Assembly (NCBI RefSeq): GCF_039922535.1
Contig: NZ_JBDTEM010000147.1
Location: 523-64,522 of the forward strand
Origin: Rhodoferax sp.
GTDB taxonomy: Bacteria > Pseudomonadota > Gammaproteobacteria > Burkholderiales > Burkholderiaceae_C
Direction: 5' to 3'
Length of the DNA: 64,000 bases
Positions 1 through 64,000 of the stretch are shown here, piece by piece (positions within the stretch are counted from its first letter, which is position 1; every line of letters starts with the position of its first letter). The position numbers and the translations under genes were made by a program. The notes beneath the pieces were generated by a model. That model saw only the letters and a list, made by a program, of their open reading frames with translations, was not told where the DNA came from and did not search any database.

Positions 1-308
1 CGCTGGTTTTGCAGCCAGGCATCGCGAAAGTTCTGCGTGGTGCTGGCCGTCTCGGACCGGGCGTTGACCAGCTTGGGCGCGCGCAGCTTGCCGTCCGATG
101 CCGATTTGACCCAGTGCGGCACCAGGCCCCACTGGGCGGGGGTAAGTGCGCGGGTGGCTGGCGCATCGCCCTCGGCGGCCACGGGCCGGATGCAAAACCC
201 CGGCTTGCGCGGCCACATGTCGCGCTCGCCCAGGGCGCTGGGCGGCTCCACATTGAAGCTATCGGGGTACGCGGCGGGCAGTTGCAGGGATTCGTAGTGG
301 GTGGTCAT
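1..308 (-). CDS. SOS response-associated peptidase (SRAP/YedK/HMCES) family protein; N-terminal part only, runs off the window start
   Basis: Not in the ORF track. Manual translation from ATG at 308 gives MTTHYESLQLP...DMWPRKPGFCIR...QWGLVPHWVKS...LVNARSETAS...FRDAWLQNQR. WGLVPxW, NARSET and FRxAW..QR are SRAP hallmarks. Confidence 0.85.
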   Translation of the reverse strand, partial: MTTHYESLQLPAAYPDSFNVEPPSALGERDMWPRKPGFCIRPVAAEGDAPATRALTPAQWGLVPHWVKSASDGKLRAPKLVNARSETASTTQNFRDAWLQNQ

Positions 309-345
309 GCGGGGATGGTAGCGCGCTGGGGCGCAGGCTGCAAAG

Positions 346-409
346 TTACAAGCTTTTTAGGCCTCCAGCGCAATATTCACCTACGGTAGAAGCTACTTTT
401 TATATAGCA
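346..409 (+). repeat. Copy of dispersed bipartite palindromic repeat (box A TGCCTCCAGCGC...; box B GCTAY-N7-ATAGC)
   Basis: TTACAAGCTTTTTAGGCCTCCAGCGC...AGAAGCTACTTTTTATATAGCA aligns without gaps to the copy at 14664-14727. Confidence 0.8.
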
Positions 410-610
410 AATACAGACGGCAGATCCGGAACCGTCACGGGGTAGTCTGGGCCGCCCACCGCAGCAAAACCGGGTGCAAGGTCAACCGCAACCGGCTTTC
501 CGGCGTTAAAAACCTATCCCCAAGGGATTTGTGGGGTCTGGAAACACCTTTTTCACAAACCCGCATACAGTTTCTTCATCTGCCAACACGGCAACCTACA
601 GCCAAACACC

Positions 611-1228
611 ATGAACACACCTACCGACTCCGTTTCAAAGCCCCGCCTGCACCCCATGGTCATCGCCGCCTGCTCGGCCGTGGTGCTGGTCTGCGCCGTG
701 GGTACGGCGGCCATCATGGGCTGGATTCCCACCTCCACGGCCCGCAACACGGAGACCAGCAGCTTGGCGCAACCGGCGCCAGTAACCGCTCCGGTTGAAG
801 CACCCGTCAAGGCCCCCGTAAAGGCCCCACAAATGGCGGCAGCGCCCGTGCACAACACCACCCACACCGAGCCACGCCCAGTGGCTGCCATTTGCAGCAA
901 TTGCGGCGTGGTGGAATCTACCCGTGAAATCACCAACGCCGCCAAGGGCAGCGGTGTGGGTGCCGTTGGTGGCGCGGTGGTAGGTGGCGTACTGGGCCAC
1001 CAGGTCGGCGGTGGCCGGGGCCGCGACGTGGCGACCGTGCTGGGAGCCCTGGGCGGCGCCTTTGCCGGTAACCATATCGAAGGCCAAGTGAAGGCCACGC
1101 ACAGCTATGAAATCACTGTGCGCCTGGACGACGGTTCCACCCGCACCCTGCAACAGTCCGAGCAGCCCGGCTGGCAAGCAGGTGACCGGGTGAAGATCGT
1201 CAACGGCGCACTGCGCTCCATCGGCTAA
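611..1228 (+). CDS. Glycine-zipper 2TM domain outer-membrane protein (SlyB/Pcp-like)
   Basis: N-terminal TM segment, Pro/Ala linker, CxxCGVVES motif, GAVGGAVVGGVLGHQVGGGRGR glycine zipper, C-terminal YEITVRLDDG...GDRVKI. Confidence 0.85.
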   Translation: MNTPTDSVSKPRLHPMVIAACSAVVLVCAVGTAAIMGWIPTSTARNTETSSLAQPAPVTAPVEAPVKAPVKAPQMAAAPVHNTTHTEPRPVAAICSNCGVVESTREITNAAKGSGVGAVGGAVVGGVLGHQVGGGRGRDVATVLGALGGAFAGNHIEGQVKATHSYEITVRLDDGSTRTLQQSEQPGWQAGDRVKIVNGALRSIG

Positions 1229-1242
1229 TTTGCCGCATTTCT

Positions 1243-2658
1243 TCAAGCGGTGGCCATCAGGCGCCGCACTGCTGCACGGGCGGTATGGCGTAGCTCGGCC
1301 ACGTCCAGCCCCTGCAGCACGTCGTCGCGCACCACCTGCTGCCCGGCCACAAACAGCGCCTTGAGCCGGGGCCGCCCGCCGCTGACCACTGGGCCCAGCG
1401 CCACGTCGTGCAGGCCAAAGTAGCGAGGGTCGTCCAGCGCATAAATTGCCAGATCCGCCGCCATGCCGGGGGCCAGCGTGCCCACATCGCCCAGGCCCAG
1501 CACGGTGGCACCGCCCGAGGTACCCCAGGCGACCACATCGTCGGCACTCACTGCCACACGCTCGCCCTCCCCGACCCCGCCCCGGAATACCGGCTGGCTC
1601 TTGTCGCCCTGCGCGGCGCGCTGCATCAGCCAGGCGGCGTGCACTTCCGACACCATGTCGGCGGCTTCGTTGGAGGCTGCGCCGTCCACCCCAATCGAGA
1701 TCGGCACGCCCGCGGCCTGCAAGGCCATCACCGGCGCGGTGCCGCTGCCCAGGCGGCCATTGCTTTGCGGGCAATGGGCAATGCCGGTGCGGGTGCTGCC
1801 CAGCAGGGCAATTTCTTCGGCATCCAGCTTGACCAGATGGGCGAACCACACGTCCGACCCCAGCCATTCGTGCTCGGCCACAAAGCGCACCGGCGACAGG
1901 CCGTGCATGGCGTGCACGCTGTCCTGGTAGCCCACGGTTTCCGACAAATGCGAGTGCAGGCGGATGCCGAGTCGGCGGGCGGTGCGGGCGCATTCCCGCA
2001 GCTCGGCCGGGGCCAGCGAGTAAGGAGGCGTGGTGGGGGCCATGACGACGCGGCGCATCGCATCCGGCGCGGGGTCGTGGTAGCGGGCGGTGAGGCGCTC
2101 CACATCGGCCAGGTAGGCATCCAGCGACTCGGGCCGCATGGCCTGGGGCAGTTCGGCCTCCAACTGGCGGGTGCGGGTGGCACCACCGCGGCACAACACA
2201 AAGCGCAAGCCCATGCGCTCGGCCTCCTCGAACAAAATCGCCGAGCCGTCGAACGGCATGCCGGGGTAGTACAGGTAGTTGTGGTCGGCCACTGTGCCGC
2301 AGCCGGATAAGGCCAGCTCCAGCAGACCGATGCGCGCCGCGGTGCGGAACAAGTCCTCGTCAAACGCCGCCCGGAAGCGGTACGGCGTGGCCGCCAGCCA
2401 GGCCGTCAGTGGCAGGTCGATACCGCCCGCATCCCCCTTGAGCAGCGACTGGAACAGGTGGTGGTGGGTGTTGACCCAGCTGGGGTAGATGACGCAGTCG
2501 GTCGCGTCGATCACCGTCTCGCCCGGCAGCGGGGTCAGCGGGCCGATGGCCTCGATGCGCTTGCCGCGCAGGCGGATGTCGGGGCCCGCAATCCGCGAAG
2601 CGGCACCGGGTTGGCCGCTGAGGATGGCGGCTGCATTGCGTATCAAAGTGGTGCTCAT
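1243..2658 (-). CDS. Metal-dependent amidohydrolase, 8-oxoguanine/isoxanthopterin deaminase-like (AtzB clade)
   Basis: NTHHHLFQS, LHSHLSET, HCPQSN and DGAASN motifs. True start MSTTLIRNA at 2658 overlaps the permease stop (ATGA). Confidence 0.85.
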   Translation of the reverse strand: MSTTLIRNAAAILSGQPGAASRIAGPDIRLRGKRIEAIGPLTPLPGETVIDATDCVIYPSWVNTHHHLFQSLLKGDAGGIDLPLTAWLAATPYRFRAAFDEDLFRTAARIGLLELALSGCGTVADHNYLYYPGMPFDGSAILFEEAERMGLRFVLCRGGATRTRQLEAELPQAMRPESLDAYLADVERLTARYHDPAPDAMRRVVMAPTTPPYSLAPAELRECARTARRLGIRLHSHLSETVGYQDSVHAMHGLSPVRFVAEHEWLGSDVWFAHLVKLDAEEIALLGSTRTGIAHCPQSNGRLGSGTAPVMALQAAGVPISIGVDGAASNEAADMVSEVHAAWLMQRAAQGDKSQPVFRGGVGEGERVAVSADDVVAWGTSGGATVLGLGDVGTLAPGMAADLAIYALDDPRYFGLHDVALGPVVSGGRPRLKALFVAGQQVVRDDVLQGLDVAELRHTARAAVRRLMATA

Positions 2659-3446
2659 GTTGCGCTTTCGTGCCAGTGGCCCAGGGCCTTTTTGGATAAC
2701 CAAACCATGCTGATAAACAGCAATACACCGGTCACCGAAATCAACACCAGCGCGGCGAACAGGCGTGGGATGTTGATCTGGAAACCGGCCTGCAAAATTT
2801 CGTATGCCAGGCCCGCGCCGGTGCCGCCCGTACCGGCCACAAACTCGGCCACCACCGCGCCGATCAAGGCCAGCCCGCTGGAGATGCGCAGGCCGCCAAA
2901 GAAGAACGGCAGCGCACTCGGGATGCGCAGCCGCACCAGGGTTTGCCAGCGGCTGGCGCCGTTCAGCTTGAACAGATTCAGCAGCCCAGGATTCACGCTG
3001 CGAAGCCCCAGCACGGTGTTCGACAAAATGGGGAATAGCGTCACCAAAGTGGCGCACAGCACCAGCGCGAAGGTCGGGTTCTTCACCCAGATGATGATCA
3101 ACGGCGCAATCGCCACCACCGGCGTTACCTGCAGCAGGATGGCGTAGGGGAACAGGCTGGCCTCGATGAAGCGGTTCTGCACAAACAAGAAGGCGCCGGC
3201 CACACCCAGTAGCACCGCCAGCGCAAACGCCAGCACCGTGACCTTCAGCGTTACGCCCAGCGCACGCAGCAGCGAGGGGCCGTCAGTGAGCAGGGTTTGG
3301 AAGATGTCGCTGGGCTTAGGCACCAGGTACACCGGCACCTGCCAGGCCGTGCACAGCGCCTGCCAAATCAGCAGCAACACGATGCCGAAGCTGATCGGCG
3401 CCAGCCAGTTGAGAACGCCGGGGCGTTGCAGCAAAGGGGTTGTCAT
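2655..3446 (-). CDS. ABC transporter permease, NitT/TauT family
   Basis: Six hydrophobic segments and an EAA-like loop (LFKLNGASRWQTLVRLRIPSALP). AAGGAG RBS upstream of ATG 3446. Confidence 0.9.
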   Translation of the reverse strand: MTTPLLQRPGVLNWLAPISFGIVLLLIWQALCTAWQVPVYLVPKPSDIFQTLLTDGPSLLRALGVTLKVTVLAFALAVLLGVAGAFLFVQNRFIEASLFPYAILLQVTPVVAIAPLIIIWVKNPTFALVLCATLVTLFPILSNTVLGLRSVNPGLLNLFKLNGASRWQTLVRLRIPSALPFFFGGLRISSGLALIGAVVAEFVAGTGGTGAGLAYEILQAGFQINIPRLFAALVLISVTGVLLFISMVWLSKKALGHWHESAT

Positions 3447-3459
3447 GGTCATCACTCCT

Positions 3460-4269
3460 TCAATGGGCCGACATCAGCAGGGCGGAGAGTTCGCGGCAGT
3501 GGTCGGCGAACGCGGGGGACAGGCGGTAGGTCTCGGAGCGGTCCGGCTCGTCCAGCGGCACATCGGCCATCAGCCGGCCCGGCCGGGCCGCCATCATCAC
3601 CACGCGGCTGGACAAGAACACCGCCTCGTAAATGCTGTGCGTGACGAACACCACCGTCAGGCCCCGCGCCGCCCAGAGCGCGCGCAGGTCGGCATCGAGC
3701 TTGTTGCGGGTGAACTCGTCCAGCGCACCAAAGGGCTCGTCCATCAGCAGCACATCTGGCTCGGTGACCAAGGCACGGGCAATGGACGCACGCATCTGCA
3801 TGCCGCCCGACAGCTCGCGCGGATACGACTTGCCGAACGCTGCCAAGCCCACCTGCGCCAGTGCCGTGGCCACGCGGGCATCGGCCTCTGCGCGCGGCAC
3901 GCCGTGCAGGTCCAGCGGCAGGCGCACGTTGGCAGCGACCGTGGTCCAGGGCATTAGCGTGGCCTCCTGGAACACCATGGCCGTTTTCAGACCCGACTTG
4001 GCCGGGCTGTCTTGCCCGGCCCAGCGCACATGGCCATGCGAGGGCGACTCCAACCCGGCAAACATCTTCAGCAGCGTGCTCTTGCCGCAGCCGGAGGGGC
4101 CAAGCAGCGAGACAAAGTCACCGCGCTGGATGCGCAGGCTCAGGCGCGACAAGGCATGGGTGCCGTTGCCGTAGGTCTTCTCCACCTGGTTGGCGTGGAG
4201 CACGGTGTCGGCATCGGGCGGTAAAGACTGCACCGTGGGCACAGGAATAGGCAGGGCTTGCATCAGCAT
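3460..4269 (-). CDS. ABC transporter ATP-binding protein, NitT/TauT family
   Basis: Walker A GPSGCGKST, LSGGMQMR signature, Walker B LLMDEPF. Confidence 0.95.
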   Translation of the reverse strand: MLMQALPIPVPTVQSLPPDADTVLHANQVEKTYGNGTHALSRLSLRIQRGDFVSLLGPSGCGKSTLLKMFAGLESPSHGHVRWAGQDSPAKSGLKTAMVFQEATLMPWTTVAANVRLPLDLHGVPRAEADARVATALAQVGLAAFGKSYPRELSGGMQMRASIARALVTEPDVLLMDEPFGALDEFTRNKLDADLRALWAARGLTVVFVTHSIYEAVFLSSRVVMMAARPGRLMADVPLDEPDRSETYRLSPAFADHCRELSALLMSAH

Positions 4270-4281
4270 GGTGCGTACTCC

Positions 4282-5334
4282 TTAGGCCGCCACAGGGTGG
4301 ATGGGAATGCGCCGGTTGCCCCGGTGCACCTCTTCCTCGCCATGGGCTTTGAGCAGATCGAGCAATTGCTTGCGGATCATCAGGCCGGGGCGGTCGCTGG
4401 GCATGTGGAATTCTTGCCGGCGCGTGGTGTCGATGCAGGCATCGAAATCGGTGGCTTCCAGGATGTCGCGGTCTTCGGCGGTGATGGCTGCGTCCCAGTC
4501 AATCAGCTCCTGCGTGCTGCACTGCTCTTCGCTGTCGTTGCGGTACAGCCACTGCACCAGCATCAGGCGGTCGTCGCTGATCGGCGTCGCGCAGTTGTAG
4601 ATGATGTGGTCGATGCCGCTGTCCGGGTACTGGCAGCCAAAGCGGCGCGAAAACGGCAGGTAGTAGCGGTTCGTCAAATGCCGCTGCGTCATCGGCGTGG
4701 TGGTGCCGGTGACGCGGTGGCCAGCCGGCGGGTTCTTGATCGGCACCAGGGTCTCGGCCTGGAAGCCGTAGTCGGTGTCATGGATCTCGTACTTTTGCGG
4801 CACCGGTTGATCGATGTCGCCAAAGTTGGCCTTGTGCACGAAGCTGAAGTGCGAGTTGTCGAAGGCGTTTTCCATCACCCGCACCGGGCTGGTTTTCCAC
4901 TCTTCATAAAACTGGAAGATGCGGCGGTAGCCGGGCGCACCGTCTTCGGGGAAGTGCGGAATATCGCGCAGCGGGTCTTCCAGCGCCACCCACACGTAGC
5001 CATATTTCTCCTGGCAGTGGAAGGACGGCACCTTGGCTCCGGCGGGGATATTGCCATCGGGATTTTGCGGAATGCGCACGCAGCTGCCGCCGCAGTCATA
5101 GGTCCAGCCGTGGTAGCCGCAGACGATGTGGTCGCCCTCGACAAAGCCTTTGGACAGCTTGGCCGTGCGGTGGCAGCAGCGGTCGCGCAGGGCAGCGGGC
5201 GTGCCGTCCTGCTTCTTCCACAGCACTAAATTTTCGCCTAGCAAGGTGAAGGGTTGCGGGCCATCGTCCAGCTGGTGAATGGGCATCAGCGCGTACCAGA
5301 AGCGGCGCAGAACGGGTTGTTGGGTTACTAGCAT
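4282..5334 (-). CDS. Rieske non-heme iron oxygenase alpha subunit (VanA/NdmA-like demethylase/hydroxylase group)
   Basis: Rieske motif RCCHR...CGYHGW and mononuclear-Fe motif ENAFDNSHFSFVH. Likely start MLVTQQP at 5334. Confidence 0.9.
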   Translation of the reverse strand: MLVTQQPVLRRFWYALMPIHQLDDGPQPFTLLGENLVLWKKQDGTPAALRDRCCHRTAKLSKGFVEGDHIVCGYHGWTYDCGGSCVRIPQNPDGNIPAGAKVPSFHCQEKYGYVWVALEDPLRDIPHFPEDGAPGYRRIFQFYEEWKTSPVRVMENAFDNSHFSFVHKANFGDIDQPVPQKYEIHDTDYGFQAETLVPIKNPPAGHRVTGTTTPMTQRHLTNRYYLPFSRRFGCQYPDSGIDHIIYNCATPISDDRLMLVQWLYRNDSEEQCSTQELIDWDAAITAEDRDILEATDFDACIDTTRRQEFHMPSDRPGLMIRKQLLDLLKAHGEEEVHRGNRRIPIHPVAA

Positions 5335-5434
5335 GTCATCTCTCCTCCATCGGCGCAGAGCCTGCATTGCGCGGGCTCTGCGCCACCGGCCGGCGCGCCA
5401 AAATGGTCGCCTTCGCCGATAAATGCTTACTTTG

Positions 5435-6442
5435 TTACGGCATGACCTTCAGGTCTTTCACAAACTGCGTCGTGTAGGCCTTTTTCCAGTCCACACCGGG
5501 CTTGAGCAGACCAGCGGAGAGCATGAACTTGTAGGTTTGCTCCCAGCGCGCGTCGGTCATCACGCCCACGCCCTGGGTAGCGGCATCACCGCCGTCCACG
5601 GCCTTGACTTCCTTCATGCGTTTCACGGCGAAGGCGATCAGGTCGTCTTCCATCTTCGGGTTGTCTTTTTTAATCAGCGCGTTGCCGGGTGCGGGGTCGG
5701 CCAGATAGCTTTTCCAGCCTTCCATCGAAGCGCGGACAAAGCGGGCCACCACATCCGGTTTCTCGGCCACCATCTTTTGCTGCGTGACGATAGTGGTGCC
5801 ATACGGCGGATAGCCCTGGTCGCCCAGCAGGAAGAAGTTGGCTGGCACATTGCTCTTCATGGCCATGAACGGCTCGGACGACAGGTAGGCGCTTTGGGCC
5901 ACGTTCTTGTCGACGATGAAGGGCTGCAGATTGAAGGTGTAGGGCCGCACCTGGTCCATGCTGTAGCCGTACTTGCCCAGCAGCCAGGGCAGCCAACTGG
6001 TCTGGGCGGAGGTGTTGGCCAGGATGGTCTTGCCCTTCAGGTCGGCCAGGCTCTTCACATCGTCGTGCGCCATGATGCCTTGCAGGTCTTTCTGGAACGA
6101 GGCCGCCACCGTTACCACCGGCAGGCCTTTTTCCACTGCGTTCAGGGTCTGGATGTCGTAGCCCATGATGAAGTCGGCCTGGCCCGCCGCCAGCAGCTGG
6201 ATGCCGTTGACCTGCGGGCCACCCATCTTGATGGTTACGTCCAGCCCGTACTTTTTGTACAAGCCGGTGGCCACCGCCTGGTAGAAGCCGCCGTGCTCGG
6301 CCTGGGCGTACCAGGATGTGAGCATGGTCACCTTGTCCTGCGCCCAGGCGGCGCTGGTGAGGGTGGTGGCAGCCAGGGTGGTGGCTGTCAGGGCCAGGCG
6401 GGAAAACCACCGGCGATAGAGAGGTTGGGGTTGGCGATGCAT
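5435..6442 (-). CDS. ABC substrate-binding protein, NMT1/THI5-like
   Basis: Signal peptide (...AAWA-QD); TSWYAQAEHGGFYQAVATGLYKKYGLDV and GGPQVNG are typical of NMT1/THI5-like SBPs. Confidence 0.9.
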   Translation of the reverse strand: MHRQPQPLYRRWFSRLALTATTLAATTLTSAAWAQDKVTMLTSWYAQAEHGGFYQAVATGLYKKYGLDVTIKMGGPQVNGIQLLAAGQADFIMGYDIQTLNAVEKGLPVVTVAASFQKDLQGIMAHDDVKSLADLKGKTILANTSAQTSWLPWLLGKYGYSMDQVRPYTFNLQPFIVDKNVAQSAYLSSEPFMAMKSNVPANFFLLGDQGYPPYGTTIVTQQKMVAEKPDVVARFVRASMEGWKSYLADPAPGNALIKKDNPKMEDDLIAFAVKRMKEVKAVDGGDAATQGVGVMTDARWEQTYKFMLSAGLLKPGVDWKKAYTTQFVKDLKVMP

Positions 6443-6615
6443 GGCTATCCGTCCTAAAGCTAAATTGCTGTGGAAAGACGAAAGCACCGCGCAGAGACAG
6501 GCCCAGAACACCGCACCAGGGCGCGGATGGCCAACAGCTGTTCTCCGTGGCGTTCACACATGAACACCAATGCACGCGCCGGGCGGCGTGTGCATGCGAC
6601 GGCACTTCCGTCACC

Positions 6616-6672
6616 GGAGCAATGACCGACAACCGACACCTGTAAGGGCGGGTTGCTGACAGCTTCTACTCC
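6616..6672 (-). ncRNA. Xanthine riboswitch (NMT1 motif RNA)
   Basis: Minus strand reads GGAGTAGAAGCTGTCAGC-AACC..GGTT-GTCGGTCATTGCTCC. This matches the NMT1/xanthine aptamer architecture as I recall it (GGAGUAGAAGC..CAGC-stem-..AUUGCUCC), with the P1 GGAG/CUCC pairing. It sits upstream of an NMT1-like SBP and a Rieske oxygenase. Confidence 0.8.
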
Positions 6673-6683
6673 ACGTACGGCCA

Positions 6684-6699
6684 TGCAAATGGTGTGCCA
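6684..6699 (-). promoter_or_regulatory. Sigma54 -24/-12 promoter
   Basis: TGGCAC-ACCAT-TTGCA on the minus strand is a perfect consensus. The predicted +1 falls at the first nucleotides of the riboswitch. Confidence 0.8.
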
Positions 6700-6706
6700 G
6701 ATGGAT

Positions 6707-6723
6707 TGCACGGCTTTGGTGCG
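6707..6723. promoter_or_regulatory. Possible NtrC-like binding site
   Basis: TGCACGG-CTT-TGGTGCG versus consensus TGCACCA-N3-TGGTGCA (11/14). It is unusually close to the -24 element. Confidence 0.35.
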
Positions 6724-6767
6724 GGGTGGCTAGCACGCCGGTTAGCGCCATCCCGGACAATACCCGC

Positions 6768-7721
6768 ATGCCCACCCCCACCCATTTGCTGATTCCCCTG
6801 GCCGCCAGCGCGTCTGACGGCTGCCGCCAGGCGCTGGCCACGCTGCGCCTACCGAACCTGGAGCGCCTGCTCCAGCGCCTCACCGCCACCGCCCACGATA
6901 GCGGTGAAGACACCAGCCTGTCGCCCCCGCACGAACGCGCCCTGGCCCGGCACTACGGCCTGCCGGTGGCCGACGGCCAAATCCCCTGGGCGGCACATGA
7001 GGTGGCACAAGTGGCAGCGCAAGACGGTGCCTGGGCCTACATCACCCCCTGCCACTGGCAGGTGATGACCGACCACATCGTGATGGCCCCGCCCGACACG
7101 CTGGGGCTGGAAGAAGCCGAATCCCGCGCCGTGCTCGCCGCCGTGCGGCCCTTTTTTGAAGAAGACGGCATCACACTCACCTACGCCAGCCCCACCCGCT
7201 GGCTGGCGCAAGGCGAAATTTTTCGCGGTCTGGCCACGGCCTCGCTGGACCGCGTGGTCAGCGGCGTGGGCGCACGCAATGTGGATGAATGGATGCCCCC
7301 CACGGCCCAGGGCGGCCCGCTGCGGCGGCTGCAGAGCGAGATGCAGATGCTGCTCTACACCCATGCCGTCAGCGATGCCCGTAACGAACGCGGCCTGTTC
7401 CCGATCAACTCGTTCTGGGTCAGCGGCAGCGGAGCCTTGGCAGCGCCACCCGCGCCACAACCCGCCCCCAGCATGCCGCTGACCCTGCTGCACGCCGCGC
7501 AGATGGAGGACTGGGCAGCCTGGACCGCCGCCTGGCAGCACATCGACACCACCGCCTGCGCCGAACTGCTGACTGCGCTGGACCAGGGCCAAGCCGTGCA
7601 ACTCACGCTGTGCGGTGAAAGCAACGCGCAAAGCTTCGAGGTAGTGCCGCGCAACTTCTTCCAGAAAATTTCAAGCCTTTTAAGCCCCCAGCGCTTATCT
7701 AACTTGCTGGAGAAGCTATGA
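6768..7721 (+). CDS. Conserved hypothetical protein upstream of recJ (often annotated phosphoglycerate mutase-like/RpfE-type)
   Basis: ITPCHWQV, LQSEMQMLLY and INSFWVSGSG motifs; ATGA overlap with recJ. Confidence 0.7.
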   Translation: MPTPTHLLIPLAASASDGCRQALATLRLPNLERLLQRLTATAHDSGEDTSLSPPHERALARHYGLPVADGQIPWAAHEVAQVAAQDGAWAYITPCHWQVMTDHIVMAPPDTLGLEEAESRAVLAAVRPFFEEDGITLTYASPTRWLAQGEIFRGLATASLDRVVSGVGARNVDEWMPPTAQGGPLRRLQSEMQMLLYTHAVSDARNERGLFPINSFWVSGSGALAAPPAPQPAPSMPLTLLHAAQMEDWAAWTAAWQHIDTTACAELLTALDQGQAVQLTLCGESNAQSFEVVPRNFFQKISSLLSPQRLSNLLEKL

Positions 7722-7732
7722 AAATTACAGCA
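7669..7732 (+). repeat. Repeat copy spanning the upstream gene's C-terminus and the recJ start codon
   Basis: TTTCAAGCCTTTTAAGCCCCCAGCGC...AGAAGCTATGAAAATTACAGCA is colinear with the copies at 346 and 14664. Confidence 0.7.
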
Positions 7733-9442
7733 CGCGACATTCCGCCCCGCGCCGTCTGGGCGCTGGAGCAAGCCGGGGTCCACCCCCTGCTGGCGCGCTT
7801 GTTCGCCGCCCGTGGCGTGGCCGACAAAGACGCGCTGGACGACGGCCTGGGCAAGCTGCTGTCGCCCGCCAGCATGCTGGGCACGCAAGCCGCCGCCGTG
7901 CTGCTGGCCGACGCCATTGCCGCCGACAAAAAGCTCTGCATCGTGGCCGACTACGACTGCGACGGTGCCACCGCCTGCGCCGTCGGCCTGCGCGGCCTGC
8001 GCCTGCTGGGCGCCAAGCACGCCGACTACATCGTGCCCGACCGCGTGACCGACGGCTACGGCCTGACGCCCAGCATCGCCCGCCGCGTGAAAGACAGCGG
8101 CGCCGACATGCTGGTCACCGTGGACAACGGCATCGCCAGCCTGGAAGGCGTGGCCGAGGCCAAGGCCCTGGGCTTGCAGGTGCTGGTAACCGACCACCAT
8201 TTGCCGGCACTGAAAGACGGCCAGATCGTGCTGCCGGATGCCGACGTGCTAGTGAACCCCAACCAGCCGGGCTGCGGCTTCGAGAGCAAATCGATTGCCG
8301 GTGTTGGAGTCATGTTCTACGTGCTGCTGGCATTGCGTGCCGAGCTGCGCAGCAGGGGTGTATTCACGGCAGAGAACCAGCCCAAGTTGGACCCGCTGCT
8401 GACGCTCGTTGCCCTGGGCACCGTGGCCGATGTGGTTAAGCTGGATGCGAACAACCGCCGCCTTGTAGCCCAAGGGTTAAAACGGCTTCGCGCGCAGGCG
8501 CAACCTGCGGGACTAGCTGCGTTATTTGTAGCAGCCGGGCGCCAGGCCAAGGTCGCCACGACCTTCGATTTCGGCTTTGCCCTCGGCCCGCGCATCAATG
8601 CCGCAGGCCGCCTGGCCGACATGACGCTGGGGATAGAGTGCCTGCTGACCGACGACCCGGCGCGCGCTACCGAATTGGCCACCACCCTGGACAAAATCAA
8701 CCGCGAACGCCGCGAGATCGAAGGCGGCATGCGCGACCAGGCGATGCTGGTGGCCGAGTCGCTGTTCGACGAATCCGAGGAGCCGCCGCCAGCGGTCTGC
8801 GTGTTCGACCCGGACTTCCACGAAGGCGTGGTCGGCATCGTCGCCAGCCGCCTGAAAGACAAGCTGCACCGCCCCATCTTCGTCTTCGCTGCCAGCAAGG
8901 CGCCGGGCAAAGAGCATGAACTCAAGGGCTCGGGCCGCTCCATCCCCGGCTTCCATCTGCGCGACGCACTCGACCTGGTGGCCAAGCGCCACCCTGGCGT
9001 GCTGCTGCGCTTTGGCGGCCACGCCATGGCAGCGGGCTGCACCGTGCATGAAGACAACTTTGCGCAGTTTGAACAGGGCCTGCAACAGGTGGCGCTGGAA
9101 TGGCTGGACGCCGCCACGCTGACGCGCCGCCTGGAGACCGACGGCCCGCTGGCACCCGAATACCGCCGCGCCGAGCTGGTCGATGTGCTGCACAAAGAGG
9201 TCTGGGGCCAGGGCTTTGCGCCACCCACGTTCAGCGAAGAAGTCGAAGTGGTGTCGCAGCGCCTGGTGGGCGAAAAGCATTTGTCGCTGAAACTCAAGCA
9301 CCAGGGCCAGCCGGTGGACGGCATCTGGTTTGGCCACACCGAGAGCTTGCCGCCCCGGGTCACGCTGGCGTTTCGGCTGGATGTGAACGAGTGGCAGGGC
9401 CAGCGGCGCGTGCAGTTTCTGGTGGAAGCCGCAGAGGAATAA
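7718..9442 (+). CDS. recJ: Single-stranded-DNA-specific exonuclease RecJ
   Basis: DYDCDG, TVDNG, TDHH, GPRINAAGRL and GSGRS...FGGHAMAAG motifs. Confidence 0.97.
   Translation: MKITARDIPPRAVWALEQAGVHPLLARLFAARGVADKDALDDGLGKLLSPASMLGTQAAAVLLADAIAADKKLCIVADYDCDGATACAVGLRGLRLLGAKHADYIVPDRVTDGYGLTPSIARRVKDSGADMLVTVDNGIASLEGVAEAKALGLQVLVTDHHLPALKDGQIVLPDADVLVNPNQPGCGFESKSIAGVGVMFYVLLALRAELRSRGVFTAENQPKLDPLLTLVALGTVADVVKLDANNRRLVAQGLKRLRAQAQPAGLAALFVAAGRQAKVATTFDFGFALGPRINAAGRLADMTLGIECLLTDDPARATELATTLDKINRERREIEGGMRDQAMLVAESLFDESEEPPPAVCVFDPDFHEGVVGIVASRLKDKLHRPIFVFAASKAPGKEHELKGSGRSIPGFHLRDALDLVAKRHPGVLLRFGGHAMAAGCTVHEDNFAQFEQGLQQVALEWLDAATLTRRLETDGPLAPEYRRAELVDVLHKEVWGQGFAPPTFSEEVEVVSQRLVGEKHLSLKLKHQGQPVDGIWFGHTESLPPRVTLAFRLDVNEWQGQRRVQFLVEAAEE
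8479..8532 (+). repeat. Degenerate repeat-like segment inside recJ
   Basis: 32/54 ungapped identity to the copy at 39310-39363, in a patch of rare codons (TTA, CTA, GTA, CTT). Confidence 0.45.
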
Positions 9443-9553
9443 GAAGCTGTTGTTCTGAGGCTGGCGTCTTTGGCTAAGCCAAAGCTTGGGCGCACAAAAA
9501 TGTGCGGCATGGACGATTCGCTCCATGCACCAACCACAGACCCAAGGAACACC

Positions 9554-10015
9554 ATGCAACTCCGTCAATTATTTATGTGCGCAGGGCTTGCCTGCGCCGT
9601 CTTGTCCAGCGGCTGCACGTCGATCATGAGCGAAGTCATAGCTGCCAAACAAAATGGCAGCGAAGGCCTGGCGGTGGAATACCCGGTCACGGAAAACCAG
9701 GCCTGGGACATCGCCAAAACCGTGCTGCGTGAAGCCGGTGCGCAGGCCATAGAAGAGCACCGCGCCGAAAACTACATGCTGACCACCAGCCCCAACACCC
9801 TCGGTGTATCCGGCGCGCTGGTGGGTGTGTGGATCAGCAAGGGCGGCGTGTCTACAAGCACGGTGACGGTGATCACCAAACGCCAGATCAAATCCGCCCT
9901 GTTCGTTGCGCCTACCGAAGCCAAACTGCAAAGCCAGTTTGCACAAGCGGTTGCGCAACTGCACAAGAACGTCACCTACATGCTGGTGCCGCCCGACGCA
10001 AAACCCCAAAGCTGA
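9554..10015 (+). CDS. Hypothetical lipoprotein
   Basis: GGAAC RBS, hydrophobic signal and lipobox LSSG-C; no family recognised. Confidence 0.7.
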   Translation: MQLRQLFMCAGLACAVLSSGCTSIMSEVIAAKQNGSEGLAVEYPVTENQAWDIAKTVLREAGAQAIEEHRAENYMLTTSPNTLGVSGALVGVWISKGGVSTSTVTVITKRQIKSALFVAPTEAKLQSQFAQAVAQLHKNVTYMLVPPDAKPQS

Positions 10016-10043
10016 CACGCCCCAGCTCTCGCACAATAACGCC

Positions 10044-10700
10044 ATGCATATTCTGTTGATCGAGGACGATCTGGACCTGGGCCGGGCGCTGCACTCCAGC
10101 TTGCAGCTGGAAGGCTTCAGCGTGCAGTGGCTGCGCCGTGCCGCCGACGCACCGCACCAGCTGGACGATGGCGTGCTGGGCTGCGTACTGCTGGATTTAT
10201 CCCTGCCCGACGGTGATGGCATGGCCCTTCTGGCCCGCTGGCGAAAACAAGGCCATGTGACGCCCGTGATCGTCATCACCGCACGCGCGGCCTTGCCCGA
10301 CCGGCTGAACGGGCTGGACAACGGTGCCGATGATTTTCTGGTCAAACCCTTCGCCATCTCTGAACTCGTGGCCCGCATCCGTGCCGTGCTGCGCCGCTAT
10401 GCCAAGCAGGCCAGCGAGGTCTGGACCATCGGTGGGTTGTCGCTGGAGCCCAAGCGCCACCTCTGCAGCCTGCATGGCGAAGCGCTGGACTTGTCGCCAC
10501 GCGAATTCCAGCTGCTGCTGGAACTGGCGCGCGAGCCGGGCGTGGTCATCGCCAAAGGCCAGCTGGCCCAACGCCTGGAGCCACTCGGCGACGCCGTGGA
10601 ATTCAGCGCGCTGGAGGTGCATATGTCCAACCTGCGCCGCAAGATTGGCGCCGAGCGCATCCGCACGGTGCGCGGCGTTGGCTACCTGCTGGAGGCTTAG
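10044..10700 (+). CDS. OmpR/QseB-like response regulator
   Basis: MHILLIEDD, LLDLSLPDGDG, GADDFLVKPF and winged-helix C-terminus IRTVRGVGY. Confidence 0.93.
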   Translation: MHILLIEDDLDLGRALHSSLQLEGFSVQWLRRAADAPHQLDDGVLGCVLLDLSLPDGDGMALLARWRKQGHVTPVIVITARAALPDRLNGLDNGADDFLVKPFAISELVARIRAVLRRYAKQASEVWTIGGLSLEPKRHLCSLHGEALDLSPREFQLLLELAREPGVVIAKGQLAQRLEPLGDAVEFSALEVHMSNLRRKIGAERIRTVRGVGYLLEA

Positions 10701-10701
10701 G

Positions 10702-12081
10702 ATGCCAAGCTGGCATTGGCGCAAAACCCTGGTGGCACGCGTCGTGGCCGTGGTCGTGCTGGCCGTCGCGCTGGCCGGTGTAGCCGTCGCGCTGCTGAAC
10801 TACTGGCAGTTCAAGCAGGCGATGGCCACGGAATCGGGGCTGCAGCACCTGGGCCGCTACCTGACTCCAGCATTGGCAGACATCCGCAACCCGCAAGATG
10901 CCATCACCACGGTGGTGGCGCTGGAGAGCGTAGTGAATGCATCCCGGCGCGAAGCTGCAGCACAGGGTTTGACTCTGGCCCCCTGCCTTTTTCAGCTGCG
11001 GGACGATAAAAACCAGCTGCTGTACTCCAGTGCCCAGCTCGGCCCCCAGACGCTGTTAGCCCTTGGCCCAAAGGTGAGCGAACAGACTATTGCCGGGAAA
11101 CTCTACCGGGTGGTGCAAACCGATCTGCCACGCTGGTCGGTACGCATCGCAGAGCCCAAGCTTGCAGACACCACGGTATTGCAGGTCATCGCGAACGACC
11201 TGCTGCCCGCACTGCTGCTGGCATTACCGGTCGCTCTACTTCCCATCTGGCTGGCCGTGCGCCAGGGGCTCAAGCCGCTGCAACGCTTGTCCACACAACT
11301 GCAGGCGCGCTCGCCCAACGATTTGTGCGCCGTGAGCTCGGATTTGAAATATGCCGAGCTCAACGCCGTTGCCAATGCATTCAACGCCGTGCTCGGGCAG
11401 TTGCGCGACAAGATGCAACGCGAGCATGCGTTTGTGCAAGATGCCGCCCACGAGCTGCGCACCCCCATGGCCGTCATCAGCGCCCAGGCGCATCTGCTGG
11501 TCCAGGCGGCCACCGACCCACAACGCCAGCAGGCCCAGGCCGGGCTGGAGCAGGCGATCCAGCGCGCCTCGCACCTGGCCCACCAGTTGCTGGCCCTGGC
11601 CGCTCTGGACCAGCCCGGCCCCACACCTGCGCAACGCACCGACGTGGCCGCCCTGCTGCGCAACACACTGGCCGCGCTGGCCCCTGCCGCCATGGCGCGG
11701 AATATGGACATCTCGCTGGAGGCCCCCGACCAGCTTTTCTGCACGCTGGATGCCGCAGCCCTGCAATCCATCGTGCAAAACCTACTGGACAATGCCGTGC
11801 GCTACGGGCACGACGGCGGGCGCATAGCGATGAGCCTACATGCCGACGGCGACGGCCGGCAGCTGCGGCTGCAGGTGGCCGATGACGGCCCGGGCATCCC
11901 CGACGCCGAGCAGGCACACATCTTTGAGCGCTTTGTGCGTGGCAGCCAGCAGCAGGCCGCCGGCTCCGGCCTAGGGCTAGCCATCGCGCGGCAGGCCGCC
12001 CTGGCGCTGCACGGTCAGATCACGCTGGGGCCCGGGCTGGACGGCAACGGGGCCACATTTACGCTCACCGCCCGCATCTAG
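10702..12081 (+). CDS. QseC-like sensor histidine kinase
   Basis: Two TM segments; H-box DAAHELRTP; NLLDNAVRY, DDGPGI, FERF and GSGLGLAI boxes. Confidence 0.93.
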   Translation: MPSWHWRKTLVARVVAVVVLAVALAGVAVALLNYWQFKQAMATESGLQHLGRYLTPALADIRNPQDAITTVVALESVVNASRREAAAQGLTLAPCLFQLRDDKNQLLYSSAQLGPQTLLALGPKVSEQTIAGKLYRVVQTDLPRWSVRIAEPKLADTTVLQVIANDLLPALLLALPVALLPIWLAVRQGLKPLQRLSTQLQARSPNDLCAVSSDLKYAELNAVANAFNAVLGQLRDKMQREHAFVQDAAHELRTPMAVISAQAHLLVQAATDPQRQQAQAGLEQAIQRASHLAHQLLALAALDQPGPTPAQRTDVAALLRNTLAALAPAAMARNMDISLEAPDQLFCTLDAAALQSIVQNLLDNAVRYGHDGGRIAMSLHADGDGRQLRLQVADDGPGIPDAEQAHIFERFVRGSQQQAAGSGLGLAIARQAALALHGQITLGPGLDGNGATFTLTARI

Positions 12082-12099
12082 AACTAGCTGCGAGCGGAG

Positions 12100-13242
12100 T
12101 TACTTGGCCTGCATGGCGGGCAGTATCTGCACCACCTGCTGCTTGCCTTGGTCCACGCGGATCAGAAAGCTCTCGCGGTCCAGGTCGCCGTTGTTGTCGA
12201 AGGCCACGTCCATCAGCACGCCGGGGTTTTGCGCGGCAAAAATCTTGGCACCGTGCAGCGACTCGGCCAGCAGCTTGCTGTCGAACTTGCCGAGCTTTTC
12301 GGTCATGGCCTTGACCACGTAGACGCTGATGTAGCCCTTCATGCCGTTGTGCTCGCTCTTGTACTTGTACTCCGCCTGGAAGCGGGCATCAAAGGCCTTG
12401 ATGCGCGGCTCCGGCGCGTCCACGGTCAGGCCCACGTGGCCCAGCATGCCGTTGGCCGCCTCACCTGCCAGCTCAATGGTCTTTTGGCTCACAGCGGTAG
12501 TCTCGCCCACGATGGGCTTGGCATAGCCCTGCTTGCGCAATTCGCGCAGCGCGCGGGCCGACTCTTCCTCTAGCGTGTACAGAAACAGCGCGTCGGCACC
12601 CGACTGCTTGACCTTCAGCACGGCGACCGAGAAGTCGATCTGCTGCGGGTCGGTGGGCACGTCCACCGCCACCTTGATGCCCTGCGCCTCCAGCGCCTTC
12701 AGCATCGCGTCGTGGCCGCCCTTGCCGTAGTCGTTGTTGGTGTAGACCACGGCCACGCTGCTGGCCTTTACCGTGTCTTTGATGTAGCGGGCCACCTTGG
12801 GCATGGAGATTAGTTGGGTGAACGACGAGCGGAATACGTACGGGTTGCCCTGCTGGGTGATGCCCGCCGCTTCGCCGCCGGTGAAGTTGGTCACCGCCGC
12901 GCGCTGGGTCTCCGACATGGTCACCAGCATGGAGCCGGAATGCACCGGGCCGAGCACCACGTAGGCACCGCCGTCAATCGCCTTTTGCGCCAGCGCCTTG
13001 GCCACGGCGGGGTTGGTTTGCGAGTCGGCGGGCTGGTAGTCGATCTGGCGCCCGAGGATGCCGCCAGCGGCGTTGATTTCCTTCACCGCCAGCTTCACGC
13101 CGTTGTTGAAATTGGTGCCCGGCGTAGCGCCGCTGCCTGACAGCTCCATGATGCCCGCGAACTTGACGGGGGTGGTTTGGGCCGTGGCGGCGCAGGCGGC
13201 GCTGACCAGCAGAGCGGTGAGTGCGTGGTGGATGGTTTTCAT
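12100..13242 (-). CDS. Leu/Ile/Val-binding-protein-family ABC substrate-binding protein (no cognate permeases adjacent)
   Basis: Signal peptide, ELSGSGA, EINAAGGILGRQI, NDYGKGG. Start MKTIHH at 13242 with GAGGAG RBS. Confidence 0.88.
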   Translation of the reverse strand: MKTIHHALTALLVSAACAATAQTTPVKFAGIMELSGSGATPGTNFNNGVKLAVKEINAAGGILGRQIDYQPADSQTNPAVAKALAQKAIDGGAYVVLGPVHSGSMLVTMSETQRAAVTNFTGGEAAGITQQGNPYVFRSSFTQLISMPKVARYIKDTVKASSVAVVYTNNDYGKGGHDAMLKALEAQGIKVAVDVPTDPQQIDFSVAVLKVKQSGADALFLYTLEEESARALRELRKQGYAKPIVGETTAVSQKTIELAGEAANGMLGHVGLTVDAPEPRIKAFDARFQAEYKYKSEHNGMKGYISVYVVKAMTEKLGKFDSKLLAESLHGAKIFAAQNPGVLMDVAFDNNGDLDRESFLIRVDQGKQQVVQILPAMQAK

Positions 13243-13277
13243 GGTTTTTGTCTCCTCGGTCGAATAGAAATGAACAG

Positions 13278-13721
13278 TTACTGCGCGGCCAATGCATCGG
13301 CCACGGCGCGCACGGCCAGCAGGTAGCCGCCCACGCCCAGTCCGCAAATCACGCCCTGCGCCACCAGCGACACCAGCGAGTGCTGGTACTGCGCCGTGCG
13401 CTGGTGGATGTTGGAGATGTGCACCTCGATCAATGGCTTGCGCAGCAGCTTCAGCGCGTCCAGCACCGGGATGGAATGGAACGAAAAACCGGCCGGGTTG
13501 ATGACGACGGCGGCATCTTTCTCGTACGCCTCCTGGATCCAGTCGACCAGCACGCCCTCGTGGTTGGTCTGGCGGAAATCGCAGTCCAGGCCCAGCTTGG
13601 CGGCCAGGTCGACGGTGCGGGTTTGTACCTCGGCCAGGGTGGTGGTGCCGTACAGGTGCGGCTCGCGCTTGCCCAGCATGTTGAGGTTGGAGCCGTTGAG
13701 AATAAACAGGGGATGGGCCAT
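13278..13721 (-). CDS. aroQ: Type II 3-dehydroquinate dehydratase (divergent, probably catabolic paralog)
   Basis: LNGSNLNMLGKREPHLYG, QTNHEG, INPAG and EVHISNIHQR. Confidence 0.85.
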   Translation of the reverse strand: MAHPLFILNGSNLNMLGKREPHLYGTTTLAEVQTRTVDLAAKLGLDCDFRQTNHEGVLVDWIQEAYEKDAAVVINPAGFSFHSIPVLDALKLLRKPLIEVHISNIHQRTAQYQHSLVSLVAQGVICGLGVGGYLLAVRAVADALAAQ

Positions 13722-13828
13722 ACAGGGTTTCCTTGCAAAAAGTGGTGTGCGTGGACGGCCATTGGAATAGGCTTGCGTCAAGCCGCATCTTCGAACCAGC
13801 GGAAACCCGGCGTTCTAAACCGGAATCT

Positions 13829-13846
13829 ATTTCTACAATATGAAAT
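13829..13846. promoter_or_regulatory. Possible IclR operator (short inverted repeat)
   Basis: ATTTC-TACAATAT-GAAAT in the AT-rich divergent aroQ/IclR intergenic region. Confidence 0.3.
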
Positions 13847-13861
13847 TTTGTAACCCAACCT

Positions 13862-14656
13862 ATGACCGCTGCACTTGACCGGGGACTAGACCTGCTGGAA
13901 CACCTCGCCAGCCATCCCGAAGGCTTGCCTCTGGCGCTGATTGCCGACTCGGCGAACATGCCCAAGAGCAGCTGCCACCGGGTGCTGCTGGCGCTGGTGG
14001 CGCGCGGCTACGTGAAGCAGCTGCACGCCCAGGGCGACTACGTGCTGACTACCAAGGTGGCGGCGCTGGGGCTGGGGTTTCTGAGTGGCTCCGGCATCGT
14101 CGACATCGCCCAGCCCTTGATTGAGCGCCTGGCCGAGGCCTCGGGCGAGTTGGCACGCCTGTCCATCGTGGACGAAGACCGCCTGACCTGGGTGGCCAAG
14201 GCCGAGGGTGGGCGCAAGGGCTTCCGCTACGACCCCGACATGGGCATGGATGCCCGCCTGTCCTGCACCTCGTCTGGCCACGCCTGGATGCTGACCCTGA
14301 GCGACGAGCGCGCGGTGGCGCTGGTGTCCAAGCAGGGCTTTGGCTTGCCGAAGGAATACGGCCCCAAAGCCCCCACCACGGTGAAGGCGCTGCTGGGCTT
14401 TTTACATGCAGCCCGGGTGCGCGGCTACGCGATGATCGACGAGGTGTTTGCCCCCGGCATGGCGGCGGTGGCCGCACCGGTACAGCGCCGGGGACGGCCT
14501 GCAATGGCAGTGATCAGCATCGCCGGGCCGCGGCAAAGGTTGACCACCGCGCGCATCCAGGCGCTGGCTCCCGCGCTGCTGGCAGCCACCGAAGAACTGG
14601 CGGCGGAGAGCAGTGCCTCGGGTTTATTCTCGAAAACTCCGCTAGGCAAAGGCTGA
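13862..14656 (+). CDS. IclR family transcriptional regulator
   Basis: LDRGLDLLEHL HTH, PKSSCHRVL, and CTSSGHAWM effector domain. Confidence 0.92.
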   Translation: MTAALDRGLDLLEHLASHPEGLPLALIADSANMPKSSCHRVLLALVARGYVKQLHAQGDYVLTTKVAALGLGFLSGSGIVDIAQPLIERLAEASGELARLSIVDEDRLTWVAKAEGGRKGFRYDPDMGMDARLSCTSSGHAWMLTLSDERAVALVSKQGFGLPKEYGPKAPTTVKALLGFLHAARVRGYAMIDEVFAPGMAAVAAPVQRRGRPAMAVISIAGPRQRLTTARIQALAPALLAATEELAAESSASGLFSKTPLGKG

Positions 14657-14663
14657 ACCAGAT

Positions 14664-14727
14664 TTACAAGCTTTTTAGGCTTCCAGCGCAGGTGGCACCT
14701 GCACTGGAAGCTATTAAATAAATAGCA
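14664..14727 (+). repeat. Repeat copy between convergent IclR and MCP genes
   Basis: TTACAAGCTTTTTAGGCTTCCAGCGCAGGTGGCACCTGCACTGGAAGCTATTAAATAAATAGCA. Confidence 0.85.
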
Positions 14728-14734
14728 TCTGGCT

Positions 14735-16558
14735 TTAGAAGCTTTCCCAGTCGCCCTCACCGCCTTGGGGCGCTGCAGGCCGCGCCAACGCGGGCTTGGC
14801 GGTGATGGCCACCGGGCGGCGCTGCGCTGGTACAGGCTTGGCAGGCTGTGGGGTACGGGCCAGGGCTTTCACCGGGGGCTTGGACTGGTGTTGGATGGCG
14901 GGTTTGCTGGGCAAGGCCTTTGCCACGGGCGGCCTGGCCGCGATGGCCGGGCGCATGGGCGCGGCGATGGTGCGCGGCACGGGAGCCGCTAACCGGTGTG
15001 TGTGGGCCGTGTGGCCGCCAACGTTGAACACCGACACCACTTCGGCCAGGCGTTGGGACTGGTCGCGCAGACCGGTAGCGGCAGCGGCAGATTGCTCGAC
15101 CAGGGCGGCGTTTTGCTGGGTCATCTGGTCCAGGTGGTTCACCGCCTGGTTGACCTGCGCAATGCCGTCGCGCTGCTCAGAGGATGCGGCGCTGATCTCG
15201 CCAATCAGGTCGCTGACGCGGCTCACGCTGCTGACGATTTCGCCCATGGTTTCACCCGCCTGGGTGACCTGCTGGGTACCCGCTTCGACGGTTTGCACCG
15301 AGGCACCGATCAGGGTCTTGATCTCTTTGGCGGCATCGGCGCTGCGCTGCGCCAGGCTGCGCACTTCGCTGGCCACCACGGCAAAACCCCGACCCTGTTC
15401 ACCGGCCCGTGCGGCTTCCACCGCGGCATTCAACGCCAAGATATTGGTTTGAAACGCAATGCCGTCGATGGTGCCGATGATGTCGGCGATGCGCTTGGAC
15501 GAGGTGCTGATGTGCTGCATGGTGGTAATCACCTGCGCCACCACTTCGCCGCCGCGGGTGGCGGCCTGGGCGGCGGTGGAGGCCAACTGGTTGGCCTGGC
15601 GGGCGGTGTCCGCAGCTTGGGACACGGTACTGGTCAGCTCTTCCATGCTGGCGGCGGCCTGCTGCAAATTGGACGCGGTTTGCTCGGTCCGCGCCGACAG
15701 GTCGTTGTTGCCGATTGCAATTTCATTGGAGGCGGTGGACACCGAATCCACACCGGTGCGCACCTCGGCGACCACGCCGCGCAACTTGGCGACCATGCCA
15801 CCCAGCGAGCGCAGCAAATGGCCGAATTCGTCTTTGCGTGGGTCCTGGATGTCCAGCGTCAGATCGCCCGCCGCGATGGCATCGGTGACGGCCACCGCAC
15901 GCTCCAGCGGCAGGGTGATGGAGCGCACCAACCACTGCGACAGCAGCACGCCCAACGCAAACACCAGCACCACGCTGACCAAGGCCACCACCGCCACGTG
16001 GCTGCCGGCATCTTGCGCAGCCAGCTTGGCGGCATCGCGCTGCTGGACCTGCAGGGCCAGGTATTTGTCGATCGCGTCCAGGTACACCACGGCGCGGGGC
16101 TTGTAGTCTTTGTCCATGAAGGCCTGGCTGGCCTCGGCATCGTGGGCCTCCTTCAACTGGTTGACCTTGTCGCTCAGGCCGCGGATGTCGGCGCGGGTGC
16201 TGGTGATCAGGTCCAGGGCCGCCTTGTCCGCTGGTGCGGTGGCGGCTTTGTTCATACGCTCCTGGATCGGATTGATCTTGGCGGTGAGCTCGGCTGCGCG
16301 TTCCTGGAACACCTTGGCCTGGGCCTCGTCGTTGGTGAGCACGCCGTAGATGTTCATGCTGACCGCCATCTCCACCATGCCGCGCCAGCCGGTGACGGTG
16401 GTGATGGCATCCTCGTACTGCGCCACCTGGCTCTCGGTGGCATCGGCCACCTGGCGGGTGCGCAGCTGGGTCCACAACGTGACCAGCAACATCGCCAGCA
16501 GCAAACCCAAAATCGTGCCCCACAGCTTGTGGGACACGCGCATATCATTGAATTTCAT
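14735..16558 (-). CDS. Methyl-accepting chemotaxis protein (4HB sensor, HAMP, Pro-rich tail, GDWESF pentapeptide)
   Basis: [41 protein letters not shown] hairpin and C-terminal DWESF. Confidence 0.96.
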
Positions 16559-16660
16559 GGTGTGTCTCTTGGTTCATCACGGATATCTTTGGCCAGAGGC
16601 GGCCAAAAAGTAACCGAATGCTACATCCAAACACCACCGTGCCCGCAGCGGGCACAGCAT

Positions 16661-17992
16661 TCAATGCAACTTGACGTGCGATTCGGTGCGCCTGGTAATG
16701 GCGCGTGTCAGGGTTTCCAGCGTGACCTTGGTGACACCGTGCAGGGCCAGTTCGTGCATTTTGTAGAGCGAGGTGTACATCACCCGCGCCACCAGCCCGT
16801 CGATGAACAGGCTGCCTTCCATGATCCCGCCCATGAGACTGCCTACGGCGCTGTAGTCGCCCAGCGACACCAGCGAGCCGAAGTCGCGGTAGCGGTAGGG
16901 CTCCAGCGGCTTGCCGTCCAAGCGGCGCTTGATTTGCTTGACCAGATGCGATGCCTGCTGGTTGGCGGCCTGGGCGCGTGGTGGCACAAAGCCGTTTTTC
17001 TCCGGCCAGGGGCAGGCAGAGCAGTCGCCCAGGGCAAAAATATTGTCGTCGCGCGTGGTCAGCAGGTTTTGGTGCACCGCCAACTGGTTGATGCGGTTGG
17101 TTTCCAGGCCGTCGATGTCTTTCAAAAAGCCCGGTGCCTTGATGCCCGCCGCCCAGACCACCAGCTCGGCCGGAATGACCTCGCCACTGGCGAGTTGTAC
17201 GCTGTCAGCTCCCACGCCCGACACGCGGGCCGAGGTGTGCACCTTTATGCCCAGGCTGTCGAGCAGGTCGTGGGCCCCTTTGGACAGGCGCGGCGACAAC
17301 GCGGGCAGGATGCGGTCAGCGGCCTCGATCAAATGCAGCTTGATATCGCGCTCGGGGTCGATGCGGTCCAGGCCAAAGGCCACAACTTCGCGGGTAGTGC
17401 GGTGCAGCTGGGCCACCAGTTCCACCCCGGTGGCACCCGCGCCAATCACCGCCACCTGCAACTGCTCCGGCTGGAGCGGACCGGTCTGCGCATGGGCGCG
17501 CATGCAGGCATCCAGCATACGGCGGTGGAAGCGCTCGGCATCGGCCAGGGTCTCTAGTTTCAGCGCATGCTGGTCCACGCCGGGCGTACCGAAGTCGTTG
17601 CTGCGGCTGCCCACGGCAATTACCAAGGTGTCGTAGGAAAAACTTTGCTGGCTGGTCACAGCCACTCCATCTTCGTCGATGAACGGTGCCACATGCACCA
17701 GCTTGTTGGCGCGGTCTAGGCCGTTCATCTCGCCCAGCCGGTAGTGGAAATGGTGCCAGTGCGCCTGCGCCAGATAGTTGAGCTCGTGGCGGCCTACGTC
17801 CATGCTGCCTGCAGCGATTTCATGCAGCTTGGGCTTCCAGATGTGGGTGCGGGCCTTGTCGATCAGGGTGATGCCCGCCAAGCCCTTGCGGCCCAGAGAA
17901 TTACCCAAGCCGGTGGCCAGCACCAGGCCCGCGGCCCCACCTCCAACGATGACGATGCGGTGGGCCGAGGGGTTGGGTGTGGGGGTGCGCAT
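16661..17992 (-). CDS. ndh: Type II NADH:quinone oxidoreductase
   Basis: IVIVGGGAAG, WKPKLHEIAAG, VIGAGATGVEL, FALGDC and PPRAQAA motifs. Confidence 0.9.
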   Translation of the reverse strand: MRTPTPNPSAHRIVIVGGGAAGLVLATGLGNSLGRKGLAGITLIDKARTHIWKPKLHEIAAGSMDVGRHELNYLAQAHWHHFHYRLGEMNGLDRANKLVHVAPFIDEDGVAVTSQQSFSYDTLVIAVGSRSNDFGTPGVDQHALKLETLADAERFHRRMLDACMRAHAQTGPLQPEQLQVAVIGAGATGVELVAQLHRTTREVVAFGLDRIDPERDIKLHLIEAADRILPALSPRLSKGAHDLLDSLGIKVHTSARVSGVGADSVQLASGEVIPAELVVWAAGIKAPGFLKDIDGLETNRINQLAVHQNLLTTRDDNIFALGDCSACPWPEKNGFVPPRAQAANQQASHLVKQIKRRLDGKPLEPYRYRDFGSLVSLGDYSAVGSLMGGIMEGSLFIDGLVARVMYTSLYKMHELALHGVTKVTLETLTRAITRRTESHVKLH

Positions 17993-18095
17993 GCAGAAAT
18001 TCTACGGCGCAGCTTCCCGCCGCCAATACGTATTCACCGATATTGCGCTTCTGGCGGACCCACAGTGCAGCCACTTGTTTCATTTAGGCGAAAAA

Positions 18096-18252
18096 GCAGT
18101 CCAGCGCACTGGCCAGGCCAAAAAAATTTGTACCAGATTTGCGCTTCGGGTACGCCCAAGGTACGAAGTTGCTGCTTCACGTCGCGCAGGAAGAGCTTAG
18201 GGCCTAAAAAGTAAGCATCCACATCTTTGGAGGCAGCCAGCCATCGGGCCAG
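18096..18252 (-). pseudogene. Decayed duplicate of the flavohaemoglobin (hmp) 3' end
   Basis: Translates LARWLAASKDVDAYFLGPKLFLRDVKQQLRTLGVPEAQIWYKFF[+1 T]GLASALD(TGC). This is 37/51 aa identical to the C-terminus encoded at 35904-36059, with a frameshift and TGA changed to TGC. Confidence 0.88.
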
Positions 18253-18262
18253 ATCTGCCGCG

Positions 18263-19204
18263 CTATGTCTCCAGCGAGTGCTCTACCAACATATCCACAC
18301 TGCCATCGTGCGCAAAGCCCAGGGCTTGGGCCAATGGCGTATGCAAGGGTGGGTAGGCGGCAAACAGGCGTTCAATCTGTGCATCCGGTGCATAGTGCAC
18401 CAACCCCCTGCGGTCGGCACCAAAGCGCGCGGCCAGTGCGTCCACCACCTCGGCCACGGCCAGGTGCAGCGCCGGCATTTGGTAGACGCGGCGCGCATCC
18501 AGCCGGGCCGGGTCTATGCAGGCGGCATGCAACAGGTTGTCCACGCAGGCACTCACGGAAATCCACCAGGCCTGGCCCGGGGCGGATACCGGCACCGTGA
18601 TGGACTGGCCGGCCCGCAGGCGCCAGAACAGCTGGCTCATGAAGGCCGACAACAGGCCTGCGCCCTCCCCTGGCCGCGCCACCACGCCGGGCACACGCAG
18701 CGAGCAGCCCTGCACCCAGCCCAGGCGGGTGGCATCGGCCACCAGGGCCTCGCCCATGAGCTTGTGGGTGCCGTAGCTCAGCGCGGGTGCGGGCTGTGTG
18801 GCTTCGTCCACCACCGCGGGCAAATTGGCGCCGTACACCGCCACGCTGCTGGCAAATACAAACCGGGGTGGCCGGGGTTGGGCACGCAGGTCTTCCAGCA
18901 GGCCCAGGGTCGCGTCCAGGTTGATGCTGCGGCCCAAGGCATAGTTTTTTTCCGCCAGCCCGCCGGGGCAACTGGCCAGATGGAACACCACGTCCACCGG
19001 GTCGGCGAATGCCTGGGCACGCAGGGCCGGGTCGGCAATGCTGCCCGCGAAATGGGTCACCCGGGCATCGCTGGGCGGCTGGGCAAACGCCAGGTCCATC
19101 AAGAGTAATTGGTCCACCGGCTGGCCTGCCAGGCCGTGTATCAACAGCTGCTGGACCAGCGCATGGCCCACAAAACCGGCGGCGCCGGTGACGACAATAC
19201 GCAT
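18263..19204 (-). CDS. NAD-dependent epimerase/dehydratase (FdeJ-like)
   Basis: VVTGAAGFVG, FHLAS, FASSVAVYG and SYGTHK (YxxxK). Confidence 0.88.
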   Translation of the reverse strand: MRIVVTGAAGFVGHALVQQLLIHGLAGQPVDQLLLMDLAFAQPPSDARVTHFAGSIADPALRAQAFADPVDVVFHLASCPGGLAEKNYALGRSINLDATLGLLEDLRAQPRPPRFVFASSVAVYGANLPAVVDEATQPAPALSYGTHKLMGEALVADATRLGWVQGCSLRVPGVVARPGEGAGLLSAFMSQLFWRLRAGQSITVPVSAPGQAWWISVSACVDNLLHAACIDPARLDARRVYQMPALHLAVAEVVDALAARFGADRRGLVHYAPDAQIERLFAAYPPLHTPLAQALGFAHDGSVDMLVEHSLET

Positions 19205-20202
19205 CAGCCGCCCCTGCCAGCGGCCAGCGGCACGACCTGCTGGTCGATGCTGCCGAACGGCCCGGCGCTGCCGTCTTCAAATAGCGCCTGCATGCGCACC
19301 CGCTCGCCGAAGCGCATGAAGGGCGTACTGGCCGCGCCCTGGTCAATCATCTCGATCACGCGGCGTTCCGCCAGGCAGGCCGAACCCGCAGAGCGCGCCG
19401 CGTTCGACACGGTGCCCGAACCCACGATACAGCCCGCCGTGAGCCGCCGGGTGCGCGCCGCATGGGCCACCAGCTCGCCAAAGCCGAAGCCCATCTCGCG
19501 GCCATGTGGTTCGCCGAACCGCTCGCCGTTGCGCTCCACTTTCAGATGCATGTGCACGCGGCCGTTGTGCCAGGCGGCACCAAGCTCGTCGGGCGTCACG
19601 GCCACGGGAGCGAAGGCGGTAGACGGCTTGGCCTGCAGAAAGCCGAAGCCGGTTTGCATCTCGTGCGGCCCCAGCGCGCGCAGGCTCCAGTCGTTGATCT
19701 GCACAACCAGGCGCACGGCGGCCAAGGCCTCAGCGGGCGTTGCGGCCATGGGCACGGGGCCGACGACCACGCCAAACTCGCCTTCGAAGTCGATGCCGTC
19801 GGCCTCGCTGGGCAGCGGCACGTCTGCATGCGGCCCCAGAAAATCATCGCTGGCACCCTGGTACATCACTGGCACGGTGTCGCCCTTGGGCATGGGCGGT
19901 GTGTTGAACGCGCGCTCCATCAGCTGCATATGGTTCAAAAAGGCCGAGCCGTCCAACCATTGCGGGCTGCGCGGCAAGGGCGCCAGGCACTGCTGTGGAT
20001 CGAAGACGAAGGCGTCGGCAGCCTGCCCGGTGTTGAGCGCATCGCTGCGCGCCTGCAGGGCCAGTGCGACGGTGTCCCAGCGCTGCAGGGCATCCAACAG
20101 GCTGGGGGCGATGTCGTGTGCGTCGCAGGCCAGGTGCTGGTCGTACGAGACGATGACGAGGCGGCCGTCGAGGTGGCCGTTGGCGAGTGTGGCGAATTTC
20201 AT
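19204..20202 (-). CDS. Fumarylacetoacetate hydrolase family protein (FdeI-like)
   Basis: WLDGSAF, MYQGASD, IDFEGEFGV, INDWSLR and QAKPSTAF. Confidence 0.92.
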   Translation of the reverse strand: MKFATLANGHLDGRLVIVSYDQHLACDAHDIAPSLLDALQRWDTVALALQARSDALNTGQAADAFVFDPQQCLAPLPRSPQWLDGSAFLNHMQLMERAFNTPPMPKGDTVPVMYQGASDDFLGPHADVPLPSEADGIDFEGEFGVVVGPVPMAATPAEALAAVRLVVQINDWSLRALGPHEMQTGFGFLQAKPSTAFAPVAVTPDELGAAWHNGRVHMHLKVERNGERFGEPHGREMGFGFGELVAHAARTRRLTAGCIVGSGTVSNAARSAGSACLAERRVIEMIDQGAASTPFMRFGERVRMQALFEDGSAGPFGSIDQQVVPLAAGRGG

Positions 20203-20213
20203 GGGTGTCCTGT

Positions 20214-21023
20214 TCAGCGGGGCAAGGCCATGAGGCCGTCGTCAAAAATCGCCACGGCCCGCGTCCAGCCAGCCGAGCCACGCCGCACCTTGTGCGGAAA
20301 GCAACTGATGAAGAAGCCGTGGCCGGGCAAGGCTTCCAGGTTGTGCAGTTTTTCCAGGTGGCAGTAGCCGATGTCGCGGCCCGCCTTGTGGCCTTCCCAG
20401 ATCAGCGCTTTGTTGCCGGTTTCGGCAATCTTTTTAGCGGTGTAGGAGAACGGAGCGTCCCAGCTCCAGGCGTCGGTACCGGTCAGACGCACACCTCGTT
20501 CCAGTAAATACATGGTGGCCTCGTAGCCCATGCCGCAACCGGCGGACACAAAGTCGTTGTGGCCATAGCGCGATCCGGCGCGGGTGTTGACCACCACAAT
20601 GTCCAGCGGCGCCAGCGTGTGGCCTATGCGCGCCAGCTCGGCCTCTACATCGGCTGCCGTCGCCACATAACCGTCTGGGAAGTGGCGGAAGTCGAGCTTC
20701 ACACCAGGCTGAAAGCACCACTCCAGCGGCACCTCATCGATGGTGATGGACGGTTTTTTCTCCCCGTTCTTGGCGTCCATGGTCGAATGGAAATGGTAGG
20801 GCGCGTCCAGGTGGGTGCCGCTGTGCGTGGTCATGGTCACCCACTCGGCGGCAGCGGCCTCGCCGTCCGGGTAGTCCTCCACCGTGGTGCCGGGAATCAT
20901 GGCCATGAACTCGGGCAAGGTGTCCTGGTGCTTCTGGTAAGTGATCTTAGGAGCCAAAGGTGGCGGGTCAGAGAGGACCTCGTTTTCCAGGAAGATCGAA
21001 AGGTCAATGAATTGGCGTGGCAT
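20214..21023 (-). CDS. Cyclase family metal-dependent hydrolase (kynurenine formamidase-like; FdeG-like)
   Basis: THSGTHLDAPYH (HxGTHxDAPxH), GTDAWSWD and HLEKLHNL. Start MPRQFIDLS at 21023. Confidence 0.92.
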   Translation of the reverse strand: MPRQFIDLSIFLENEVLSDPPPLAPKITYQKHQDTLPEFMAMIPGTTVEDYPDGEAAAAEWVTMTTHSGTHLDAPYHFHSTMDAKNGEKKPSITIDEVPLEWCFQPGVKLDFRHFPDGYVATAADVEAELARIGHTLAPLDIVVVNTRAGSRYGHNDFVSAGCGMGYEATMYLLERGVRLTGTDAWSWDAPFSYTAKKIAETGNKALIWEGHKAGRDIGYCHLEKLHNLEALPGHGFFISCFPHKVRRGSAGWTRAVAIFDDGLMALPR

Positions 21024-21034
21024 GTAGGGAATCC

Positions 21035-21826
21035 TCAATTTCCATCTGTTATCAAAGTGCCGCCGTCCACCACCAGGTTCTGCCCGGTGATGAAGGCACC
21101 GGCCGGGCTGGCCAGCATTACGGCTACGCCCGCCACCTCGTGGGGTTCGCCCACCCGGCGCAAGGGTGTAAGCGCCAGACGGCGCTGCATGAAGTCTGCG
21201 TTGCCCATCAAGCCGGTAGACAAAGGCGAGCGGATCAGGCCTGGCGATATGGCATTGACGCGGACCTGCTGTGGCCCCCACTCCACAGCCAGGTTGCGGG
21301 CCAGCTGTGCTAACGCAGCCTTGCTCAATCCGTACAAGCCGATAGAGGTGTTGCCGCGTAGACCGGCGATGCTGGACATCAGCACCACGCTGCCGCCGCC
21401 GCGATGGGCCATGCTGGGTATCACCCCCAGCGCCAAGCGCGCAGCGCCGCGCAGGTTGATGTCCCACACACGCTGCCAATCGGCATCACTGGCCTGCGCC
21501 AAGGGGCCAGCTGGCCCCTGCACACCCGCATTGCACACCAGTGCGTCAATGTGGCCGCGCCAGGCGCTGGCTTCGTGCACCAGCCGCGCTACCTGGGCCG
21601 CGTCCGCCATGTCGCAGCCCAGCGCCAGAGCCTCATGGCCCTGGGCTCGCAGCACGGCAACAGCCTCTTCGCAGGCCCCTGTCTGGATATCGGCCAACAC
21701 CACCGCTGCACCGTGGGCTGCCATGGCCTGTGCAATAGCCCAGCCCAGGCCTTGGGCGGCCCCGGTGACCAGGGCCACCTGGCCGGTCAGCCGGAACATT
21801 TCTGTAACGTGGGACAGGGCCACCAT
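21035..21826 (-). CDS. Short-chain dehydrogenase/reductase
   Basis: VTGAAQGLG, CNAG, SSIAG, YGLSK and RVNAISPG. Confidence 0.92.
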   Translation of the reverse strand: MVALSHVTEMFRLTGQVALVTGAAQGLGWAIAQAMAAHGAAVVLADIQTGACEEAVAVLRAQGHEALALGCDMADAAQVARLVHEASAWRGHIDALVCNAGVQGPAGPLAQASDADWQRVWDINLRGAARLALGVIPSMAHRGGGSVVLMSSIAGLRGNTSIGLYGLSKAALAQLARNLAVEWGPQQVRVNAISPGLIRSPLSTGLMGNADFMQRRLALTPLRRVGEPHEVAGVAVMLASPAGAFITGQNLVVDGGTLITDGN

Positions 21827-21827
21827 G

Positions 21828-22424
21828 TCAGTGACCCACCTCCGAGGCGCGGGCCTGCAGAGCCTCACGCAGCGCCGGCGTATAGGCTCCGTCCACCAGC
21901 ACAAAAAGCATGCGGCACATGCGGCCCGAGCGGTTGGCCCAGGCGTGGTTGGTGCCGCGTTGCACCACCACATCACCCTGGCGCAGCAGGGTGGCGCTGT
22001 CGTCCAGCACCAGGGTCATTTCGCCGTCTAGCACCACGCCGTAGTCCACCGACTCGGTGCGGTGCATCAGCGGATGCGGGGAATCGACGCGCACAGTGGA
22101 CGCACTGGCATCGCCAATCTGCGTGAAGGCGTCGTGCATCGCAGCGGCACCGTGGGCCAGGAAGTCTTCGGTATCGGGCGGGATGTCCACGACACGTATG
22201 CGGGTGCCCGCCTGCGGCGGTGGCAAGACCAGCGCGCCCAGGGTCGGGTCCGCGCCGTTGTCTATCTGTGCGGGCGTGCTCTGGGTGGACCATATCTCGT
22301 GGAACACGGTGCCCGGAATTTTCTCGATCGCCACCACCTTGGGCAGCAGACCGGCCTCGCTGACGATGGCTTTGCCTTGGGCGTCATGCCCGGTGACGAT
22401 GCGGCGGATGGGATGAAATGCCAT
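21828..22424 (-). CDS. Cupin domain protein (FdeH-like)
   Basis: IRRIVTGHDAQGKA, MHRTESVDYGVVLDGE and QRGTNHAWAN. Confidence 0.9.
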   Translation of the reverse strand: MAFHPIRRIVTGHDAQGKAIVSEAGLLPKVVAIEKIPGTVFHEIWSTQSTPAQIDNGADPTLGALVLPPPQAGTRIRVVDIPPDTEDFLAHGAAAMHDAFTQIGDASASTVRVDSPHPLMHRTESVDYGVVLDGEMTLVLDDSATLLRQGDVVVQRGTNHAWANRSGRMCRMLFVLVDGAYTPALREALQARASEVGH

Positions 22425-22438
22425 GCTGTTTGCCACCG

Positions 22439-23566
22439 TCAAATGGGCGCGGCCAGGGCCATCAGCGTCTCGCGCATGATGCGGCCGTGCTCGGCCTTGT
22501 CGCCACCAGTGATCTCGATCTCGCCCAGGCGCACGGAGTTCTCTACCACCATGCGGCAACGCTCCCAGCGCCGCACCTGGAAGCGCTCCAACGCCGACTG
22601 CAAGCCGCCGTCCGTATTCAGCTCGTCGGCCAACACGATCGCATCCTCGATGCCAATGCAGGCGCCAGACGCCATATGCGGCGTGGTGGCGTGGACCGTA
22701 TCGCCAATCAGCACAACCCGGTTTTGGTACCAGGGCTGGGGCATGAGCAGGCTTTCCAGCGGGCGGAAGACGATTTGCGCGTCTGCGTTGATCTGGGCTC
22801 GCACGCTTTGCATCAGCGGGGCGGAAAATGGCGCCAACAGGTCGGCCAGCATCTGCGGAAACCGCTGCGGGTCCACGCGGTCATTGTTCGCCCGGTCTTC
22901 GGTCACGAACAGGTACATCTCCTCTTGCGACACGGCGTTCACACCGGTCTTGACCTTGGGGCCCAGCCACATCATGGTGCGCTGCACCTCGGCAGGCCGG
23001 GGCAGCACCGCCCGCCACACGCACTGGCCGCTGTAGGCTGGCTGAGGGGCATCCGGGAACAAAGCCTTACGCACCTGGGAATACAGGCCATCGGCGCCTA
23101 TCACCAGGTCATAGCGCTGCTGGCTGCCATCGGTGAATTCCACGTCCACACCATCGGCATCCTGGCGCATAGAGGTGAAGCTGCAGCCCAGCCGCACCTG
23201 GGCACCCGATGCGCGGGTGGCATCGGCCAGTATCTTGGCCAGCACCGGCCGCATGATGCCGCCGCCGCCGGGCACGTCCGGCCCCGCGATGCGCGGCGTG
23301 GGCAGGCTGCCGATCTGATGGCCGGTAGGGGTGAACAAGTCCACCCCATCGGCTGCGAAGCCCTGGGCCAAAAACGCATCCAGCACGCCCAGCGTGCGAA
23401 AGGCGCGCAAGGTAGCGCCGCCCAGGCTGATGCCCGCGCCGTAGGAGCGCCAGCCCGAATCGATCTCAACCACATCCACCGCGCAGCCCTGCTTGCGCAA
23501 CTGTATGGCTGCCGCCATGCCCGAGAACCCCCCACCAATGATCAAAATCTTGTGTGCTGCTGTCAT
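22439..23566 (-). CDS. FAD-dependent monooxygenase (FdeE-like aromatic A-ring hydroxylase)
   Basis: IIGGGFSG, IGADGLYS and LIGDTVHATTPHMASGACIGIEDA. Confidence 0.9.
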   Translation of the reverse strand: MTAAHKILIIGGGFSGMAAAIQLRKQGCAVDVVEIDSGWRSYGAGISLGGATLRAFRTLGVLDAFLAQGFAADGVDLFTPTGHQIGSLPTPRIAGPDVPGGGGIMRPVLAKILADATRASGAQVRLGCSFTSMRQDADGVDVEFTDGSQQRYDLVIGADGLYSQVRKALFPDAPQPAYSGQCVWRAVLPRPAEVQRTMMWLGPKVKTGVNAVSQEEMYLFVTEDRANNDRVDPQRFPQMLADLLAPFSAPLMQSVRAQINADAQIVFRPLESLLMPQPWYQNRVVLIGDTVHATTPHMASGACIGIEDAIVLADELNTDGGLQSALERFQVRRWERCRMVVENSVRLGEIEITGGDKAEHGRIMRETLMALAAPI

Positions 23567-23640
23567 TCTTCTATCTCCGTTGTATCTGTTAAGACTTGCG
23601 CAGTGCCCGATTGGCGGGCCTGTCGCCCTTCTGTTGCCCT

Positions 23641-23991
23641 TCAGTCGGCCGCTGCGTAAGTCGTGTCTATCAATCTCACATAACCCTGGACGTCTATCGC
23701 GTGGGCAACGGCCTGCAGCGACTGGCCCAAACACGGCCCCAGCGTGCAGGCCCCGGTATCCACATCAAACAGCGCACCGTGGGCAAAGCACACGATGGCA
23801 TCGCCCGCGTGGTTCAGGTACGCATCCTTGCGCCAGGCCATGGGGCTGTTGGCGTGCGGGCAGTTGTCACGGTACACCCGCAGCCCATCACCACAGCGCA
23901 CCGCAAACAGTGTGTCCCGGCCCGCCTGCCCGGGGTCAAAGCCGCGCGACGTGCCCGGAGGCACATCGTCCAGATGGCACAGCAGCGTCAT
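23641..23991 (-). CDS. Rieske 2Fe-2S ferredoxin (FdeD-like)
   Basis: CPH...CFAHGALF...G.C..GPC. Confidence 0.9.
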   Translation of the reverse strand: MTLLCHLDDVPPGTSRGFDPGQAGRDTLFAVRCGDGLRVYRDNCPHANSPMAWRKDAYLNHAGDAIVCFAHGALFDVDTGACTLGPCLGQSLQAVAHAIDVQGYVRLIDTTYAAAD

Positions 23992-24003
23992 CAGACTGCG
24001 CCT

Positions 24004-24948
24004 TCAGCGCGCCGCACCGGGTGGTGGGCCACCGGATGGCGCCCACTTGTCGCGCTGCTGGAACAAGAATAGCTGCGACGCGTCCGCGCCCATGGGTGCC
24101 TCGCGGGCCAGCCATTCGGCGTCGTGCAGGTCCATGTCGGCGTCGTACTCCACATGGCAGCCCAGCGGGCTGTTGAAGTACCAAAACCAGTTGGAGCCAA
24201 AAAGATGGCGCCCCGGTCCCCAGAAGGACTGGTAACCCTTGTTGACGAAGCGGGTGCCGGCCAGCATCACCTCGGTAGGCCCGCCCATGTGGAAGGTGAA
24301 GTGCTCGCACCCCTTCATGAAAGGTGGCGTCTGGATCATGAACAGCGTGTGGTGGTCGGCCGTGCCGGCCGGGCGCAGAAACGGGCCCACACCGGTAAAG
24401 CGGTCGGTGCACACAAAGCCCAGGCGCTGGTAGAAGGCTTCGGCCTTGGCCGCGTCGGGCACGAAATACACCACGTGCGATAGGGAGCGCGGCAAGGCCT
24501 GCATGGCCGGCGTGACAGCCACCTGGTTGGCCGGACGCTGCGGCGCGGCGCCTGGTGCGTTGATGGTTTCAGCGGGCAGCTGGATAGACCGGCGCACAGT
24601 GAGCTGAAAGGCCAACGCAAAGCCCATGTCATCCACGGCCAGCACGCGGCCCTGGGCATCGCGGCGCACCTCGCGGTCGCGGCCCAGCTCGGCGGCAATT
24701 GCGTCCAGCGTCGCTGCGTCGGCCACGCCGTACACGGTCTCGCGCAGCATGCTGGCCGTGCCCATGGCAGGCGGCAGGCGGGGGTCGTCCTTATGGCGGA
24801 CTTCCACGGCCGTGCCGTCCAGCGCCTCGAAACGGCCACCTTCGGCGGTGACGCCCACCGGCGTCAGGCCGTAATCGGTCAGGTACTGGATACAGGCGGC
24901 CACGTCGTCCACGCCAAAGACCAGTGCATCGGGTCCAATAATGTTCAT
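24004..24948 (-). CDS. VOC-family extradiol ring-cleavage dioxygenase (FdeC-like)
   Basis: Two-domain VOC with metal ligands in LSHVV, DHHTLF/EHFTF, GPGRH and HVEYDAD. Confidence 0.85.
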   Translation of the reverse strand: MNIIGPDALVFGVDDVAACIQYLTDYGLTPVGVTAEGGRFEALDGTAVEVRHKDDPRLPPAMGTASMLRETVYGVADAATLDAIAAELGRDREVRRDAQGRVLAVDDMGFALAFQLTVRRSIQLPAETINAPGAAPQRPANQVAVTPAMQALPRSLSHVVYFVPDAAKAEAFYQRLGFVCTDRFTGVGPFLRPAGTADHHTLFMIQTPPFMKGCEHFTFHMGGPTEVMLAGTRFVNKGYQSFWGPGRHLFGSNWFWYFNSPLGCHVEYDADMDLHDAEWLAREAPMGADASQLFLFQQRDKWAPSGGPPPGAAR

Positions 24949-25004
24949 AGCTTGTTGCTCAGTTCAAAAGTAAGAAAAAGGTCGGCATGCCAGAGCGCGG
25001 TGCA

Positions 25005-25835
25005 TCAGCCCTGCCCGGCATACAGCACCGCTTCCGTCGCCAGCAGGCCAAAGTGGCCCGATGCGGTAGCCAGGCCCTTGGCCACCAGCGTGTCGCGCAC
25101 CCAGGTCTGCCATTGCGTCCACAGGCTACGGGCGGCGGCCTCGTCGTCCAGCCAGAATTCATCGATGCCATCCAGCGGGGCCGTCGTGCCGGGTTTGGCC
25201 ATGGCATCGTTTTGCACATAGCGGCGCAACTTGGCGGCTACAGGCCAGGCCTGCAGCGCGGCGGCGCCTTGCTGCCAGGCGGCGCGGAATGCTTCGGGAT
25301 CGGCATCCGGTGCGCGCTGGATGCAGAAGAACAGCTTGCAGGCGCCCGCCAGCGGGGCGCGCTGGGCGACCACCTCCCGCTCGCGCACGGTAAGCGGCAC
25401 CACCGTGCTCTGGTCCACAAAGTTGTCTTCATCGCCCTTCAGGTTCTGCAGGTAGAACGGCGTTTGCAACGAACGACCCAGCGCGCCAAAGTCCGGGAAC
25501 CAGATCTGGGTGACGAAATCGCGGTTCAACGCAAATGGGTCGCTGCCCGGTGCGGAGCTGCGGTACTGCCCGTCGAACACCGCGTTCTGCACATAACGGC
25601 GCGGGGCATTCTGCGGGTCGGTGGCGATGTAGCGCAACACCATTTCGCCATGCACATTGCGGATGTGCTGGCGGTGTTCCACCATGCTGGTGCCGGGTCG
25701 GCGGCGGCCCAAGATCATCAGCTTCAAATCAAACGGCCCCGGGACCTGCGGCGCCGACTGGGCATAGTCCGAGGGTGCCGCACCCAGCGCCAGGGAAGCC
25801 AGCAGCAGGTGCCGCCGGTGGATCATTGTGTTCAT
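25005..25835 (-). CDS. Tandem EthD-like (dimeric alpha/beta barrel) protein with possible Tat signal
   Basis: Two repeats of K-L..RxP...F/H...RRYVQN...; N-terminus MNTMIHRRHLLLASLALGAA. Confidence 0.7.
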   Translation of the reverse strand: MNTMIHRRHLLLASLALGAAPSDYAQSAPQVPGPFDLKLMILGRRRPGTSMVEHRQHIRNVHGEMVLRYIATDPQNAPRRYVQNAVFDGQYRSSAPGSDPFALNRDFVTQIWFPDFGALGRSLQTPFYLQNLKGDEDNFVDQSTVVPLTVREREVVAQRAPLAGACKLFFCIQRAPDADPEAFRAAWQQGAAALQAWPVAAKLRRYVQNDAMAKPGTTAPLDGIDEFWLDDEAAARSLWTQWQTWVRDTLVAKGLATASGHFGLLATEAVLYAGQG

Positions 25836-25840
25836 CTAAA

Positions 25841-25885
25841 TACTCCTATTTTTATAGCTGCTTGCGCACGTATTACCTGCGCCAT
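25841..25885 (-). repeat. Repeat copy inside the island that supplies the EthD gene RBS
   Basis: Minus strand TGGCGCAGGTAATACGTGCGCAAGCAGCTATAAAAATAGGAGTA, followed by TTTAG-ATG. Confidence 0.7.
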
Positions 25886-27042
25886 TAGGCAGTTCGACCA
25901 CCTAATGTTTCGGCCACCCAGTCGGCGATGTAGGCACCGGCATTGGCGCTGTTGTCGAAGCTGCTGTGCTGCACCCCGCCCTCGCGGTCGGTGAAGATCT
26001 TCAGCTCGCGTTTCGGGCTGTTGACCAACTGCTCATAGGTGGCATGCGCCCACTTCAGCGGGATCTGAGAATCCTTTTCGCCATGGGTCACCAGGAACGG
26101 CACCTTGATGCGGTCCAGGATGCCGTCCAGATGCACGTCCTGCGCAATGCGCATGAAGTCGTCGATGTTCTTGGCGCCCCAGACCCAGCAAACGTGCGCC
26201 CAGTAGTGCGGAACAGGAAGATTGCCTTCCTTGGCCAATCGTTTAGCCTGCACGTCGCGCCAGTCGTGGTTGGCACCCCAGACCACACCCATGGCAAAGC
26301 GCGGCTCGAAGGCCACGGCGCGCGGGCAGTAGTAGCCGCCGAGCGATACGCCTTCCATGCCGATGCGCTTGGGGTCCACATCGGCGCGGGTTTCCAGCCA
26401 GTCCACTACGCGGCTGGCCCAGTGTTCGCTGTCAAAGCGCGCAGTCAGCCCGCGCAGACGCAGCGCATCGCCGGTGCCCGGCTGGTCGATGATCAGCGAT
26501 GAAACGCCCCGCTTGGCCAGCCAGCCCGGCAGGCCCACCAGGTACTTCATCTCCTTGGTCGAATCCAGGCCGTTGACCTGCAGCAGCAGGGGTGCCGGTC
26601 CCGAAGTGCCTTCGGCGTGCACCAGCAGGCCCGAGAGAAAGCTGTCGCCGTAGGGGATCTGCACCCGCTCGCAGTTGTCGCGGGCCAGCGCAATGCCCTT
26701 GGAGAATAGTTCCTCGAAACGCTGGTACAGCGCGATCCGCCCGGGCGCGCCGTGGGCCTGCAGGCGTTCGCAGGTCAGCAGGTAGTTGGCCGCGCGTTTG
26801 TATTTTTCACCGGCAGACAGCAGGCGGCCTGCGGCCTCGTCTTCTTCGGCCAGGCCGCACAGCTTCTCGGCCATGTGTTGCCAGGTTTCGCGGAAGGCGG
26901 CGGTGCCTGCGGCATCGGGCTGTTTGGCAGCCTCTTGTAGTGGCTTGCACATGACCTCGATTTCACCGATGCGCGCGCCCATCTCCAGGGCCAGGTTGAC
27001 GGACAGGTCCCAGACGTAATTGGTGGGGAAGTAACGGAACAT
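25885..27042 (-). CDS. Alpha/beta hydrolase, 2,6-dihydropseudooxynicotine hydrolase-like C-C/ester hydrolase (FdeB-like)
   Basis: NGLDSTKE, DQPGTG, GVSLGGYY nucleophile elbow, HGEKD and GGVQH. Confidence 0.88.
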   Translation of the reverse strand: MFRYFPTNYVWDLSVNLALEMGARIGEIEVMCKPLQEAAKQPDAAGTAAFRETWQHMAEKLCGLAEEDEAAGRLLSAGEKYKRAANYLLTCERLQAHGAPGRIALYQRFEELFSKGIALARDNCERVQIPYGDSFLSGLLVHAEGTSGPAPLLLQVNGLDSTKEMKYLVGLPGWLAKRGVSSLIIDQPGTGDALRLRGLTARFDSEHWASRVVDWLETRADVDPKRIGMEGVSLGGYYCPRAVAFEPRFAMGVVWGANHDWRDVQAKRLAKEGNLPVPHYWAHVCWVWGAKNIDDFMRIAQDVHLDGILDRIKVPFLVTHGEKDSQIPLKWAHATYEQLVNSPKRELKIFTDREGGVQHSSFDNSANAGAYIADWVAETLGGRTA

Positions 27043-27064
27043 AACTGCTTTCTCAGGGTAAAAA

Positions 27065-28252
27065 TCAATGGGCTACAGCGGGTGCGGACGCGGCCTGCAC
27101 CACACCGGGCGAAAGATGCGCAGCGCGGCGATAACACAGCCAGGACACGGCGCAGACCAGTACCGCGGCCAAGCCGATGGATGGCGTGCCAAAGCCCGCC
27201 ACCAGCACGCCGCCCACCACCGGACCAATCGCAGCCCCGCTCATCAGCATGGCGGGTGTCAGCGCCACCGCGCGGCCACTGGCGTCGTTACGCGACAGCC
27301 AGCCGAAGACAAAGGTATGGGTGAAGATCATTGGCGTCACGAACAATGCGGTAGCCACCGCATACATCGCGAATCCGCTACCCCAGGCCAGAGCCACGGC
27401 CAGTCCGGCCTGCACCAGCACGCCGCCTGCGGCTGCGCTGAAAGCAGGCCAACGCCGCTCGGTCAGCGCAGCCAGCACCGGCGGCAAGAGGTTGATAAAA
27501 CCCAGCACTACCAGCACTACCAGCACCACCAGCACCCGGTCGCCAAAGCCGCGCTCGGTACCGATGCGCTCGGCAAAGCTGAACACCATGGACTGGGTGA
27601 CGGCCATCAGCGTCAGGCCGGCAATTGCCCACCAAACCGGTGCGGCAATCGGCTGCACCTCGCGCGGTACCGGCTTGGCGCTGCCATCCACCGCCGTGGG
27701 TCGGGGGAAAGCCAGCGCTGTACCCAAGGTAGCACAGGCCATCAGCGCGGCAAACATGGCGAATAAAGCCACGCCGCCGTGCTGCGTCACCATGCTCTGG
27801 GCCACGCCGATGAACACGATGCCGGACACGCCCAGGCCAATGCTGACAATGGCAAACAGGCGGTGTGGCCGGGCACTACGGCCTATGGTGCCGTGCACGA
27901 ACGACAAGCCGGTTCCCGCACCCAACCCGGCCACCGCGTGCAACACCGTCATGGCGCCCACGTGGGTGGTCTGGGTCATTGCAGCAAAGGCGATAAAGGC
28001 CAGCGCATAGCCCAGTGGCGCCGCGCGCCAGGGCGCATACCGGTGAAAGCGTGGCGCAAACACCAGGCTGGCCAGCACGGCCGCCGCCAGATAGGCTGTG
28101 ACCATGGCACCGGCCTGCGGCGGGCTGAGATGGTATTGGCCTATCAAGGCGGAGCCCACCCAGACGGGCAGCGCCACCAGGTCCACCATGCCGGCCACAT
28201 GGGCCAATAGCAGGATGGCGCGGCCCTGCCAATGCTCGGTATCTGTTTTCAT
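27065..28252 (-). CDS. MFS transporter
   Basis: About 12 hydrophobic helices with MFS-like spacing. Confidence 0.85.
   Translation of the reverse strand: MKTDTEHWQGRAILLLAHVAGMVDLVALPVWVGSALIGQYHLSPPQAGAMVTAYLAAAVLASLVFAPRFHRYAPWRAAPLGYALAFIAFAAMTQTTHVGAMTVLHAVAGLGAGTGLSFVHGTIGRSARPHRLFAIVSIGLGVSGIVFIGVAQSMVTQHGGVALFAMFAALMACATLGTALAFPRPTAVDGSAKPVPREVQPIAAPVWWAIAGLTLMAVTQSMVFSFAERIGTERGFGDRVLVVLVVLVVLGFINLLPPVLAALTERRWPAFSAAAGGVLVQAGLAVALAWGSGFAMYAVATALFVTPMIFTHTFVFGWLSRNDASGRAVALTPAMLMSGAAIGPVVGGVLVAGFGTPSIGLAAVLVCAVSWLCYRRAAHLSPGVVQAASAPAVAH
27502..27536. repeat. 9-bp tandem repeat (CCAGCACYA x ~4) within the MFS gene
   Basis: CCAGCACTA CCAGCACTA CCAGCACCA CCAGCACC encodes VLVVLVVLVVL. 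Confidence 0.8.
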
Positions 28253-30639
28253 GCTGTTGTCTCCGTGGCGGCCGTCTGCGCGGCGGGTTTGAGTAGGAAG
28301 TGGGCCAACGCGGGCAGCAGGATCAATGCACCCAGCATGTTCCAGAGGAACATGAAGGCCAGCAGCAAACCCATGTCGGCCTGGAACTTGATAGGGCTGG
28401 CCACCCAGGTGATGACGCCAATCGCCAGCGTCACGCCGGTCAGCATCACCACCTTGCCGGTGAACAGCAGCGCCCGGTAATACGCCTGCGACAGGCTAGC
28501 CCCGGCACGCAGCTGCGCCAGGGTGACGCTGAGGATGTACAGCGCGTAATCCACGCCTATGCCCACACCTAGCGCAATCACCGGCAGCGTCGCCACCTTG
28601 ACGCCCATGCCGAAGGCCACCATCAGCGCCTCTGCCAAAAACGATGTCAGCACCAGTGGCAGCACCGCCACCACCACCGCGCGCCAGGAGCGGAAGGTAA
28701 TGAAGCACAGCAGCACCACCGCGCCATACACCATCAGCAGCATCTGGTGCCAGGCATGTTTGACGACGATATTGGTGGCCGCCTCGATACCGGCATTGCC
28801 CGCCGCCAGCAGAAACTGCACGTCCGCTGTGTCGTTTTCTTTGGCGAAGGCTTCCACATGCTCAACCACGCGGGTCAGGGTGTCGGCCTTGTGGTCGCGC
28901 AGGTAGACGTACAGCGTCAGCAGGCCGCAGCTGTCGTTGTACAGCCCACGCGGTGCGCCAGCGGTCACGGTGTTGAGCATGTCCTGGTTGTTCAGGAACT
29001 CGTACCACTTGGGGTTGCCCTCGCTCAGGCCCGTCAGCACGCGGCGGTTCAGCAGTGCCAGAGTGTTGGTGGACTCCACGCCGTCGAGCTGGCGCAGCTG
29101 CCACTCCAGCGCATCCACCTTGTTCAGCGTCTCGTACTGGGAGCACTGGCCTTCGGGCGTCTTGACCATCACGGCCAGCACGTCACTGCCCGCGCCATAG
29201 GCGCTGTTGATGAAGGCCACGTCGCGGTTGTAGCGGCTGTCGGCGCGCAGCTCGGGAGCGCCCGGGTCCAGGTCGCCAATCTTCAGCTGCGACGCCACCA
29301 GCGCACCGGCCACGCCCAGCAGCACGCCACCGGCCACGGCCGCTGTCGCCCAGCGGCGCTGGGTAAAGCGGTCCAGCCAGGCCCACAGCGGGCTGCGCGC
29401 CGCGCCGCTGGCATCGCCCGCCTCGGCCCGTAGGCTGCGCTGCGCGGCAGCGGGGCTGACGCCGGTGTAGCTGAGCAAAATCGGCAGCAGGATCAGGTTG
29501 GTGAAGATCAGCGCCGCCACGCCCAGGCTGGCCGCCAGGGCCAGCTCACGGATGGCCTGGATGTCGATCACCAGCAGCACCGCAAAGCCCACGGCATCGG
29601 CCAGCAGCGCCGTCAGCCCGGCCAAAAACAGGCGGCGAAAGGTAAAGCGTGCCGCCACCAGGCTGGGCATGCCACGGCCTATGTCCTGCATGATGCCGTT
29701 CATCTTCTGCGCGCCGTGGCTCATGCCGATGGCAAACACCAGGAACGGCACCAGGATGGAATACGGGTCGAGCTGCTGGCCCAGCAAGGGCAGCAGGCCC
29801 AGTTGCCACACCACCGCCACCATGGACGCCGCCACCACCAGCACGGTGGAACGCACACAGCGGGTGTAGGCAAACACCATCACGCTGGCAATCGCCACCG
29901 CCAGCGCAAAGAACACCAGCACCGCCTGCACGCCGTCGATCAGGTCGCCCACGATCTTGGCAAAGCCGGTGATGTGCACCGACACCCCTTGTGCGCTGTA
30001 CTTGGCACGCAGCAGCTCCAGGCGTTGCGACAATGCGCGGTAGTCCATCGCATTGCCCTGGGCATCGCGGGTCAGCAGCGGCACAAACAGCACGCTGGAG
30101 CGCCGGTCCAACGCCACGGTCTGGCCGATCTCGCCCGAGCGTTCGATATTCGCTGCCAGTTGCTGCAGGCTGGCTGCGCCGCCGTCGTAGCCCTCCGGGA
30201 TCACCGGGCCTCCTTCCAGCCCATCCTCGGTCACACCGACCCAGCGGGTCGATGGCGTCCAAAGCGACTTCATGCCCACGCGGTCCACGCCGGGTACCAG
30301 GAACACTTCGTCGCTGATCTTGCGCAGGGTCTCCAGATAGCTCGCGTCGTAAATACTGCCTTTGGGGTTGGCCACCGCAATGCGCAAAGCATTGCCCAGG
30401 CCGCGCAGCTCGCTTTGGTGCTGCAGGTAGTTCTGGATATAGGGATGGTGGCCGGGGATGGTCTTCTCGAAACTCGCATTCAAGTCCAGACGGGTCGCCT
30501 GCCAGCCCAGCAGCAGCGTGACCAGCGCGCAGATGCAGACCACCCACAGGCGGTGGTTGAACAGCAAGCGCTCCACCACCGAGCCAGATTGTGTATTGAA
30601 TGCCGCTGCTGGGGGCATGGGTGATGTTGCCGCCATCAT
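28249..30639 (-). CDS. RND/MMPL-family exporter-like protein (partner of DUF1302/DUF1329/YCF48)
   Basis: Two TM clusters, AIGMSHGAQKMNG and GIGVDYALY. Confidence 0.9.
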   Translation of the reverse strand: MMAATSPMPPAAAFNTQSGSVVERLLFNHRLWVVCICALVTLLLGWQATRLDLNASFEKTIPGHHPYIQNYLQHQSELRGLGNALRIAVANPKGSIYDASYLETLRKISDEVFLVPGVDRVGMKSLWTPSTRWVGVTEDGLEGGPVIPEGYDGGAASLQQLAANIERSGEIGQTVALDRRSSVLFVPLLTRDAQGNAMDYRALSQRLELLRAKYSAQGVSVHITGFAKIVGDLIDGVQAVLVFFALAVAIASVMVFAYTRCVRSTVLVVAASMVAVVWQLGLLPLLGQQLDPYSILVPFLVFAIGMSHGAQKMNGIMQDIGRGMPSLVAARFTFRRLFLAGLTALLADAVGFAVLLVIDIQAIRELALAASLGVAALIFTNLILLPILLSYTGVSPAAAQRSLRAEAGDASGAARSPLWAWLDRFTQRRWATAAVAGGVLLGVAGALVASQLKIGDLDPGAPELRADSRYNRDVAFINSAYGAGSDVLAVMVKTPEGQCSQYETLNKVDALEWQLRQLDGVESTNTLALLNRRVLTGLSEGNPKWYEFLNNQDMLNTVTAGAPRGLYNDSCGLLTLYVYLRDHKADTLTRVVEHVEAFAKENDTADVQFLLAAGNAGIEAATNIVVKHAWHQMLLMVYGAVVLLCFITFRSWRAVVVAVLPLVLTSFLAEALMVAFGMGVKVATLPVIALGVGIGVDYALYILSVTLAQLRAGASLSQAYYRALLFTGKVVMLTGVTLAIGVITWVASPIKFQADMGLLLAFMFLWNMLGALILLPALAHFLLKPAAQTAATETTA

Positions 30640-31709
30640 GGTGCCGTCCCCAATGGCACGGCGATCGCACCGCGTACCGTCAGCGCCAGCAGCCGTCCAT
30701 CGGTCAACGGCAAAACGCCAGCGGGCGAAGGCAGCGCTGCGCCAGGCAGCAAGCTCAGAGTACCGTCACGCAGGGCAAACAACTGCCCGCCCTGGTTGGC
30801 CAGCACAGCCCCCTGCCCCGCGCGCAATGCCGACGCGGTGAATGAAATCGGCGCAGCCGCCGCAATGGCCAACCAGGTGGTGCCTGCATCGGTGGAGCGC
30901 CATGCATTACCGCGCAGACCGGCCAGCACGATCTCGCCATGGGCGGGCAGTTCGGCCGTAAAAAAGCTGCCCTGGTAGGGCGTGGTCAGCCGGGTGAAGT
31001 GTTGGCCAGCGTCTTGCGATTGCAGCACCAGACCCTGCTCGCCAGCGATCACCACGGTGTTGCCCTGGGCGCGCACGGTGTACAGGTGCAAGGCCTTGGG
31101 GTTGTCCAGATGCTGGCCCCAGGGCTTCCAGCTGTGGCCGCCGTCTTCGGTCATGAATGCCAGGTTGTACGCACCCACCACGATACCGTGCTGGGCGTCA
31201 AAGAAATGCAGGTCCAGCAAAGGCTTGTCGGCACCGTCGGCCACCAGGCGCTGGGCGTTCTTCACCGCGGCGGCGTCACCGCGGGCCTGGGCCTCGTCCA
31301 ACACCAACTGGGCAGCGGCCTTGCCTTCCAGTTGGCGCACCCAGGTCTCGCCACCGTCCACCGTGGCCAGCACCACGCCGCTGTGGCCCGTGGCCCAGCC
31401 ATGCTGGGCATCCACAAAGCGCACGGCGGTCAGCGTCACGCTGGTGGGCACCTGGGCCTGGCGCCAGTGGGCCGCCGCATCGTCTGACAGCAGCACAATG
31501 CCGCGCTCGCCTACCGCTACCACACGCGACCCTGCCAGGGCCGCGCCCAACAACACCGCCTGGGCGGCTTGCGGGCTGACCAAGGCAGGGCGGTCCAGCG
31601 CACTACCCACTGGTGCAGCCCATGCTGCGGGCAGTGCCAGCGCAGCGGCGCACACCAGCAGGGCACGCAGTCGGCCCGTTTCCGGTGGCTTCAAGGAAAT
31701 CAGAAGCAT
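30636..31709 (-). CDS. YCF48-related beta-propeller (BNR repeat) protein
   Basis: VGERGIVLLSDD, TVDGGETW, TEDGGHSW and STDAGTTW Asp-box repeats. Confidence 0.9.
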   Translation of the reverse strand: MLLISLKPPETGRLRALLVCAAALALPAAWAAPVGSALDRPALVSPQAAQAVLLGAALAGSRVVAVGERGIVLLSDDAAAHWRQAQVPTSVTLTAVRFVDAQHGWATGHSGVVLATVDGGETWVRQLEGKAAAQLVLDEAQARGDAAAVKNAQRLVADGADKPLLDLHFFDAQHGIVVGAYNLAFMTEDGGHSWKPWGQHLDNPKALHLYTVRAQGNTVVIAGEQGLVLQSQDAGQHFTRLTTPYQGSFFTAELPAHGEIVLAGLRGNAWRSTDAGTTWLAIAAAAPISFTASALRAGQGAVLANQGGQLFALRDGTLSLLPGAALPSPAGVLPLTDGRLLALTVRGAIAVPLGTAP

Positions 31710-31722
31710 GTTGTCCTACGCC

Positions 31723-33087
31723 TCAGCGAACGCTGTCGCCAGCCATGGCATCGGGCGAGAAAGTGGAGTCGGCGTAGCGTGGCTGCAGCGTGTATTGCGC
31801 CGACTTGCTGTTGTACAGGTCACCCACATAGGCGGTGCCCGACAGCAGGTCGTTGAAGCCGAAAGCTCCGGTTACCGTGCCTGGCAGATCGGGCGCCACA
31901 AAGGTGGCGGTCCAGATGGACTTCCAGAGCTGGCCGTTGGAATCCCAGCGGTCGGCCAGCACACAGGCCCAGGTGTCTTCGTCGCAGTAATAGCGGCTCT
32001 TGGCGGCAGGGTGGCGTTGACCGGCCCGCAGGCTGGCATTCACCACCCAGACCCGGTGCAGCTCCCAGCGCATGAAGTCGGGATTCACGCCGTTCTTGCC
32101 CAATACCTCGGCATCGGTCTTGGCTTGTAGCAGGCGGTTGCCGTTGTAGGGGATGAACATCTCCTTCTTGCCTGCCAGCTTGAAGTCGAAGCGGTCCAGC
32201 TTGCCGGACCAGGTCTGCACCTCGTCAAAGCTCATCAGCCCGGCGGTCACTGGCGACGGCGTATCGCAGCAAGGGTTGGGCAGCTTGCGCACACGGCGCT
32301 GGCCGGTCAGGTAGACCCAGGACTGGGTCTTGGCCGGGTCGATCTGGTCGCGGCCGGTGATGGCTTCGCCCGCGCGTATCGGAGGGCCCACGTTGACCAG
32401 GCGGATCAGTTGGGTCTCGGGTGCCTTGGCAAAAGACTCCAGCGTGACGTCGGGGTAGTAGTACGGAATCTGGAAGTCGATGACGCCGTCGGTGGTCATC
32501 ACCGGCTTGCCGTCTGCCGTGATCTGGTACTGGGTGACCTTGGACTGGAAGGAAGTACCGCGCCAGCGCAGCATGTGGTTCCATATCACTTCGGCGCCCA
32601 CTTTGGGCAGGGGGAAAGGAATACCGCCCACCACATCGATCGGCACATCGCCCTGCAGCTTGCCACGGGTAGCGTTTTTCTGCGTGTTGTCGTAAACCCA
32701 CTGCGGCGCGGCGGCGGTGCGGTGCGTCTTGTACACATCTACCCGGTAGTCGGGGTATTTCTTCAGCAAAGCCATCACGCCGTCGCTGAGCTTGTCGGCG
32801 TATTGGTCGGCGTTCTTGCCGGTGATGCTGGTCAGCGGCTTTTCGTCCTTGAACGGGTCGCCGCGGCGGCCGCCGGCGTTGTCGCCAGCAATCGCGGTGG
32901 TCAGGCCGCCGGTCCAGGTGGGAATGCTGCCGTCTTTGTTGGCGGCTTTTTCAGCACCCAGCGGTGTCAGCTCGGTCTTCAGTTTCGCGGCCTCTTCCGC
33001 GCTGACGGCGGCCCAGCTTGGCAGGCTGGTGGCAGCGCCCATCAGCAGCCCGCAGGCCGCCAGCAGGGTATGGTGGTTTTTTTTCAT
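31723..33087 (-). CDS. DUF1329 periplasmic protein
   Basis: AVSAEEAAKLKTELTPLGAEKA, YKTHRTAA, GQRRVRKLP and WELHRVWVV. Confidence 0.92.
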   Translation of the reverse strand: MKKNHHTLLAACGLLMGAATSLPSWAAVSAEEAAKLKTELTPLGAEKAANKDGSIPTWTGGLTTAIAGDNAGGRRGDPFKDEKPLTSITGKNADQYADKLSDGVMALLKKYPDYRVDVYKTHRTAAAPQWVYDNTQKNATRGKLQGDVPIDVVGGIPFPLPKVGAEVIWNHMLRWRGTSFQSKVTQYQITADGKPVMTTDGVIDFQIPYYYPDVTLESFAKAPETQLIRLVNVGPPIRAGEAITGRDQIDPAKTQSWVYLTGQRRVRKLPNPCCDTPSPVTAGLMSFDEVQTWSGKLDRFDFKLAGKKEMFIPYNGNRLLQAKTDAEVLGKNGVNPDFMRWELHRVWVVNASLRAGQRHPAAKSRYYCDEDTWACVLADRWDSNGQLWKSIWTATFVAPDLPGTVTGAFGFNDLLSGTAYVGDLYNSKSAQYTLQPRYADSTFSPDAMAGDSVR

Positions 33088-33130
33088 GGTGTCTCCGGTA
33101 ATTCCAAATGGGTAGGGGTTAGCGGGGGGG

Positions 33131-34843
33131 TCAGAACGTGCGACGCAGGTTCAATGAGATGAAGTTGCGGTCGCCCAGCGGGTTGCCGTCGCTGAACTGC
33201 CCTGTGCTGTAGTCGTTAAAGGGCTTGCTGGTGCCGATGTAGCGGGTGTAGTTCAGCCCGAATTGCCAGGTATTGCGGAAGTTGCCTTCAATGCCAATGT
33301 TGGCGCTGCCCGTGCCCTTTGGGCCCCAGGCGGTGACGCTGGAACGACCCGACAGGGTGTAGCGCAGGCCCACAGGCACGTTGATGTCCACACCGTCAAA
33401 CACCTGCCGGTAGGTCGGGGTGTAGACAAACTGCACGATGCTGGCGTCGCGGGTGCGGCCCTGGTCGATCTCGTTGTCCGGGTCGTTTTTATGCAGCACG
33501 CGGTTCCAGGCCAGCTCGGCCGCCAGGCCGCTTTCCTTGGCCAAGAAGTTCGGGCCAAAGCTGGCAATGGTGGACAGGTTGATGTGCGCGGTGCGTCCAG
33601 TCGGATACGCCGGCCGGGCCGTACCATTGGGGCCGAAATACACAGCGTTGTTCACATTCAGCGGCATGTTGTCGCGCAGCGAGGCTTCGGCGGACACATT
33701 GAAGTCACCCACCGAACGCGACACGCTGGCGCCTGCCACATCGATGTCGCTGCCGAATACATAGAACCAGCTGCTGTCCGTAGCGGGTGCACCGGGGTTC
33801 AGCCGGGAATAGAGCTGGCCAGTCTTATCGTGGTAACGCGCGTAGTAAAAACCCAGGTCGGTCTCGTCCAACCGCCATTTCGCCTGCAGGCCAAATTGGC
33901 CGCTGTTGCGTGGCTTGTCGTCTGCGCCTGGCTGGGCCACATAGTTGCCACCAATGCCGGGAATGGATGCCGGAATGCCGACAAACTCCGGCCCGGTAGC
34001 CCCCCAAGGCACATTGGCGGTGGAGAAATAGCTGCCGGCTGCAGGCACACGACTCTCCTTCCACTGGAATTGCACATAGCCCCCCAGGCTGAAGTTGGGC
34101 GCCACCTGCCACTGGCCCGACAGCTGCGGCACCGGAATGGCGATTTCCTTGAACTGCGCGTTCGGTGACGACAGCAGCTTGGACACGTCCGTCGGCCCCT
34201 GCGCAGCGGCAATGCCGTTGTCGCCAAAGAACAGGCTTTCGCCGTACAGCAAGCTGTGCTGGCCCAGCCGACCGCTGAGCTTGCCACCGTTGGCCAAGGT
34301 GGTGCTGCCAAACACGAATGCATCCATCAGCTCTGCCTTGCGGCCCGACTCCTCCTGGGTGTGGTCGGCGAACTGGTTGTAGGGTGACTGGCCGTTGGTC
34401 GGGTCGTTGGGCGCATCGGTGCCGCGCTGGTAGGCCCGGTCGTACCAGCCAGCGGCGCTGATCCGCAGGCCAAACCGGCCTTGGTACACCGCATCGAACT
34501 CGGACAACAGATCCAGCCGCTCCGACACAAAACCGCGCTGGCTGAAGTTCTGGTCGCCCGCATTGAAGTTGATGGCCTGCGGCGCACCCTGGGCGCTGAA
34601 AGACTGTGTCAGCGCCGGGTCCGCATTGCGCAGCCGGTACATGGTGCTGGCCTTGACCGTGTTGTCGAAGCGCAGGCTCAGGTCCGGGTTGCCGCTGTCC
34701 AGCTCCATGGACTGGGCGCCTTGCACGGCCCCCAGCGCCGCGCAGGCCATGGCGGTACGCGTCATCAGCTGAACGCGGGAATAAGGGGAATAGGGGCGCG
34801 GAGCCCGGGCGGACGGGGTCCGCTTCCATAAACGTGGGTGCAT
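33131..34843 (-). CDS. DUF1302 outer-membrane beta-barrel uptake channel (FdeA-like)
   Basis: LSLRFDNTVK, NAGDQNF, WGESLFF-like LYGESLFF and C-terminal ISLNLRRTF. GGAGA RBS before ATG 34843. Confidence 0.9.
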   Translation of the reverse strand: MHPRLWKRTPSARAPRPYSPYSRVQLMTRTAMACAALGAVQGAQSMELDSGNPDLSLRFDNTVKASTMYRLRNADPALTQSFSAQGAPQAINFNAGDQNFSQRGFVSERLDLLSEFDAVYQGRFGLRISAAGWYDRAYQRGTDAPNDPTNGQSPYNQFADHTQEESGRKAELMDAFVFGSTTLANGGKLSGRLGQHSLLYGESLFFGDNGIAAAQGPTDVSKLLSSPNAQFKEIAIPVPQLSGQWQVAPNFSLGGYVQFQWKESRVPAAGSYFSTANVPWGATGPEFVGIPASIPGIGGNYVAQPGADDKPRNSGQFGLQAKWRLDETDLGFYYARYHDKTGQLYSRLNPGAPATDSSWFYVFGSDIDVAGASVSRSVGDFNVSAEASLRDNMPLNVNNAVYFGPNGTARPAYPTGRTAHINLSTIASFGPNFLAKESGLAAELAWNRVLHKNDPDNEIDQGRTRDASIVQFVYTPTYRQVFDGVDINVPVGLRYTLSGRSSVTAWGPKGTGSANIGIEGNFRNTWQFGLNYTRYIGTSKPFNDYSTGQFSDGNPLGDRNFISLNLRRTF

Positions 34844-34927
34844 GCTTTGTCTCCGGTTTGTTGTCTTACGGTGGGCTGCAAATTGCGGTTTGCCCCGACC
34901 TGGAAACGGAATGTACGGAGGGGTAAA

Positions 34928-34976
34928 GCATTCGTAAAATGGATTCTTTCGATTCCACAAATCCACGCCACTAATA
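34928..34976 (-). promoter_or_regulatory. nod-box-like LysR binding site
   Basis: TATTAGTGGCGTGGATTTGTGGAATCGAAAGAATCCATTTTACGAATGC matches the rhizobial nod-box consensus YATCCAYNNYRYRGATGNNNNYNATCNAAACAATCRATTTTACCAATCY at 32 of 41 defined positions with no gaps. Confidence 0.8.
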
Positions 34977-34994
34977 CCAAGGGTTACCCCGAGC

Positions 34995-35903
34995 ATGCGA
35001 TTCAACAAACTCGACCTCAACCTGCTGGTGGCGCTGAACGCCTTGCTGACCGAGCGCAACATCAGCCGCGCGGCTGTGCGCGTGCACCTCAGCCAGCCCG
35101 CCATGAGCAATGCGCTGGCACGCCTGCGGGCTTATTTCGAAGATGAATTGCTGGTGCCATCGGGGCGCCAACTGATCTGGACACCGCGCGCCGAAGCGCT
35201 GGTGGAGCCAGTGCGCGAAGTGCTGATGCGCATCGACAGCACGATTGCCGTGCAGCCCCGCTTTGACCCAGCCACCGCCTCGCGGGCCTTCACCCTGCTG
35301 GTGTCCGACTTCACCACCACGGTCTTCGTACCCGCCCTGCTGGAGCGGCTGTACCACGAGGCGCCGGGCGTACGCATAGACCTGCGCATGCAGTACACCA
35401 ACCCCGCCGAAATTCTGGAACAAGGCGATGCCGACCTGCTGATCATTCCCGCCCAGTACGCCTCACCCGACCACCCGTCACAGCCGCTGTTTGAAGAAAA
35501 CTATATGTGCGTCACCTGGACCGGCAATCGGCATATCCAGGACAGACTGAGCTTTGAGGACTACCTGGCTGCAGGCCATGTGCTGGCCAATTTTTCCGGC
35601 GCTGCGCAGACACCGGCATTCGACGGCTGGTTTCTGGAACGCTTTGGCATCACCCGCCGGGTCGAAGTCACGGCCCCGACCCTGGCCGCCCTACCCAGCC
35701 TGGTCGTGGGCACCGACCGCATCGCCACCGTGCACCGCCGGCTGGCCGAGCGGGTGCGCCACCTGTTGCCCATCCGCATCTGGGAGCCGCCGCTGGAAAT
35801 CCCCAAGCTGGTCCAGATGCTGCAATGGCACAAATACCGCAACAACGACTTGGCCCTAGCCTGGCTGCGCAACTGCGCGCTCGAAGTGGGCGCGCAAATC
35901 TAG
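34995..35903 (+). CDS. NodD/FdeR-like LysR-family transcriptional regulator
   Basis: MRFNKLDLNLLVALNALLTERNISRAA...LSQPAMSNALARLR; divergent from the operon across a nod-box-like site. Confidence 0.92.
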   Translation: MRFNKLDLNLLVALNALLTERNISRAAVRVHLSQPAMSNALARLRAYFEDELLVPSGRQLIWTPRAEALVEPVREVLMRIDSTIAVQPRFDPATASRAFTLLVSDFTTTVFVPALLERLYHEAPGVRIDLRMQYTNPAEILEQGDADLLIIPAQYASPDHPSQPLFEENYMCVTWTGNRHIQDRLSFEDYLAAGHVLANFSGAAQTPAFDGWFLERFGITRRVEVTAPTLAALPSLVVGTDRIATVHRRLAERVRHLLPIRIWEPPLEIPKLVQMLQWHKYRNNDLALAWLRNCALEVGAQI

Positions 35904-37085
35904 TCAGTCCAGCGATGCCGCTGGGCCGAAGAATTCATAGCGGGTTTGCGCCTCGGGCACGCCCAATGCGCGCAACTGCTTTTTCACCTGGCGCATAAAG
36001 GGCTTGGGGCCCAAAAAATACGCGTCCACATCGCGCGAGGCGGGCAGCCACTGGGCCAACTGTTGCGGCTCCAGGTGGCCCACGGCATGCGGTGCGTCTT
36101 CAGAACCGCTGTGCTCGTCATAGGCATAAAAGCGCTGCAACTGCGGGTGCTTGGCCAGGCGCGCCTCGATGGCGTGGCGGAAGGCATGCACATGGCGATT
36201 GCGCGCACAGTGGATGAAGTGCACCGGCCGTGTGCCCTGCAGCGCCGCGTCCAACATCGCCAACGTGGGCGTGATGCCAACGCCGCCGCTGATCAGCACC
36301 ACGGGGCGCTCACCGGCCGCCAGCACGAATTCGCCTGCGGGCGGAAACAGCTCCAGCACATCGCCAACCTGTACCTGGTCATGCAGATGGTTCGACGCCA
36401 GGCCGCCAGCCTCGCGCTTGACGCTGATGCGGTAGTCCACACCATTGGGGGCGGCCGACAGCGAGTAGTTGCGGCGAATCTCCTGGCCGTTCACCATAAG
36501 GCGCAGGCCGATGTACTGGCCCGGCACAAATTCGGCCAGCGCGCCGCCGTCTTGCGGCTGTAGGTAGAACGAGGTGATTTCGCTGCTCTCGACCTCTTTG
36601 CGGGCCACGCGGAAGGCCCGCGCACCGCGCCAGCCGCCCGGGGCGGCAGCGGTATCGGCATAGATTTTTTCTTCGGCCCCGATCAGGATGTCGGCCAACT
36701 GGCCATAGGCCGCGCCCCATGCAGCGATGACTGTATCGGTAGCGATCTCGGCGCCCAGCACTTCGCGGATGGCGCGTAGCAGGCAGGCGCCGACCACGGG
36801 GTAGTGTTCGGGCTGGATCTGCAGCGACACATGCTTCTGGATGATCTGCGTCACCAGGCCGCCCAGCTGCTCCAGCTTATCGATATGCCGGGCGTACATC
36901 AGCACACCATTCGCCAGCGCGCGCGGCTGGTCACCGCTGGCTTGGTTCGCCTGGTTGAAAAACGGCCGTACCTCGGGGTGTTCGGCCAGCAGGATTTTGT
37001 AGAAATGCGTGGTCAGCGCCTCGCCGCCGCTCTCCAGCAGGGGCACGGTGGATTTGACGATGGCGCGTTGTTCAGGGGTCAGCAT
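35904..37085 (-). CDS. hmp: Flavohaemoglobin (NO dioxygenase)
   Basis: Globin domain (FNQANQ, IIQKHVSL, HYPVVG), FAD domain RRNYSLS and NAD domain LISGGVGITP. Confidence 0.96.
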   Translation of the reverse strand: MLTPEQRAIVKSTVPLLESGGEALTTHFYKILLAEHPEVRPFFNQANQASGDQPRALANGVLMYARHIDKLEQLGGLVTQIIQKHVSLQIQPEHYPVVGACLLRAIREVLGAEIATDTVIAAWGAAYGQLADILIGAEEKIYADTAAAPGGWRGARAFRVARKEVESSEITSFYLQPQDGGALAEFVPGQYIGLRLMVNGQEIRRNYSLSAAPNGVDYRISVKREAGGLASNHLHDQVQVGDVLELFPPAGEFVLAAGERPVVLISGGVGITPTLAMLDAALQGTRPVHFIHCARNRHVHAFRHAIEARLAKHPQLQRFYAYDEHSGSEDAPHAVGHLEPQQLAQWLPASRDVDAYFLGPKPFMRQVKKQLRALGVPEAQTRYEFFGPAASLD

Positions 37086-37136
37086 GGATGGGCTTTCAAT
37101 GAGGCTGCAGGGCGACGCTCTGCTGCACCCGGTTTA

Positions 37137-37151
37137 TCAAGATCCATGCCC
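37137..37151 (-). promoter_or_regulatory. Sigma54-like promoter for hmp (-12 variant GA)
   Basis: GG-CATGGATCTT-GA on the minus strand (GG-N10-GA instead of GC), divergent from norR. Confidence 0.5.
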
Positions 37152-37207
37152 GGCCTACGGTCTATACAAATCAAGCACTTACGCTTTTACAGTATCTAAT
37201 GGATGCA

Positions 37208-37234
37208 GTCATAATGATCTTAAAAAATATCAGA

Positions 37235-37239
<5 letters not shown>
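37208..37239. promoter_or_regulatory. Two NorR-type sites (GTCA-N3-TGAC-like)
   Basis: GTCATAATGAT (37208) and ATCAGAATGAC (37229) are 21 bp apart with one mismatch each. The second overlaps the norR ATG. Confidence 0.65.
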
Positions 37240-38785
<1,546 letters not shown>

Positions 38786-38824
38786 CATTGACACCAAACT
38801 TACAACGATTAAAAGAGAACCCCT

Positions 38825-39310
38825 ATGGATTTCCCCCTGCACCAACTCAGCATGACCGTTCTGATGAGCCCGGACATGGCCAATTTCTCCGGCAACGTGC
38901 ACGGCGGCGCGGTGCTCAAGCTGCTGGACCAGGTGGCCTACGCCTGCGCCAGCCGCTACGCCGGGCGCTACGTGGTCACGGTCAGCGTGGACCAGGTGAT
39001 GTTTTTGCAGCCCATCCACGTGGGCGAGCTGGTGACCTTTTTGGCCAGCATCAACCACGCGGGCACCTCGTCGATGGAGGTCGGCATCAAGGTGGTGGCC
39101 GAAGACATCCGCACCCACAGCGTGCGCCATGTGAACAGCTGCTTTTTCACCATGGTGGCCGTGGGCGACGACCGCAAGCCCGCGCCAGTGCCGCCATTGC
39201 TGCCCGCCACGCCCGATGAAAAACGCCGCTTCGAGCAGGCCATTCTGCGCAAAAACCTGCGCCACGAGCTGCGCAACCGGTTCAAGTCGATCAAAGAGAC
39301 TTCTGAATAA
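38825..39310 (+). CDS. HotDog-fold acyl-CoA thioesterase (YciA-like)
   Basis: NFSGNVHGGAVLKLLDQVA, VTVSVD and TSSMEVG. Confidence 0.92.
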   Translation: MDFPLHQLSMTVLMSPDMANFSGNVHGGAVLKLLDQVAYACASRYAGRYVVTVSVDQVMFLQPIHVGELVTFLASINHAGTSSMEVGIKVVAEDIRTHSVRHVNSCFFTMVAVGDDRKPAPVPPLLPATPDEKRRFEQAILRKNLRHELRNRFKSIKETSE

Positions 39311-39364
39311 AAAGTGCCTCCAGCGCAGGTATCACCTGCGCTGGCAGCTATTGTTTCAATAGCA
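39310..39364 (+). repeat. Repeat copy (near-perfect internal hairpin) between convergent genes
   Basis: AAAAGTGCCTCCAGCGCAGGT-ATC-ACCTGCGCTGG-CAGCTATTGTTTCAATAGCA. Confidence 0.9.
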
Positions 39365-39365
39365 C

Positions 39366-39920
39366 CTACCGGTCACGGTCAATGGCGGAGCCCATGTCGT
39401 CCAGCCACAGCACGCGGTCGGCGTAGCACTGCAGGTCGGCCGACAAGGTGCTCTGCGCGCCGTTGAGCCAAACCTCCTTGCGCAGGTCGGACTTAAGGTA
39501 CGAGATGGCATCTTCAAAGTCGCCATCGCCCGCCGACAAAATCACCCGGTCGTAAATGCCCTGCGCGGCCAGCTTGATCATCAGCGTGGCGATCGCCACG
39601 TCCACGCCTTTTTGCACGGTGCGGTCAAACCGCGTGCCGCAGGACGGGCACTGGTTGTGCTGGTCCTTGAGCTTGTACAGCTGCACGCGCATCTGCGGGC
39701 CCTTGGGCGGCGCGGATTTGATCCAGGTGTGGAAGGCGTTTTGCGCCTCTGCATGGGGGTCGCCGGTGGAGTTGAGGTAGTAGCTCTCGTACAGCGGGCC
39801 GCCGTTGGCCTTGACCAGCTCGTTTTTCAGCTTCAGGTAGTCAAAGCCATTGGGACGCGCACGGCCAAAGTTGTACAGGTAGGCGGCATCGACGATCCAG
39901 ACAGTCTTCATGGGGGTCAC
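39366..39920 (-). CDS. NYN domain (LabA/DUF88, PIN-like) protein
   Basis: IVDAAY, QKGVDVAIA and SAGDGDF acidic motifs, plus a CPSC insertion. Confidence 0.85.
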   Translation of the reverse strand: MTPMKTVWIVDAAYLYNFGRARPNGFDYLKLKNELVKANGGPLYESYYLNSTGDPHAEAQNAFHTWIKSAPPKGPQMRVQLYKLKDQHNQCPSCGTRFDRTVQKGVDVAIATLMIKLAAQGIYDRVILSAGDGDFEDAISYLKSDLRKEVWLNGAQSTLSADLQCYADRVLWLDDMGSAIDRDR

Positions 39921-40312
39921 GGGTTGATTTCGTAAAGTTCTAACGGCAGGCCGTCGGGGTCGGCAAAAAAAGTGAAGCGGCGGCCGGTGAATGCATCCAC
40001 CCGCACCGGCTCAACCAATACACCGTCGGCTTGCAGGCTGGCGATGTTGGCATCCAGATCTACCACCGCAAACGCCAAATGCCGCAAACCGCAAGCCTCG
40101 GGCCGGGACGGGCGTGGTGGCGGCACAGGGAACGAAAACAGCTCAATCTGCGAACCATCGGCCAGCGCCAGATCCAGCTTGTAAGACTGGCGCTCAGCCC
40201 GCAGATTCTCGGCGACCACCCGCAAACCCAGGATGCGGGTGTAAAAATCCCTCGACCGGGCGTAGTCCGAGCAGATGATGGCGGCGTGGTGGAGGCGGGC
40301 GAGGTGCAGCAT
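39917..40312 (-). CDS. VOC/glyoxalase family protein (YaeR-like)
   Basis: LHHAAIICSDY, IELFSFP, GLRHLAF and FFADPDGLPLELYE. Confidence 0.9.
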   Translation of the reverse strand: MLHLARLHHAAIICSDYARSRDFYTRILGLRVVAENLRAERQSYKLDLALADGSQIELFSFPVPPPRPSRPEACGLRHLAFAVVDLDANIASLQADGVLVEPVRVDAFTGRRFTFFADPDGLPLELYEINP

Positions 40313-40322
40313 GGGCTGGAGC

Positions 40323-41066
40323 TTACCCCGCCATGGCTTCCCGCACCGCCGCCAGTTGCCGCCGCGACACCATCAGCGGCTCGTCCAGCCCGTGCAGACG
40401 CACCGCCCAGCCTTCACCCTCCTCCGGGTCGAAATGTTTTTCCAGCGCCCGCAAGGCCCGCCGGGACACCAGCGCGTTGCGGTGGATGCGGATGAACACA
40501 CTGGCAAAGCGCTGCTCCAGCTCGCCCAAGGCACCGTCCAGGATGAAGTGCTTGGTGGCGGTGCGCACGGTGATGTATTTCAGCTCGGCCTTCAGGTACA
40601 GCACGCCCGACAGCGGCACACGCTCGGTGCGGCCCCGGTCGTGGATCACCAGCGATTCTTCAGCCAAATCGGGCTCTGGCGCAGTACGCACCTGCGCAGA
40701 GCGCTCTACTTTTTGTAGTGCCTGCTGCAAACGCTGCAGCCGTACCGGTTTGGTCAAATAGTCCAGTGCCTCCAGGTCAAACGCCTGTAGCGCGTGGCCC
40801 GCGTGCGCGGTAACGAACACCACGGCGGGGCCGCCGCCCTGGGCCCGCAGCTGCTGCGCCAGTTGCACGCCGTCCATGCCGGGCATGTGGATGTCGAGCA
40901 GCAGCAGGTCGAAGGGCTGGGTCGGCAGCAGCGCCAGGGCTTCTGCAGCGGTGCTGGCCTCAGCCGCCACCTCGGCCGCAGGCGCGGTGCAGTCGCCCAG
41001 CAAGGTGCGCAGGCGGGCCCGGGCCAGGGTTTCGTCGTCCACCAATAAAACGCGCAAGGCCTTCAT
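40323..41066 (-). CDS. algR: LytTR-family response regulator (AlgR-like)
   Basis: LLVDDETLAR, LLDIHMPG, FVTAH, DYLTKP and FIRIHRNALV. Confidence 0.85.
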   Translation of the reverse strand: MKALRVLLVDDETLARARLRTLLGDCTAPAAEVAAEASTAAEALALLPTQPFDLLLLDIHMPGMDGVQLAQQLRAQGGGPAVVFVTAHAGHALQAFDLEALDYLTKPVRLQRLQQALQKVERSAQVRTAPEPDLAEESLVIHDRGRTERVPLSGVLYLKAELKYITVRTATKHFILDGALGELEQRFASVFIRIHRNALVSRRALRALEKHFDPEEGEGWAVRLHGLDEPLMVSRRQLAAVREAMAG

Positions 41067-42097
41067 GCTGGAATCTCGATGCGGACGAGGTAGAGGCCGT
41101 CTTTCAGGCCCGCCTGGAACTGGCCTTGCATGTCGTGCAGCAGGTTCAGGCGGTCGCGCACGTTGTCCAGCGCCAAGCCATGGCCCGGGATGCCTTGGCC
41201 GCCCGGGACGGTGTTGGTGATTTTGATGACCACCGTGCCGCCCCGGCGCTCGGTGGAGATGCGCACGTCCGCGCCGCTGGCGCTGGGCTCCACGCCGTGC
41301 TTCACCGCGTTTTCTACCAGCGGCTGTAACAGCAGCGGCGGCAGCTGGGCTCCGGCAGCGCGCGGGTCCAGCGCCCAATGGATGCGCAGGCGTTCGCCAA
41401 AACGCACCTGCTCAATGGACAAATAGCGCTCGGCCAGCAGAGTCTCCGCCGCCAGCGTGACGGATTCGCCCTGGTCCACCAGCGCGTGGCGGAACAGGTC
41501 GCTCAGGTCTTCCAGCAAGGCCTCGGCCTTGGCCGGTTCGGCGCGCACCAGGGCAATGGCGCTGTTCAGCGTGTTGAACAAAAAATGCGGGCGGATGCGG
41601 GCCTGCAGCTCACCCAGCCGCGCCGTGGTGGCCGCCGGGGTGCGGGCGCGGGCGCGCAGCACCAGGCCCGCCACCACCAGCGCCGACAGCCAGGCCCCGG
41701 CCCCCGCACTGGCCAGCCAGGGCACGGGGTCCAGCAGGCCGATCAAGGCCAGCATGCCGCAGCCATACAGCCCAGCCAGCGCGCCCAGCACCACGCCGCC
41801 CAGGTTTTGCGCGTGCTGCGGCAAGCGCGCCAGCGGGCGCTTCAGGCTGCAGGCCGCCAGCAACCACACCAGCACGGCGGGCAGCGCACCGCCGGTCCAC
41901 AGCGCCAGCCGCGTCAACCAGTCCCAGGCGTTCTGCGCACCAAACACGGCCGCCACCGCCACCGCCACCTCCACAAACAGCACCGCGCGCAGGATCACCC
42001 CCGCCTGGCAGGCATCAAACACCAGCGCCGAACGGGGCGGCGGTGCGGCGGCCGCGGCCAGCGGCTGGAAGCCCGATAAAATTTGCGGTTCTTGCAT
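41063..42097 (-). CDS. LytS-type sensor kinase (AlgZ/FimS-like)
   Basis: LQARIRPHFLFNTLNS, YLSIEQVRFGERL and LQPLVENAVKHG. Confidence 0.9.
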   Translation of the reverse strand: MQEPQILSGFQPLAAAAAPPPRSALVFDACQAGVILRAVLFVEVAVAVAAVFGAQNAWDWLTRLALWTGGALPAVLVWLLAACSLKRPLARLPQHAQNLGGVVLGALAGLYGCGMLALIGLLDPVPWLASAGAGAWLSALVVAGLVLRARARTPAATTARLGELQARIRPHFLFNTLNSAIALVRAEPAKAEALLEDLSDLFRHALVDQGESVTLAAETLLAERYLSIEQVRFGERLRIHWALDPRAAGAQLPPLLLQPLVENAVKHGVEPSASGADVRISTERRGGTVVIKITNTVPGGQGIPGHGLALDNVRDRLNLLHDMQGQFQAGLKDGLYLVRIEIPA

Positions 42098-42164
42098 ACC
42101 AGCCGATTATTGGGGAAGTTGATCCCTTGCTGGTAGGCCATCTCTTCCCATTTGGTAATCCTCC

Positions 42165-43568
<1,404 letters not shown>

Positions 43569-43586
43569 AAAGCCTTACCAGACAAT

Positions 43587-43642
43587 TGCTATTAAATATA
43601 GAGCCGCTGGCGCAGGTAGATACTGCGCCAGCGGCCTTTTTT
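43587..43642 (-). repeat. Repeat copy downstream of argH (also a terminator-like hairpin)
   Basis: GCTATTAAATATAGA-GCCGCTGGCGCAG-GTAGATA-CTGCGCCAGCGGC-CTTTTTT. Confidence 0.85.
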
Positions 43643-43749
43643 ACGTGAATTTTCAGGCCCGCGAACGCCCTTGCGGTACATCAAAGGCAGCCTGCCCCGG
43701 TAGGCCGCACAATGGGGTTTCTTCAACCCGCTTTGCGCAAAGGCTCCCC

Positions 43750-44187
43750 ATGCTGAAACACATCTTGCTCGCCACCGACGGCTCGGCCGCCTCCGACCAT
43801 GCGGCCGCCATGGCGGTGGATTTGGCCCGTAACTTCGGTGCCAAATTGACGGCTCTGTATGCGGTAGACCCGTATCCGTATCTGGGTTTGGGCGAAGTCA
43901 ATTCCGAAGGGCTCAACTACTACAAGCAGGCGGCGCAAGAAGAGGCCGCATCGGCCCACGCCAAGGTCGCCGCGCTGTGCCAGCAGGGCACGCCGGTCGC
44001 CTTCACCCCCGTGGTGGTGGAAGAGAGCGACGTGGCCACCGGCATTGTGGAATACAGCCAGGCCGAAAAGGCCGACATGATCGTCTTGGGCTCGCACGGC
44101 CGCACCGGCATTGCCCGCCTGGTATTGGGCAGCATTGCCACCAAGGTCTTGGCCGCGTCCACGCTGCCGGTGCTGGTCGCCCGCTGA
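43750..44187 (+). CDS. Universal stress protein
   Basis: HILLATDGS and DMIVLGSHGRTGIARLVLGS. Confidence 0.95.
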   Translation: MLKHILLATDGSAASDHAAAMAVDLARNFGAKLTALYAVDPYPYLGLGEVNSEGLNYYKQAAQEEAASAHAKVAALCQQGTPVAFTPVVVEESDVATGIVEYSQAEKADMIVLGSHGRTGIARLVLGSIATKVLAASTLPVLVAR

Positions 44188-44229
44188 TTTAAGTTAGGCC
44201 TAAGCCCGCTTGCGCATACTGCCCACACT

Positions 44230-44889
44230 ATGCGCCTGCTGTTGGTAGAAGACGACCCCATGATCGGTGAAACCGTGCTCGACGTACTGCGCGCCGAGCA
44301 CTTTGCCGTGGACTGGGTGAAAGACGGTGCCATGGCCGACACCGCCTTGCGCACCGAGCACTACGACCTGGTGCTGCTCGACCTGGGCCTGCCCCTGCGC
44401 GACGGGCTGGACGTGCTCAAAGCCCTGCGCCAGCGCAAAGACAGCACGCCCGTGTTGGTGGTGACCGCCCGCGACGCGGTGGCCGACCGCATCAAAGGCC
44501 TGGATGCCGGGGCCGACGACTACGTACTCAAACCCTATGACATCGACGAGCTGCTGGCCCGCATCCGCGCACTGACCCGGCGCAGCACGGGCCGCGCTGA
44601 GCCGGTGCTGGAAGCCCACGGCCTGCGCCTGAACCCCGCCACCCACGAAGCCACCCGCGACGGCCAGCCCGTCACCCTGTCCAACCGCGAATGGGCCGTG
44701 CTGGAAGCGCTGATGGCCCGCCCCGGCGTGGTGTTCTCGCGCGCGCAGCTGGAAGAAAAGCTCTACAGCTGGAAAGACGACGTGAGCAGCAACGCGGTCG
44801 AGGTCTACATCCACGGCCTGCGCAAAAAGCTGGGCGCAGAGCTGATCCAGAACGTGCGCGGCCTGGGCTATGTCATGCCCAAACCATGA
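44230..44889 (+). CDS. OmpR/QseB-like response regulator
   Basis: MRLLLVEDD, LLDLGLP, GADDYVLKP and VYIHGLRKKLG. Confidence 0.94.
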   Translation: MRLLLVEDDPMIGETVLDVLRAEHFAVDWVKDGAMADTALRTEHYDLVLLDLGLPLRDGLDVLKALRQRKDSTPVLVVTARDAVADRIKGLDAGADDYVLKPYDIDELLARIRALTRRSTGRAEPVLEAHGLRLNPATHEATRDGQPVTLSNREWAVLEALMARPGVVFSRAQLEEKLYSWKDDVSSNAVEVYIHGLRKKLGAELIQNVRGLGYVMPKP

Positions 44890-46205
44890 ATTCCATCCGC
44901 CGCCGCCTGCTGGGTTCGGTGATGACGGCCATCCTGGTGGCCGCGCTGTTCCAGGCCGCATCCGCTTACCGCGGGGCCTTGCAGCAGGCCGATGAAATGT
45001 TCGACTACCACCTGCAGCAAATGGCCTTTGCGCTGCGCAACGGCGCACCCAGCCACAGCGCGCCCAAAGACCCATACGACCCGGAAGACCCCGACGATGC
45101 CGAGTACGAGGTGCAAATCTGGAGCCCTAACGGCGTGCAGCTGTTCCAGTCGCACCGCAACCGCCTGCCACCGCAGGCGGTACTGGGCTTTTCGGACGTG
45201 GAGCAAAACGGCACGCACTACCGCGTCTATTCCATCCAGACCCCGTTGCAAACCATCCAGATCGCCCAGGACCTGAGCGCCCGCCAAGCCCGCGCCCGCG
45301 CCCTGGCGGTGCGCGCGATGCTGCCCATGGCGATCATGGCCCCGCTGCTGATGGCCGCGCTGTGGTGGGCCATACGCCACGCCCTCCAGCCGCTGGAGCG
45401 CACCCGCCAGCAGGTGGCGGCCCGCGCGGTGGACGACCTGTCGCCGCTGCCCGAAGGCGACCTGCCCGACGAGGTGCTGCCGCTGGTGCGCGAGCTGAAC
45501 CTGCTGTTTGGCCGCGTGCACGCTGCCTTCCATGCCCAAAAATCCTTTGTGGCGAATGCCGCGCACGAACTGCGCAGTCCACTCACCGCCCTCAAATTGC
45601 AAGCCCAGGCGCTGGACCGCGCCCCCGACGCGCCCACGCGCAGTGTCGCCATCGCCCGTCTGCACCAGGGCATCGACCGCGCGGTGCGCCTGATGAACCA
45701 GCTGCTGGTGCTGGCCCGCCAGGAATCTGCCGCCGACACACCCGCCGAGCGCTTAAACCTGCAAGACCTGGTGCAGCTCGCGGTGGAAGAAGCACTGCCG
45801 CAAGCCCAGGCCCGCCACATCGACTTGGGGGTAGCCCCGAGCCAGCCCACCGAGGTGGCCTGGGTGATGGGCCACCCCGACGCACTGCGCATCTTGCTGC
45901 GCAACCTGCTGGACAACGCACTCAAATACACGCCCGAACAGGGCCGGGTAGATGTAGCCATCACCCGTGAGAACGGCGCACCCGTGCTGACCGTGGAAGA
46001 CTCCGGCCCCGGCATTGCGCCCGCCGATCTGGAAAAGGTGTTTGACCGCTTTTACCGCAGCGCCGAAGCCACCGCGGGCGGCAGCGGGCTGGGTCTGGCG
46101 ATTGCGCAGGCGATTGCCCAGGCGCACGGCGCGAAACTGCGGCTGGACGCATCGCCCACGCTGGGCGGGCTGCGGGTGGCGCTGGTGTTGCCAGCGCTTC
46201 CCTAG
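44886..46205 (+). CDS. QseC-like sensor histidine kinase
   Basis: NAAHELRSP, NLLDNALKY, DSGPGI and GSGLGLAI; ATGA coupling to the response regulator. Confidence 0.94.
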   Translation: MNSIRRRLLGSVMTAILVAALFQAASAYRGALQQADEMFDYHLQQMAFALRNGAPSHSAPKDPYDPEDPDDAEYEVQIWSPNGVQLFQSHRNRLPPQAVLGFSDVEQNGTHYRVYSIQTPLQTIQIAQDLSARQARARALAVRAMLPMAIMAPLLMAALWWAIRHALQPLERTRQQVAARAVDDLSPLPEGDLPDEVLPLVRELNLLFGRVHAAFHAQKSFVANAAHELRSPLTALKLQAQALDRAPDAPTRSVAIARLHQGIDRAVRLMNQLLVLARQESAADTPAERLNLQDLVQLAVEEALPQAQARHIDLGVAPSQPTEVAWVMGHPDALRILLRNLLDNALKYTPEQGRVDVAITRENGAPVLTVEDSGPGIAPADLEKVFDRFYRSAEATAGGSGLGLAIAQAIAQAHGAKLRLDASPTLGGLRVALVLPALP

Positions 46206-46225
46206 CGCTGGCAAAAAACTGGGCA

Positions 46226-46280
46226 GCTATTTAATTTATAGCTGCCTGCGCAGGCGGAATATGCGCTGGCGCCCTATTTC
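46226..46280 (-). repeat. Repeat copy between convergent genes
   Basis: GCTATTTAATTTATAGCTGCCTGCGCAGGCGGAATATGCGCTGGCGCCCTATTTC. Confidence 0.75.
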
Positions 46281-47385
46281 ACCAATTAAATCCATCCAAA
46301 TCCATGTCCCGCTGCCGGGCCTTGGCTTCGCGGCGGTAGTCCTTGACGAACTCTTTGATGCCCAGCGGATACTTGAGCCACAGGGCATCTTCCTGGAGAT
46401 TCTGGAGCTGGGCGCGCAGGCCCTTCAGGTCGCGATTCAGCACCCGGATCAGGCCCACAGGTGTCAACCTCTCAAACGGCGACACGCCACATTGCATGCG
46501 CAAGCCCATTTCGATGTCGTCGGTTTCGGCGTTCAGCTCGGCCAGTTGCTCTTTCAGCACCCGGTTGTAGTGCTTGAGCCGGTCTTCGGACAGGCCCGCC
46601 ATGGTGCTGGCGTCGATGTGCTCCAGCTCCAGTTGCAGTTCCAGCAGTTGCAGCAGGTCTTTTTTGACGTAGGCCTGGTTGACCCGCTGCATCAACTCGG
46701 TTTTGCGCGTGCGCTCGGCGACATCAGGCTCGCGGTCGGGGTGCAGGGCGCTGGCCAGTTTGCGGTAGACCTCGCGGATGGATAGACTGGTTTGCGCATC
46801 CTCCAGCTTTTGCTGCGCCTCCAGTGCTTGTTGCTTGGCGCTGGGTTTTTTGGTACGCGGGGGCGCAGTATCGGCCTGCTGGCCCAACAGTTTCGCCAGC
46901 AATTCTTCGGGTGACTGCGACGGGTTCTCGGCAAACACGTCCGGCCCGTAAACGTCTTCCATCGCCTTGTCAAAGTGGGCATCCAGTTCGGCTTCTTCGG
47001 CCAACTCGGCATCCCAGTCGGTGGGGCTGTGCTGGTTGTAAAGCGCTTTCATCGCCTCATCGCCGGTACTCTCCAGCACGTTGCGGGCGATCTCGCAGAT
47101 CACTTCCGCGGCCGTTTTGCGGTCGGCCTTGGTCAGGCCGGGCTGGCCCAGGGCCTTGTCCAACCCGTTCGCAAAAGCCACCTGCGCCGCGCGGTACTGC
47201 GCCTGCAGCGGGGCGTAGTCGCTGGCCACTTTGTGCCGGTAGCTATCGGCAGCGGTTTGCCATTGCAGCAGCAGGTCGCGCTGCTTGGCGATCTTGGCCA
47301 CCAGGGTGTTGAAGGCTTTTTGGCCCGGGCTCAGCGTGGACTGGGCTTGCGGGGGAACGATGCGAATCTGTCGGGGTGCCGTCAC
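46279..47385 (-). CDS. Coiled-coil protein with internal J-domain-like HPD motif
   Basis: IREVYRKLASALHPDRE...ELMQRVNQAY; GTG start. Confidence 0.8.
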   Translation of the reverse strand: MTAPRQIRIVPPQAQSTLSPGQKAFNTLVAKIAKQRDLLLQWQTAADSYRHKVASDYAPLQAQYRAAQVAFANGLDKALGQPGLTKADRKTAAEVICEIARNVLESTGDEAMKALYNQHSPTDWDAELAEEAELDAHFDKAMEDVYGPDVFAENPSQSPEELLAKLLGQQADTAPPRTKKPSAKQQALEAQQKLEDAQTSLSIREVYRKLASALHPDREPDVAERTRKTELMQRVNQAYVKKDLLQLLELQLELEHIDASTMAGLSEDRLKHYNRVLKEQLAELNAETDDIEMGLRMQCGVSPFERLTPVGLIRVLNRDLKGLRAQLQNLQEDALWLKYPLGIKEFVKDYRREAKARQRDMDLDGFNW

Positions 47386-47388
47386 GGG

Positions 47389-48636
47389 TCAAACTTTAGA
47401 AGCCAGGCCATTCAACAAGTCCGCAAATGCCTGCGAACGGCCTTGGCGCGACGCGTTTTTAACCGCCGCGGGGTCGGGCAGGCGCACGGCCTGGGCCCGC
47501 ACGGCGGCCACAAACTGCGGCAGCAGTTCGGCAATTTCGTCCACCGAGTCGATGCGCGCCATGGCCTCCAGCCCGGCACCGCGCAGCACACCCGCGGTGT
47601 CGCCCACCGGGTCGGTCAGCCCGAGTACAGGGCGGCCGGCACGCAGATATTCGTAAATCTTGGCGGGAATCTGGGCGTTGCAGTTGCTGGCCTGCATGAC
47701 CAGCAAGGCATCGACCGACAGCATTTCGGCCAAGGCCTCGCGGTAGGGCACAGCGGGGCTAAGCTCGATGAAATCTTGCACGCCGTACTGGCTGGCCAGC
47801 TGGGTCAGCATGTCATCATGGGCCGAGGCACGGAAGCGAATTTGCAGTTGCCGGGCCGTCAAACCACCGCTGGCCTTGAGGCGCTGCAGGGCCTGGAACA
47901 GCTGGGTCGGGTCGCGCTCCGACGGGTAGACGATGCCGCTGTGCAGCAGCACCACGGGCTGGTCGTCCGTCAACACCCGCACAGGGGCATGAGGCGCGTT
48001 GGCAAAGCTTTCTTCGTCATAGCCGTTTTCCAGCACGGTGATGCGGCTGGCGGCCTGGGGGTAGCGCTCGCGGTACATCTGCGCCGCACCGGGGGTGGTG
48101 AAAACGCTGCGGCTGGCCTGCTCGACCGCTTCCTGCTCAATGCGCTGGTAGCTGCGCCAGGTGATGGGGTCGGCGGGGTAGCCGTCTTGCGCCATCGGGT
48201 CGCGGAAGTCGGCAATCCAGGGCAGGCCGGTCTTCTGGTGCAACTGCTGGGCAATCACGTGGGCGGTGGCAATCGGGTAGGTAGACCAGATCGCGTCGGG
48301 CTTGAATTCTTTGATGAGCTGCAGGCCCTGGCGCACCGCGTCAAAGCGCCAGCTGATCCAGCGGTCGGGCCGGGCCATCCAGCCCATGTAGCGGCCCTGG
48401 ATGTTCAGGTGCCGCGCGGTGTCGAGGGCGAAGGCGCGGCGCACCACCGTGCCGTCGGGCACGTCGCGCATCAAATCCGGGCTGGTCCGCTCGTAGGCGC
48501 GCGGGTCGGCGGTCAGCACCACCGGCTTCCAGCCCAGGGCGGGCAGGTGCTGCACGAAGCGCAGCGTGCGCTGGATGCCGCTGCTACCCGCCAAAGGCGG
48601 AAAATGGTATGCAATCATCAAGACGGTTTTCATCAT
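47389..48636 (-). CDS. GT-B glycosyltransferase (GT4-like)
   Basis: VLMIAYHFPP, ADFRDPM, LENGYD and IPAKIYEYLRAGRPVL. Confidence 0.88.
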   Translation of the reverse strand: MMKTVLMIAYHFPPLAGSSGIQRTLRFVQHLPALGWKPVVLTADPRAYERTSPDLMRDVPDGTVVRRAFALDTARHLNIQGRYMGWMARPDRWISWRFDAVRQGLQLIKEFKPDAIWSTYPIATAHVIAQQLHQKTGLPWIADFRDPMAQDGYPADPITWRSYQRIEQEAVEQASRSVFTTPGAAQMYRERYPQAASRITVLENGYDEESFANAPHAPVRVLTDDQPVVLLHSGIVYPSERDPTQLFQALQRLKASGGLTARQLQIRFRASAHDDMLTQLASQYGVQDFIELSPAVPYREALAEMLSVDALLVMQASNCNAQIPAKIYEYLRAGRPVLGLTDPVGDTAGVLRGAGLEAMARIDSVDEIAELLPQFVAAVRAQAVRLPDPAAVKNASRQGRSQAFADLLNGLASKV

Positions 48637-48674
48637 ATGGATGATAAAGGACGGCTCTGACAAAATGCCCAGCC

Positions 48675-49820
48675 ATGCCCATCTCCCGCCGTCCTCTCCT
48701 TGCCCTGCCCTGGCTACTCGGTCTATGGTGCCTGCCCACGCACGCGGCAGTGGCGGGCAACACCTTGCAAGTCGGCCCCACGCGGACTATCAAAACAATA
48801 GCTGCCGCCGCACGATTGGCGGGCGCTGACACCACAATTGAAGTAGATGCGGGCGATTACGTGGGCGACGTGGCGGTGTGGACCCAACCCAACCTGAACC
48901 TGCGTGCCGTGGGCGGCCGGGTCCGCCTGCGGGCCAACGGCATGGCGGCCGAGGACAAAGGCATATGGGTGGTGCGCAGCCCCAAGCTCACGGTGGAAGG
49001 CTTTGACTTTGAAGGTGCGCAGGTGCCGGGCCGCAACGGTGCGGGCATCCGCTTTGAATCCGGCTGGCTGGTGGTGCGCAATTGCAGCTTCACGCACAAC
49101 GAAATGGGCCTGCTCACCAGCAACGACAACACCGCCGTGCTGGAGGTCGAAAACAGCGAATTCGCCTACAACATGCGCCCCGACGGGCACAACCACAACC
49201 TCTACATCGGCCAGATTGCCCGCGCCACGGTGACCGGCAGCTACCTGCACCACGCCCGCACCGGCCACCTGCTGAAAAGCCGCGCCGCCATCAGCCACAT
49301 CCTGTACAACCGCCTGACCGACGACGGCGGCAGCGCCAGCTACGAGCTGGAGTTTCCCAACGGCGGCGTGGCCGTGGTGGTGGGCAACATCATCCAGCAA
49401 GGCCCGCTGACCGAAAACCCGGTGCTCATTGCCTTCGGGGCCGAGGGCTACACCTGGCCCTTCAACCAGCTCAGCCTGGCCTACAACACCCTGGTGGACG
49501 ACCTGCCCAGCGGCGGCAGCTGGCTGAAGGTCAAACCCGGTGCCGATGCCGTGCTGGCCGTCAACAACCTGCTGGTCGGCACAGCACCGCTACAGGCCAT
49601 CCCATCGGGCGACTTCCGCAATAACTTCAACACCGACCGCAGCAGCCTCGCCCCCGGCGGCAGCTACCGGCTGCGCGCAGGCTCGCCGCTGCTGGGCAAA
49701 GCCATCGCACTGGACCCCAACCTGCAAGCCCAGCGTGAATATAGTCACACGGCCAAGAGCATTGCGCTCAACATTGCCCCGCATAATCCCGGAGCGATGC
49801 AGCGCCCGCTGGCGCGCTAG
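48675..49820 (+). CDS. Secreted right-handed beta-helix (pectin lyase-like) protein
   Basis: RR-containing signal, GRNGAGIRF, HNLYIG, GHLLKSRA and Asn/Gly ladder repeats. Confidence 0.8.
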   Translation: MPISRRPLLALPWLLGLWCLPTHAAVAGNTLQVGPTRTIKTIAAAARLAGADTTIEVDAGDYVGDVAVWTQPNLNLRAVGGRVRLRANGMAAEDKGIWVVRSPKLTVEGFDFEGAQVPGRNGAGIRFESGWLVVRNCSFTHNEMGLLTSNDNTAVLEVENSEFAYNMRPDGHNHNLYIGQIARATVTGSYLHHARTGHLLKSRAAISHILYNRLTDDGGSASYELEFPNGGVAVVVGNIIQQGPLTENPVLIAFGAEGYTWPFNQLSLAYNTLVDDLPSGGSWLKVKPGADAVLAVNNLLVGTAPLQAIPSGDFRNNFNTDRSSLAPGGSYRLRAGSPLLGKAIALDPNLQAQREYSHTAKSIALNIAPHNPGAMQRPLAR

Positions 49821-49850
49821 CCTCGATATTTTTGCCTTTTACGCCCTAAT

Positions 49851-51539
49851 ATGTCCTCAAACACCCCCTCCCTGGCATCCCTGGTACTGGGCAGCCCCCG
49901 CTTTAGCGATGCCCGTCTGGCGGCGCTGGCCAGCACCGACGGCCCGTTGGCCGCCTGGCAAGCCGCCTGCGCGGCCGATGCCAGCAGCGCCGCACTGCAG
50001 GCCACGGGCGACTTTGCGGTGGGGCTGCAAGAGCCCTCGGGCCGCACCTTTCTGGCGGTGGACCGCTTTGCCATCCGCAGCCTGTGCTACCGGGTGGTGG
50101 ACGGGCAGATCCGCTTCGCAGGCCGTGCCGATGAATTGGCCGACGGTGCCGACATCGACCCGCAGGCCATCTTCGACTACCTGTACTTCCACGCCATCCC
50201 CTCGCCACGCACCATCTTCAAAGGTGTTTTTCGCCTGCCGCCGGGGCACTACGCGCTGTTTGAGCACGGCCAACTCACCGTAGCACCCTACTGGGTGCCC
50301 ACCTTCATCGAGCCGCGCAGCGCGTCGTTCAGCAGCCTGCGCGAAGAGTTCCGGGGCCTGGTGCGCAACGCCGTCAACACCCAGCTCGACGGCGGCAAGG
50401 CCGCCTGCTTTTTGAGCGGCGGTACCGACAGCTCCACCGTGGCCGGCATGCTCAGCGAAATCGGCGGCAAGCAGGGGCCAAAGGCCGCCACCTACTCCAT
50501 CGGCTTCGATGCCGAGGGCTACGACGAAATGGAATACGCCCGGCTGGCCTCGCGCCACTTTGGCACCGAGCACCACGAGTACTACGTCACCCCCGACGAC
50601 CTGGTGCGCAGCATTGCCGACGTGGCCCGCTCGTACGACCAGCCCTTCGGCAACTCCTCCGCCCTGCCCTCGTACTACTGCGCGCTCAAAGCCAAAGACG
50701 ACGGTGTGACCAAAATCCTGGCCGGAGATGGCGGCGACGAGCTCTTTGGCGGCAACAGCCGCTACGCCAAGCAGCGCGTGTTTGGCTGGTACGACAGGGT
50801 GCCCAGCGGCATCCGCAGCGGCCTGATGGAGCCGATGCTGGCCAAAACGGCTGAAAGCAGCATCTCGCTGCTCAGCAAAGCCTCCAGCTACGTCGAGCAA
50901 GCCAAAGTCCCCCTGCCCGACCGCCTGCAGATGTACAACCTGCTGCTGCGCCTGGGTGTGAACGATGTGCTGACCCCGGCCTTCCTCAGCCAGGTCAACA
51001 TCCAAGGCCCGGCCGAGCAGCAGCGCGGCATCTGGAGCTTGCCCACCACCGGCAGCCAGCTCAACCGCATGCTGGCCTTCGACTGGCGCTACACCCTGGC
51101 CGAAAGCGACCTGCCCAAGGTCTGCGGCACCACCCGGCTGGCGGGCCTGGGCGTGGGCTTTCCGATGCTGAACGAGGCACTGTTGGACTTCTCGCTCAAG
51201 CTGCCGCTGGAATACAAGCTCAAGGGCCTGAAGCTGCGCTGGTTCTTCAAGGAAGCCCTGCGCGGCTTCCTGCCGGACGAGATTTTGACCAAGAAGAAAC
51301 AAGGCTTCGGCCTGCCCTTCGGCGTCTGGGCCACCCGCCACGACGGCCTCAGAGCCGTCGCCACCGACTCCCTGAACAGCCTGGCCACCCGCAACATCGT
51401 GCGCCCCGAATTCATCCGCAGCCTGCTCACCGAGCGGCTGCAGGAGCACCCTGGCTACTTTGGCGAAATGGTGTGGATTCTGATGATGTTGGAGCAGTGG
51501 CTGCAGGCGCACGCGCCTGGGTACAAGATGCCCGCCTAA
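49851..51539 (+). CDS. Asparagine synthetase-like amide ligase with degenerate glutaminase domain
   Basis: LSGGTDSS PP-loop, YDQPFGNSS, GDGGDELFGG and KKQGFGLP; no N-terminal Cys. Confidence 0.85.
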   Translation: MSSNTPSLASLVLGSPRFSDARLAALASTDGPLAAWQAACAADASSAALQATGDFAVGLQEPSGRTFLAVDRFAIRSLCYRVVDGQIRFAGRADELADGADIDPQAIFDYLYFHAIPSPRTIFKGVFRLPPGHYALFEHGQLTVAPYWVPTFIEPRSASFSSLREEFRGLVRNAVNTQLDGGKAACFLSGGTDSSTVAGMLSEIGGKQGPKAATYSIGFDAEGYDEMEYARLASRHFGTEHHEYYVTPDDLVRSIADVARSYDQPFGNSSALPSYYCALKAKDDGVTKILAGDGGDELFGGNSRYAKQRVFGWYDRVPSGIRSGLMEPMLAKTAESSISLLSKASSYVEQAKVPLPDRLQMYNLLLRLGVNDVLTPAFLSQVNIQGPAEQQRGIWSLPTTGSQLNRMLAFDWRYTLAESDLPKVCGTTRLAGLGVGFPMLNEALLDFSLKLPLEYKLKGLKLRWFFKEALRGFLPDEILTKKKQGFGLPFGVWATRHDGLRAVATDSLNSLATRNIVRPEFIRSLLTERLQEHPGYFGEMVWILMMLEQWLQAHAPGYKMPA

Positions 51540-51567
51540 GGCACACTCTCTTTTTTGACGTCAAAAT

Positions 51568-51610
51568 AAATAGCGGCTGGCGCAGGTAGTACCTGCGCCA
51601 GCCGCTATTT
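51568..51610. repeat. Perfect 21-bp inverted repeat (repeat-family derived; likely bidirectional terminator)
   Basis: AAATAGCGGCTGGCGCAGGTA-G-TACCTGCGCCAGCCGCTATTT between the convergent asnB-like gene and hisD. Confidence 0.9.
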
Positions 51611-51629
51611 TTATGCCTGAAAAATGGGC

Positions 51630-52952
51630 TTAAATCGGGTCTAAACGCATTTCCGCCGCCCGCGCATGGGCCTGCAGGCCTTCGCCATAGGCCAGCTCGG
51701 CGGCGATGCGGCCCAGGGGCTGGGCACCGGCCTGGCTGACTTCGATGAGGCTGCTGCGCTTTTGGAAGTCGTAGACCCCCAGCGGGCTGGAAAAGCGGGC
51801 CGTGCCGCTGGTCGGCAGCACGTGGTTGGGTCCGGCGCAGTAGTCGCCCAGGCTTTCGCTGGTGTAGGCACCCAAAAAGATGGCTCCGGCATGTTTGAGC
51901 AGCGGTTCCCAACGGTGCGGGTCGGTGCTGCTGACTTCCAAATGCTCGGGGGCGATGCGGTTGCTGATCTCGCAGGCCTCTTCCATGCTGCGGGTGTGGA
52001 TCAGCGCGCCACGGCCGGTGAGCGACTTGGCGATGATCTCGGCGCGGGGCATCTCGTTCAGCAGGCGGTCGATGCTGGCCTGCACCTGGGCTATGTACGC
52101 CGCATCCGGGCACAGCAAGATGCTTTGCGCCAGCTCGTCGTGTTCGGCTTGGCTGAACAGGTCCATCGCCACCCAATCGGGCGGGGTTGTGCCGTCGGCC
52201 AGCACCAGGATTTCGCTGGGGCCGGCAATCATGTCGATGCCCACGGTGCCGAAAACGCGGCGCTTGGCCGCTGCCACGTAGGCGTTGCCGGGGCCGGTGA
52301 TCTTGTGGACGTTGGGGATAGTGGCCGTGCCATAGGCCAGCGCGGCCACGGCCTGCGCGCCGCCGATGGTGTAGGCGCGGGTGACACCGGCCACATAGGC
52401 CGCAGCCAGCACCAGCGCGTTCTTTTCGCCACGGGGCGTAGGCACCACCATGATGATCTCGCCGACACCGGCCACGTGCGCGGGGATGGCGTTCATCAGC
52501 ACGCTGCTGGGGTAGGCGGCCTTGCCACCGGGCACGTAGATGCCCACGCGGTCCAGCGGCGTGACCTTTTGGCCTAAAAGCGTGCCGTCGGCATCGCGGT
52601 AGCTCCAGCTCTCGCCCGAGGCCTTTTTCTGCGCCTCGTGGTAGGTGCGGACTCGGGCGGCTGCGGCCTGAAGAGCTTCGCGCTGGGCTGCGGGAATGGT
52701 GTCGAAGGCGGCTTTGAGCTCGGCCTGGGTCAGTTCCAGTTCGGCCAGGGTGCTGGCTTGCAAACCGTCAAAGCGATTCGTGTACTCCAGCACCGCCGCG
52801 TCGCCGCGCTGCTGCACGTCGGCGAGGATGTCGGCAACGACCTTTTCAATCGCCGTGTCCGCCTCGGCAGACCAGTGCAGGCGGGCTTTGAATTCAGCCT
52901 CAAAAGTGCTGCTAGCACTGGATAGACGTGCGGGAGTAGCTACGAAATTCAT
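51630..52952 (-). CDS. hisD: Histidinol dehydrogenase
   Basis: [34 protein letters not shown] and [11 protein letters not shown]. Confidence 0.98.
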
Positions 52953-52955
52953 AGT
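52902..52955 (-). repeat. Repeat-like segment overlapping the hisD start
   Basis: ACTATGAATTTCGTAGC (box B) followed by 27/42 ungapped identity to the reverse complement of the 39310 copy; AT-ending codons. Confidence 0.5.
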
Positions 52956-52957
52956 AT

Positions 52958-53608
52958 TCAGGCGTTAGATCGTTCGGCCACCGCTGCGGCGAAGGCATCG
53001 ATCATGGCGCGGATGGGGGCCTGCTTGAGCTTGAGCGCGGCTTGGTTGACGACCAGACGCGAGCTGATGTCCATGATGCGTTCCACCTCTTTCAGGTGGT
53101 TAGCCCGCAGCGTGTTGCCGGTGGACACCAGATCAACGATGGCATCGGCCAGCCCGGTCAGCGGGGCCAGTTCCATGCTGCCGTAGAGCTTGATCATGTC
53201 CACGTGCACGCCCTTGGTGGCAAAAAATTCGCGCGCAATTGCTACATATTTGGTCGCTACCCGCAGGCGCGAACCCTGCTTGACGGCACGTTCGTAGTCA
53301 AAGTCGTTGCGCACCGCCACGCTGATGCGGCATTTGGCGATTTGCAGGTCCAGCGGCTGGTACAGACCCTGGCCGCCGTGTTCGATCAGCGTGTCTTTGC
53401 CGGTAATGCCCAGATCGGCACCACCGTTTTCCACATAGGTGGGCACGTCGGAGGCGCGCACGATCAGCACGCGCACGCCGGGTTGGTTGGTGTCCAGAAT
53501 CAGCTTGCGGGATTTTTCGGGGTCGTCCAGCACCTCGATACCGGCGGCGCGCAACAGCGGCAGCGTGTCGTCAAAGATGCGGCCTTTGGACAGGGCTAAG
53601 GTGATCAT
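52958..53608 (-). CDS. hisG: ATP phosphoribosyltransferase, short form
   Basis: [30 protein letters not shown] and [12 protein letters not shown]. Confidence 0.97.
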
Positions 53609-54885
53609 GCTTTCACTCGCTCAATGTCTGCACCGATGCCGCGCAGCTTGGCTTCCATTTGGTCGTAGCCCCGGTCCAGGTGGTAGATGCGGTCCACCAC
53701 GGTTTCGCCCTCGGCCACAAGGCCGGCGATCACTAGGCTGGCGGAGGCGCGCAGGTCGGTGGCCATGACGGTCGCGCCCGAGAGCTTGGCAATGCCTTCG
53801 ATGACGGCCACTTTGCCGTCGATCTGGATGTGCGCGCCCAGGCGCACCAACTCGTTGACGTGCATGAAGCGATTTTCAAAAATCGTCTCGGTGACCTTGC
53901 TGGGGCCCTGGGCCACACAATTCAGGACCATGAACTGGGCTTGCATATCGGTGGGGAAACCGGGGTATTCGGTGGTGCGAAAGCTCTGTGCCTTGAGGTG
54001 CGTGTGGGCCGGGCCAGCCGACTGCACGCGGATGCCGTCGGCCTCGGGGGTCACGGTGACACCGGCGGTGCGCAGCTTGTCGATCACCGCGTCCAGATGG
54101 TCGGCGCGGCCTTGCTGCAGCAGCACGTCGCCACCGGTGGCGGCCACGGCGCACAGAAAAGTGCCGGTCTCGATGCGGTCGGCGACGACCTGGTGGGTGC
54201 AGCCGTGCAGCTTGTCTACGCCCTGGATGCGGATGCGGTGGGTGCCGTGGCCTTCGATCTTGGCGCCCATCTTGATCAGCATTTCGGCCAAATCGCTGAT
54301 TTCCGGCTCTTGCGCGGCGTTTTCCAGAATGGTTTCGCCTTCGGCCAGGGTGGCGGCCATGAGGAAGTTCTCGGTGCCGGTCACGGTGACCATGTCGGTG
54401 GTGATGTGGCAGCCCTTGAGGCGGGTGCGGCCCGCAGGCAGCTTGGCGATCATGTAGCCGTGCTCGACCACGATCTCGGCCCCCATGGCCTGCATGCCCA
54501 GAATGTGCTGGTCCACCGGGCGCGAGCCAATCGCGCAGCCGCCGGGCAGGGACACGGTGGCCTCGCCAAAGCGGGCCAGCAGCGGGCCCAGCGCCAGCAC
54601 CGAGGCGCGCATGGTTTTGACCAGCTCGTACGGGGCTTCGGGCGACGACAGGTCGCTGGCGTTGAGGGTTACGGAGCCCTCCTCGCTGCGCTCAGCCGTG
54701 ACACCCATGTTGCGGATCAGCGTGAGCATGGTGGACACGTCTTGCAGGCGTGGCACGTTGGTGAGGGTGACCGGCTCTGCCGTCAACAAAGCGGCGCAAA
54801 GTTCGGGCAAGGCGGCGTTTTTGGCACCGGAGATGCGCACCGAACCATGCAGGCTGCGGCCACCGCGGATGAGGAGTTTGTCCAT
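53605..54885 (-). CDS. murA: UDP-N-acetylglucosamine 1-carboxyvinyltransferase
   Basis: [33 protein letters not shown] and DLRASASL. Confidence 0.98.
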
Positions 54886-54905
54886 GGAAATCGTTCTAAA
54901 AAACT

Positions 54906-55148
54906 TTATTGGGGCAAGGCTGCCCATTCAGCGGGGGTGTAGGTCTTCATCGACAGCGCATGCACCTCGTCGGTGTGCATCTTGGCACCCAGCGTGGCGT
55001 AGACCCGCTGGTGGCGCTGGATGGCACGCCGGCCTTCGAATTCAGCCGAGACGATGGTGGCGTACCAGTGGCGGCCATCGCCTTCCAGGGCGATGTGCTC
55101 ACAGGGCAGGTGCGCCTGGATGATGGTTTGGAGTTCTTCAGCAGTCAT
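54906..55148 (-). CDS. BolA/IbaG family protein
   Basis: GDGRHW, FEG...QRHQRVY and VHALSMKT. Confidence 0.93.
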
Positions 55149-55155
55149 TTTTTTG

Positions 55156-55911
55156 TTATCCGCGGATTTTGTAGCCGATGCGCAAGAGGTTCACCGTGAT
55201 GGCGCTCACCACCACCAGGGCCGAGCCGACGATGCCCAGGCTGAGCCAGGGCGACACGTCGCTCACGCCAAAGAAGCCGTAGCGGAAGCCGTCGATCATG
55301 TAGAAAAACGGGTTCAGGTGGCTCACGGTTTGCCAGAAAGGCGGCAGGGAATGGATGGAATAGAACACGCCGCTCAAAAAGGTCATGGGCATGATCACGA
55401 AGTTCAGGAACGCCGCCATCTGGTCAAATTTTTCAGCCCACAGCCCGGCAACAATACCCAGCGTGCCCAGCAAAGCCGCACCCAGCACCGCAAACACGAT
55501 GATCCACACGGGAGCCACAAAGCTGGCACCGGTGAAGATGGCCGTAACGGCAAACACGCCCGCGCCTACCAGCAGGCCACGCGCCACCGCCGAGCCCACG
55601 TAGGCCCAGAACCAGTCCCAGTGCGACAGGGGAGAGAGCAGCACAAACACCAGGCTGCCCATGATCTTGCTTTGGATCAGCGACGACGAGCTGTTGGCAA
55701 AGGCGTTTTGCAGCACGCTCATCATCACCAAGCCGGGCACTAAAAAGGCGGTGTAGTTGACCGTGCCGTAGACCAGGGCCTTGCCTTCGAGCACGTGGCC
55801 GAAGATCAACAGGTACAGCACGGCGGTCAGCACCGGCGCGCCCACAGTCTGGAAGCCGACCTTCCAGAAGCGCAACGATTCTTTGTATAAAAGGGTTTGC
55901 CAGCCGGTCAT
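55156..55911 (-). CDS. ABC-2 type permease (YadH-like)
   Basis: KESLRFWK, AFLVPGL, NAFANSSSS and NPFFYMIDGFRYG. Confidence 0.93.
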   Translation of the reverse strand: MTGWQTLLYKESLRFWKVGFQTVGAPVLTAVLYLLIFGHVLEGKALVYGTVNYTAFLVPGLVMMSVLQNAFANSSSSLIQSKIMGSLVFVLLSPLSHWDWFWAYVGSAVARGLLVGAGVFAVTAIFTGASFVAPVWIIVFAVLGAALLGTLGIVAGLWAEKFDQMAAFLNFVIMPMTFLSGVFYSIHSLPPFWQTVSHLNPFFYMIDGFRYGFFGVSDVSPWLSLGIVGSALVVVSAITVNLLRIGYKIRG

Positions 55912-56846
55912 GCTTGTGCCTCAGTGGCGGTGTAGCCGTTGGTCATCACATCTAAAAATACGTCTTCGAGGTCGGCCTTGCGGATCTCCACGTCTTCGGC
56001 AGTCAAACCGGCTTCGCGCACGGCCGCCAGATAGCGTTCGATCTCGGCAGCGTTGTGTGCGGGGAACTGCACGATGCGGCCTGTAATGCGGGCCTGCTGC
56101 GCCAGAGCACTAGGTAGTTCGCTATCCACTTTGAAGCGCAGCACATTGCTGGAGGCATTTTTCAACAACTCGCTGGTGCGGTCCAGCGCGACGATGCGGC
56201 CTTTTTTCAGCATGGCGATGCGCGAGCACAGAGCCTCAGCCTCTTCCAGGTAATGGGTAGTGAGCAGCACCGTGTGGCCTTGCTTGTTGAGTTTGGCGAT
56301 GAACTGCCACAGGGTCTGGCGCAGTTCCACGTCCACCCCGGCGGTGGGCTCGTCCAGCACAATGACCGGCGGCTTGTGCACCAAGGCCTGGGCCACCAGC
56401 ACGCGGCGCTTCATGCCGCCGGAGAGCTGGCGCATGTTGGCGTTGGCTTTGTCGGCCAGGCCCAGGCTTTCCAGCAGCTCGTCGATCCAGGCATCGTTGT
56501 TCTTCACGCCAAAGTAGCCGGACTGGATGCGCAACGCCTCGCGGACGTTGAAAAACGGGTCGAACACCAGCTCTTGCGGCACCACGCCGAGCTGGCGGCG
56601 GGCCAGGGCGTAGTCCTTGGCCACGTCGTGTCCGTGCACCATCACCTTGCCACCGGTGGCGCGGTTCAAGCCCGCCAGAATACTGATCAGCGTGGTTTTA
56701 CCCGCGCCATTGGGGCCAAGCAGGCCAAAAAACTCCCCCTGCGCGATGTCGAAGCTGACGCTGTCGAGGGCAGTGAGAGAGGGTTTTTGGGAGCCGCGGG
56801 GGCTGGGGTAGGTCTTGGAGACCTTCTGGAAGGATATGGCGGGCAT
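55908..56846 (-). CDS. ABC ATP-binding protein (YadG-like)
   Basis: GPNGAGKTT, LSGGMKRR, LDEPTAGVD and TTHYLEEAE. Confidence 0.95.
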   Translation of the reverse strand: MPAISFQKVSKTYPSPRGSQKPSLTALDSVSFDIAQGEFFGLLGPNGAGKTTLISILAGLNRATGGKVMVHGHDVAKDYALARRQLGVVPQELVFDPFFNVREALRIQSGYFGVKNNDAWIDELLESLGLADKANANMRQLSGGMKRRVLVAQALVHKPPVIVLDEPTAGVDVELRQTLWQFIAKLNKQGHTVLLTTHYLEEAEALCSRIAMLKKGRIVALDRTSELLKNASSNVLRFKVDSELPSALAQQARITGRIVQFPAHNAAEIERYLAAVREAGLTAEDVEIRKADLEDVFLDVMTNGYTATEAQA

Positions 56847-56894
56847 GGGGCAGTGATTTTAACGGTTGGCCCCGGCACCACCCCCGCAAGGGAT

Positions 56895-57065
56895 TTAGGC
56901 CCGGATCCGGTCCAAAGCCCGCTGCAGATGCTGCACCGTACGCGCCACCTTGTGCAGTTTCTCCAAGCCAAACATGCCTATACGAAAGCTTTGGAACGCT
57001 GTCCCTTTGTCGCACTGCAGTGGCACCCTGGCGGCGGTTTGCAGGCCCTGGCCGATGAACTTGTG
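56895..57065 (-). pseudogene. Remnant C-terminus of a class V (serine/alanine-glyoxylate) aminotransferase
   Basis: KFIGQGLQTAARVPLQCDKGTAFQSFRIGMFGLEKLHKVARTVQHLQRALDRI resembles the GLQxAAGVPLxCDE..FRIGLFGLDKL C-terminus that I recall for this family. Confidence 0.62.
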
Positions 57066-57145
57066 GGCGACTGGATACCAAACCAGCTGGATTTGCCAGC
57101 CGCTCGGTGGACATTGATTACTTGTGAGGGCCCTTGCCCGCGCCA

Positions 57146-57415
57146 TCAGGCGGCGGGCAAAAGCTCGGCCACGCCGTACAAACCCGCCAAGGCGGCCAGC
57201 CGCTGGGGCAAGCCACGCACCGCAAACGAACGGCCCAGGCTGGCGCTCTCACGGCGGCATGCCAGCAAAACGGCCAGGGCCGACGAATCAAACCGGGACA
57301 GCGCAGTCGCGTCCACTACCACCGCCGTGCCGGTCTGAGAGCGCAAGCCCTGCACCAGCGTGCGCAGCGAGGCGGTGGCCTGGGCGTGGGTCAGCTCGGC
57401 GGGCAGAACAAGCAT
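57146..57415 (-). CDS. mlaB: STAS-domain protein MlaB
   Basis: DATALSRFDSSALAVLL; position in the mla operon. Confidence 0.85.
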   Translation of the reverse strand: MLVLPAELTHAQATASLRTLVQGLRSQTGTAVVVDATALSRFDSSALAVLLACRRESASLGRSFAVRGLPQRLAALAGLYGVAELLPAA

Positions 57416-57416
57416 G

Positions 57417-58055
57417 TTATTTTTTAGCGTTGGCTTGGTTGCGCGCGGCCAGACTGGCGATCAGGCCGTCCACGCCCTTGGCGTTGATCTCGCTGGCGAA
57501 CTGGCTGCGGTAGGTTTCTACCAGCCACACGCCCAGCACGTTCAGGTTGAAGATCTTCCAGCCCGCGCCGTCTCCGGGAGTTTTCTCCAGCCGGTAGTCG
57601 AGCTGAACCGGGTCACCACGGCCTTTGACTTCGGTGCGCACCAATACTTCTTTGTCGTCTGGCGACGCGCGGAAGGGCTTCATGCTGATTTCCTGGTCAC
57701 TGGTGACCTGGGCCAGAGCGCCAGAATAGGTGCGGACCAGCAGGGTCTTGAACTCGTCTTGCAGCTTCTTTTGCTGCTCAGGCGTGGCCTGGCGCCAGCC
57801 GGGGCCGACTGCCGAGGCCGTCATGCGCTGGAAGTTCACGTTCGGCATGATCTTGGTGTCCACCAAAACCATGATCTTGCTGACATTACCCTGCTGCAGG
57901 GTTTTGTCGGCCTTGATGGTGTCCAGCACCTCGGTGGAGATGCGCTTGACCAGCGCGTCGGGCGCTTCGTCGGCAGCCATGGCCCCCATCGACGTGACAG
58001 CCGCCACAGTAAACAGCAAACCGGCGGCCAACTGGCCTAATAAACGACGTTTCAT
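57417..58055 (-). CDS. mlaC: Periplasmic phospholipid-binding protein MlaC/Ttg2D
   Basis: FQRMTASAVG, LLVRTYSGAL and WKIFNLNVLGVWLVETYRSQF. Confidence 0.92.
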   Translation of the reverse strand: MKRRLLGQLAAGLLFTVAAVTSMGAMAADEAPDALVKRISTEVLDTIKADKTLQQGNVSKIMVLVDTKIMPNVNFQRMTASAVGPGWRQATPEQQKKLQDEFKTLLVRTYSGALAQVTSDQEISMKPFRASPDDKEVLVRTEVKGRGDPVQLDYRLEKTPGDGAGWKIFNLNVLGVWLVETYRSQFASEINAKGVDGLIASLAARNQANAKK

Positions 58056-58181
58056 ACACACTTTCTCGGCGGGAATCCCGCATTGCAATAATGGAAATGG
58101 CCACCTACAGGTTGACGCAAAGGCGGCGGTTACAAGCCCGCTTTGCACAGTGCTTACACAGCAGCGTGCGAACCTGGGGGC

Positions 58182-58907
58182 TTATTTGGCTGCATCAGGT
58201 ACGGGCAGATCGGGCGGGTTGCCGTCGTACACCTCGCTGCGGCGCACCTGCAGGTAGAAGTCGCGGGTAAAGCTGTATTTGTCCAATGCGGCCTCGTCCA
58301 GCACCGCGCCTGCGCGCAGCAGATTGGCACGGATGTTGATCAGGTTCAGGCCCGTCAAACGGTCGCGGTCGCCCGAGTGGGGCACGGCGTTGAGCGCGTT
58401 ACCCTGCATGTCGACGGGCAGCGCAGCCGTATCGCGCACGGTCGATGGCCCCAGCAGCGGCAGCACCAGGTACGGCCCCGACGGCACGCCCCACACGCCC
58501 AGCGTCTGGCCGAAATCTTCTTTATGGCGCTCCAGCCCCATATCGGTGGCCAGGTCAAAAACGCCGCCTATGCCAAACACGGTGTTAATACTGAAGCGCA
58601 TCCAGCTTTCCGCCGCCGCCCGGCCCTTGAACTGCAAGGCGTTGTTGGCGGTGCTCCAAACATCCCCCAGGTTGGAGAAGAAATTGGTCACCCCCTGGCG
58701 CACCAGCGACGGCGTGACATAGGTGTAGGCCTTGGCCACGGGCTTGACCACGGCGTTGTCCACCACCTCGTTGAAGCCGAAGATCTGGCGGTTCATGGGC
58801 TCCAGCGGATCACGCGGATTGGCCTGGGGGCCGGTCGCGCAACCAGAAATAAGGACAAAAATGCCTGCAGCGGAGGTAAGGGTTGCGTATCTAGCTATAT
58901 TTTTCAT
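58182..58907 (-). CDS. mlaA: VacJ/MlaA lipoprotein
   Basis: Lipobox ISG-C, DPLEPMNR, EDFGQTLG and GPYLVLPLLGPST. Confidence 0.94.
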   Translation of the reverse strand: MKNIARYATLTSAAGIFVLISGCATGPQANPRDPLEPMNRQIFGFNEVVDNAVVKPVAKAYTYVTPSLVRQGVTNFFSNLGDVWSTANNALQFKGRAAAESWMRFSINTVFGIGGVFDLATDMGLERHKEDFGQTLGVWGVPSGPYLVLPLLGPSTVRDTAALPVDMQGNALNAVPHSGDRDRLTGLNLINIRANLLRAGAVLDEAALDKYSFTRDFYLQVRRSEVYDGNPPDLPVPDAAK

Positions 58908-58910
58908 AGT
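58858..58910 (-). repeat. Repeat copy forming the mlaA start codon and signal-peptide codons
   Basis: ACTATGAAAAATATAGCTAGATACGCAACCCTTACCTCCGCTGCAGGCATTTT is 35/53 identical, ungapped, to the reverse complement of the 39310 copy. Confidence 0.65.
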
Positions 58911-58933
58911 ATTTAATGGAGTGGACTCCACCG

Positions 58934-59425
58934 TCATTTTTTAGCGGGTGCAGCAGCGGAGGCATCTGGGCCATCGGCGGCCTTGCTGTATAAAAACTGG
59001 CTGATCAAATTCTCGAGTACCACCGCCGACTGCGTGGCCGAAATCGTATCGCCCGCCACCAGATTCTTCGCGTCAGCACCGGCTTCGATGCCCACATACT
59101 GCTCACCCAGCAAACCACTGGTCAGAATCTTCAGCGAACTGTCTTTGGGGAAAGCGTAGCGTGGGTCCATGGACAACGCCACCCGGGCCTGGAAGCTTTT
59201 GTCATCAAAAGTGATGTTATCCACACGGCCCACCACCACCCCGGCGCTTTTCACCGCGGCTTTGGGTTTCAGACCACCGATGTTGTCGAACTTGGCGCTG
59301 ACGGTGTAGCCGGTTTGGAAGTTCAGAGACAGTAAGTTAGCCGACTGCAGGGCCAGGAACAGCAGGGCTGCTGCGCCCAGCAGTACAAACAAACCCACCC
59401 AGATATCGTTTTTGGAACGTTGCAT
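58934..59425 (-). CDS. mlaD: MCE-domain protein MlaD
   Basis: FDNIGGLK, AGVVVGRV and TSGLLGEQY. Confidence 0.95.
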   Translation of the reverse strand: MQRSKNDIWVGLFVLLGAAALLFLALQSANLLSLNFQTGYTVSAKFDNIGGLKPKAAVKSAGVVVGRVDNITFDDKSFQARVALSMDPRYAFPKDSSLKILTSGLLGEQYVGIEAGADAKNLVAGDTISATQSAVVLENLISQFLYSKAADGPDASAAAPAKK

Positions 59426-59434
59426 AGAACTGCC

Positions 59435-60217
59435 TTAAATAGAGAACATCGTGGCGGTGAGCAAGAAGTCCAACGCCAGCACCGCCAGCGAAGCCACTAC
59501 CACCGTGCGCGTGGTCGCGCGGGACACACCTTCGGGCGTGGGCTGGGCTTCATAGCCCTGCAGCAGCGCCACAAAGCTGACGGTAATGCCGAACACCACA
59601 CTTTTCACCACGCCGTTGCCCACATCCTTCCAGACATCGACACCACCCTGCATCTGGCTCCAGAACGAGCCAGAGTCGATGCCGATCATCACCACGCCGA
59701 CCACGTAGCCGCCCAGAATGCCCACTGCACTGAACAGTGCCGCCAGCAAAGGTAGCGTAATCACGCCGGCCCAAAAACGCGGGGCCAAAATGCGGCGCAC
59801 CGGATCTACCGCCATGATTTCCATGGCGCTAAGCTGCTCGCCCGCCTTCATCAAACCAATGCCCGCCGTGAGCGAGGTCCCGGCCCGCCCGGCAAACAGC
59901 AACGCGGTGACGACCGGACCCAATTCGCGTACCAGGCTCAAGGCCACCAGCAAACCTAGCGCCTCCGCCGAACCGTAGCGCTGCAGGGTGTAATAGCCTT
60001 GCAGACCCAGCACAAAGCCAACGAACAGGCCCGACACGCTGATCAACGCGAGTGAATAATTGCCCAAAAAGTGGATCTGGTCGCGTACCAAACCAAAACG
60101 GCGCATCGTCGGCCCAAACAACCCTACCAGCCGTACAAACAGCCGCGTGGCAGCACCCACATCGGCCAGCTTGGAGCGCAGCGCAAAACCTACGTCGGAC
60201 GGCTTGTACCAACTCAT
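59435..60217 (-). CDS. mlaE: MlaE permease
   Basis: [21 protein letters not shown] and PEGVSRATT. Confidence 0.95.
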
Positions 60218-61047
60218 GGCCGACCTCCGGGCACCGGCAGGCCCGCGCCAAAATCCTGCTCCACCGTGGGGCCAGGGTAGTGGAAGCGCACAGGGCCATC
60301 GGGCAGCGCGTGGATGAATTGGTGCACCAGCGGGTCGGTGCTGTTGCGCACTTCGTCTGGCGTGCCTTGGGCGGCGATTTTGCCGTTGGCCAAAATCACC
60401 ACCTTGTCGGCAATATGGAAGGTTTCGTCCAGGTCGTGCGACACGACGATGCTGGTCAGGCCCATGGTGTCGTTCAGTTCGCGGATCAGCCGAGCGGCGG
60501 TGCCCAGTGCGATCGGGTCCAGCCCGGCAAAGGGTTCGTCGTACATCACCAACTCCGGGTCCAGCGCGATGGTGCGGGCCAGGGCTACGCGCCGGGCCAT
60601 GCCGCCCGAGACCTCGCTGGGCATCAGGTCGCGCGCGCCGCGCAGGCCGACCGCACCCAGCTTCATCAGCACGATGTCGCGCACCAGCGCCTCGGACAAA
60701 TCGGTGTGTTCGCGCAGCGGAAACGCCACGTTGTCAAACACCGACATGTCGGTAAACAGAGCCCCAAACTGGAACAGCATGCCCATGCGACGGCGCGCGG
60801 CGTACCAGCCCGCCTGGTCGAACTGGGCTACGTTTTGGCCGTCCAGCAGCAACTCGCCTTTTTGCGGCGTGATCTGCCCGCCAATCAGCCGCAGTACCGT
60901 GGTCTTGCCGCCGCCCGAAGCCCCCATCAATGCCGTGACCTTACCGCGCGGAATGCTCAGCGTGATGCCGTCCAGCACCGGACGCTCTCCGTACCCGAAG
61001 GTGAGCTGGCGGATGTCAACAAGGTTGTCAGAAGCAGAGGAGGTCAT
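60214..61047 (-). CDS. mlaF: MlaF ATP-binding protein
   Basis: [25 protein letters not shown] and [10 protein letters not shown]. Confidence 0.95.
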
Positions 61048-61130
61048 AAAAAAACAAAAGCCGGAACGCTTCCGGCTTTTGCATGATAAAGGATAGTCTC
61101 GCTATTTACCCTTACTGTGTCGCAAAATAC

Positions 61131-61152
61131 AAACATACTTGCATGTATGTTT
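61131..61152. promoter_or_regulatory. 8-bp inverted repeat upstream of mlaF; candidate operator
   Basis: AAACATAC-TTGCAT-GTATGTTT. Confidence 0.45.
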
Positions 61153-61174
61153 AAAAGCACCCACCCAATTTTCA

Positions 61175-61232
61175 TGCTATTTATTTAAGAGCCTCTTATG
61201 CAAGCTCAATATGCGCTAGCGGCCAAAAAAGC
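61175..61232 (-). repeat. Degenerate repeat copy
   Basis: TGCTATTTATTTAAGAGCCTCTTATGCAAGCTCAATATGCGCTAGCGGCCAAAAAAGC. Confidence 0.6.
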
Positions 61233-61311
61233 ATCCAACTTCCACCATGCCACCTCTTCCAGAACAGCGCAGAACTGGCTCCGCCAGGCTGCTGCTGTTG
61301 CTCCCTGCTTG

Positions 61312-61338
61312 TCATATCGGTTTTTCAAACCGATATGA
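61312..61338. terminator. 12-bp perfect hairpin downstream of gltD
   Basis: TCATATCGGTTT-TTC-AAACCGATATGA; no clear U-tract. Confidence 0.45.
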
Positions 61339-61379
61339 GGGGGGTTGGCGAAAGAAGCGAAGCTCTGCAGACTGGGGGT

Positions 61380-62858
<1,479 letters not shown>

Positions 62859-62889
62859 GATTCGTTCCTATTCTTTACTTCGCTTGGCC

Positions 62890-64000
62890 TTACTTGGCAG
62901 GCACGGCTTCATTTTTAATAGCTGCTTGTGCAGATGCTGCCTGCGCTAGAGCCACTTTTCGTGCATGCATTTCGCCCAGGGCACGTTGGTACTCCAGCGG
63001 GAACACCTTGACGAACTTGCCACGGGCTTCGGCCCAGGTGTCGAGCAGGTCACGGGCGCGCTTGCTACCGGTCCAGCGGTTGTGGTCTTCCAGCAGCTTC
63101 TTGAGCTGGGCTTCGTCGGTCTGGCCGTTGTGCCATTGGTCGGCCACGCCCAGGCCTTGTTGCTCGCCCGAGGGCAGCACGCGCTCCAGCGACACCATGG
63201 CCATGTTGCAGCGCTTGGCGAAATGGCCGTCTTCGTCGTACACGTAGGCGATACCGCCGCTCATGCCCGCCGCAAAGTTACGGCCGGTCTTGCCCAAAAT
63301 CAGCGCCGTGCCGCCGGTCATGTACTCGCAACCGTGGTCGCCCGTGCCTTCCACCACCGTGGTGGCACCCGACAGGCGCACTGCAAAGCGCTCGCCGGCC
63401 ACGCCGCTGAAGAAGGATTCGCCGCTGGTCGCGCCGTACATCACCGTGTTGCCGACGATGGTGTTCTGCGTAGCCACGCCACGGAAGTCGATGCTGGGGC
63501 GCACCACGATACGGCCACCGCTCAGGCCCTTGCCGGTGTAGTCGTTGGCATCGCCAATCAGGTACAGCGTGATGCCGTTGGCCAGGAAGGCGCCAAACGA
63601 CTGGCCGCCCGTGCCTTCGAGCTGGATGCGGATGGTGTCGTCCGGCAGGCCTTCGGGGCGCACCTTGGTCAGCGCACCCGAGAGCATGGCCCCCAGCGAA
63701 CGGTTGACGTTGCGCGCCACTTCCATGAACTTAACCTTTTCGCCGCGCAGGATGGCGGGCTGCGATTTCTCGATCAGCACGTTGTCCAGCGATTTTTCCA
63801 GGCCGTGCTCTTGGTTTTGCACGTGGTAGCGCGGCACATCGGCGGGCACATTGGGCTGGGCGAACAGACGGTTGAAGTCCAGGCCGCTGGCCTTCCAGTG
63901 GGCAATGCCCTTGCGGGTGTCCAGCAGGTCGGCACGGCCAATCAGGTCGTCGAACTTGCGGATGCCCAGCTGGGCCATGATCTGGCGCACTTCTTCGGCG
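62890..64000 (-). CDS. gltB: Glutamate synthase large subunit, C-terminal part (runs off the window end)
   Basis: [39 protein letters not shown] and [11 protein letters not shown]. Confidence 0.98.
62906..62959 (-). repeat. Repeat copy encoding the GltB C-terminal tail
   Basis: AAAAGTGGCTCTAGCGCAGGCAGCATCTGCACAAGCAGCTATTAAAAATGAAGC is 38/54 identical, ungapped, to 39310-39363 and encodes [18 protein letters not shown]. Confidence 0.75.

What the first reader, a model, noticed from the sequence alone, without database searches (positions are those of the whole stretch)
1243..6699. Xanthine riboswitch under a sigma54 promoter controlling an uncharacterised purine-oxidation operon
Seen: a perfect TGGCAC-N5-TTGCA whose predicted +1 coincides with an NMT1-motif aptamer, then an NMT1/THI5-like SBP, a Rieske oxygenase, an ABC ATPase and permease, and an 8-oxoguanine/isoxanthopterin-deaminase-like enzyme. 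Established: NMT1-motif RNAs sense xanthine and uric acid, and sigma54/NtrC governs nitrogen scavenging. Inference: nitrogen status (transcription) and purine level (riboswitch) jointly gate a pathway for oxidised or methylated purines or pterins.
Basis: partly seen in the sequence, partly recalled or inferred. Interest (0 to 1): 0.72.

Follow-up and report, generated by a model that had tools for sequence, protein, structure and literature searches.

The report
Nitrogen-controlled promoter feeding a xanthine riboswitch
A known xanthine/urate-sensing RNA switch sits at the very start of a transcript made from a sigma-54 (nitrogen-starvation type) promoter and controls a five-gene base-uptake, oxygenase and deaminase operon. 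The same promoter-switch pairing recurs in more than a third of such switches sampled across Proteobacteria, and I found no paper reporting it.

Summary

- **Riboswitch:** Rfam's Xanthine/NMT1 model hits 6612-6676 at 47.3 bits (threshold 36).
- **Promoter:** a perfect TGGCAC-N5-TTGCA lies at 6684-6699. Its predicted +1 (about 6673) is one base before helix P1.
- **Operon:** NMT1/THI5-type binding protein, Rieske oxygenase, ABC ATPase, permease and an amidohydrolase 72% identical to PDB 2PAJ.
- **Already published:** the riboswitch class and its association with these gene types (Yu & Breaker 2020), where a tested member is a ligand-OFF switch.
- **Apparently unreported:** the sigma-54 coupling. 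Of 148 aptamers from species-representative genomes, 56 carry a -24/-12 box at this fixed offset (0.16 expected from shuffles) and 26 more carry one slightly further upstream.
- **Likely activator:** NtrC. Its half-site GCACCA is the most enriched hexamer upstream of these boxes, and no dedicated activator gene lies nearby.
- **Leader:** the window's clade has a 170-nt leader with covariation-supported competing helices and a sequestered ribosome-binding site.

Best reading: nitrogen limitation switches transcription on and xanthine/urate modulates translation. The direction of that second step (probably OFF) is unresolved in this clade. No transcription start or ligand data exist.

The parts
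6707..6723 (.). NtrC-like palindrome CGCACCAAAGCCGTGCA (consensus TGCACCAnnnTGGTGCA; 3 mismatches in 14 specified positions), centred at about -42 from the predicted start
   Evidence: It is one of only three conserved blocks upstream of the aptamer in the 11-sequence clade alignment A5.
6684..6699 (-). Sigma-54 type -24/-12 promoter element TGGCAC-N5-TTGCA
   Evidence: Perfect match. TGGC and TTGC are invariant in 11 of 11 clade members. The same offset of -28 is the mode across 148 aptamers. No sigma-70-like promoter was found in 1000-7000.
6672..6674 (-). Predicted transcription start (+1 at about 6673), 0-2 nt before P1
   Evidence: Inferred from the standard sigma-54 geometry, with the C of GC at -12 (6685). 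Not measured.
6612..6676 (-). Xanthine/urate riboswitch aptamer (NMT1 motif). P1 is 6667-6672 paired with 6616-6621
   Evidence: RF03054, 47.3 bits against a gathering score of 36. P1 and P2 pairs with compensatory changes in alignment A4.
6596..6614 (-). Element E1 (GACGGAAGUGCC, 6601-6612). It forms either a local hairpin GUGACGG/CCGUCGC or a 12-bp long-range helix with E2
   Evidence: RNAalifold. E1:E2 is 96% paired with 4 compensatory pairs; 0 of 500 shuffles reached the observed covariation score.
6570..6595 (-). Conserved hairpin AUGC...GCAU followed by UUGGUGUU (terminator-like; role unknown)
   Evidence: Four pairs with compensatory changes. Flagged by the terminator scan. Absent in relative L134.
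6543..6550 (-). Element Y (CCACGGAG): a mimic of the P1 5' strand that can pair with the P1 3' strand (anti-P1 helix)
   Evidence: Column 66/148 covaries (UA in 7 sequences, CG in 4) together with the P1 closing pair. Column 67/147 is GC in 10 and AU in 1. The helix appears in folds where P1 is penalised.
6472..6488 (-). Element E2 (GGUGCUUUCGUC, 6477-6488) overlapping the invariant anti-Shine-Dalgarno CGUCUUUCC (6472-6480)
   Evidence: CGTCTTTCC is invariant in 11 of 11 sequences. It pairs with the SD region in the consensus fold.
6440..6455 (-). Shine-Dalgarno region AGGACGGA (6448-6455) and the ATG of the binding-protein gene (6440-6442)
   Evidence: The same start was called on the source assembly contig.
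5435..6442 (-). Periplasmic substrate-binding protein, NMT1/THI5-like (335 aa, signal peptide with an RR motif)
   Evidence: PF09084, 3.9e-38. Nearest solved structures are 4NMY and the ThiY pyrimidine-binding protein 3IX1.
4282..5334 (-). Rieske [2Fe-2S] non-haem iron oxygenase (350 aa), VanA_C-type catalytic domain
   Evidence: PF00355 and PF19112. Nearest solved structures are SxtDIOX/SxtT (5e-42) and the methylxanthine N-demethylases NdmA/NdmB (5e-37).
3460..4263 (-). ABC transporter ATPase (taurine/nitrate/sulfonate-type)
   Evidence: PF00005, 1.2e-34. NCBIfam below-cutoff matches to TauB/SaoA-type models.
2655..3455 (-). ABC transporter permease
   Evidence: PF00528, 1.8e-25.
1243..2658 (-). 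Amidohydrolase-superfamily deaminase (471 aa), PRK12393 group
   Evidence: NF009059, 748 bits against a cutoff of 543. About 72% identical to PDB 2PAJ over 466 residues, E 3e-219. 8-oxoguanine deaminase/AtzB 7WW2 matches only at 2.7e-70.

Best explanation
This is a composite two-layer control region for a five-gene operon, with three levels of certainty.

Shown by sequence and comparison:
- A sigma-54 type -24/-12 promoter (6684-6699) is placed so that the mRNA begins 0-2 nt before helix P1 of a bona fide xanthine/urate (NMT1-motif) aptamer (6612-6676).
- The aptamer is followed by a 170-nt structured leader in which an invariant anti-SD (CGUCUUUCC) pairs with the ribosome-binding site of the first gene.
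- Two further helices, both supported by covariation, compete with P1 (Y with the P1 3' strand) and with the anti-SD region (E1 with E2).

Inferred, layer 1:
- Transcription requires sigma-54 holoenzyme plus a trans-acting enhancer-binding protein.
- That protein is most probably NtrC, so the operon is made only under nitrogen limitation.

Inferred, layer 2:
- Xanthine or urate binding stabilises P1. Through the Y/E1/E2 relay this changes how tightly the translation-initiation region of the binding-protein gene is sequestered.
- By analogy with the one experimentally tested member of the class, ligand most likely turns expression down.
- The cell would then scavenge nitrogen from imported guanine-, methylpurine- or pterin-like bases and stop when the deaminated or oxidised products (xanthine, urate) accumulate.
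- In that scheme the binding protein, permease and ATPase import the base. The NdmA/SxtT-like Rieske oxygenase hydroxylates or demethylates it. The 2PAJ-like deaminase releases ammonia.
For: Aptamer:
- Rfam hit above the gathering score. P1/P2 covariation in the clade.

Promoter:
- A perfect consensus, invariant in 11 of 11 clade members while the flanks diverge.
- Found at -32..-26 in 56 of 148 aptamers from alpha-, beta- and gammaproteobacterial species representatives. Shuffles gave 0.16 and the reverse-complement control gave 1. A further 26 have it at -60..-33.
- The sampled aptamers are real: Rfam gave 29 hits at or above the gathering score in the 18 loci checked, covering every pattern-detected aptamer there plus four more.
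- Divergent aptamer pairs have a box on each side, and in Acidovorax L018 only 78 bp separate the two aptamers. That leaves no room for other promoters.
- No sigma-70-like promoter was found in 1000-7000.
- The organism uses sigma-54: a GAF/Sigma54_activat/HTH_8 protein is encoded at 37199-38785.

NtrC as activator:
- GCACCA/TGGTGC is the most enriched hexamer upstream of the boxes (51 of 85 against 13 of 63, p = 1.3e-6).
- NtrC-like 17-mers occur in 29 of 85 regions against 0.41 in shuffles.
- A conserved box lies at 6707-6723.
- None of the 120 8-kb loci contains a GAFTGA-motif gene.

Leader relay:
- 94.9% of cells are paired, 6 pairs show compensatory change, and 0 of 500 shuffles reached the covariation score.
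- The consensus fold contains the anti-SD:SD helix.

OFF polarity and gene associations: PMC7373994.

Operon:
- The same five genes in the same order occur in Actimicrobium, Cupriavidus, Paraburkholderia and several metagenome contigs. Herbaspirillum shows the first three genes before its locus ends. All have the sigma-54 box.
Against: - No transcription-start, rpoN/ntrC or ligand data exist for this or any related locus. RNA runs were absent or uninformative.
- In the window itself the only NtrC-like box is a single site centred at about -42. That is closer than a classical enhancer at -100 to -140, and no second site is conserved.
- Equilibrium folding predicts the SD to be sequestered whether or not the aptamer is formed in most clade members.
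- Where folding does show a difference, the aptamer-formed state exposes the SD slightly more (window 0.20 to 0.38; L126 0.01 to 0.09). That points towards ON rather than OFF.
- The anti-P1 helix is computed to be weaker than P1 in 10 of 11 sequences.
- rpoN and ntrC themselves are not in the window.
Confidence: 0.72

Rival explanations
1. The anatomy is the same, but in this clade the riboswitch is a ligand-ON switch. Without ligand, Y pairs with the P1 3' strand. That is topologically incompatible with the E1:E2 helix, so E2 and the anti-SD sequester the ribosome-binding site. With xanthine or urate, P1 is locked and E1 captures E2, which shortens the anti-SD:SD helix and exposes the ribosome-binding site. 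The operon would then be a true AND gate: nitrogen limitation AND oxidised purine present.
For: - X:Y and E1:E2 are both supported by covariation. They share or abut G70, so they would form a pseudoknot with a connecting loop of 0-2 nt across a 12-bp stem, which makes them mutually exclusive.
- Wherever constrained folding shows any difference, the aptamer-formed ensemble has the more accessible SD (window 0.20 to 0.38; L126 and L135 0.01 to about 0.1; L134 0.01 to 0.04).
- In the window the state P1 + E1:E2 is 4.9 kcal/mol better than P1 + full SD helix.
- An inducer logic suits an uptake and catabolic operon.
Against: - The only genetic test of the class showed OFF behaviour, and all associated genes were argued to act upstream of xanthine (PMC7373994).
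- In L004-type sequences the E1:E2 state is 3-8 kcal/mol worse than local E1 plus the SD helix.
- Predicted SD exposure stays near zero in most members.
- The argument rests on nearest-neighbour energies and topology, not on data.
Confidence: 0.3
2. The sigma-54 promoter is real, but the activator is not NtrC. It would be another trans-acting enhancer-binding protein, for example a purine- or carbon-responsive one, that recognises a similar GCAC-N7-GTGC palindrome. The conserved box at about -42 could instead bind a repressor or co-regulator.
For: - In the window's clade there is only one conserved box, and it lies immediately next to the -24 element. That is atypical for an NtrC enhancer.
- Palindromes of this geometry are not unique to NtrC (own knowledge).
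Against: - GCACCA is the top enriched hexamer, and many loci carry near-consensus TGCAyCAnnnTGGTGCA at -60 to -120 (Delftia, Comamonas and L113 with 1-2 mismatches).
- No enhancer-binding-protein gene is linked in any of the 120 loci, which favours a global regulator.
- Low-affinity NtrC sites near -45 are known at E. coli glnAp2 (own knowledge).
Confidence: 0.25
3. The TGGCAC-N5-TTGCA match is not the operon's promoter. It would be a chance or silent sigma-54 binding site, or a transcribed and conserved 5' extension of the RNA motif, with transcription starting from an unrecognised sigma-70-type promoter further upstream.
For: - Intragenic and silent sigma-54 sites are common: the window's second perfect match, 38577-38592, lies inside a coding region.
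- With one mismatch allowed the motif is not enriched in the window.
- There are no transcription-start data.
Against: - The offset is fixed in 56 of 148 aptamers against 0.16 expected.
- Only the GG/GC-containing hexamers are conserved, while the N5 spacer and the 11-13 nt before P1 vary. That is a DNA-level sigma-54 signature, not an RNA helix.
- A 78-bp inter-aptamer region with two boxes leaves no space for other promoters.
- The scan found no sigma-70-like site.
- NtrC-type sites co-occur.
Confidence: 0.06

Closest known systems
Xanthine riboswitch / NMT1 motif RNA (Rfam RF03054; Weinberg et al. 2017, PMC5737381; Yu & Breaker 2020, PMC7373994; structure Xu & Ren 2021, PMC8266621)
   Same: - Same aptamer: full-length covariance-model hit above threshold with the conserved junction nucleotides.
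- Same taxonomic range (Proteobacteria).
- Same associated genes: NMT1/THI5-like, tauA-type ABC, Rieske dioxygenase and PRK12393 amidohydrolase, arranged as an operon.
- Control at translation initiation is expected.
   Different: - The published description does not mention native promoters. Here the aptamer starts at +1 to +3 of a sigma-54 promoter.
- The published expression platforms are short, with the RBS close to P1. This clade has a 170-nt leader with a relay of competing helices and a remote anti-SD.
- The polarity of the switch has not been tested for this architecture.
NtrC/sigma-54 nitrogen-scavenging promoters (e.g. glnAp2 and the Ntr regulon of enterobacteria and pseudomonads)
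   Same: - The -24 GG / -12 GC element with canonical spacing.
- TGCACCAnnnTGGTGCA-like upstream sites.
- Downstream genes that import and deaminate a nitrogen-rich compound.
- No linked dedicated activator gene.
   Different: - The transcript begins directly with a metabolite-sensing aptamer, so a second, RNA-level input is wired in series.
- In the window's clade only one box, at about -42, is conserved, not a distal enhancer pair.
- No experimental Ntr dependence is known.
Purine and pterin catabolic enzymes: isoxanthopterin deaminase (PDB 2PAJ; Hall et al. 2010, recalled from memory), 8-oxoguanine deaminase/AtzB-like N2,N2-dimethylguanine hydrolases (PMC13054789), and the methylxanthine N-demethylases NdmA/NdmB
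   Same: - The deaminase is about 72% identical to 2PAJ.
- The Rieske protein aligns over its full length with NdmA (5e-37) and with SxtT/SxtDIOX.
- The products of such enzymes (xanthine, urate or close analogues) match the riboswitch ligands.
   Different: - The substrate is unknown.
- The protein scores below the curated cutoff of the 8-oxoguanine deaminase model.
- No reductase partner for the Rieske oxygenase is encoded in the operon.
- Weinberg et al. place the riboswitch-linked amidohydrolases in a group of ambiguous specificity.

Membership tests
Xanthine riboswitch (RF03054) | Covariance-model score at or above the curated gathering score over the full model | tested here: met
   47.3 bits against 36, model positions 1-56 of 56, E 2.4e-7.
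Xanthine riboswitch (RF03054) | P1-P2a-P2b architecture with conserved junction nucleotides, and helices supported by covariation | tested here: met
   GAGUAGAAGC and GGUCAUUGCUC are invariant in the clade. The P1 closing pair is AU in 7 and GC in 4 sequences. P2 pairs show 3-5 compensatory changes.
Xanthine riboswitch (RF03054) | 5'-UTR position upstream of the purine-related genes typical of the class | tested here: met
   The genes match the list in PMC7373994.
Xanthine riboswitch (RF03054) | Selective binding of xanthine or urate, and ligand-dependent gene control | not testable with these tools
   Needs in-line probing and reporter assays.
Sigma-54-dependent promoter | GG at -24 and GC at -12 with TGGCAC-N5-TTGC spacing | tested here: met
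   Perfect 11-of-11 match at 6684-6699.
Sigma-54-dependent promoter | Conservation of the element, but not its flanks, at orthologous and analogous sites | tested here: met
   11 of 11 in the clade. 56 of 148 in the class at a fixed offset against 0.16 expected. Both sides of divergent pairs.
Sigma-54-dependent promoter | The organism has sigma-54 machinery | tested here: inconclusive
   A NorR-like enhancer-binding protein is encoded in the window, which implies sigma-54. rpoN itself is not in the 64 kb.
Sigma-54-dependent promoter | Mapped transcription start about 12 nt after the GC, and dependence on rpoN and an activator ATPase | not testable with these tools
   No RNA runs exist for the organism. 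Contigs from RNA runs of a relative were uninformative.
NtrC (Ntr) regulon member | NtrC-binding sites (TGCACCAnnnTGGTGCA) upstream of the -24/-12 element | tested here: inconclusive
   At class level the feature is met: 29 of 85 regions against 0.41 in shuffles, and the top hexamer is GCACCA. In the window there is one conserved site with 3 mismatches, centred at about -42, and no distal pair.
Isoxanthopterin / 8-oxoguanine deaminase group (cog0402 amidohydrolases) | Curated family model above its cutoff, and close identity to a characterised member | tested here: met
   NF009059 PRK12393, 748 bits against 543. About 72% identical to 2PAJ.
8-oxoguanine deaminase (NF006055 equivalog) | Score at or above the curated equivalog cutoff | tested here: not met
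   391.7 bits against a cutoff of 532. It should not be named 8-oxoguanine deaminase.
NdmA-type Rieske N-demethylase / purine hydroxylase | Rieske domain plus VanA_C-type catalytic domain, and a cognate reductase | tested here: inconclusive
   Both domains are present and NdmA aligns at 5e-37. No reductase gene is in the operon, and the substrate is unknown.

The most novel reading that the evidence does not exclude
The promoter-aptamer unit is a conserved two-input logic module. An enhancer-dependent sigma-54/NtrC promoter is fused at +1 to a xanthine/urate aptamer. In the window's clade the aptamer acts through a three-helix relay as a ligand-ON switch. The uptake, oxygenase and deaminase operon would then be expressed only when nitrogen is limiting AND oxidised purines are present, which is the opposite polarity to the published member of the class.
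Probability: 0.28. Interest if true: 0.72.

Novelty: new variant of a known kind. Interest (0 to 1): 0.55.

Why it matters
Yu & Breaker left open why cells would switch these genes off with xanthine or urate, and what the genes are for. A conserved sigma-54/NtrC promoter places the transporter-type operons of this riboswitch class in the nitrogen-starvation response. That gives a testable physiological role: scavenging nitrogen from guanine-, methylpurine- or pterin-like bases, with the deaminated or oxidised product as the RNA-level signal.

I found no described case of a riboswitch routinely transcribed from an enhancer-dependent promoter with the aptamer at the extreme 5' end of the mRNA. 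The arrangement makes a compact, portable two-input regulatory module, and it makes the native 5' end of the aptamer predictable for biochemical work.

The long relay-type leader shows that expression platforms of this class are more varied than described.

Tried and rejected
1. **RNA evidence for the start site.** The window's organism is found only in DNA runs of a rhizosphere metagenome. RNA-run contigs laid on the Comamonas testosteroni locus span the whole region and carry no 5'-end information. The Pseudomonas locus returned no run classed as RNA.
2. **Direction of the switch from thermodynamics.** Constrained ensembles and state energies give a sequestered SD in nearly all states and inconsistent rankings between sequences, so no conclusion can be drawn.
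3. **A dedicated, linked activator.** None of the 120 8-kb loci has a GAFTGA-type motif. The idea was dropped in favour of a global activator.
4. **A sigma-70 promoter alternative.** The scan found none in 1000-7000.
5. **The leader hairpin at 6570-6595 as a ligand-controlled intrinsic terminator.** It forms in all predicted states, its U-tract is poor, and one relative (L134) lacks it. Its role remains unexplained.
6. **The second perfect sigma-54 match (38577-38592) as a control promoter.** It is intragenic, inside a NorR-like gene, and the hmp/norR intergenic region showed no clean box.
7. **Literature.** No paper in the held library links sigma-54, RpoN or NtrC with the NMT1/xanthine riboswitch or THI5-like genes. 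Supplementary text of Weinberg 2017 is not held, and Hall 2010 is not held.
8. **Start calls downstream of short-leader aptamers.** My naive calls were unreliable and were not used.

Full report
**What is there.** All features lie on the minus strand. Rfam's Xanthine (NMT1 RNA) model RF03054 matches 6676..6612 over its full length at 47.3 bits (gathering score 36, E 2.4e-7), and it is the only Rfam family found in the 64 kb. Eight bases upstream lies a perfect TGGCACaccatTTGCA at 6699..6684. The window holds two perfect matches against 0.15 expected. With one mismatch allowed the motif is not enriched (4 against 3.24), so the match alone proves little. With the GC dinucleotide at -13/-12 (C = 6685), the expected start is about 6673, one base before the first P1 base (G6672).

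**The operon.** Five genes follow:
- An NMT1/THI5-like periplasmic binding protein (5435-6442).
- A Rieske/VanA_C oxygenase (4282-5334).
- An ABC ATPase (3460-4263).
- A permease (2655-3455).
- An amidohydrolase (1243-2658). It passes the PRK12393 model (748 bits against 543). It fails the 8-oxoguanine deaminase equivalog cutoff (392 against 532).

The window matches contig JBDSLY010000316.1 of assembly GCA_039916165.1 and three Logan run assemblies. DNA runs labelled rhizosphere metagenome hold the same region.

**What was already known.** Yu & Breaker (PMC7373994) showed that NMT1-motif RNAs bind xanthine (KD about 3.7 uM) and urate. [quoted passage not shown] They listed exactly these gene classes as associated, sometimes as operons: NMT1/THI5-like, tauA-type ABC, hcaE/PDR Rieske dioxygenases and PRK12393 amidohydrolases. 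The one representative tested genetically, from Hydrogenophaga intermedia, behaves as an OFF switch, probably through RBS sequestration. Weinberg et al. (PMC5737381) had already linked the amidohydrolases to isoxanthopterin deaminase relatives of ambiguous specificity. The riboswitch and its operon type are therefore not new. Neither paper's held text mentions native promoters.

**Is the sigma-54 element real?**
- In 56 of them a TGGCAC-N5-TTGC box starts 26-32 nt before GAGUAG, with a mode of 28, which is the window's own offset. The criteria were at most 2 mismatches with GG and GC intact.
- Shuffled upstream regions gave 0.16 and the reverse complement gave 1. Another 26 instances carry the box at -33..-60.
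- Carriers span Pseudomonas, Cupriavidus, Paraburkholderia, Acidovorax, Comamonas, Delftia, Rhodoferax, Herbaspirillum, Hoeflea, Chelativorans, Aquibium and others.
- In 18 of these loci Rfam gave 29 hits at or above the gathering score. These cover every pattern-detected aptamer there plus four further divergent partners.
- In divergent aptamer pairs each side has its own box at the same offset. In Acidovorax L018 only 78 bp separate the two aptamers, which leaves no room for other promoters.
- Within the window's own clade (11 sequences from genomes and metagenomes) the only conserved upstream blocks are a GCACCAAAGCnGUGC box, CTGGCAC and TTGC(A/T).
- No sigma-70-like promoter is detectable in 1000-7000.
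- The window also encodes a NorR-like enhancer-binding protein, so the organism uses sigma-54.

I conclude that the element is a functional sigma-54 promoter with high probability, although no start site has been mapped.

**Which activator?**
- No enhancer-binding-protein signature (GAFTGA) occurs in any of the 120 8-kb loci. This argues for a global, unlinked activator.
- An unbiased hexamer comparison was made between regions upstream of the boxes and the equivalent regions of box-less aptamers. GCACCA/TGGTGC, the NtrC half-site, ranks first (51 of 85 against 13 of 63, p = 1.3e-6).
- NtrC-like 17-mers (at most 3 mismatches in 14 positions) occur in 29 of 85 regions against 0.41 in shuffles. 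They are concentrated 60-120 bp upstream of the -24 box.
- They are near-consensus in Delftia, Comamonas and L113.
- In the window the single conserved site (6707-6723) is centred at about -42, which is unusually close.

NtrC is thus well supported for the class and only moderately supported for this locus.

**Promoter type tracks gene type and aptamer subtype.**
- The first gene after box-carrying aptamers is most often the NMT1-type binding protein (22 of 43).
- Box-less aptamers mostly precede 2OG-Fe(II) dioxygenases (34 of 50).
- 'GAAGCAG' aptamers almost never carry the box (1 of 33).
- The five-gene operon in the window's order recurs, with the box, in Actimicrobium, Cupriavidus, Paraburkholderia and several metagenome contigs. 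Herbaspirillum L073 shows the first three genes before the locus ends.

**The leader.** The published short platforms do not apply here: 170 nt separate P1 from the start codon. The clade alignment A4 and RNAalifold show four features:
- The aptamer.
- A local hairpin GUGACGG/CCGUCGC.
- A hairpin AUGC...GCAU with four compensatory pairs, followed by a U-rich tract.
- A helix between the invariant CGUCUUUCC and the SD region.

I identified two further helices and tested them:
- **Element Y** (CAAC[A/G]GAG; 6543-6550) mimics the P1 5' strand and pairs with the P1 3' strand. It covaries with the P1 closing pair (UA in 7 sequences, CG in 4).
- **Element E1** (6601-6612) pairs with **E2** (6477-6488) over 12 bp, with four compensatory pairs.

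Across both helices 94.9% of cells are paired against 88.5% in shuffles, and 0 of 500 shuffles reached the covariation score. Partner positions slid by 1-3 columns drop to 31-56% paired. Because Y:P1-3' and E1:E2 abut at G70, they should be mutually exclusive, so the leader is a relay: P1 | Y | E1 | E2/anti-SD | SD.

**Direction of the switch.** Constrained folding does not settle it. The SD is predicted to be paired in nearly every state, and the ranking of states differs between sequences. The few differences favour more SD exposure when the aptamer is formed. I therefore keep ligand-OFF as the default, on the strength of the published experiment, and give a ligand-ON relay about 0.3.

**Enzymes.**
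- The amidohydrolase is about 72% identical to PDB 2PAJ over 466 residues. From memory, 2PAJ is the Sargasso Sea protein shown in vitro to deaminate isoxanthopterin (Hall et al. 2010); that paper is not held.
- It is much more distant from 8-oxoguanine deaminase/AtzB (7WW2).
- Relatives in that branch hydrolyse N2,N2-dimethylguanine (PMC13054789).
- The Rieske protein's nearest solved relatives are SxtDIOX/SxtT and the methylxanthine N-demethylases NdmA/NdmB.
- The binding protein resembles the ThiY pyrimidine-binding protein.

Together with a riboswitch that senses xanthine and urate, this suggests import of a 2-amino- or N-methyl-substituted purine or pterin. Oxidative trimming and deamination would then yield ammonia plus a xanthine- or urate-like product. 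This is inference, and the substrate is unknown.

**Novelty and verdict.** I searched the held literature for sigma-54, RpoN or NtrC together with the xanthine riboswitch, the NMT1 motif or THI5-like genes, and found nothing. The locus is an ordinary member of a known riboswitch class in its published gene context. The conserved fusion to a sigma-54/NtrC-type promoter with the aptamer at the 5' end of the mRNA appears unreported, and so does the relay-type leader of this clade. Both give the class a physiological frame of nitrogen scavenging. I rate the finding a new variant of a known kind, of moderate interest. The decisive experiments are transcription-start mapping, rpoN/ntrC dependence and reporter polarity.

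Noticed in passing
window 35904-38785: A NorR-like sigma-54 enhancer-binding protein (GAF + Sigma54_activat + HTH_8; 37199-38785, + strand) is divergent from a flavohaemoglobin gene (35904-37085, - strand). The window's second perfect TGGCAC-N5-TTGCA (38577-38592, + strand) lies inside the 3' end of this regulator gene, so it is an intragenic site. No clean -24/-12 box was found in the hmp/norR intergenic region.
   Followed up: partly
window 6768-7721 (+): The divergent 317-aa ORF next to the riboswitch promoter has no Pfam or NCBIfam match. Its end overlaps the start of recJ (7718-9442). Any distal enhancer for the sigma-54 promoter would have to lie inside this gene.
   Followed up: no
L001-L120 (genome loci): Aptamer sub-type correlates with promoter type. 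Aptamers with 'GAAGCAG' almost never carry the sigma-54 box (1 of 33) and mostly precede 2OG-Fe(II) dioxygenase genes. 'GAAGCGU' aptamers nearly always carry it (13 of 15).
   Followed up: partly
L018:5120-5199, L030:7002-7182, L051:4966-5153, L002:6274-6497, L079:7405-7640: Divergent pairs of xanthine aptamers share a short control region (78-234 bp). Each side has a sigma-54 box, and in L018, L030, L051, L002 and L079 NtrC-like boxes lie between them. These look like bidirectional enhancer-dependent promoters.
   Followed up: partly
window 6570-6595 (-): A leader hairpin (AUGCACACGCCG...CGGCGCGUGCAU) followed by UUGGUGUU is kept by compensatory changes in 10 of 11 relatives and is flagged as terminator-like. 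One relative (L134) lacks it. Its role in the expression platform is unexplained.
   Followed up: partly
L001, L006, L020, L040, L041, L097, L114 and others: In marine gammaproteobacteria (Vibrio, Marinomonas, Thalassolituus) the sigma-54-like box sits 42-57 nt before the aptamer instead of 28. That implies a 15-30 nt 5' tail before P1.
   Followed up: no
window 611-1228 (+): A glycine-zipper (Rick_17kDa_Anti-type) membrane or lipoprotein gene converges on the operon's last gene, with only 14 nt between the two stop codons.
   Followed up: no

What the first reader, a model, noticed from the sequence alone, without database searches (positions are those of the whole stretch)
4282..5334. Rieske oxygenase of unknown substrate with no reductase partner in the operon
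Seen: intact Rieske and mononuclear-Fe motifs, with no ferredoxin or reductase among the five co-transcribed genes. Established: Rieske N-demethylases of methylxanthines (NdmA/B) need a separate reductase. Inference: a molybdenum-independent purine hydroxylase or N-demethylase that borrows electrons from elsewhere. The riboswitch context points to xanthine-like ligands.
Basis: inference. Interest (0 to 1): 0.55.

Follow-up and report, generated by a model that had tools for sequence, protein, structure and literature searches.

The report
Riboswitch-controlled Rieske oxygenase, reductase elsewhere
This is an intact but biochemically uncharacterised iron-sulfur oxygenase in a xanthine-riboswitch-controlled uptake-and-deamination operon for a guanine-like ring compound; the gene association is already published, its missing electron donor is encoded inside the same operon in about a quarter of related bacteria, and its substrate is still unknown.

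Summary
Window 5334-4282 (- strand) encodes an intact 350-aa Rieske/VanA_C oxygenase. It is the second gene of a five-gene operon behind a xanthine (NMT1) riboswitch. No ferredoxin or reductase lies in the operon or its flanks.

This is not a new kind of system:
- Weinberg 2017 and Yu & Breaker 2020 already list Rieske (hcaE), PDR-type reductase, PRK12393 amidohydrolase and NMT1/tauA genes as the riboswitch's regulon, with function unproven.
- Of 69 related operons that can be judged, 18 carry a VanB/PDR-type reductase in the operon. The enzyme is therefore an ordinary two-component Rieske monooxygenase.
- This genome has vanB elsewhere, next to vanA.

The nearest characterised relatives all act on purine-like scaffolds: SxtT/GxtA and NdmA/B, at about 30% identity.

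- The partner amidohydrolase is the orthologue of PDB 2PAJ (732 bits), which I recall as the in-vitro isoxanthopterin deaminase.
- The genome has a canonical molybdenum xanthine dehydrogenase, xdhAB.
- A sister clade pairs the Rieske gene with a guanine-deaminase-like enzyme.

My best reading is a monooxygenase acting with the deaminase on an imported guanine-like pteridine or purine. I favour ring hydroxylation slightly over N-demethylation. The substrate is unresolved.

Another note on this same window (e1-5187096) covers the operon as a whole.

The parts
6684..6699 (-). sigma54-type -24/-12 promoter element, TGGCAC-N5-TTGCA
Evidence: Read directly. A GGC-N8-xGC element lies 13-14 nt upstream of the aptamer core in 57 of 72 related loci.
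6612..6676 (-). xanthine (NMT1-motif) riboswitch aptamer, RF03054
   Evidence: 47.3 bits against a gathering score of 36. It is the only copy found in the genome. A matching core motif lies upstream of the operon in 70 of 80 related loci.
5435..6442 (-). periplasmic NMT1/THI5-like substrate-binding protein of the ABC importer (an alternative GTG start is at 6511)
   Evidence: Pfam NMT1 at 132 bits. The nearest solved structures are ABC binding proteins, including the formylaminopyrimidine-binding ThiY, 3IX1. The N-terminus carries a twin-arginine-like signal, RRWFSRL...AWA.
4282..5334 (-). Rieske non-haem-iron monooxygenase, oxygenase component (the finding)
   Evidence: It belongs to clade A of the riboswitch-associated Rieske family.
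5110..5178 (-). Rieske [2Fe-2S] ligands C53, H55, C72 and H75
   Evidence: Sequence. Invariant in 127 homologues.
4834..4860 (-). D159 (bridging) and the Fe(II) ligands H162 and H167, in the motif DNSHFSFVH
   Evidence: Alignment to NdmA and SxtT. Invariant.
4471..4494 (-). pocket and ligand segment D281...T285-A-E-D288. D288 is the carboxylate Fe ligand. D281 and T285 align with NdmA N282 and F286.
   Evidence: D281 is invariant in clades A, B and C. Position 285 is Thr in clades A and C and Val in clade B.
3460..4269 (-). ABC transporter ATPase
   Evidence: Pfam ABC_tran at 120 bits; similar to taurine and SaoA-type ATPases.
2655..3455 (-). ABC transporter permease
   Evidence: Pfam BPD_transp_1 at 90 bits.
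1243..2658 (-). PRK12393 amidohydrolase, orthologue of PDB 2PAJ (an isoxanthopterin-type deaminase)
   Evidence: NF009059 at 750 bits against a cut-off of 543. 2PAJ matches at E 3e-219, 732 bits, full length. Its start overlaps the permease stop codon.

Best explanation
The gene encodes the terminal oxygenase of a two-component (class-IA-like) Rieske monooxygenase. I expect a homotrimer by analogy with NdmA, SxtT and VanA.

Operon and regulation:
- It is co-transcribed with an NMT1-type ABC importer and an isoxanthopterin-type deaminase.
- Transcription starts at a sigma54 (nitrogen-control type) promoter.
- Expression is shut off by a xanthine/urate-sensing riboswitch.

Proposed function (inferred): the module scavenges nitrogen from an imported guanine-like heterocycle, that is a 2-amino-4-oxo-pyrimidine ring fused to a second ring. 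The deaminase removes the 2-amino group. The Rieske enzyme uses O2 and two electrons from NAD(P)H to hydroxylate the second ring or a substituent on it.

Most likely single reaction, at about 0.35: C-H hydroxylation of a pteridine. Examples are 7-hydroxylumazine to 6,7-dihydroxylumazine, or pterin to isoxanthopterin. This would be an O2-dependent counterpart of the molybdenum lumazine dehydrogenase of Cupriavidus.

Electron supply (inferred): a PDR/VanB-type FNR-[2Fe-2S] reductase encoded in trans, with the genome's own VanB as the visible candidate.

Shown: domain content, metal ligands, operon structure, the riboswitch, conservation of the module, and in-operon reductases in relatives. Inferred: substrate, reaction, electron donor and regulatory logic.
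For: Fold and ligands:
-.

The module is conserved:
- The order binding protein, Rieske, (ATPase, permease), amidohydrolase is seen in essentially all 80 related loci. The amidohydrolase is present in 75 of 80.
- The riboswitch core is present in 70 of 80.

The deaminase points to pteridines:
- It scores 732 bits to 2PAJ. A Pseudomonas paralogue inside a Cupriavidus-cluster-I-like pterin locus scores only 458 bits.
- Both subfamilies are thus tied to isoxanthopterin deamination. For 2PAJ this rests on Hall 2010, from memory, and on Weinberg 2017. For LA1_0140 it rests on Doi 2025, by synteny only.
- Doi 2025 shows that pterins are degraded to xanthine through 7-hydroxylumazine and 6,7-dihydroxylumazine. 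That would make a xanthine OFF switch an end-product feedback.

The pairing with a 2-amino deaminase is a family trait:
- Sister clade C pairs the Rieske gene with an NMT1 protein and a CDA-fold deaminase whose best match is B. subtilis guanine deaminase.

The reductase:
- An in-operon FNR+Fer2 reductase occurs in 18 of 69 loci.
- This genome's vanA-vanB pair lies on contig C355. Its VanB is 39% identical to the Pseudomonas operon reductases and 51-52% identical to the Oxalobacteraceae ones.
- VanB drives SxtT and GxtA in vitro.

Other points:
- The sigma54 element is conserved.
- D281 is an invariant acidic pocket residue, at the position of NdmA N282.
Against: - No substrate has been tested for any member of this family.
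- The steps downstream of 6,7-dihydroxylumazine in Cupriavidus are an Amidohydro_2 isomerase and a UbiD-type decarboxylase. They were not found here. There is no UbiD-family hit in this 90%-complete genome, nor in three other carriers, two of them rated 99-100% complete.
- The genome's paired Amidohydro_2 genes belong to the LigI/LigJ protocatechuate pathway.
- The nearest characterised relatives hydroxylate sp3 C-H next to nitrogen (N-methyl groups, saxitoxin), not aromatic C-H.
- The riboswitch ligands shown in vitro are purines. Lumazines are not mentioned among the compounds tested.
- The identification of 2PAJ as isoxanthopterin deaminase, and its substrate list, rest on my memory of a paper I could not open.
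- VanB has its own partner, VanA, so its use by this enzyme is conjecture.
Confidence: 0.55

Rival explanations
1. N-demethylase. The importer takes up methylated guanines or xanthines from nucleic-acid turnover or plant alkaloids, for example 7-, 1- or N2-methylguanine. The deaminase makes the methylxanthine. The Rieske enzyme hydroxylates the N-methyl group, as NdmA/B/C do, releasing formaldehyde and xanthine. Xanthine then shuts the operon off.
For: - NdmA and NdmB are among the closest characterised homologues (E-37, E-30).
- The whole neighbouring clade attacks sp3 C-H next to nitrogen.
- The riboswitch binds xanthine but rejects N1-, N3- and N7-methyl analogues. It could therefore tell product from substrate.
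- Relatives carry 2-4 tandem paralogues, as expected for several methyl positions.
- The A and B clades differ at the position of NdmA F286, one of the two residues that differ between the deposited NdmA sequences.
Against: - Identity to NdmA is only about 30%, and the C-terminal substrate domain is poorly aligned.
- No formaldehyde-handling gene recurs in 80 neighbourhoods.
- No NdmD-type reductase was found.
- The 2PAJ orthologue is reported to act on isoxanthopterin and pterin-6-carboxylate only. This is from memory, and I do not know whether methylguanines were tested.
Confidence: 0.25
2. HpxD-like purine ring hydroxylase. This would be a molybdenum-independent oxidation of hypoxanthine, xanthine or guanine at C2 or C8, leading to urate, with urate or xanthine feedback through the riboswitch. 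It is the published working hypothesis and the first reader's first option.
For: - Yu & Breaker 2020 report similarity of the riboswitch-associated Rieske and PDR genes to hpxD/hpxE.
- hpxDE convert hypoxanthine to urate in Klebsiella.
- The pairing of a Rieske gene with a PDR-type reductase is the same in 18 relatives.
- The riboswitch binds xanthine and urate.
Against: - The genome has canonical xdhAB (TIGR02965, 1143 bits) and an OHCU decarboxylase. The route would be redundant.
- An OFF switch triggered by xanthine is the wrong sign if xanthine is the substrate.
- The invariably linked deaminases are of the 2-amino (guanine or pterin) type. The 2PAJ orthologue reportedly does not take guanine or 8-oxoguanine (from memory).
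- I could not obtain an HpxD sequence, so orthology is untested.
Confidence: 0.17
3. Orphan or inactive enzyme. Without a cognate reductase the oxygenase is a non-functional remnant in this lineage.
For: No reductase lies in the operon or the window. The six closest relatives, L001-L006, also lack one in the operon or downstream of it.
Against: - The ORF is intact and all ligands are invariant.
- It is the most conserved protein of the operon. Pseudomonas versus this genome gives 80% identity, against 59-72% for the other four proteins.
- 51 of 69 judgeable operons lack the reductase yet keep the gene.
- A class-IA reductase, VanB, exists in the genome.
Confidence: 0.03

Closest known systems
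Xanthine (NMT1-motif) riboswitch regulon (Weinberg 2017; Yu & Breaker 2020)
   Same: It has the same aptamer and the same gene classes: hcaE-type Rieske, PRK12393 amidohydrolase and NMT1/tauA transporter, with PDR reductase and tsx in relatives. The published view is that these are purine-oxidation genes of unproven function.
   Different: Nothing essential differs. This is one instance of that regulon. This report adds the sigma54 promoter, the A/B/C clade structure, the reductase statistics and the orthology of the deaminase to 2PAJ.
NdmA/NdmB methylxanthine N-demethylases (PDB 6ICK, 6ICL)
   Same: The Rieske + VanA_C architecture, all metal ligands and a purine-type substrate class are shared. 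Matches are E 5e-37 and 8e-30.
   Different: Identity is about 30%. The pocket residues N282 and F286 are replaced by D281 and T285. There is no NdmD-type reductase. The gene is linked to a deaminase and an ABC importer rather than to an alkylxanthine cluster.
SxtT/GxtA (SxtDIOX) saxitoxin hydroxylases (PDB 6WN3, 6WNC)
   Same: These are the best-scoring solved relatives (E 5e-42). They are monooxygenases on a perhydropurine scaffold, have no reductase of their own and are run with VanB in vitro.
   Different: They are biosynthetic cyanobacterial enzymes, about 33% identical, in a different gene context.
HpxDE of Klebsiella (hypoxanthine to urate)
   Same: A two-component Rieske oxygenase with a PDR-type reductase, used for purine assimilation as a nitrogen source.
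   Different: hpxE is adjacent in Klebsiella, whereas no reductase is adjacent here. There is no riboswitch in Klebsiella as far as I know. The sequence relationship could not be tested.
Cupriavidus sp. LA-1 cluster I pterin/lumazine pathway (Doi 2025)
   Same: It contains a hydroxypterin deaminase that appears to belong to the same amidohydrolase family. This rests on a syntenic Pseudomonas paralogue that is 51-52% identical. Xanthine is the pathway's end product.
   Different: There the ring hydroxylations are done by a molybdenum dehydrogenase using NAD+, not by a Rieske oxygenase. The isomerase and the UbiD decarboxylase were not found in this genome.

Membership tests
Rieske non-haem iron oxygenase, alpha-only VanA/phthalate type | Rieske [2Fe-2S] motif CxH-x(15-17)-CxxH | tested here: met
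   C53-x-H55-x16-C72-x-x-H75. Pfam PF00355 at 80 bits. Invariant in 127 homologues.
Rieske non-haem iron oxygenase, alpha-only VanA/phthalate type | 2-His-1-carboxylate mononuclear iron site plus a bridging Asp | tested here: met
   H162, H167, D288 and D159 align with the ligands of NdmA and SxtT. Invariant.
Rieske non-haem iron oxygenase, alpha-only VanA/phthalate type | VanA_C-type catalytic domain and no beta subunit gene | tested here: met
   PF19112 at 62 bits. No small-subunit gene in the operon.
Rieske non-haem iron oxygenase, alpha-only VanA/phthalate type | Dedicated FNR-[2Fe-2S] (PDR/VanB-type) reductase partner | tested here: inconclusive
   None in the operon or window. Present in the operon in 18 of 69 related loci. 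This genome has vanB next to vanA on C355. Functional pairing cannot be tested here.
NdmA/NdmB methylxanthine N-demethylases | Orthology: high identity, shared specificity residues N282/F286 (Q/L in NdmB) and an NdmD reductase | tested here: not met
   About 30% identity. D281 and T285 occupy those positions. No NdmD-like gene.
HpxD hypoxanthine/xanthine hydroxylase | Sequence orthology to Klebsiella HpxD | not tested
   No HpxD sequence could be reached with the tools. The primary paper is not held.
Xanthine riboswitch regulon | RF03054 aptamer above the gathering score, upstream and co-directional, with the published associated gene classes | tested here: met
   47.3 bits against 36. The gene classes match the list of Yu & Breaker. 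Conserved in 70 of 80 loci.
Isoxanthopterin deaminase (partner gene, cog0402) | Close orthology to Sgx9339a (PDB 2PAJ) | tested here: met
   E 3e-219, 732 bits, full length. The cluster-I-type paralogue scores only 458 bits. That 2PAJ is the characterised enzyme is from memory, supported indirectly.
Cupriavidus cluster-I pterin/lumazine pathway | Molybdenum LuDH, Amidohydro_2 isomerase (DHLI) and UbiD-type xanthine-8-carboxylate decarboxylase | tested here: not met
   No UbiD-family hit in this genome (90% complete). The paired Amidohydro_2 genes on C47 are LigI/LigJ. The only MoCoBD_1 enzyme found is XdhB.

The most novel reading that the evidence does not exclude
The riboswitch-associated Rieske family (clades A, B and C), together with its linked 2-amino deaminases, forms an undescribed O2-dependent, molybdenum-independent route. 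It would convert environmental pteridines (isoxanthopterin, pterin, pterin-6-carboxylate) or methylated guanines into xanthine-type products. Some NMT1 aptamers might then sense a lumazine-type or xanthine-8-carboxylate intermediate rather than, or as well as, xanthine. This would assign a function to the most widespread unexplained gene class of this riboswitch regulon.
Probability: 0.3. Interest if true: 0.65.

Novelty: new member of a known kind. Interest (0 to 1): 0.38.

Why it matters
The xanthine riboswitch has a known ligand, but the biochemistry of its regulon is unproven. The authors who described it say that the functions of the associated dioxygenases are not established.

This Rieske family is widespread. 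It occurs in Comamonadaceae, Oxalobacteraceae, Rhodocyclales, Pseudomonas and Moraxellaceae, and 19 of 150 sampled genera of this family carry it. It is also unusually conserved.

Pinning down its substrate would fill a gap in purine or pteridine catabolism. It might also reveal an oxygen-dependent alternative to molybdenum hydroxylases. As a single genomic instance, however, the finding is ordinary. The gene association is published, and the 'missing reductase' is explained by comparison with relatives.

Tried and rejected
- HpxD comparison. I could not obtain a Klebsiella HpxD sequence. Orthology to HpxD is untested.
- Reductase inside the window. The FNR-like hit at window 35904-37085 is a flavohaemoglobin next to a NorR-like regulator, so it is irrelevant.
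- Cupriavidus-type downstream enzymes in this genome. There is no UbiD-family hit. The paired Amidohydro_2 genes on C47 sit with LigB and LigC, so they are LigI/LigJ rather than the isomerase.
- Literature. Searches for Rieske with isoxanthopterin, lumazine or methylguanine found nothing relevant. PDB 6V42, the closest structure to the FAD_binding_4 gene of the extended clusters, has no paper in the library.
- Plasmids and the ESM Atlas gave only generic annotations and distant homologues.
- Single-linkage clustering of all ORFs in the 80 loci lumped the operon genes together and was replaced by targeted tblastn.
- I did not run AlphaFold or fold search. The sequence matches to solved Rieske oxygenases are already unambiguous, and the tools give no pocket geometry.
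- A Thr/Val equivalence between position 285 and SxtT/GxtA 276 was considered and dropped, because an indel makes that alignment unsafe. The equivalence to NdmA F286 has no gap.

Full report
**What is there**

The window comes from a roughly 65% G+C Comamonadaceae draft genome. It has 510 contigs and is 90% complete. The closest relative loci are Rhodoferax and Burkholderiales MAGs at 95% protein identity. On the minus strand lies a compact operon:
- a sigma54-type TGGCAC-N5-TTGCA element, 6699-6684;
- an Rfam xanthine (NMT1) riboswitch, 6676-6612, at 47.3 bits against a gathering score of 36;
- an NMT1/THI5-like periplasmic binding protein, 6442-5435;
- the Rieske gene, 5334-4282;
- an ABC ATPase, 4269-3460;
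- a permease, 3455-2655;
- an amidohydrolase, 2658-1243.

Gene spacings are 100, 12 and 4 nt, and the last two genes overlap in ATGA. No terminator-like site was found between the binding-protein gene and the Rieske gene.

The ATG at 5334 follows a GGAGGAGAG Shine-Dalgarno sequence, and homologues are 337-345 aa.

**The protein**

Pfam finds Rieske (80 bits) and VanA_C (62 bits). The cluster ligands are C53, H55, C72 and H75. The iron ligands are H162, H167 and D288, and the bridging Asp is D159. All align with those of NdmA and SxtT and are invariant in 127 family members.

The best solved relatives are SxtDIOX/GxtA and SxtT (E 5e-42 and 1e-40), then NdmA (5e-37) and NdmB (8e-30). Dicamba, carbazole and ketosteroid oxygenases follow far behind. 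Identity to these is only about 30%, and the C-terminal substrate domain aligns poorly. This is a distinct subfamily, not an orthologue of anything characterised. NCBIfam has no equivalog for it.

**Is the missing reductase real, and does it matter?**

None of the five genes is a reductase or ferredoxin. The only FNR-like gene in the 64-kb window is a flavohaemoglobin.

The 80 related loci show the same module almost everywhere. In Pseudomonas, Rhodocyclales, Moraxellaceae and Oxalobacteraceae a 314-320-aa FNR + plant-type [2Fe-2S] protein follows the amidohydrolase or lies just before it. This is the PDR/VanB architecture, and one example overlaps the amidohydrolase stop codon by 4 nt. It is present in 18 of the 69 loci that have enough flank to judge.

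So the family is a normal two-component Rieske system. Most Burkholderiales carriers, including the six closest relatives, have simply lost the linked reductase or never had it.

This genome encodes vanA-vanB-marR on contig C355. Its VanB is 39% identical to the Pseudomonas operon reductases and 51-52% identical to the Oxalobacteraceae ones. VanB is the surrogate routinely used for SxtT and GxtA. Borrowing electrons is therefore plausible but unproven. In a 90%-complete draft a dedicated reductase could also be unassembled.

**Already known**

Weinberg et al. 2017 noted that NMT1-motif RNAs precede NMT1 genes, dioxygenases and amidohydrolases 'probably related to isoxanthopterin deaminases'.

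Yu & Breaker 2020 showed that the aptamer binds xanthine (about 3.7 uM), urate (about 25 uM) and 8-azaxanthine. It rejects N-methylated analogues and acts as an OFF switch. They listed hcaE, PDR, PRK12393, tauA/NMT1, tsx, pcbC and tadA genes as its regulon. They stated that the dioxygenases' functions are not established and compared them with hpxDE.

(a) Riboswitch and promoter. The riboswitch core motif precedes the module in 70 of 80 loci. Pseudomonas has a second, divergent copy in front of a Tsx-like porin gene. A sigma54-like -24/-12 element sits 13-14 nt upstream of the aptamer core in 57 of 72 cases. That points to nitrogen-limitation control, and so to nitrogen scavenging.

(b) Three clades. 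The family splits as follows:
- Clade A contains the window's gene and is always next to the amidohydrolase.
- Clade B is about 61% identical and occurs as a tandem upstream partner in 34 loci. One further locus has three paralogues and one has four, which include divergent copies.
- Clade C is 57-61% identical and sister to A. In other Comamonadaceae genera it occurs as riboswitch, Rieske, NMT1 protein and a CDA-fold deaminase whose best match is B. subtilis guanine deaminase.

In a sample of one genome from each of 150 genera of the family, 19 had the family and only 2 had clade A. The constant theme is an oxygenase, an NMT1 binding protein and a deaminase of the 2-amino (guanine or pterin) type. 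Both enzymes can be replaced by non-orthologous ones.

(c) The amidohydrolase matches PDB 2PAJ at E 3e-219 (732 bits, full length). It matches 8-oxoguanine deaminases at only about 245 bits. From memory, 2PAJ is Sgx9339a, the 'orphan' isoxanthopterin deaminase of Hall et al. 2010. In a library of pteridines, purines and pyrimidines it accepted only isoxanthopterin and pterin-6-carboxylate. I could not open that paper.

(d) Doi et al. 2025 showed that Cupriavidus degrades isoxanthopterin and lumazine to xanthine. The steps are a pterin deaminase, a molybdenum lumazine dehydrogenase (giving 7-hydroxylumazine and then 6,7-dihydroxylumazine), an Amidohydro_2 isomerase and a prFMN/UbiD decarboxylase.

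Pseudomonas sp. PLMAX carries, besides its Rieske operon, a locus with exactly this content. It has XdhC, an amidohydrolase, a xanthine/uracil permease, UbiX, UbiD, Amidohydro_2 and an IOR-type molybdenum enzyme. That amidohydrolase is a 51-52% paralogue of the Rieske-operon deaminase and scores 458 bits to 2PAJ. So 2PAJ is the orthologue of the Rieske-operon deaminase, and the sister subfamily is, by synteny, the physiological hydroxypterin deaminase.

(e) This genome has canonical xdhAB (TIGR02965, 1143 bits) and an OHCU decarboxylase. No UbiD-family gene was found in it. None was found either in three other carriers, two of them rated 99-100% complete. The paired Amidohydro_2 genes on C47 are LigI/LigJ.

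**Weighing the readings**

All the evidence agrees on a monooxygenase that works with a 2-amino deaminase on an imported guanine-like heterocycle, under nitrogen control and xanthine/urate feedback.

1. Pteridine ring hydroxylation, about 0.35. Candidates are 7-hydroxylumazine to 6,7-dihydroxylumazine, or pterin to isoxanthopterin, which would supply the deaminase's preferred substrate.
   - For: the deaminase orthology, and the fact that pterin catabolism ends in xanthine.
   - Against: the isomerase and decarboxylase are absent from Comamonadaceae carriers, and the riboswitch ligands are purines.
2. N-demethylation of methylguanines or methylxanthines, about 0.25.
   - For: homology to NdmA/B, the aptamer's discrimination against N-methyl analogues, and the multiple paralogues.
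   - Against: low identity, and no formaldehyde-handling genes in 80 neighbourhoods.
3. HpxD-like purine hydroxylation, about 0.17. This is the published idea.
   - Against: it is redundant with xdhAB here, it fits the OFF-switch logic badly if xanthine is the substrate, and it does not explain the obligatory pairing with a 2-amino deaminase.

Pocket positions that align without gaps to NdmA N282 and F286 are an invariant Asp (D281) and Thr in clades A and C or Val in clade B. The two deposited NdmA sequences differ at exactly these two positions. This suggests a polar, NH-rich substrate and different regioselectivity in the paralogues. It does not decide the chemistry.

**Verdict**

The 'no reductase' feature is explained by comparison with relatives. 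This is a new member of a known kind, with a real and testable open question about its substrate.

Noticed in passing
L088 (G000 contig C233:1449-4982), ORFs 1072-2058 and 2058-3128: This genome has a second VanA_C-type Rieske gene (328 aa, 32% identical over the N-terminal half). Its stop overlaps the start of an adenosine/adenine deaminase gene (NF006850, 567 bits). A BMP-family binding-protein gene lies upstream. This is another Rieske-plus-purine-deaminase pair, without a riboswitch hit.
   Followed up: partly
L031:499-5355 and equivalents in about 35 Ramlibacter, Polaromonas and related loci: Extended clusters place three things just upstream of the riboswitch: a creatininase-family hydrolase, a second NMT1-type ABC transporter, and a FAD_binding_4 oxidase close to the uncharacterised PDB 6V42 (E 4e-100). 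Tandem A and B Rieske genes and the deaminase follow. These may be the missing downstream steps.
   Followed up: partly
L039:5418-6233 (-) and its 6363-6419 riboswitch; same layout in L041-L047, L051, L057, L060, L061: Pseudomonas loci have a divergent Tsx-like outer-membrane channel gene with its own second copy of the xanthine riboswitch.
   Followed up: partly
L098-L102 (genomes G040, G093, G069, G066, G138): The clade C architecture is riboswitch, Rieske, NMT1 protein and a 167-aa CDA-fold guanine-deaminase-like gene. It often has a second, divergent riboswitch. It is more common among Comamonadaceae genera than the window's clade A operon (17 against 2 of 150 sampled).
   Followed up: partly
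window 6684-6699 (-) and 57 of 72 related loci: A sigma54-type -24/-12 element sits at a fixed 13-14 nt upstream of the aptamer core. An enhancer-dependent promoter is thus combined with a riboswitch.
   Followed up: partly
window 6573-6590 (-): A terminator-like GC hairpin with a weak T tail lies in the roughly 170-nt spacer between the aptamer and the start of the binding-protein gene. It may be part of the expression platform.
   Followed up: no
G000, G058, G103, G152 (whole genomes): No UbiD-family gene was found in four Comamonadaceae genomes, two of them rated 99-100% complete. These bacteria presumably decarboxylate the ubiquinone precursor with a different enzyme.
   Followed up: no
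L107/L108/L106 (Pseudomonas sp. PLMAX chromosome, about 3.336-3.350 Mb): A locus matches the published Cupriavidus cluster I for pterin/lumazine degradation. It has XdhC, a PRK12393-family deaminase, a xanthine/uracil permease, UbiX, UbiD, Amidohydro_2, LysR regulators and an IOR-type molybdenum enzyme. It co-exists with the Rieske operon in the same genome.
   Followed up: partly
window 4282-5334 compared with the rest of the operon: The Rieske protein is the most conserved product of the operon. It is about 80% identical between Pseudomonas and this Comamonadaceae genome. The binding protein is 59% identical, the ATPase 69%, the permease 71% and the deaminase 67%.
   Followed up: no
L097 (G000 contig C47:2500-14500): A protocatechuate 4,5-cleavage cluster: LigB, a LigC-like oxidoreductase and two Amidohydro_2 genes (LigI/LigJ-like).
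   Followed up: no

Follow-up and report, generated by a model that had tools for sequence, protein, structure and literature searches.

The recJ gene in a 64,000-nucleotide stretch of Rhodoferax DNA (the window) carries over codons 253-272 a motif that matches, without a gap, a family of dispersed REP-like repeats in the same stretch. This match is far beyond chance, and the motif arose by substitution, through rare synonymous codons together with a few tolerated amino-acid replacements. The resulting overlay on the coding sequence is old and position-fixed in the repeat-bearing lineages of Rhodoferax, Albidiferax and Polaromonas. From sequence comparison we consider it somewhat more probable than not (about 0.55) that the recJ site is a degenerate member or mimic of this family of about 60-70 nt, kept by nucleotide-level selection for a putative recognition site.

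The gene product scores 434.5 bits against TIGR00644 (cut-off 396.9), and the features within it are as follows.

7718-9442, + strand: recJ, single-stranded-DNA exonuclease RecJ, 574 aa (open reading frame list, TIGR00644, RecJ homologs in the PDB)
8462-8535, + strand: whole patch of rare codons ending in A or T, recJ codons 249-273 (A/T-ending codon count, codon listing)
8476-8533, + strand: repeat-family motif over recJ codons 253-272, 58 bases (ungapped nhmmer match, PWM rank, synonymous-shuffle nulls)
8492-8509, + strand: short inverted repeat GCGCAGG-CGCA-ACCTGCG, like the stem of this lineage's repeat copies (lineage-specific; the window and L001-L003)
8503-8533, + strand: widely conserved core with the AGCT-N10-TAGC(A) module, ACCTGCGGGACTAGCTGCGTTATTTGTAGCA in the window and CCTGCGGGACTAGCTAGYCTTTTTRTAGCA as clade consensus

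Codons 249-272 (8462-8533) read CTT GTA GCC CAA GGG TTA AAA CGG CTT CGC GCG CAG GCG CAA CCT GCG GGA CTA GCT GCG TTA TTT GTA GCA, and 15 codons end in A or T within a 29-codon window where 5.0 are expected from the recJ GC3 of 0.83; the highest count elsewhere in the gene is 10. An AT-rich patch of rare codons in a GC3-rich recJ, as the earlier note had described it, is thereby confirmed in both sequence and frame.

The repeat family comprises at least 14 dispersed imperfect palindromes in the 64 kb, located mostly between convergent or co-directional genes, with a density of about one per 4-8 kb. Its variants are lineage-specific, its arms are A/T-rich, and its central hairpin is weak in many relatives. 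The repeat copies carry ATAG/CTAT adjoining the stem; the recJ site carries GTAGC. The following copies were located in the window.

344-412, + strand: repeat copy (nhmmer)
7664-7737, + strand: repeat copy at the junction of the upstream open reading frame 6726-7721 and recJ, encoding the last ~20 codons of the former, the ATGA overlap and recJ codons ~1-5
14663-14732, + strand: reference intergenic repeat copy, best-scoring, between convergent genes
25838-25899, - strand: repeat copy flanked by two genes on the minus strand, with the downstream gene's Shine-Dalgarno sequence and ATG adjoining its right end
39301-39369, + strand: intergenic reference copy of the repeat, agreeing with the recJ site at 32/54 positions
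43582-43651, - strand: repeat copy, hairpin followed by a T-run, terminator-like
46226-46286, - strand: repeat copy between convergent genes (nhmmer)
51557-51621, either strand: palindromic repeat copy between convergent genes, matched on both strands
52901-52957, + strand: degenerate repeat copy, the nearest single copy to the recJ site (35/54)
61173-61239, - strand: repeat copy (nhmmer)
62901-62962, - strand: repeat copy between convergent genes (nhmmer)

Aligned ungapped to these copies, positions 8479-8532 are identical at 24-35 of 54 sites, and the copy at 39316 gives exactly the 32/54 reported before. The composite GCGCAGG-N4-ACCTGCG-N5-AGCT-N10-TAGC has just two perfect matches, one at 8492-8532 and one in the repeat copy at 39323; when up to three mismatches are allowed it finds nine matches, all family members, against an expectation of 0 from shuffles, while AGCT-N10-TAGC by itself finds nine against 0.81 expected. 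An nhmmer profile built from 10 window copies matches 8476-8533 ungapped at model positions 9-66 (14.3 bits, E=0.032 in 2.9 Mb), so that the site joins the genome's REP family by an in-register match over most of its length; by location, inside a 574-codon gene, it falls outside the extragenic definition of such families. A broad, multi-genome family profile gives 10 bits to the window site (E=0.85) and just 8-11 bits to recJ patches in general (E 0.4-6 in 2.9 Mb), and the recJ site should therefore be regarded as a weak family member. Within the window it stands out in a PWM scan, scoring 30.6 and ranking 14 among 127,886 positions. All 13 that rank higher belong to family sites or to the opposite-strand images of such sites, and once repeat copies and the sequence directly flanking them are set aside, the top score is about -8. 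Synonymous shuffling with normal codon usage gives a mean of -34 (z=9.9 for the recJ site, reached by 0/100,000), and shuffles that keep the pattern of A/T-ending codons are likewise exceeded, both with the gene's usage (z=4.8, 0/100,000) and with uniform codon choice (p=0.0015), as are those that keep the count of such codons and place them at random (0/100,000). The match thus lies far outside the synonymous-shuffle null on which the original suggestion had been staked, including nulls that preserve the A/T pattern.

All 80 of the 80 Comamonadaceae RecJ orthologs carry the patch peptide without an indel, and distant RecJ sequences with solved structures (8y30, 5f54, 2zxo) carry the segment with indels of only 1-3 residues. 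The motif was therefore written through codon choice and not inserted, bearing out the earlier view that the peptide is colinear with ordinary RecJ; the extra residues relative to element-free orthologs by which intragenic REP or RPE insertions are recognized are not seen at the recJ site. Recombination from a generic AT-rich donor, which had been named as an outcome fatal to the claim, is judged unlikely for two reasons: the G/C-ending codons kept within the patch coincide with the GC blocks of the repeat (position-permutation null 0/100,000), and the raised nucleotide identity between species spans just about 12 codons, with ordinary flanks.

The rare codons CCT GCG GGA CTA GCT .. CTT TTT RTA GCA are kept in about 23 genomes of Rhodoferax, Albidiferax and Polaromonas, while these genomes differ strongly at other synonymous sites (the identity at four-fold sites beyond the patch is just 0.55, where composition predicts 0.40). 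Columns 263, 265-267 and 269-272 are at least 90% A/T-ending among 21 patch-bearing genomes, mostly with one dominant rare codon, and its identity is fixed by column: GCT at 267 but GCA at 272, CTA at 266 but CTT at 269. Mean PWM scores are +12.9 in patch-bearing genomes and -49 in others, which use 83% and 37%, respectively, of the score range open to synonymous change. The peptide itself also differs, as the maximum PWM score it allows is 29.0 in patch-bearing genomes versus 8.6 in others (p=6.5e-11), and the tolerated replacements fit the motif, with Ser268 completing AGCTA and Ile or Val at 271 giving ATAGCA or GTAGCA. Relatives without the repeat family have ordinary G/C-ending codons at the position of the patch. 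The family is present at the recJ locus in 19 of 23 patch-bearing genomes versus 7 of 58 others (Fisher p=2.4e-9), although some of the flanking repeats in this count are the coding overlays themselves, the patch-bearing set was defined post hoc, and the association tests are uncorrected for phylogeny. At four loci (L010, L016, L046, L058) the patch is present with no nearby donor copy detected. One locus with a high count of A/T-ending codons, L027, was dropped from the patch-bearing set because its sequence is not repeat-like, and in some relatives recJ is A/T-rich again around codon 340, but there the cause is a succession of two-fold amino acids (Glu, Asp, Phe, Ile), and the sequence is again not repeat-like.

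Conservation does not extend over the entire motif. Of the blocks described as preserved in the earlier note, GCGCAGG, ACCTGCG and AGCT-N10-TAGC are all present at the window's recJ site without mismatch, but the hairpin arms GCGCAGG/ACCTGCG are lineage-specific and the wide conservation belongs to the right half, CCTGCGGGACTAGCT..CTTTTTRTAGCA. The inverted repeat is absent from the other patch-bearing genomes, which have GCC CTY GCC ATG CCT GCG in its place. On a neighbour-joining tree of RecJ the patch-bearing genomes are scattered, and since this tree is poorly resolved, both a single origin followed by losses and several independent origins would fit the history of the patch.

The recJ overlay is one of several, the others lying at the recJ 5' junction, in lolD and in an AlgR-type regulator gene, and two further candidates were found in the window.

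40662-40718, + strand: overlay opposite the AlgR/LytTR response-regulator gene (41066-40326, - strand), over helix alpha-5 and linker (nhmmer E=1.3e-5)
48787-48840, - strand: candidate repeat-like site in a beta-helix protein gene (48675-49820, + strand; PWM), at the N-terminal motif
58854-58911, + strand: candidate repeat-like site over the start codon and signal peptide of an MlaA lipoprotein gene (58937-58182, - strand; PWM)

The copy at the recJ start junction is conserved in position in many loci and is colinear with GC-rich versions in repeat-free genomes. The lolD and AlgR-type sites are much stronger family matches than the recJ site, and no residue has been added in either protein. 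With a PWM trained on window copies only, the lolD overlay scores 12-42 against -4 to -25 for the usage null (0/2000; the LolD identity was confirmed), and the AlgR-type overlay, on the antisense strand, scores 34-42 in three genomes (shuffle null 0/2000). The product of the latter gene has the Pfam domains Response_reg and LytTR and colinear homologs of 246-247 aa, and the rare codons CTA CAA AAA GTA of its overlay are kept in Rhodoferax, Polaromonas and strain OS-1. Either strand of a gene can thus carry the motif, which is strand-independent. The sites in mlaA and in the beta-helix protein gene are, judging by their PWM matches, probably overlays as well. Together with the rare codons kept in about 23 species and the co-occurrence of patch and repeat family, overlays in three other coding contexts lend support to the earlier proposal of a selected DNA-level signal.

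We suggest that nucleotide-level purifying selection holds the recJ overlay in place, because the blocks shared across the family (AGCSC, TGCG and AGCTA-N9-TAGCA with an A/T-rich spacer) would form a putative recognition site. The putative factor would most likely read double-stranded DNA and also recognize the intergenic copies, and the presence of its site along the chromosome would matter more than the exact position. A stable mRNA hairpin would not be the selected feature.

The most serious competitor, which we regard as unlikely but well short of negligible, is a non-adaptive drive in which short-patch templated repair or template switching copies pieces of the repeat into partly similar coding DNA, where tolerated changes persist and are renewed for as long as donors exist, the motif itself being functionless. 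Such a process would account for the way the patch tracks the presence of the repeat family, and it has donors at hand, with repeat copies about 760 nt upstream and, in several genomes, directly downstream of recJ. The shift of amino acids toward the motif would also follow, as it does with uptake sequences (PMC2817400). The patch is slightly more similar to repeats of its own genome than to those of other genomes (0.462 vs 0.429), which hints at concerted evolution, and the codon for Ala258 (GCG or GCC) tracks the AGCGC or AGCCC variant of the repeat in most genomes; yet the own-genome effect is small, and L011 and L041 are exceptions. The overlay sites fall in a seemingly arbitrary set of tolerant protein segments, so that on this point drive fits as well as a distributed signal. 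Against it, the modest identity to any one copy comes with longest exact runs of 7 nt and no visible conversion tract, whereas RecA-type conversion requires far more homology, and the same rare codons survive in diverged lineages, even at the four loci where no nearby donor was detected. Selection for a shared putative recognition site is, on these sequence patterns, our preferred reading, with templated drive the less likely one.

An improbable alternative is that the patch is a conserved rare-codon cluster or an unstructured A/U-rich stretch of mRNA that would slow translation or change how the mRNA is handled, perhaps serving co-translational folding of the DHH domain or acting as an RNase E or Rho entry site, with the likeness to the repeat incidental. 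Both the dense clustering of the rarest codons (CTA, ATA/GTA, TTA, GGA), which recurs at this one place in many species, and the folding of the patch, weaker than that of at least 97.5% of recodings with normal usage, would suit this. A translational pause would preserve rarity and leave the choice of rare codon free, but here the exact nucleotide is conserved, with specific codons fixed by column. Moreover, scores exceed the rare-codon-pattern nulls in most genomes, the patches in lolD and in the AlgR-type gene, one of which is antisense, also match this repeat family, and equally GC-rich relatives with the same protein fold do without the patch. Structured RNA fares no better: Rfam searches over recJ at permissive thresholds (E up to 10) gave no match at the patch, and those over the whole window only a xanthine riboswitch elsewhere, while RNAalifold on the patch gave values of about 0 and no conserved structure on either strand; neither an Rfam match nor a covarying structure thus marks the patch as a cis-regulatory RNA. 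The stem in the window's recJ site is 6-7 bp (GCGCAGG/CCTGCG), its left arm is missing in relatives, and the folding energy of the patch is no better than in a synonymous null that keeps the A/T pattern (p=0.18). The conserved feature is the primary sequence and not an RNA hairpin. A sigma-70 promoter scan of 7600-9600 gave no promoter-like sites, and one weak terminator-like match at 8506-8521 is within shuffle expectation. A search for RNA-seq data found the sequence only in metagenomic DNA runs and no usable transcriptome, R. saidenbachensis included.

Quite improbable, too, is a DNA-uptake-like system in which the repeat serves for uptake or self-recognition, builds up in coding DNA by biased uptake and recombination, and forms terminator hairpins when paired between genes. 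Sequence-specific DNA uptake is not known in the Comamonadaceae, which counts against this explanation. The layout does resemble that of USS/DUS, with inverted pairs between convergent genes, single length-neutral copies in genes and a genome-maintenance gene as host, and there is precedent in the literature (PMC2817400, PMC2346458), but USS/DUS have a short core at about one per kb, on both strands and largely genic, whereas the unit here is a composite of about 60 nt, sparser and mostly intergenic. Counts of k-mers revealed no outlier that could serve as a strongly over-represented short core (GCGCAGGT occurs 23 times in 128 kb). Finally, very little credence is due to chance likeness, to recombination with an AT-rich donor or to an RPE-like insertion made in frame long ago: any A/T-rich patch scores higher against an A/T-rich repeat, and repair genes with intragenic REP insertions are on record (PMC3733652), but the nulls that keep A/T content are exceeded, the order of G/C- and A/T-ending codons mirrors the repeat blocks, the flanks are not unusually alike between species, and orthologs and structures speak against an insertion.

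The recJ overlay is related to known phenomena, namely intragenic REP insertions and uptake sequences in genes, and differs from them as a variant. As in REP, BIME and REPIN families, the repeats are dispersed imperfect palindromes with lineage-specific variants and an (A/G)TAG-like tag adjoining the stem; unlike these, they have A/T-rich arms and a longer unit of about 60-70 nt, their tag is ATAG/CTAT instead of GTAG, and several copies are conserved in position across genera and over coding sequence. Intragenic REP elements and Rickettsia palindromic elements likewise place a family member inside an open reading frame, with DNA replication and repair genes notable among the hosts, but those elements were inserted and lengthen the protein by 20-80 residues compared with its orthologs (Di Nocera et al., 2013, PMC3733652), whereas the motif described here replaces codon choices in ancestral, structurally conserved segments and adds no residue in recJ, lolD or the AlgR-type gene. 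With USS/DUS (Findlay and Redfield, 2009, PMC2817400) it shares a repeated motif substituted into genes at constant length, shifted codon and amino-acid usage, and intergenic copies that pair into hairpins; their cores are 9-12 nt (about 30 nt extended), occur about once per kb and are tied to competence, as opposed to a sparser composite of about 60 nt with no over-represented core. Like parS, matS, Noc and SlmA sites and auxiliary operators such as lacO2, the motif is near-palindromic within open reading frames, synonymously constrained and strand-independent, but those sites are short (13-20 bp), occur in tens per genome and are bound by known proteins, whereas this motif is part of a far larger repeat family and its binder is only putative. 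The BRE element is found in Bordetella and in Comamonadaceae including Rhodoferax and Polaromonas, with some copies wholly inside coding sequences (PMC3110155); as an identity for our family it was rejected by its description only (about 90 bp, GC-rich at 69%, tandem arrays; PMC3110155).

We propose, tentatively and at rather less than even odds, that the REP-like family may exist in two states in Rhodoferax, Albidiferax and Polaromonas, as intergenic hairpins and as overlays written by substitution onto conserved coding segments. This would imply either a sequence-specific factor that needs sites along the chromosome, whether coding or not, or a templated rewriting process, not described before, that makes coding DNA converge on the repeat.

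REP-type families usually pass for extragenic, mobile or parasitic DNA, any copies inside genes being put down to insertion. A repeat member that lies over ancestral codons of a core repair gene, is held across genera and has nudged amino acids points to strong nucleotide-level pressure within coding sequence. Patches of this kind can mimic the signals of horizontal transfer or of rare-codon usage, and they can mislead the annotation of repeats, terminators and gene starts. If drive is responsible, dispersed repeats would have a new way of shaping proteomes that needs no DNA uptake; if selection is responsible, a genome-wide recognition system would await identification in these bacteria, with the overlays as clean, recodable sites at which to test it.

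The recJ gene of the window carries a patch of rare A/T-ending codons whose sequence matches that of the repeat family dispersed through the same DNA.

7718-9442, + strand: recJ, 574 aa, passing the NCBIfam RecJ equivalog
8476-8533, + strand: repeat-family motif within recJ

The window, from a betaproteobacterium of the Albidiferax/Rhodoferax type, has a GC content of 64.4% and recJ a GC3 of 0.83; codons 249-272 read CTT GTA GCC CAA GGG TTA AAA CGG CTT CGC GCG CAG GCG CAA CCT GCG GGA CTA GCT GCG TTA TTT GTA GCA; the patch is the densest cluster of A/T-ending codons in the gene (15 of 29 codons; 5.0 were expected, and no other stretch of the gene exceeds 10). The encoded peptide is part of the ancestral DHH domain and comes immediately after the GTVADVV motif. 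The earlier note had proposed that no insertion was involved, and this was borne out by the 80 RecJ orthologs fetched (76-98% identical, the closest relative being an uncultured Albidiferax MAG at 98%), none of which has a gap through the segment. Distant RecJ proteins of solved structure (8y30; Deinococcus, 5f54; Thermus, 2zxo) also contain it, with differences of 1-3 residues. An insertion of the intragenic REP or RPE type is rejected, as such insertions add 20-80 residues; they favour replication and repair genes (PMC3733652).

The oriented consensus of the repeat family is roughly (A/T-rich)AAGCCTTTTAGGCC-YCYAGCGC-(stem/loop)-GCGCYRG-CAGCTATTnAAAnnAATAGCA, with elements of about 60-70 nt. 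Its members in the window are as follows.

344: clear copy
7664-7737 (also given as 7667), + strand: clear copy, wholly coding, at the recJ start
14663: clear copy
25838-25899, - strand: clear copy
39301: clear copy
43582, - strand: clear copy
46226, - strand: clear copy
51557: clear copy
61173, - strand: clear copy
62901, - strand: clear copy
40662-40718, + strand: degenerate copy, antisense to an AlgR/LytTR response regulator gene
48787-48840, - strand: degenerate copy, inside a beta-helix protein ORF
52901: degenerate copy
58854-58911, + strand: degenerate copy, over the MlaA start

Six clear copies are enclosed by convergent gene pairs, a placement typical of REP-like elements. The copy at 25838-25899 occupies the gap that separates two co-directional genes on the minus strand, and its right arm directly adjoins the AGGAG-N7-ATG of the downstream gene, so that the repeat supplies the translation-initiation region of that gene. 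Isolated GCAGCTAT words at 9638, 24069 and 34028 (- strand), beyond the copies listed, may be more degenerate or embedded fragments of the family.

The match between recJ and the repeat is real. The identity of 32/54 claimed for it was reproduced against copy 39316 (24-35/54 across the window copies), and the composite GCGCAGG-N4-ACCTGCG-N5-AGCT-N10-TAGC has just two exact occurrences, 8492-8532 and copy 39323; allowing up to three mismatches gives nine matches where 0 are expected, and every one is a family member. Searched with a profile of ten window copies, 8476-8533 aligned over 58 model positions (14.3 bits, E=0.032 for 2.9 Mb), ungapped like the alignment described in the earlier note. 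By position weight matrix (PWM) the site scores 30.6, rank 14 of 127,886 positions; the 13 positions that outscore it are all repeat-family sites or images of such sites on the opposite strand, and away from repeat copies and the sequence directly flanking them the top score is about -8. The synonymous-shuffle check suggested for the recJ peptide was run: recodings by normal codon usage score -34 +/- 6.5, and 0/100,000 reach the observed value. The same count was obtained with A/T-ending positions kept under the gene's usage (z=4.8) and with A/T-ending codons relocated to other positions, while uniform codon choice within the A/T-ending pattern gave p=0.0015. Since the patch beats all these nulls, it is more than an A/T-rich stretch; its codons ending in A/T and in G/C coincide with the A/T and GC blocks of the repeat.

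The patch is present in about 23 of 81 genomes (the window plus the 80 orthologs; besides the window, the relatives' recJ loci L001-3, L005, L009-11, L014-17, L020, L022, L023, L031, L037, L040, L041, L046, L058, L064 and L077), in most of which it is the gene maximum of A/T-ending codons. Its consensus there is CAA GGg yTa AAA CGg GTn CGn GCc CTy GCC ATG CCT GCg GGa CTA GCT AGy CTT TTT rTA GCA. At columns 263, 265-267 and 269-272, A/T-ending codons make up 90% or more, and a single rare codon prevails at most of these columns (CCT, GGA, CTA, GCT, CTT, TTT, GTA/ATA, GCA), with different rare codons at the two Ala columns; elsewhere in recJ no column with a four-fold or six-fold degenerate residue behaves so. 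The patch-bearing lineages are deeply diverged: identity at four-fold sites is 0.55 beyond the patch, where composition predicts 0.40, and 0.74, on the rare bases, within it. The raised identity is confined to about 12 codons with ordinary flanks, a pattern that speaks against a larger segment having been transferred recently. The remaining 58 genomes (Variovorax, Hylemonella, Ramlibacter and many Rhodoferax-like MAGs) encode a nearly identical peptide with common codons. As to the elements said to be preserved, the right half, CCTGCG-GGACT-AGCTA-N9-TAGCA, is common clade-wide, whereas the GCGCAGG left arm, which forms a small hairpin in the window, is confined to the window's own lineage, where Gln replaced Leu/Met.

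For comparison across genomes we used a PWM of 75 repeat-family copies, always omitting those of the tested genome. The normal-usage null was beaten in every patch-bearing genome (0/5000) and the A/T-ending-pattern null in most (p from below 0.0002 to 0.06). Scores were bimodal, with a mean of +12.9 in patch-bearing genomes against -49 in the others, which used 83% and 37%, respectively, of the synonymous score range. The maximum score that the peptide allows is also higher in patch-bearing genomes (29.0 versus 8.6; Mann-Whitney p=6.5e-11, kinship ignored), and some amino-acid differences, A268S and T271I/V among them, likewise shift toward the motif. The motif arises from codon choices and a few residue choices. 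Repeat copies, some of them overlays themselves, were detected within the 20-kb locus for 19 of the 23 patch-bearing genomes against 7 of the 58 others (Fisher p=2.4e-9, kinship ignored). The motif is old, fixed in position and specific to lineages carrying the repeat family. The GCG/GCC Ala codon in recJ (codon 258) and lolD patches tracks the AGCGC/AGCCC of the genome's own repeats (L023 and L064 versus L022 and L040; exceptions L011 and L041), a hint of concerted evolution in perhaps as few as two independent events.

The motif recurs in several genes and on either strand. The clear copy at 7664-7737, whose position is kept in many relatives, comprises the last ~20 codons (...FFQKISSLLSPQRLSNLLEKL*) of the upstream ORF 6726-7721, the ATGA overlap and the MKITA start of RecJ; repeat-less genomes have a colinear tail and N-terminus in GC-rich codons. 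This ORF is a conserved hypothetical; nearby, a xanthine riboswitch aptamer (RF03054) at 6612-6676 (- strand; 47.3 bits, gathering score 36) sits upstream of ORF 5435-6511 (- strand), whose product resembles a substrate-binding protein of the NMT1/THI5 type. The window itself holds no lolD, while in at least 13 loci of relatives this gene (TIGR02211, above cut-off), ~2.7 kb upstream of recJ, carries a repeat-family patch.

L022 5317-5380, - strand: overlay in the helical subdomain of lolD
L005, L006, L011, L014, L017, L020, L023, L031, L037, L040, L045, L064, L077: equivalent overlays

The lolD patch (GCC ATG CCA TTG ACA ATT CGG CGT CTA GCC CCC GTG GAA TGT GCG CAA GCA GCT ATG AAA ATG CTA GCA) is detected by profile search as a family member (E 1e-5 to 1e-3), is ~71% identical to an intergenic copy (counted on one pair), is colinear with every ortholog (AMPLTIRRLAPVECAQAAMKMLA versus AMPLWIRRMAPAESAQAAMKTLA) and has the motif in the same reading frame as recJ. 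The match at 40662-40718 (25 bits, E=1.3e-5), antisense to the AlgR/LytTR gene (41066-40326, - strand), covers helix alpha-5 and the linker of the response regulator. Homologs are colinear at 246-247 aa, and the rare codons GCA CTA CAA AAA GTA GAG are kept in R. ferrireducens, Polaromonas and Comamonadaceae OS-1; the antisense strand reads CTCTACTTTTTGTAGTGC, the same module as GCTAGCCTTTTTGTAGCA of recJ. Under a PWM trained solely on the ten window copies, lolD patches score 12-42 and AlgR-type patches 11-42; normal-usage nulls reach these scores in 0/2000 trials (1/2000 for L006), and A/T-ending-pattern nulls are mostly exceeded (p from below 0.0005 to 0.1). Control lolD genes from genomes with no recJ patch (L018, L079, L030) fell within the null. 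Two further overlays are probable: 58854-58911 spans the start codon of MlaA and its lipoprotein signal peptide (MKNIARYATLTSAAGIFVLISGC; gene 58937-58182, - strand), and the A/T-rich patch at 48787-48840, ~81% identical over 26 nt to copy 39301 by our count, encodes TIKTIAAAARLAGADTTIEVDAGDY, an N-terminal motif in a right-handed beta-helix protein (ORF 48675-49820, + strand).

A nucleotide-level, repeat-family-specific pressure very likely wrote and keeps the recJ patch (probability roughly 0.9). The main rival to selection here is a non-adaptive drive, in which templated short-patch copying from many repeat copies, two of them flanking recJ, would continually renew repeat-like bases wherever the protein tolerates them, with the same kind of outcome as the accumulation of uptake sequences (PMC2817400). 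Such copying fits the scatter of overlays and the slightly higher similarity of the patch to repeats of its own genome, but no conversion tracts are visible and the overall identity of the patch to repeat copies is low; we consider it less likely than selection. A rare-codon pause is rejected, given conserved nucleotide identity and recurrence in other genes with either strand possible, and so is the usual uptake-sequence system for the family, as no short core is over-represented. At the recJ patch we found no Rfam match, sigma-70 promoter or conserved RNA structure; a weak terminator-like match is within shuffle expectation, and folding is no better than in A/T-ending-pattern recodings and weaker than in at least 97.5% of normal-usage recodings. 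The conserved feature is primary sequence, not folding.

Intragenic REPs are known as insertions, and USS/DUS, Chi, parS and other short sites of this sort are established cases of motifs substituted into genes; the recJ-type overlay differs from these in being a ~60-nt REP-like composite, and in the literature searched we found no such composite that overlays ancestral codons in several conserved genes and is kept across genera. Within the nucleotide-level pressure, selection for a recognition site is the moderately probable reading. On this reading it is the sequence of the conserved blocks that would be recognised, in the simplest case in double-stranded DNA; the module on the right, AGCTA-N9(A/T-rich)-TAGCA, is nearly palindromic and hence looks alike from either strand. 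The putative factor would recognise the intergenic copies as well, and motif sites even inside genes would persist through purifying selection at synonymous positions.
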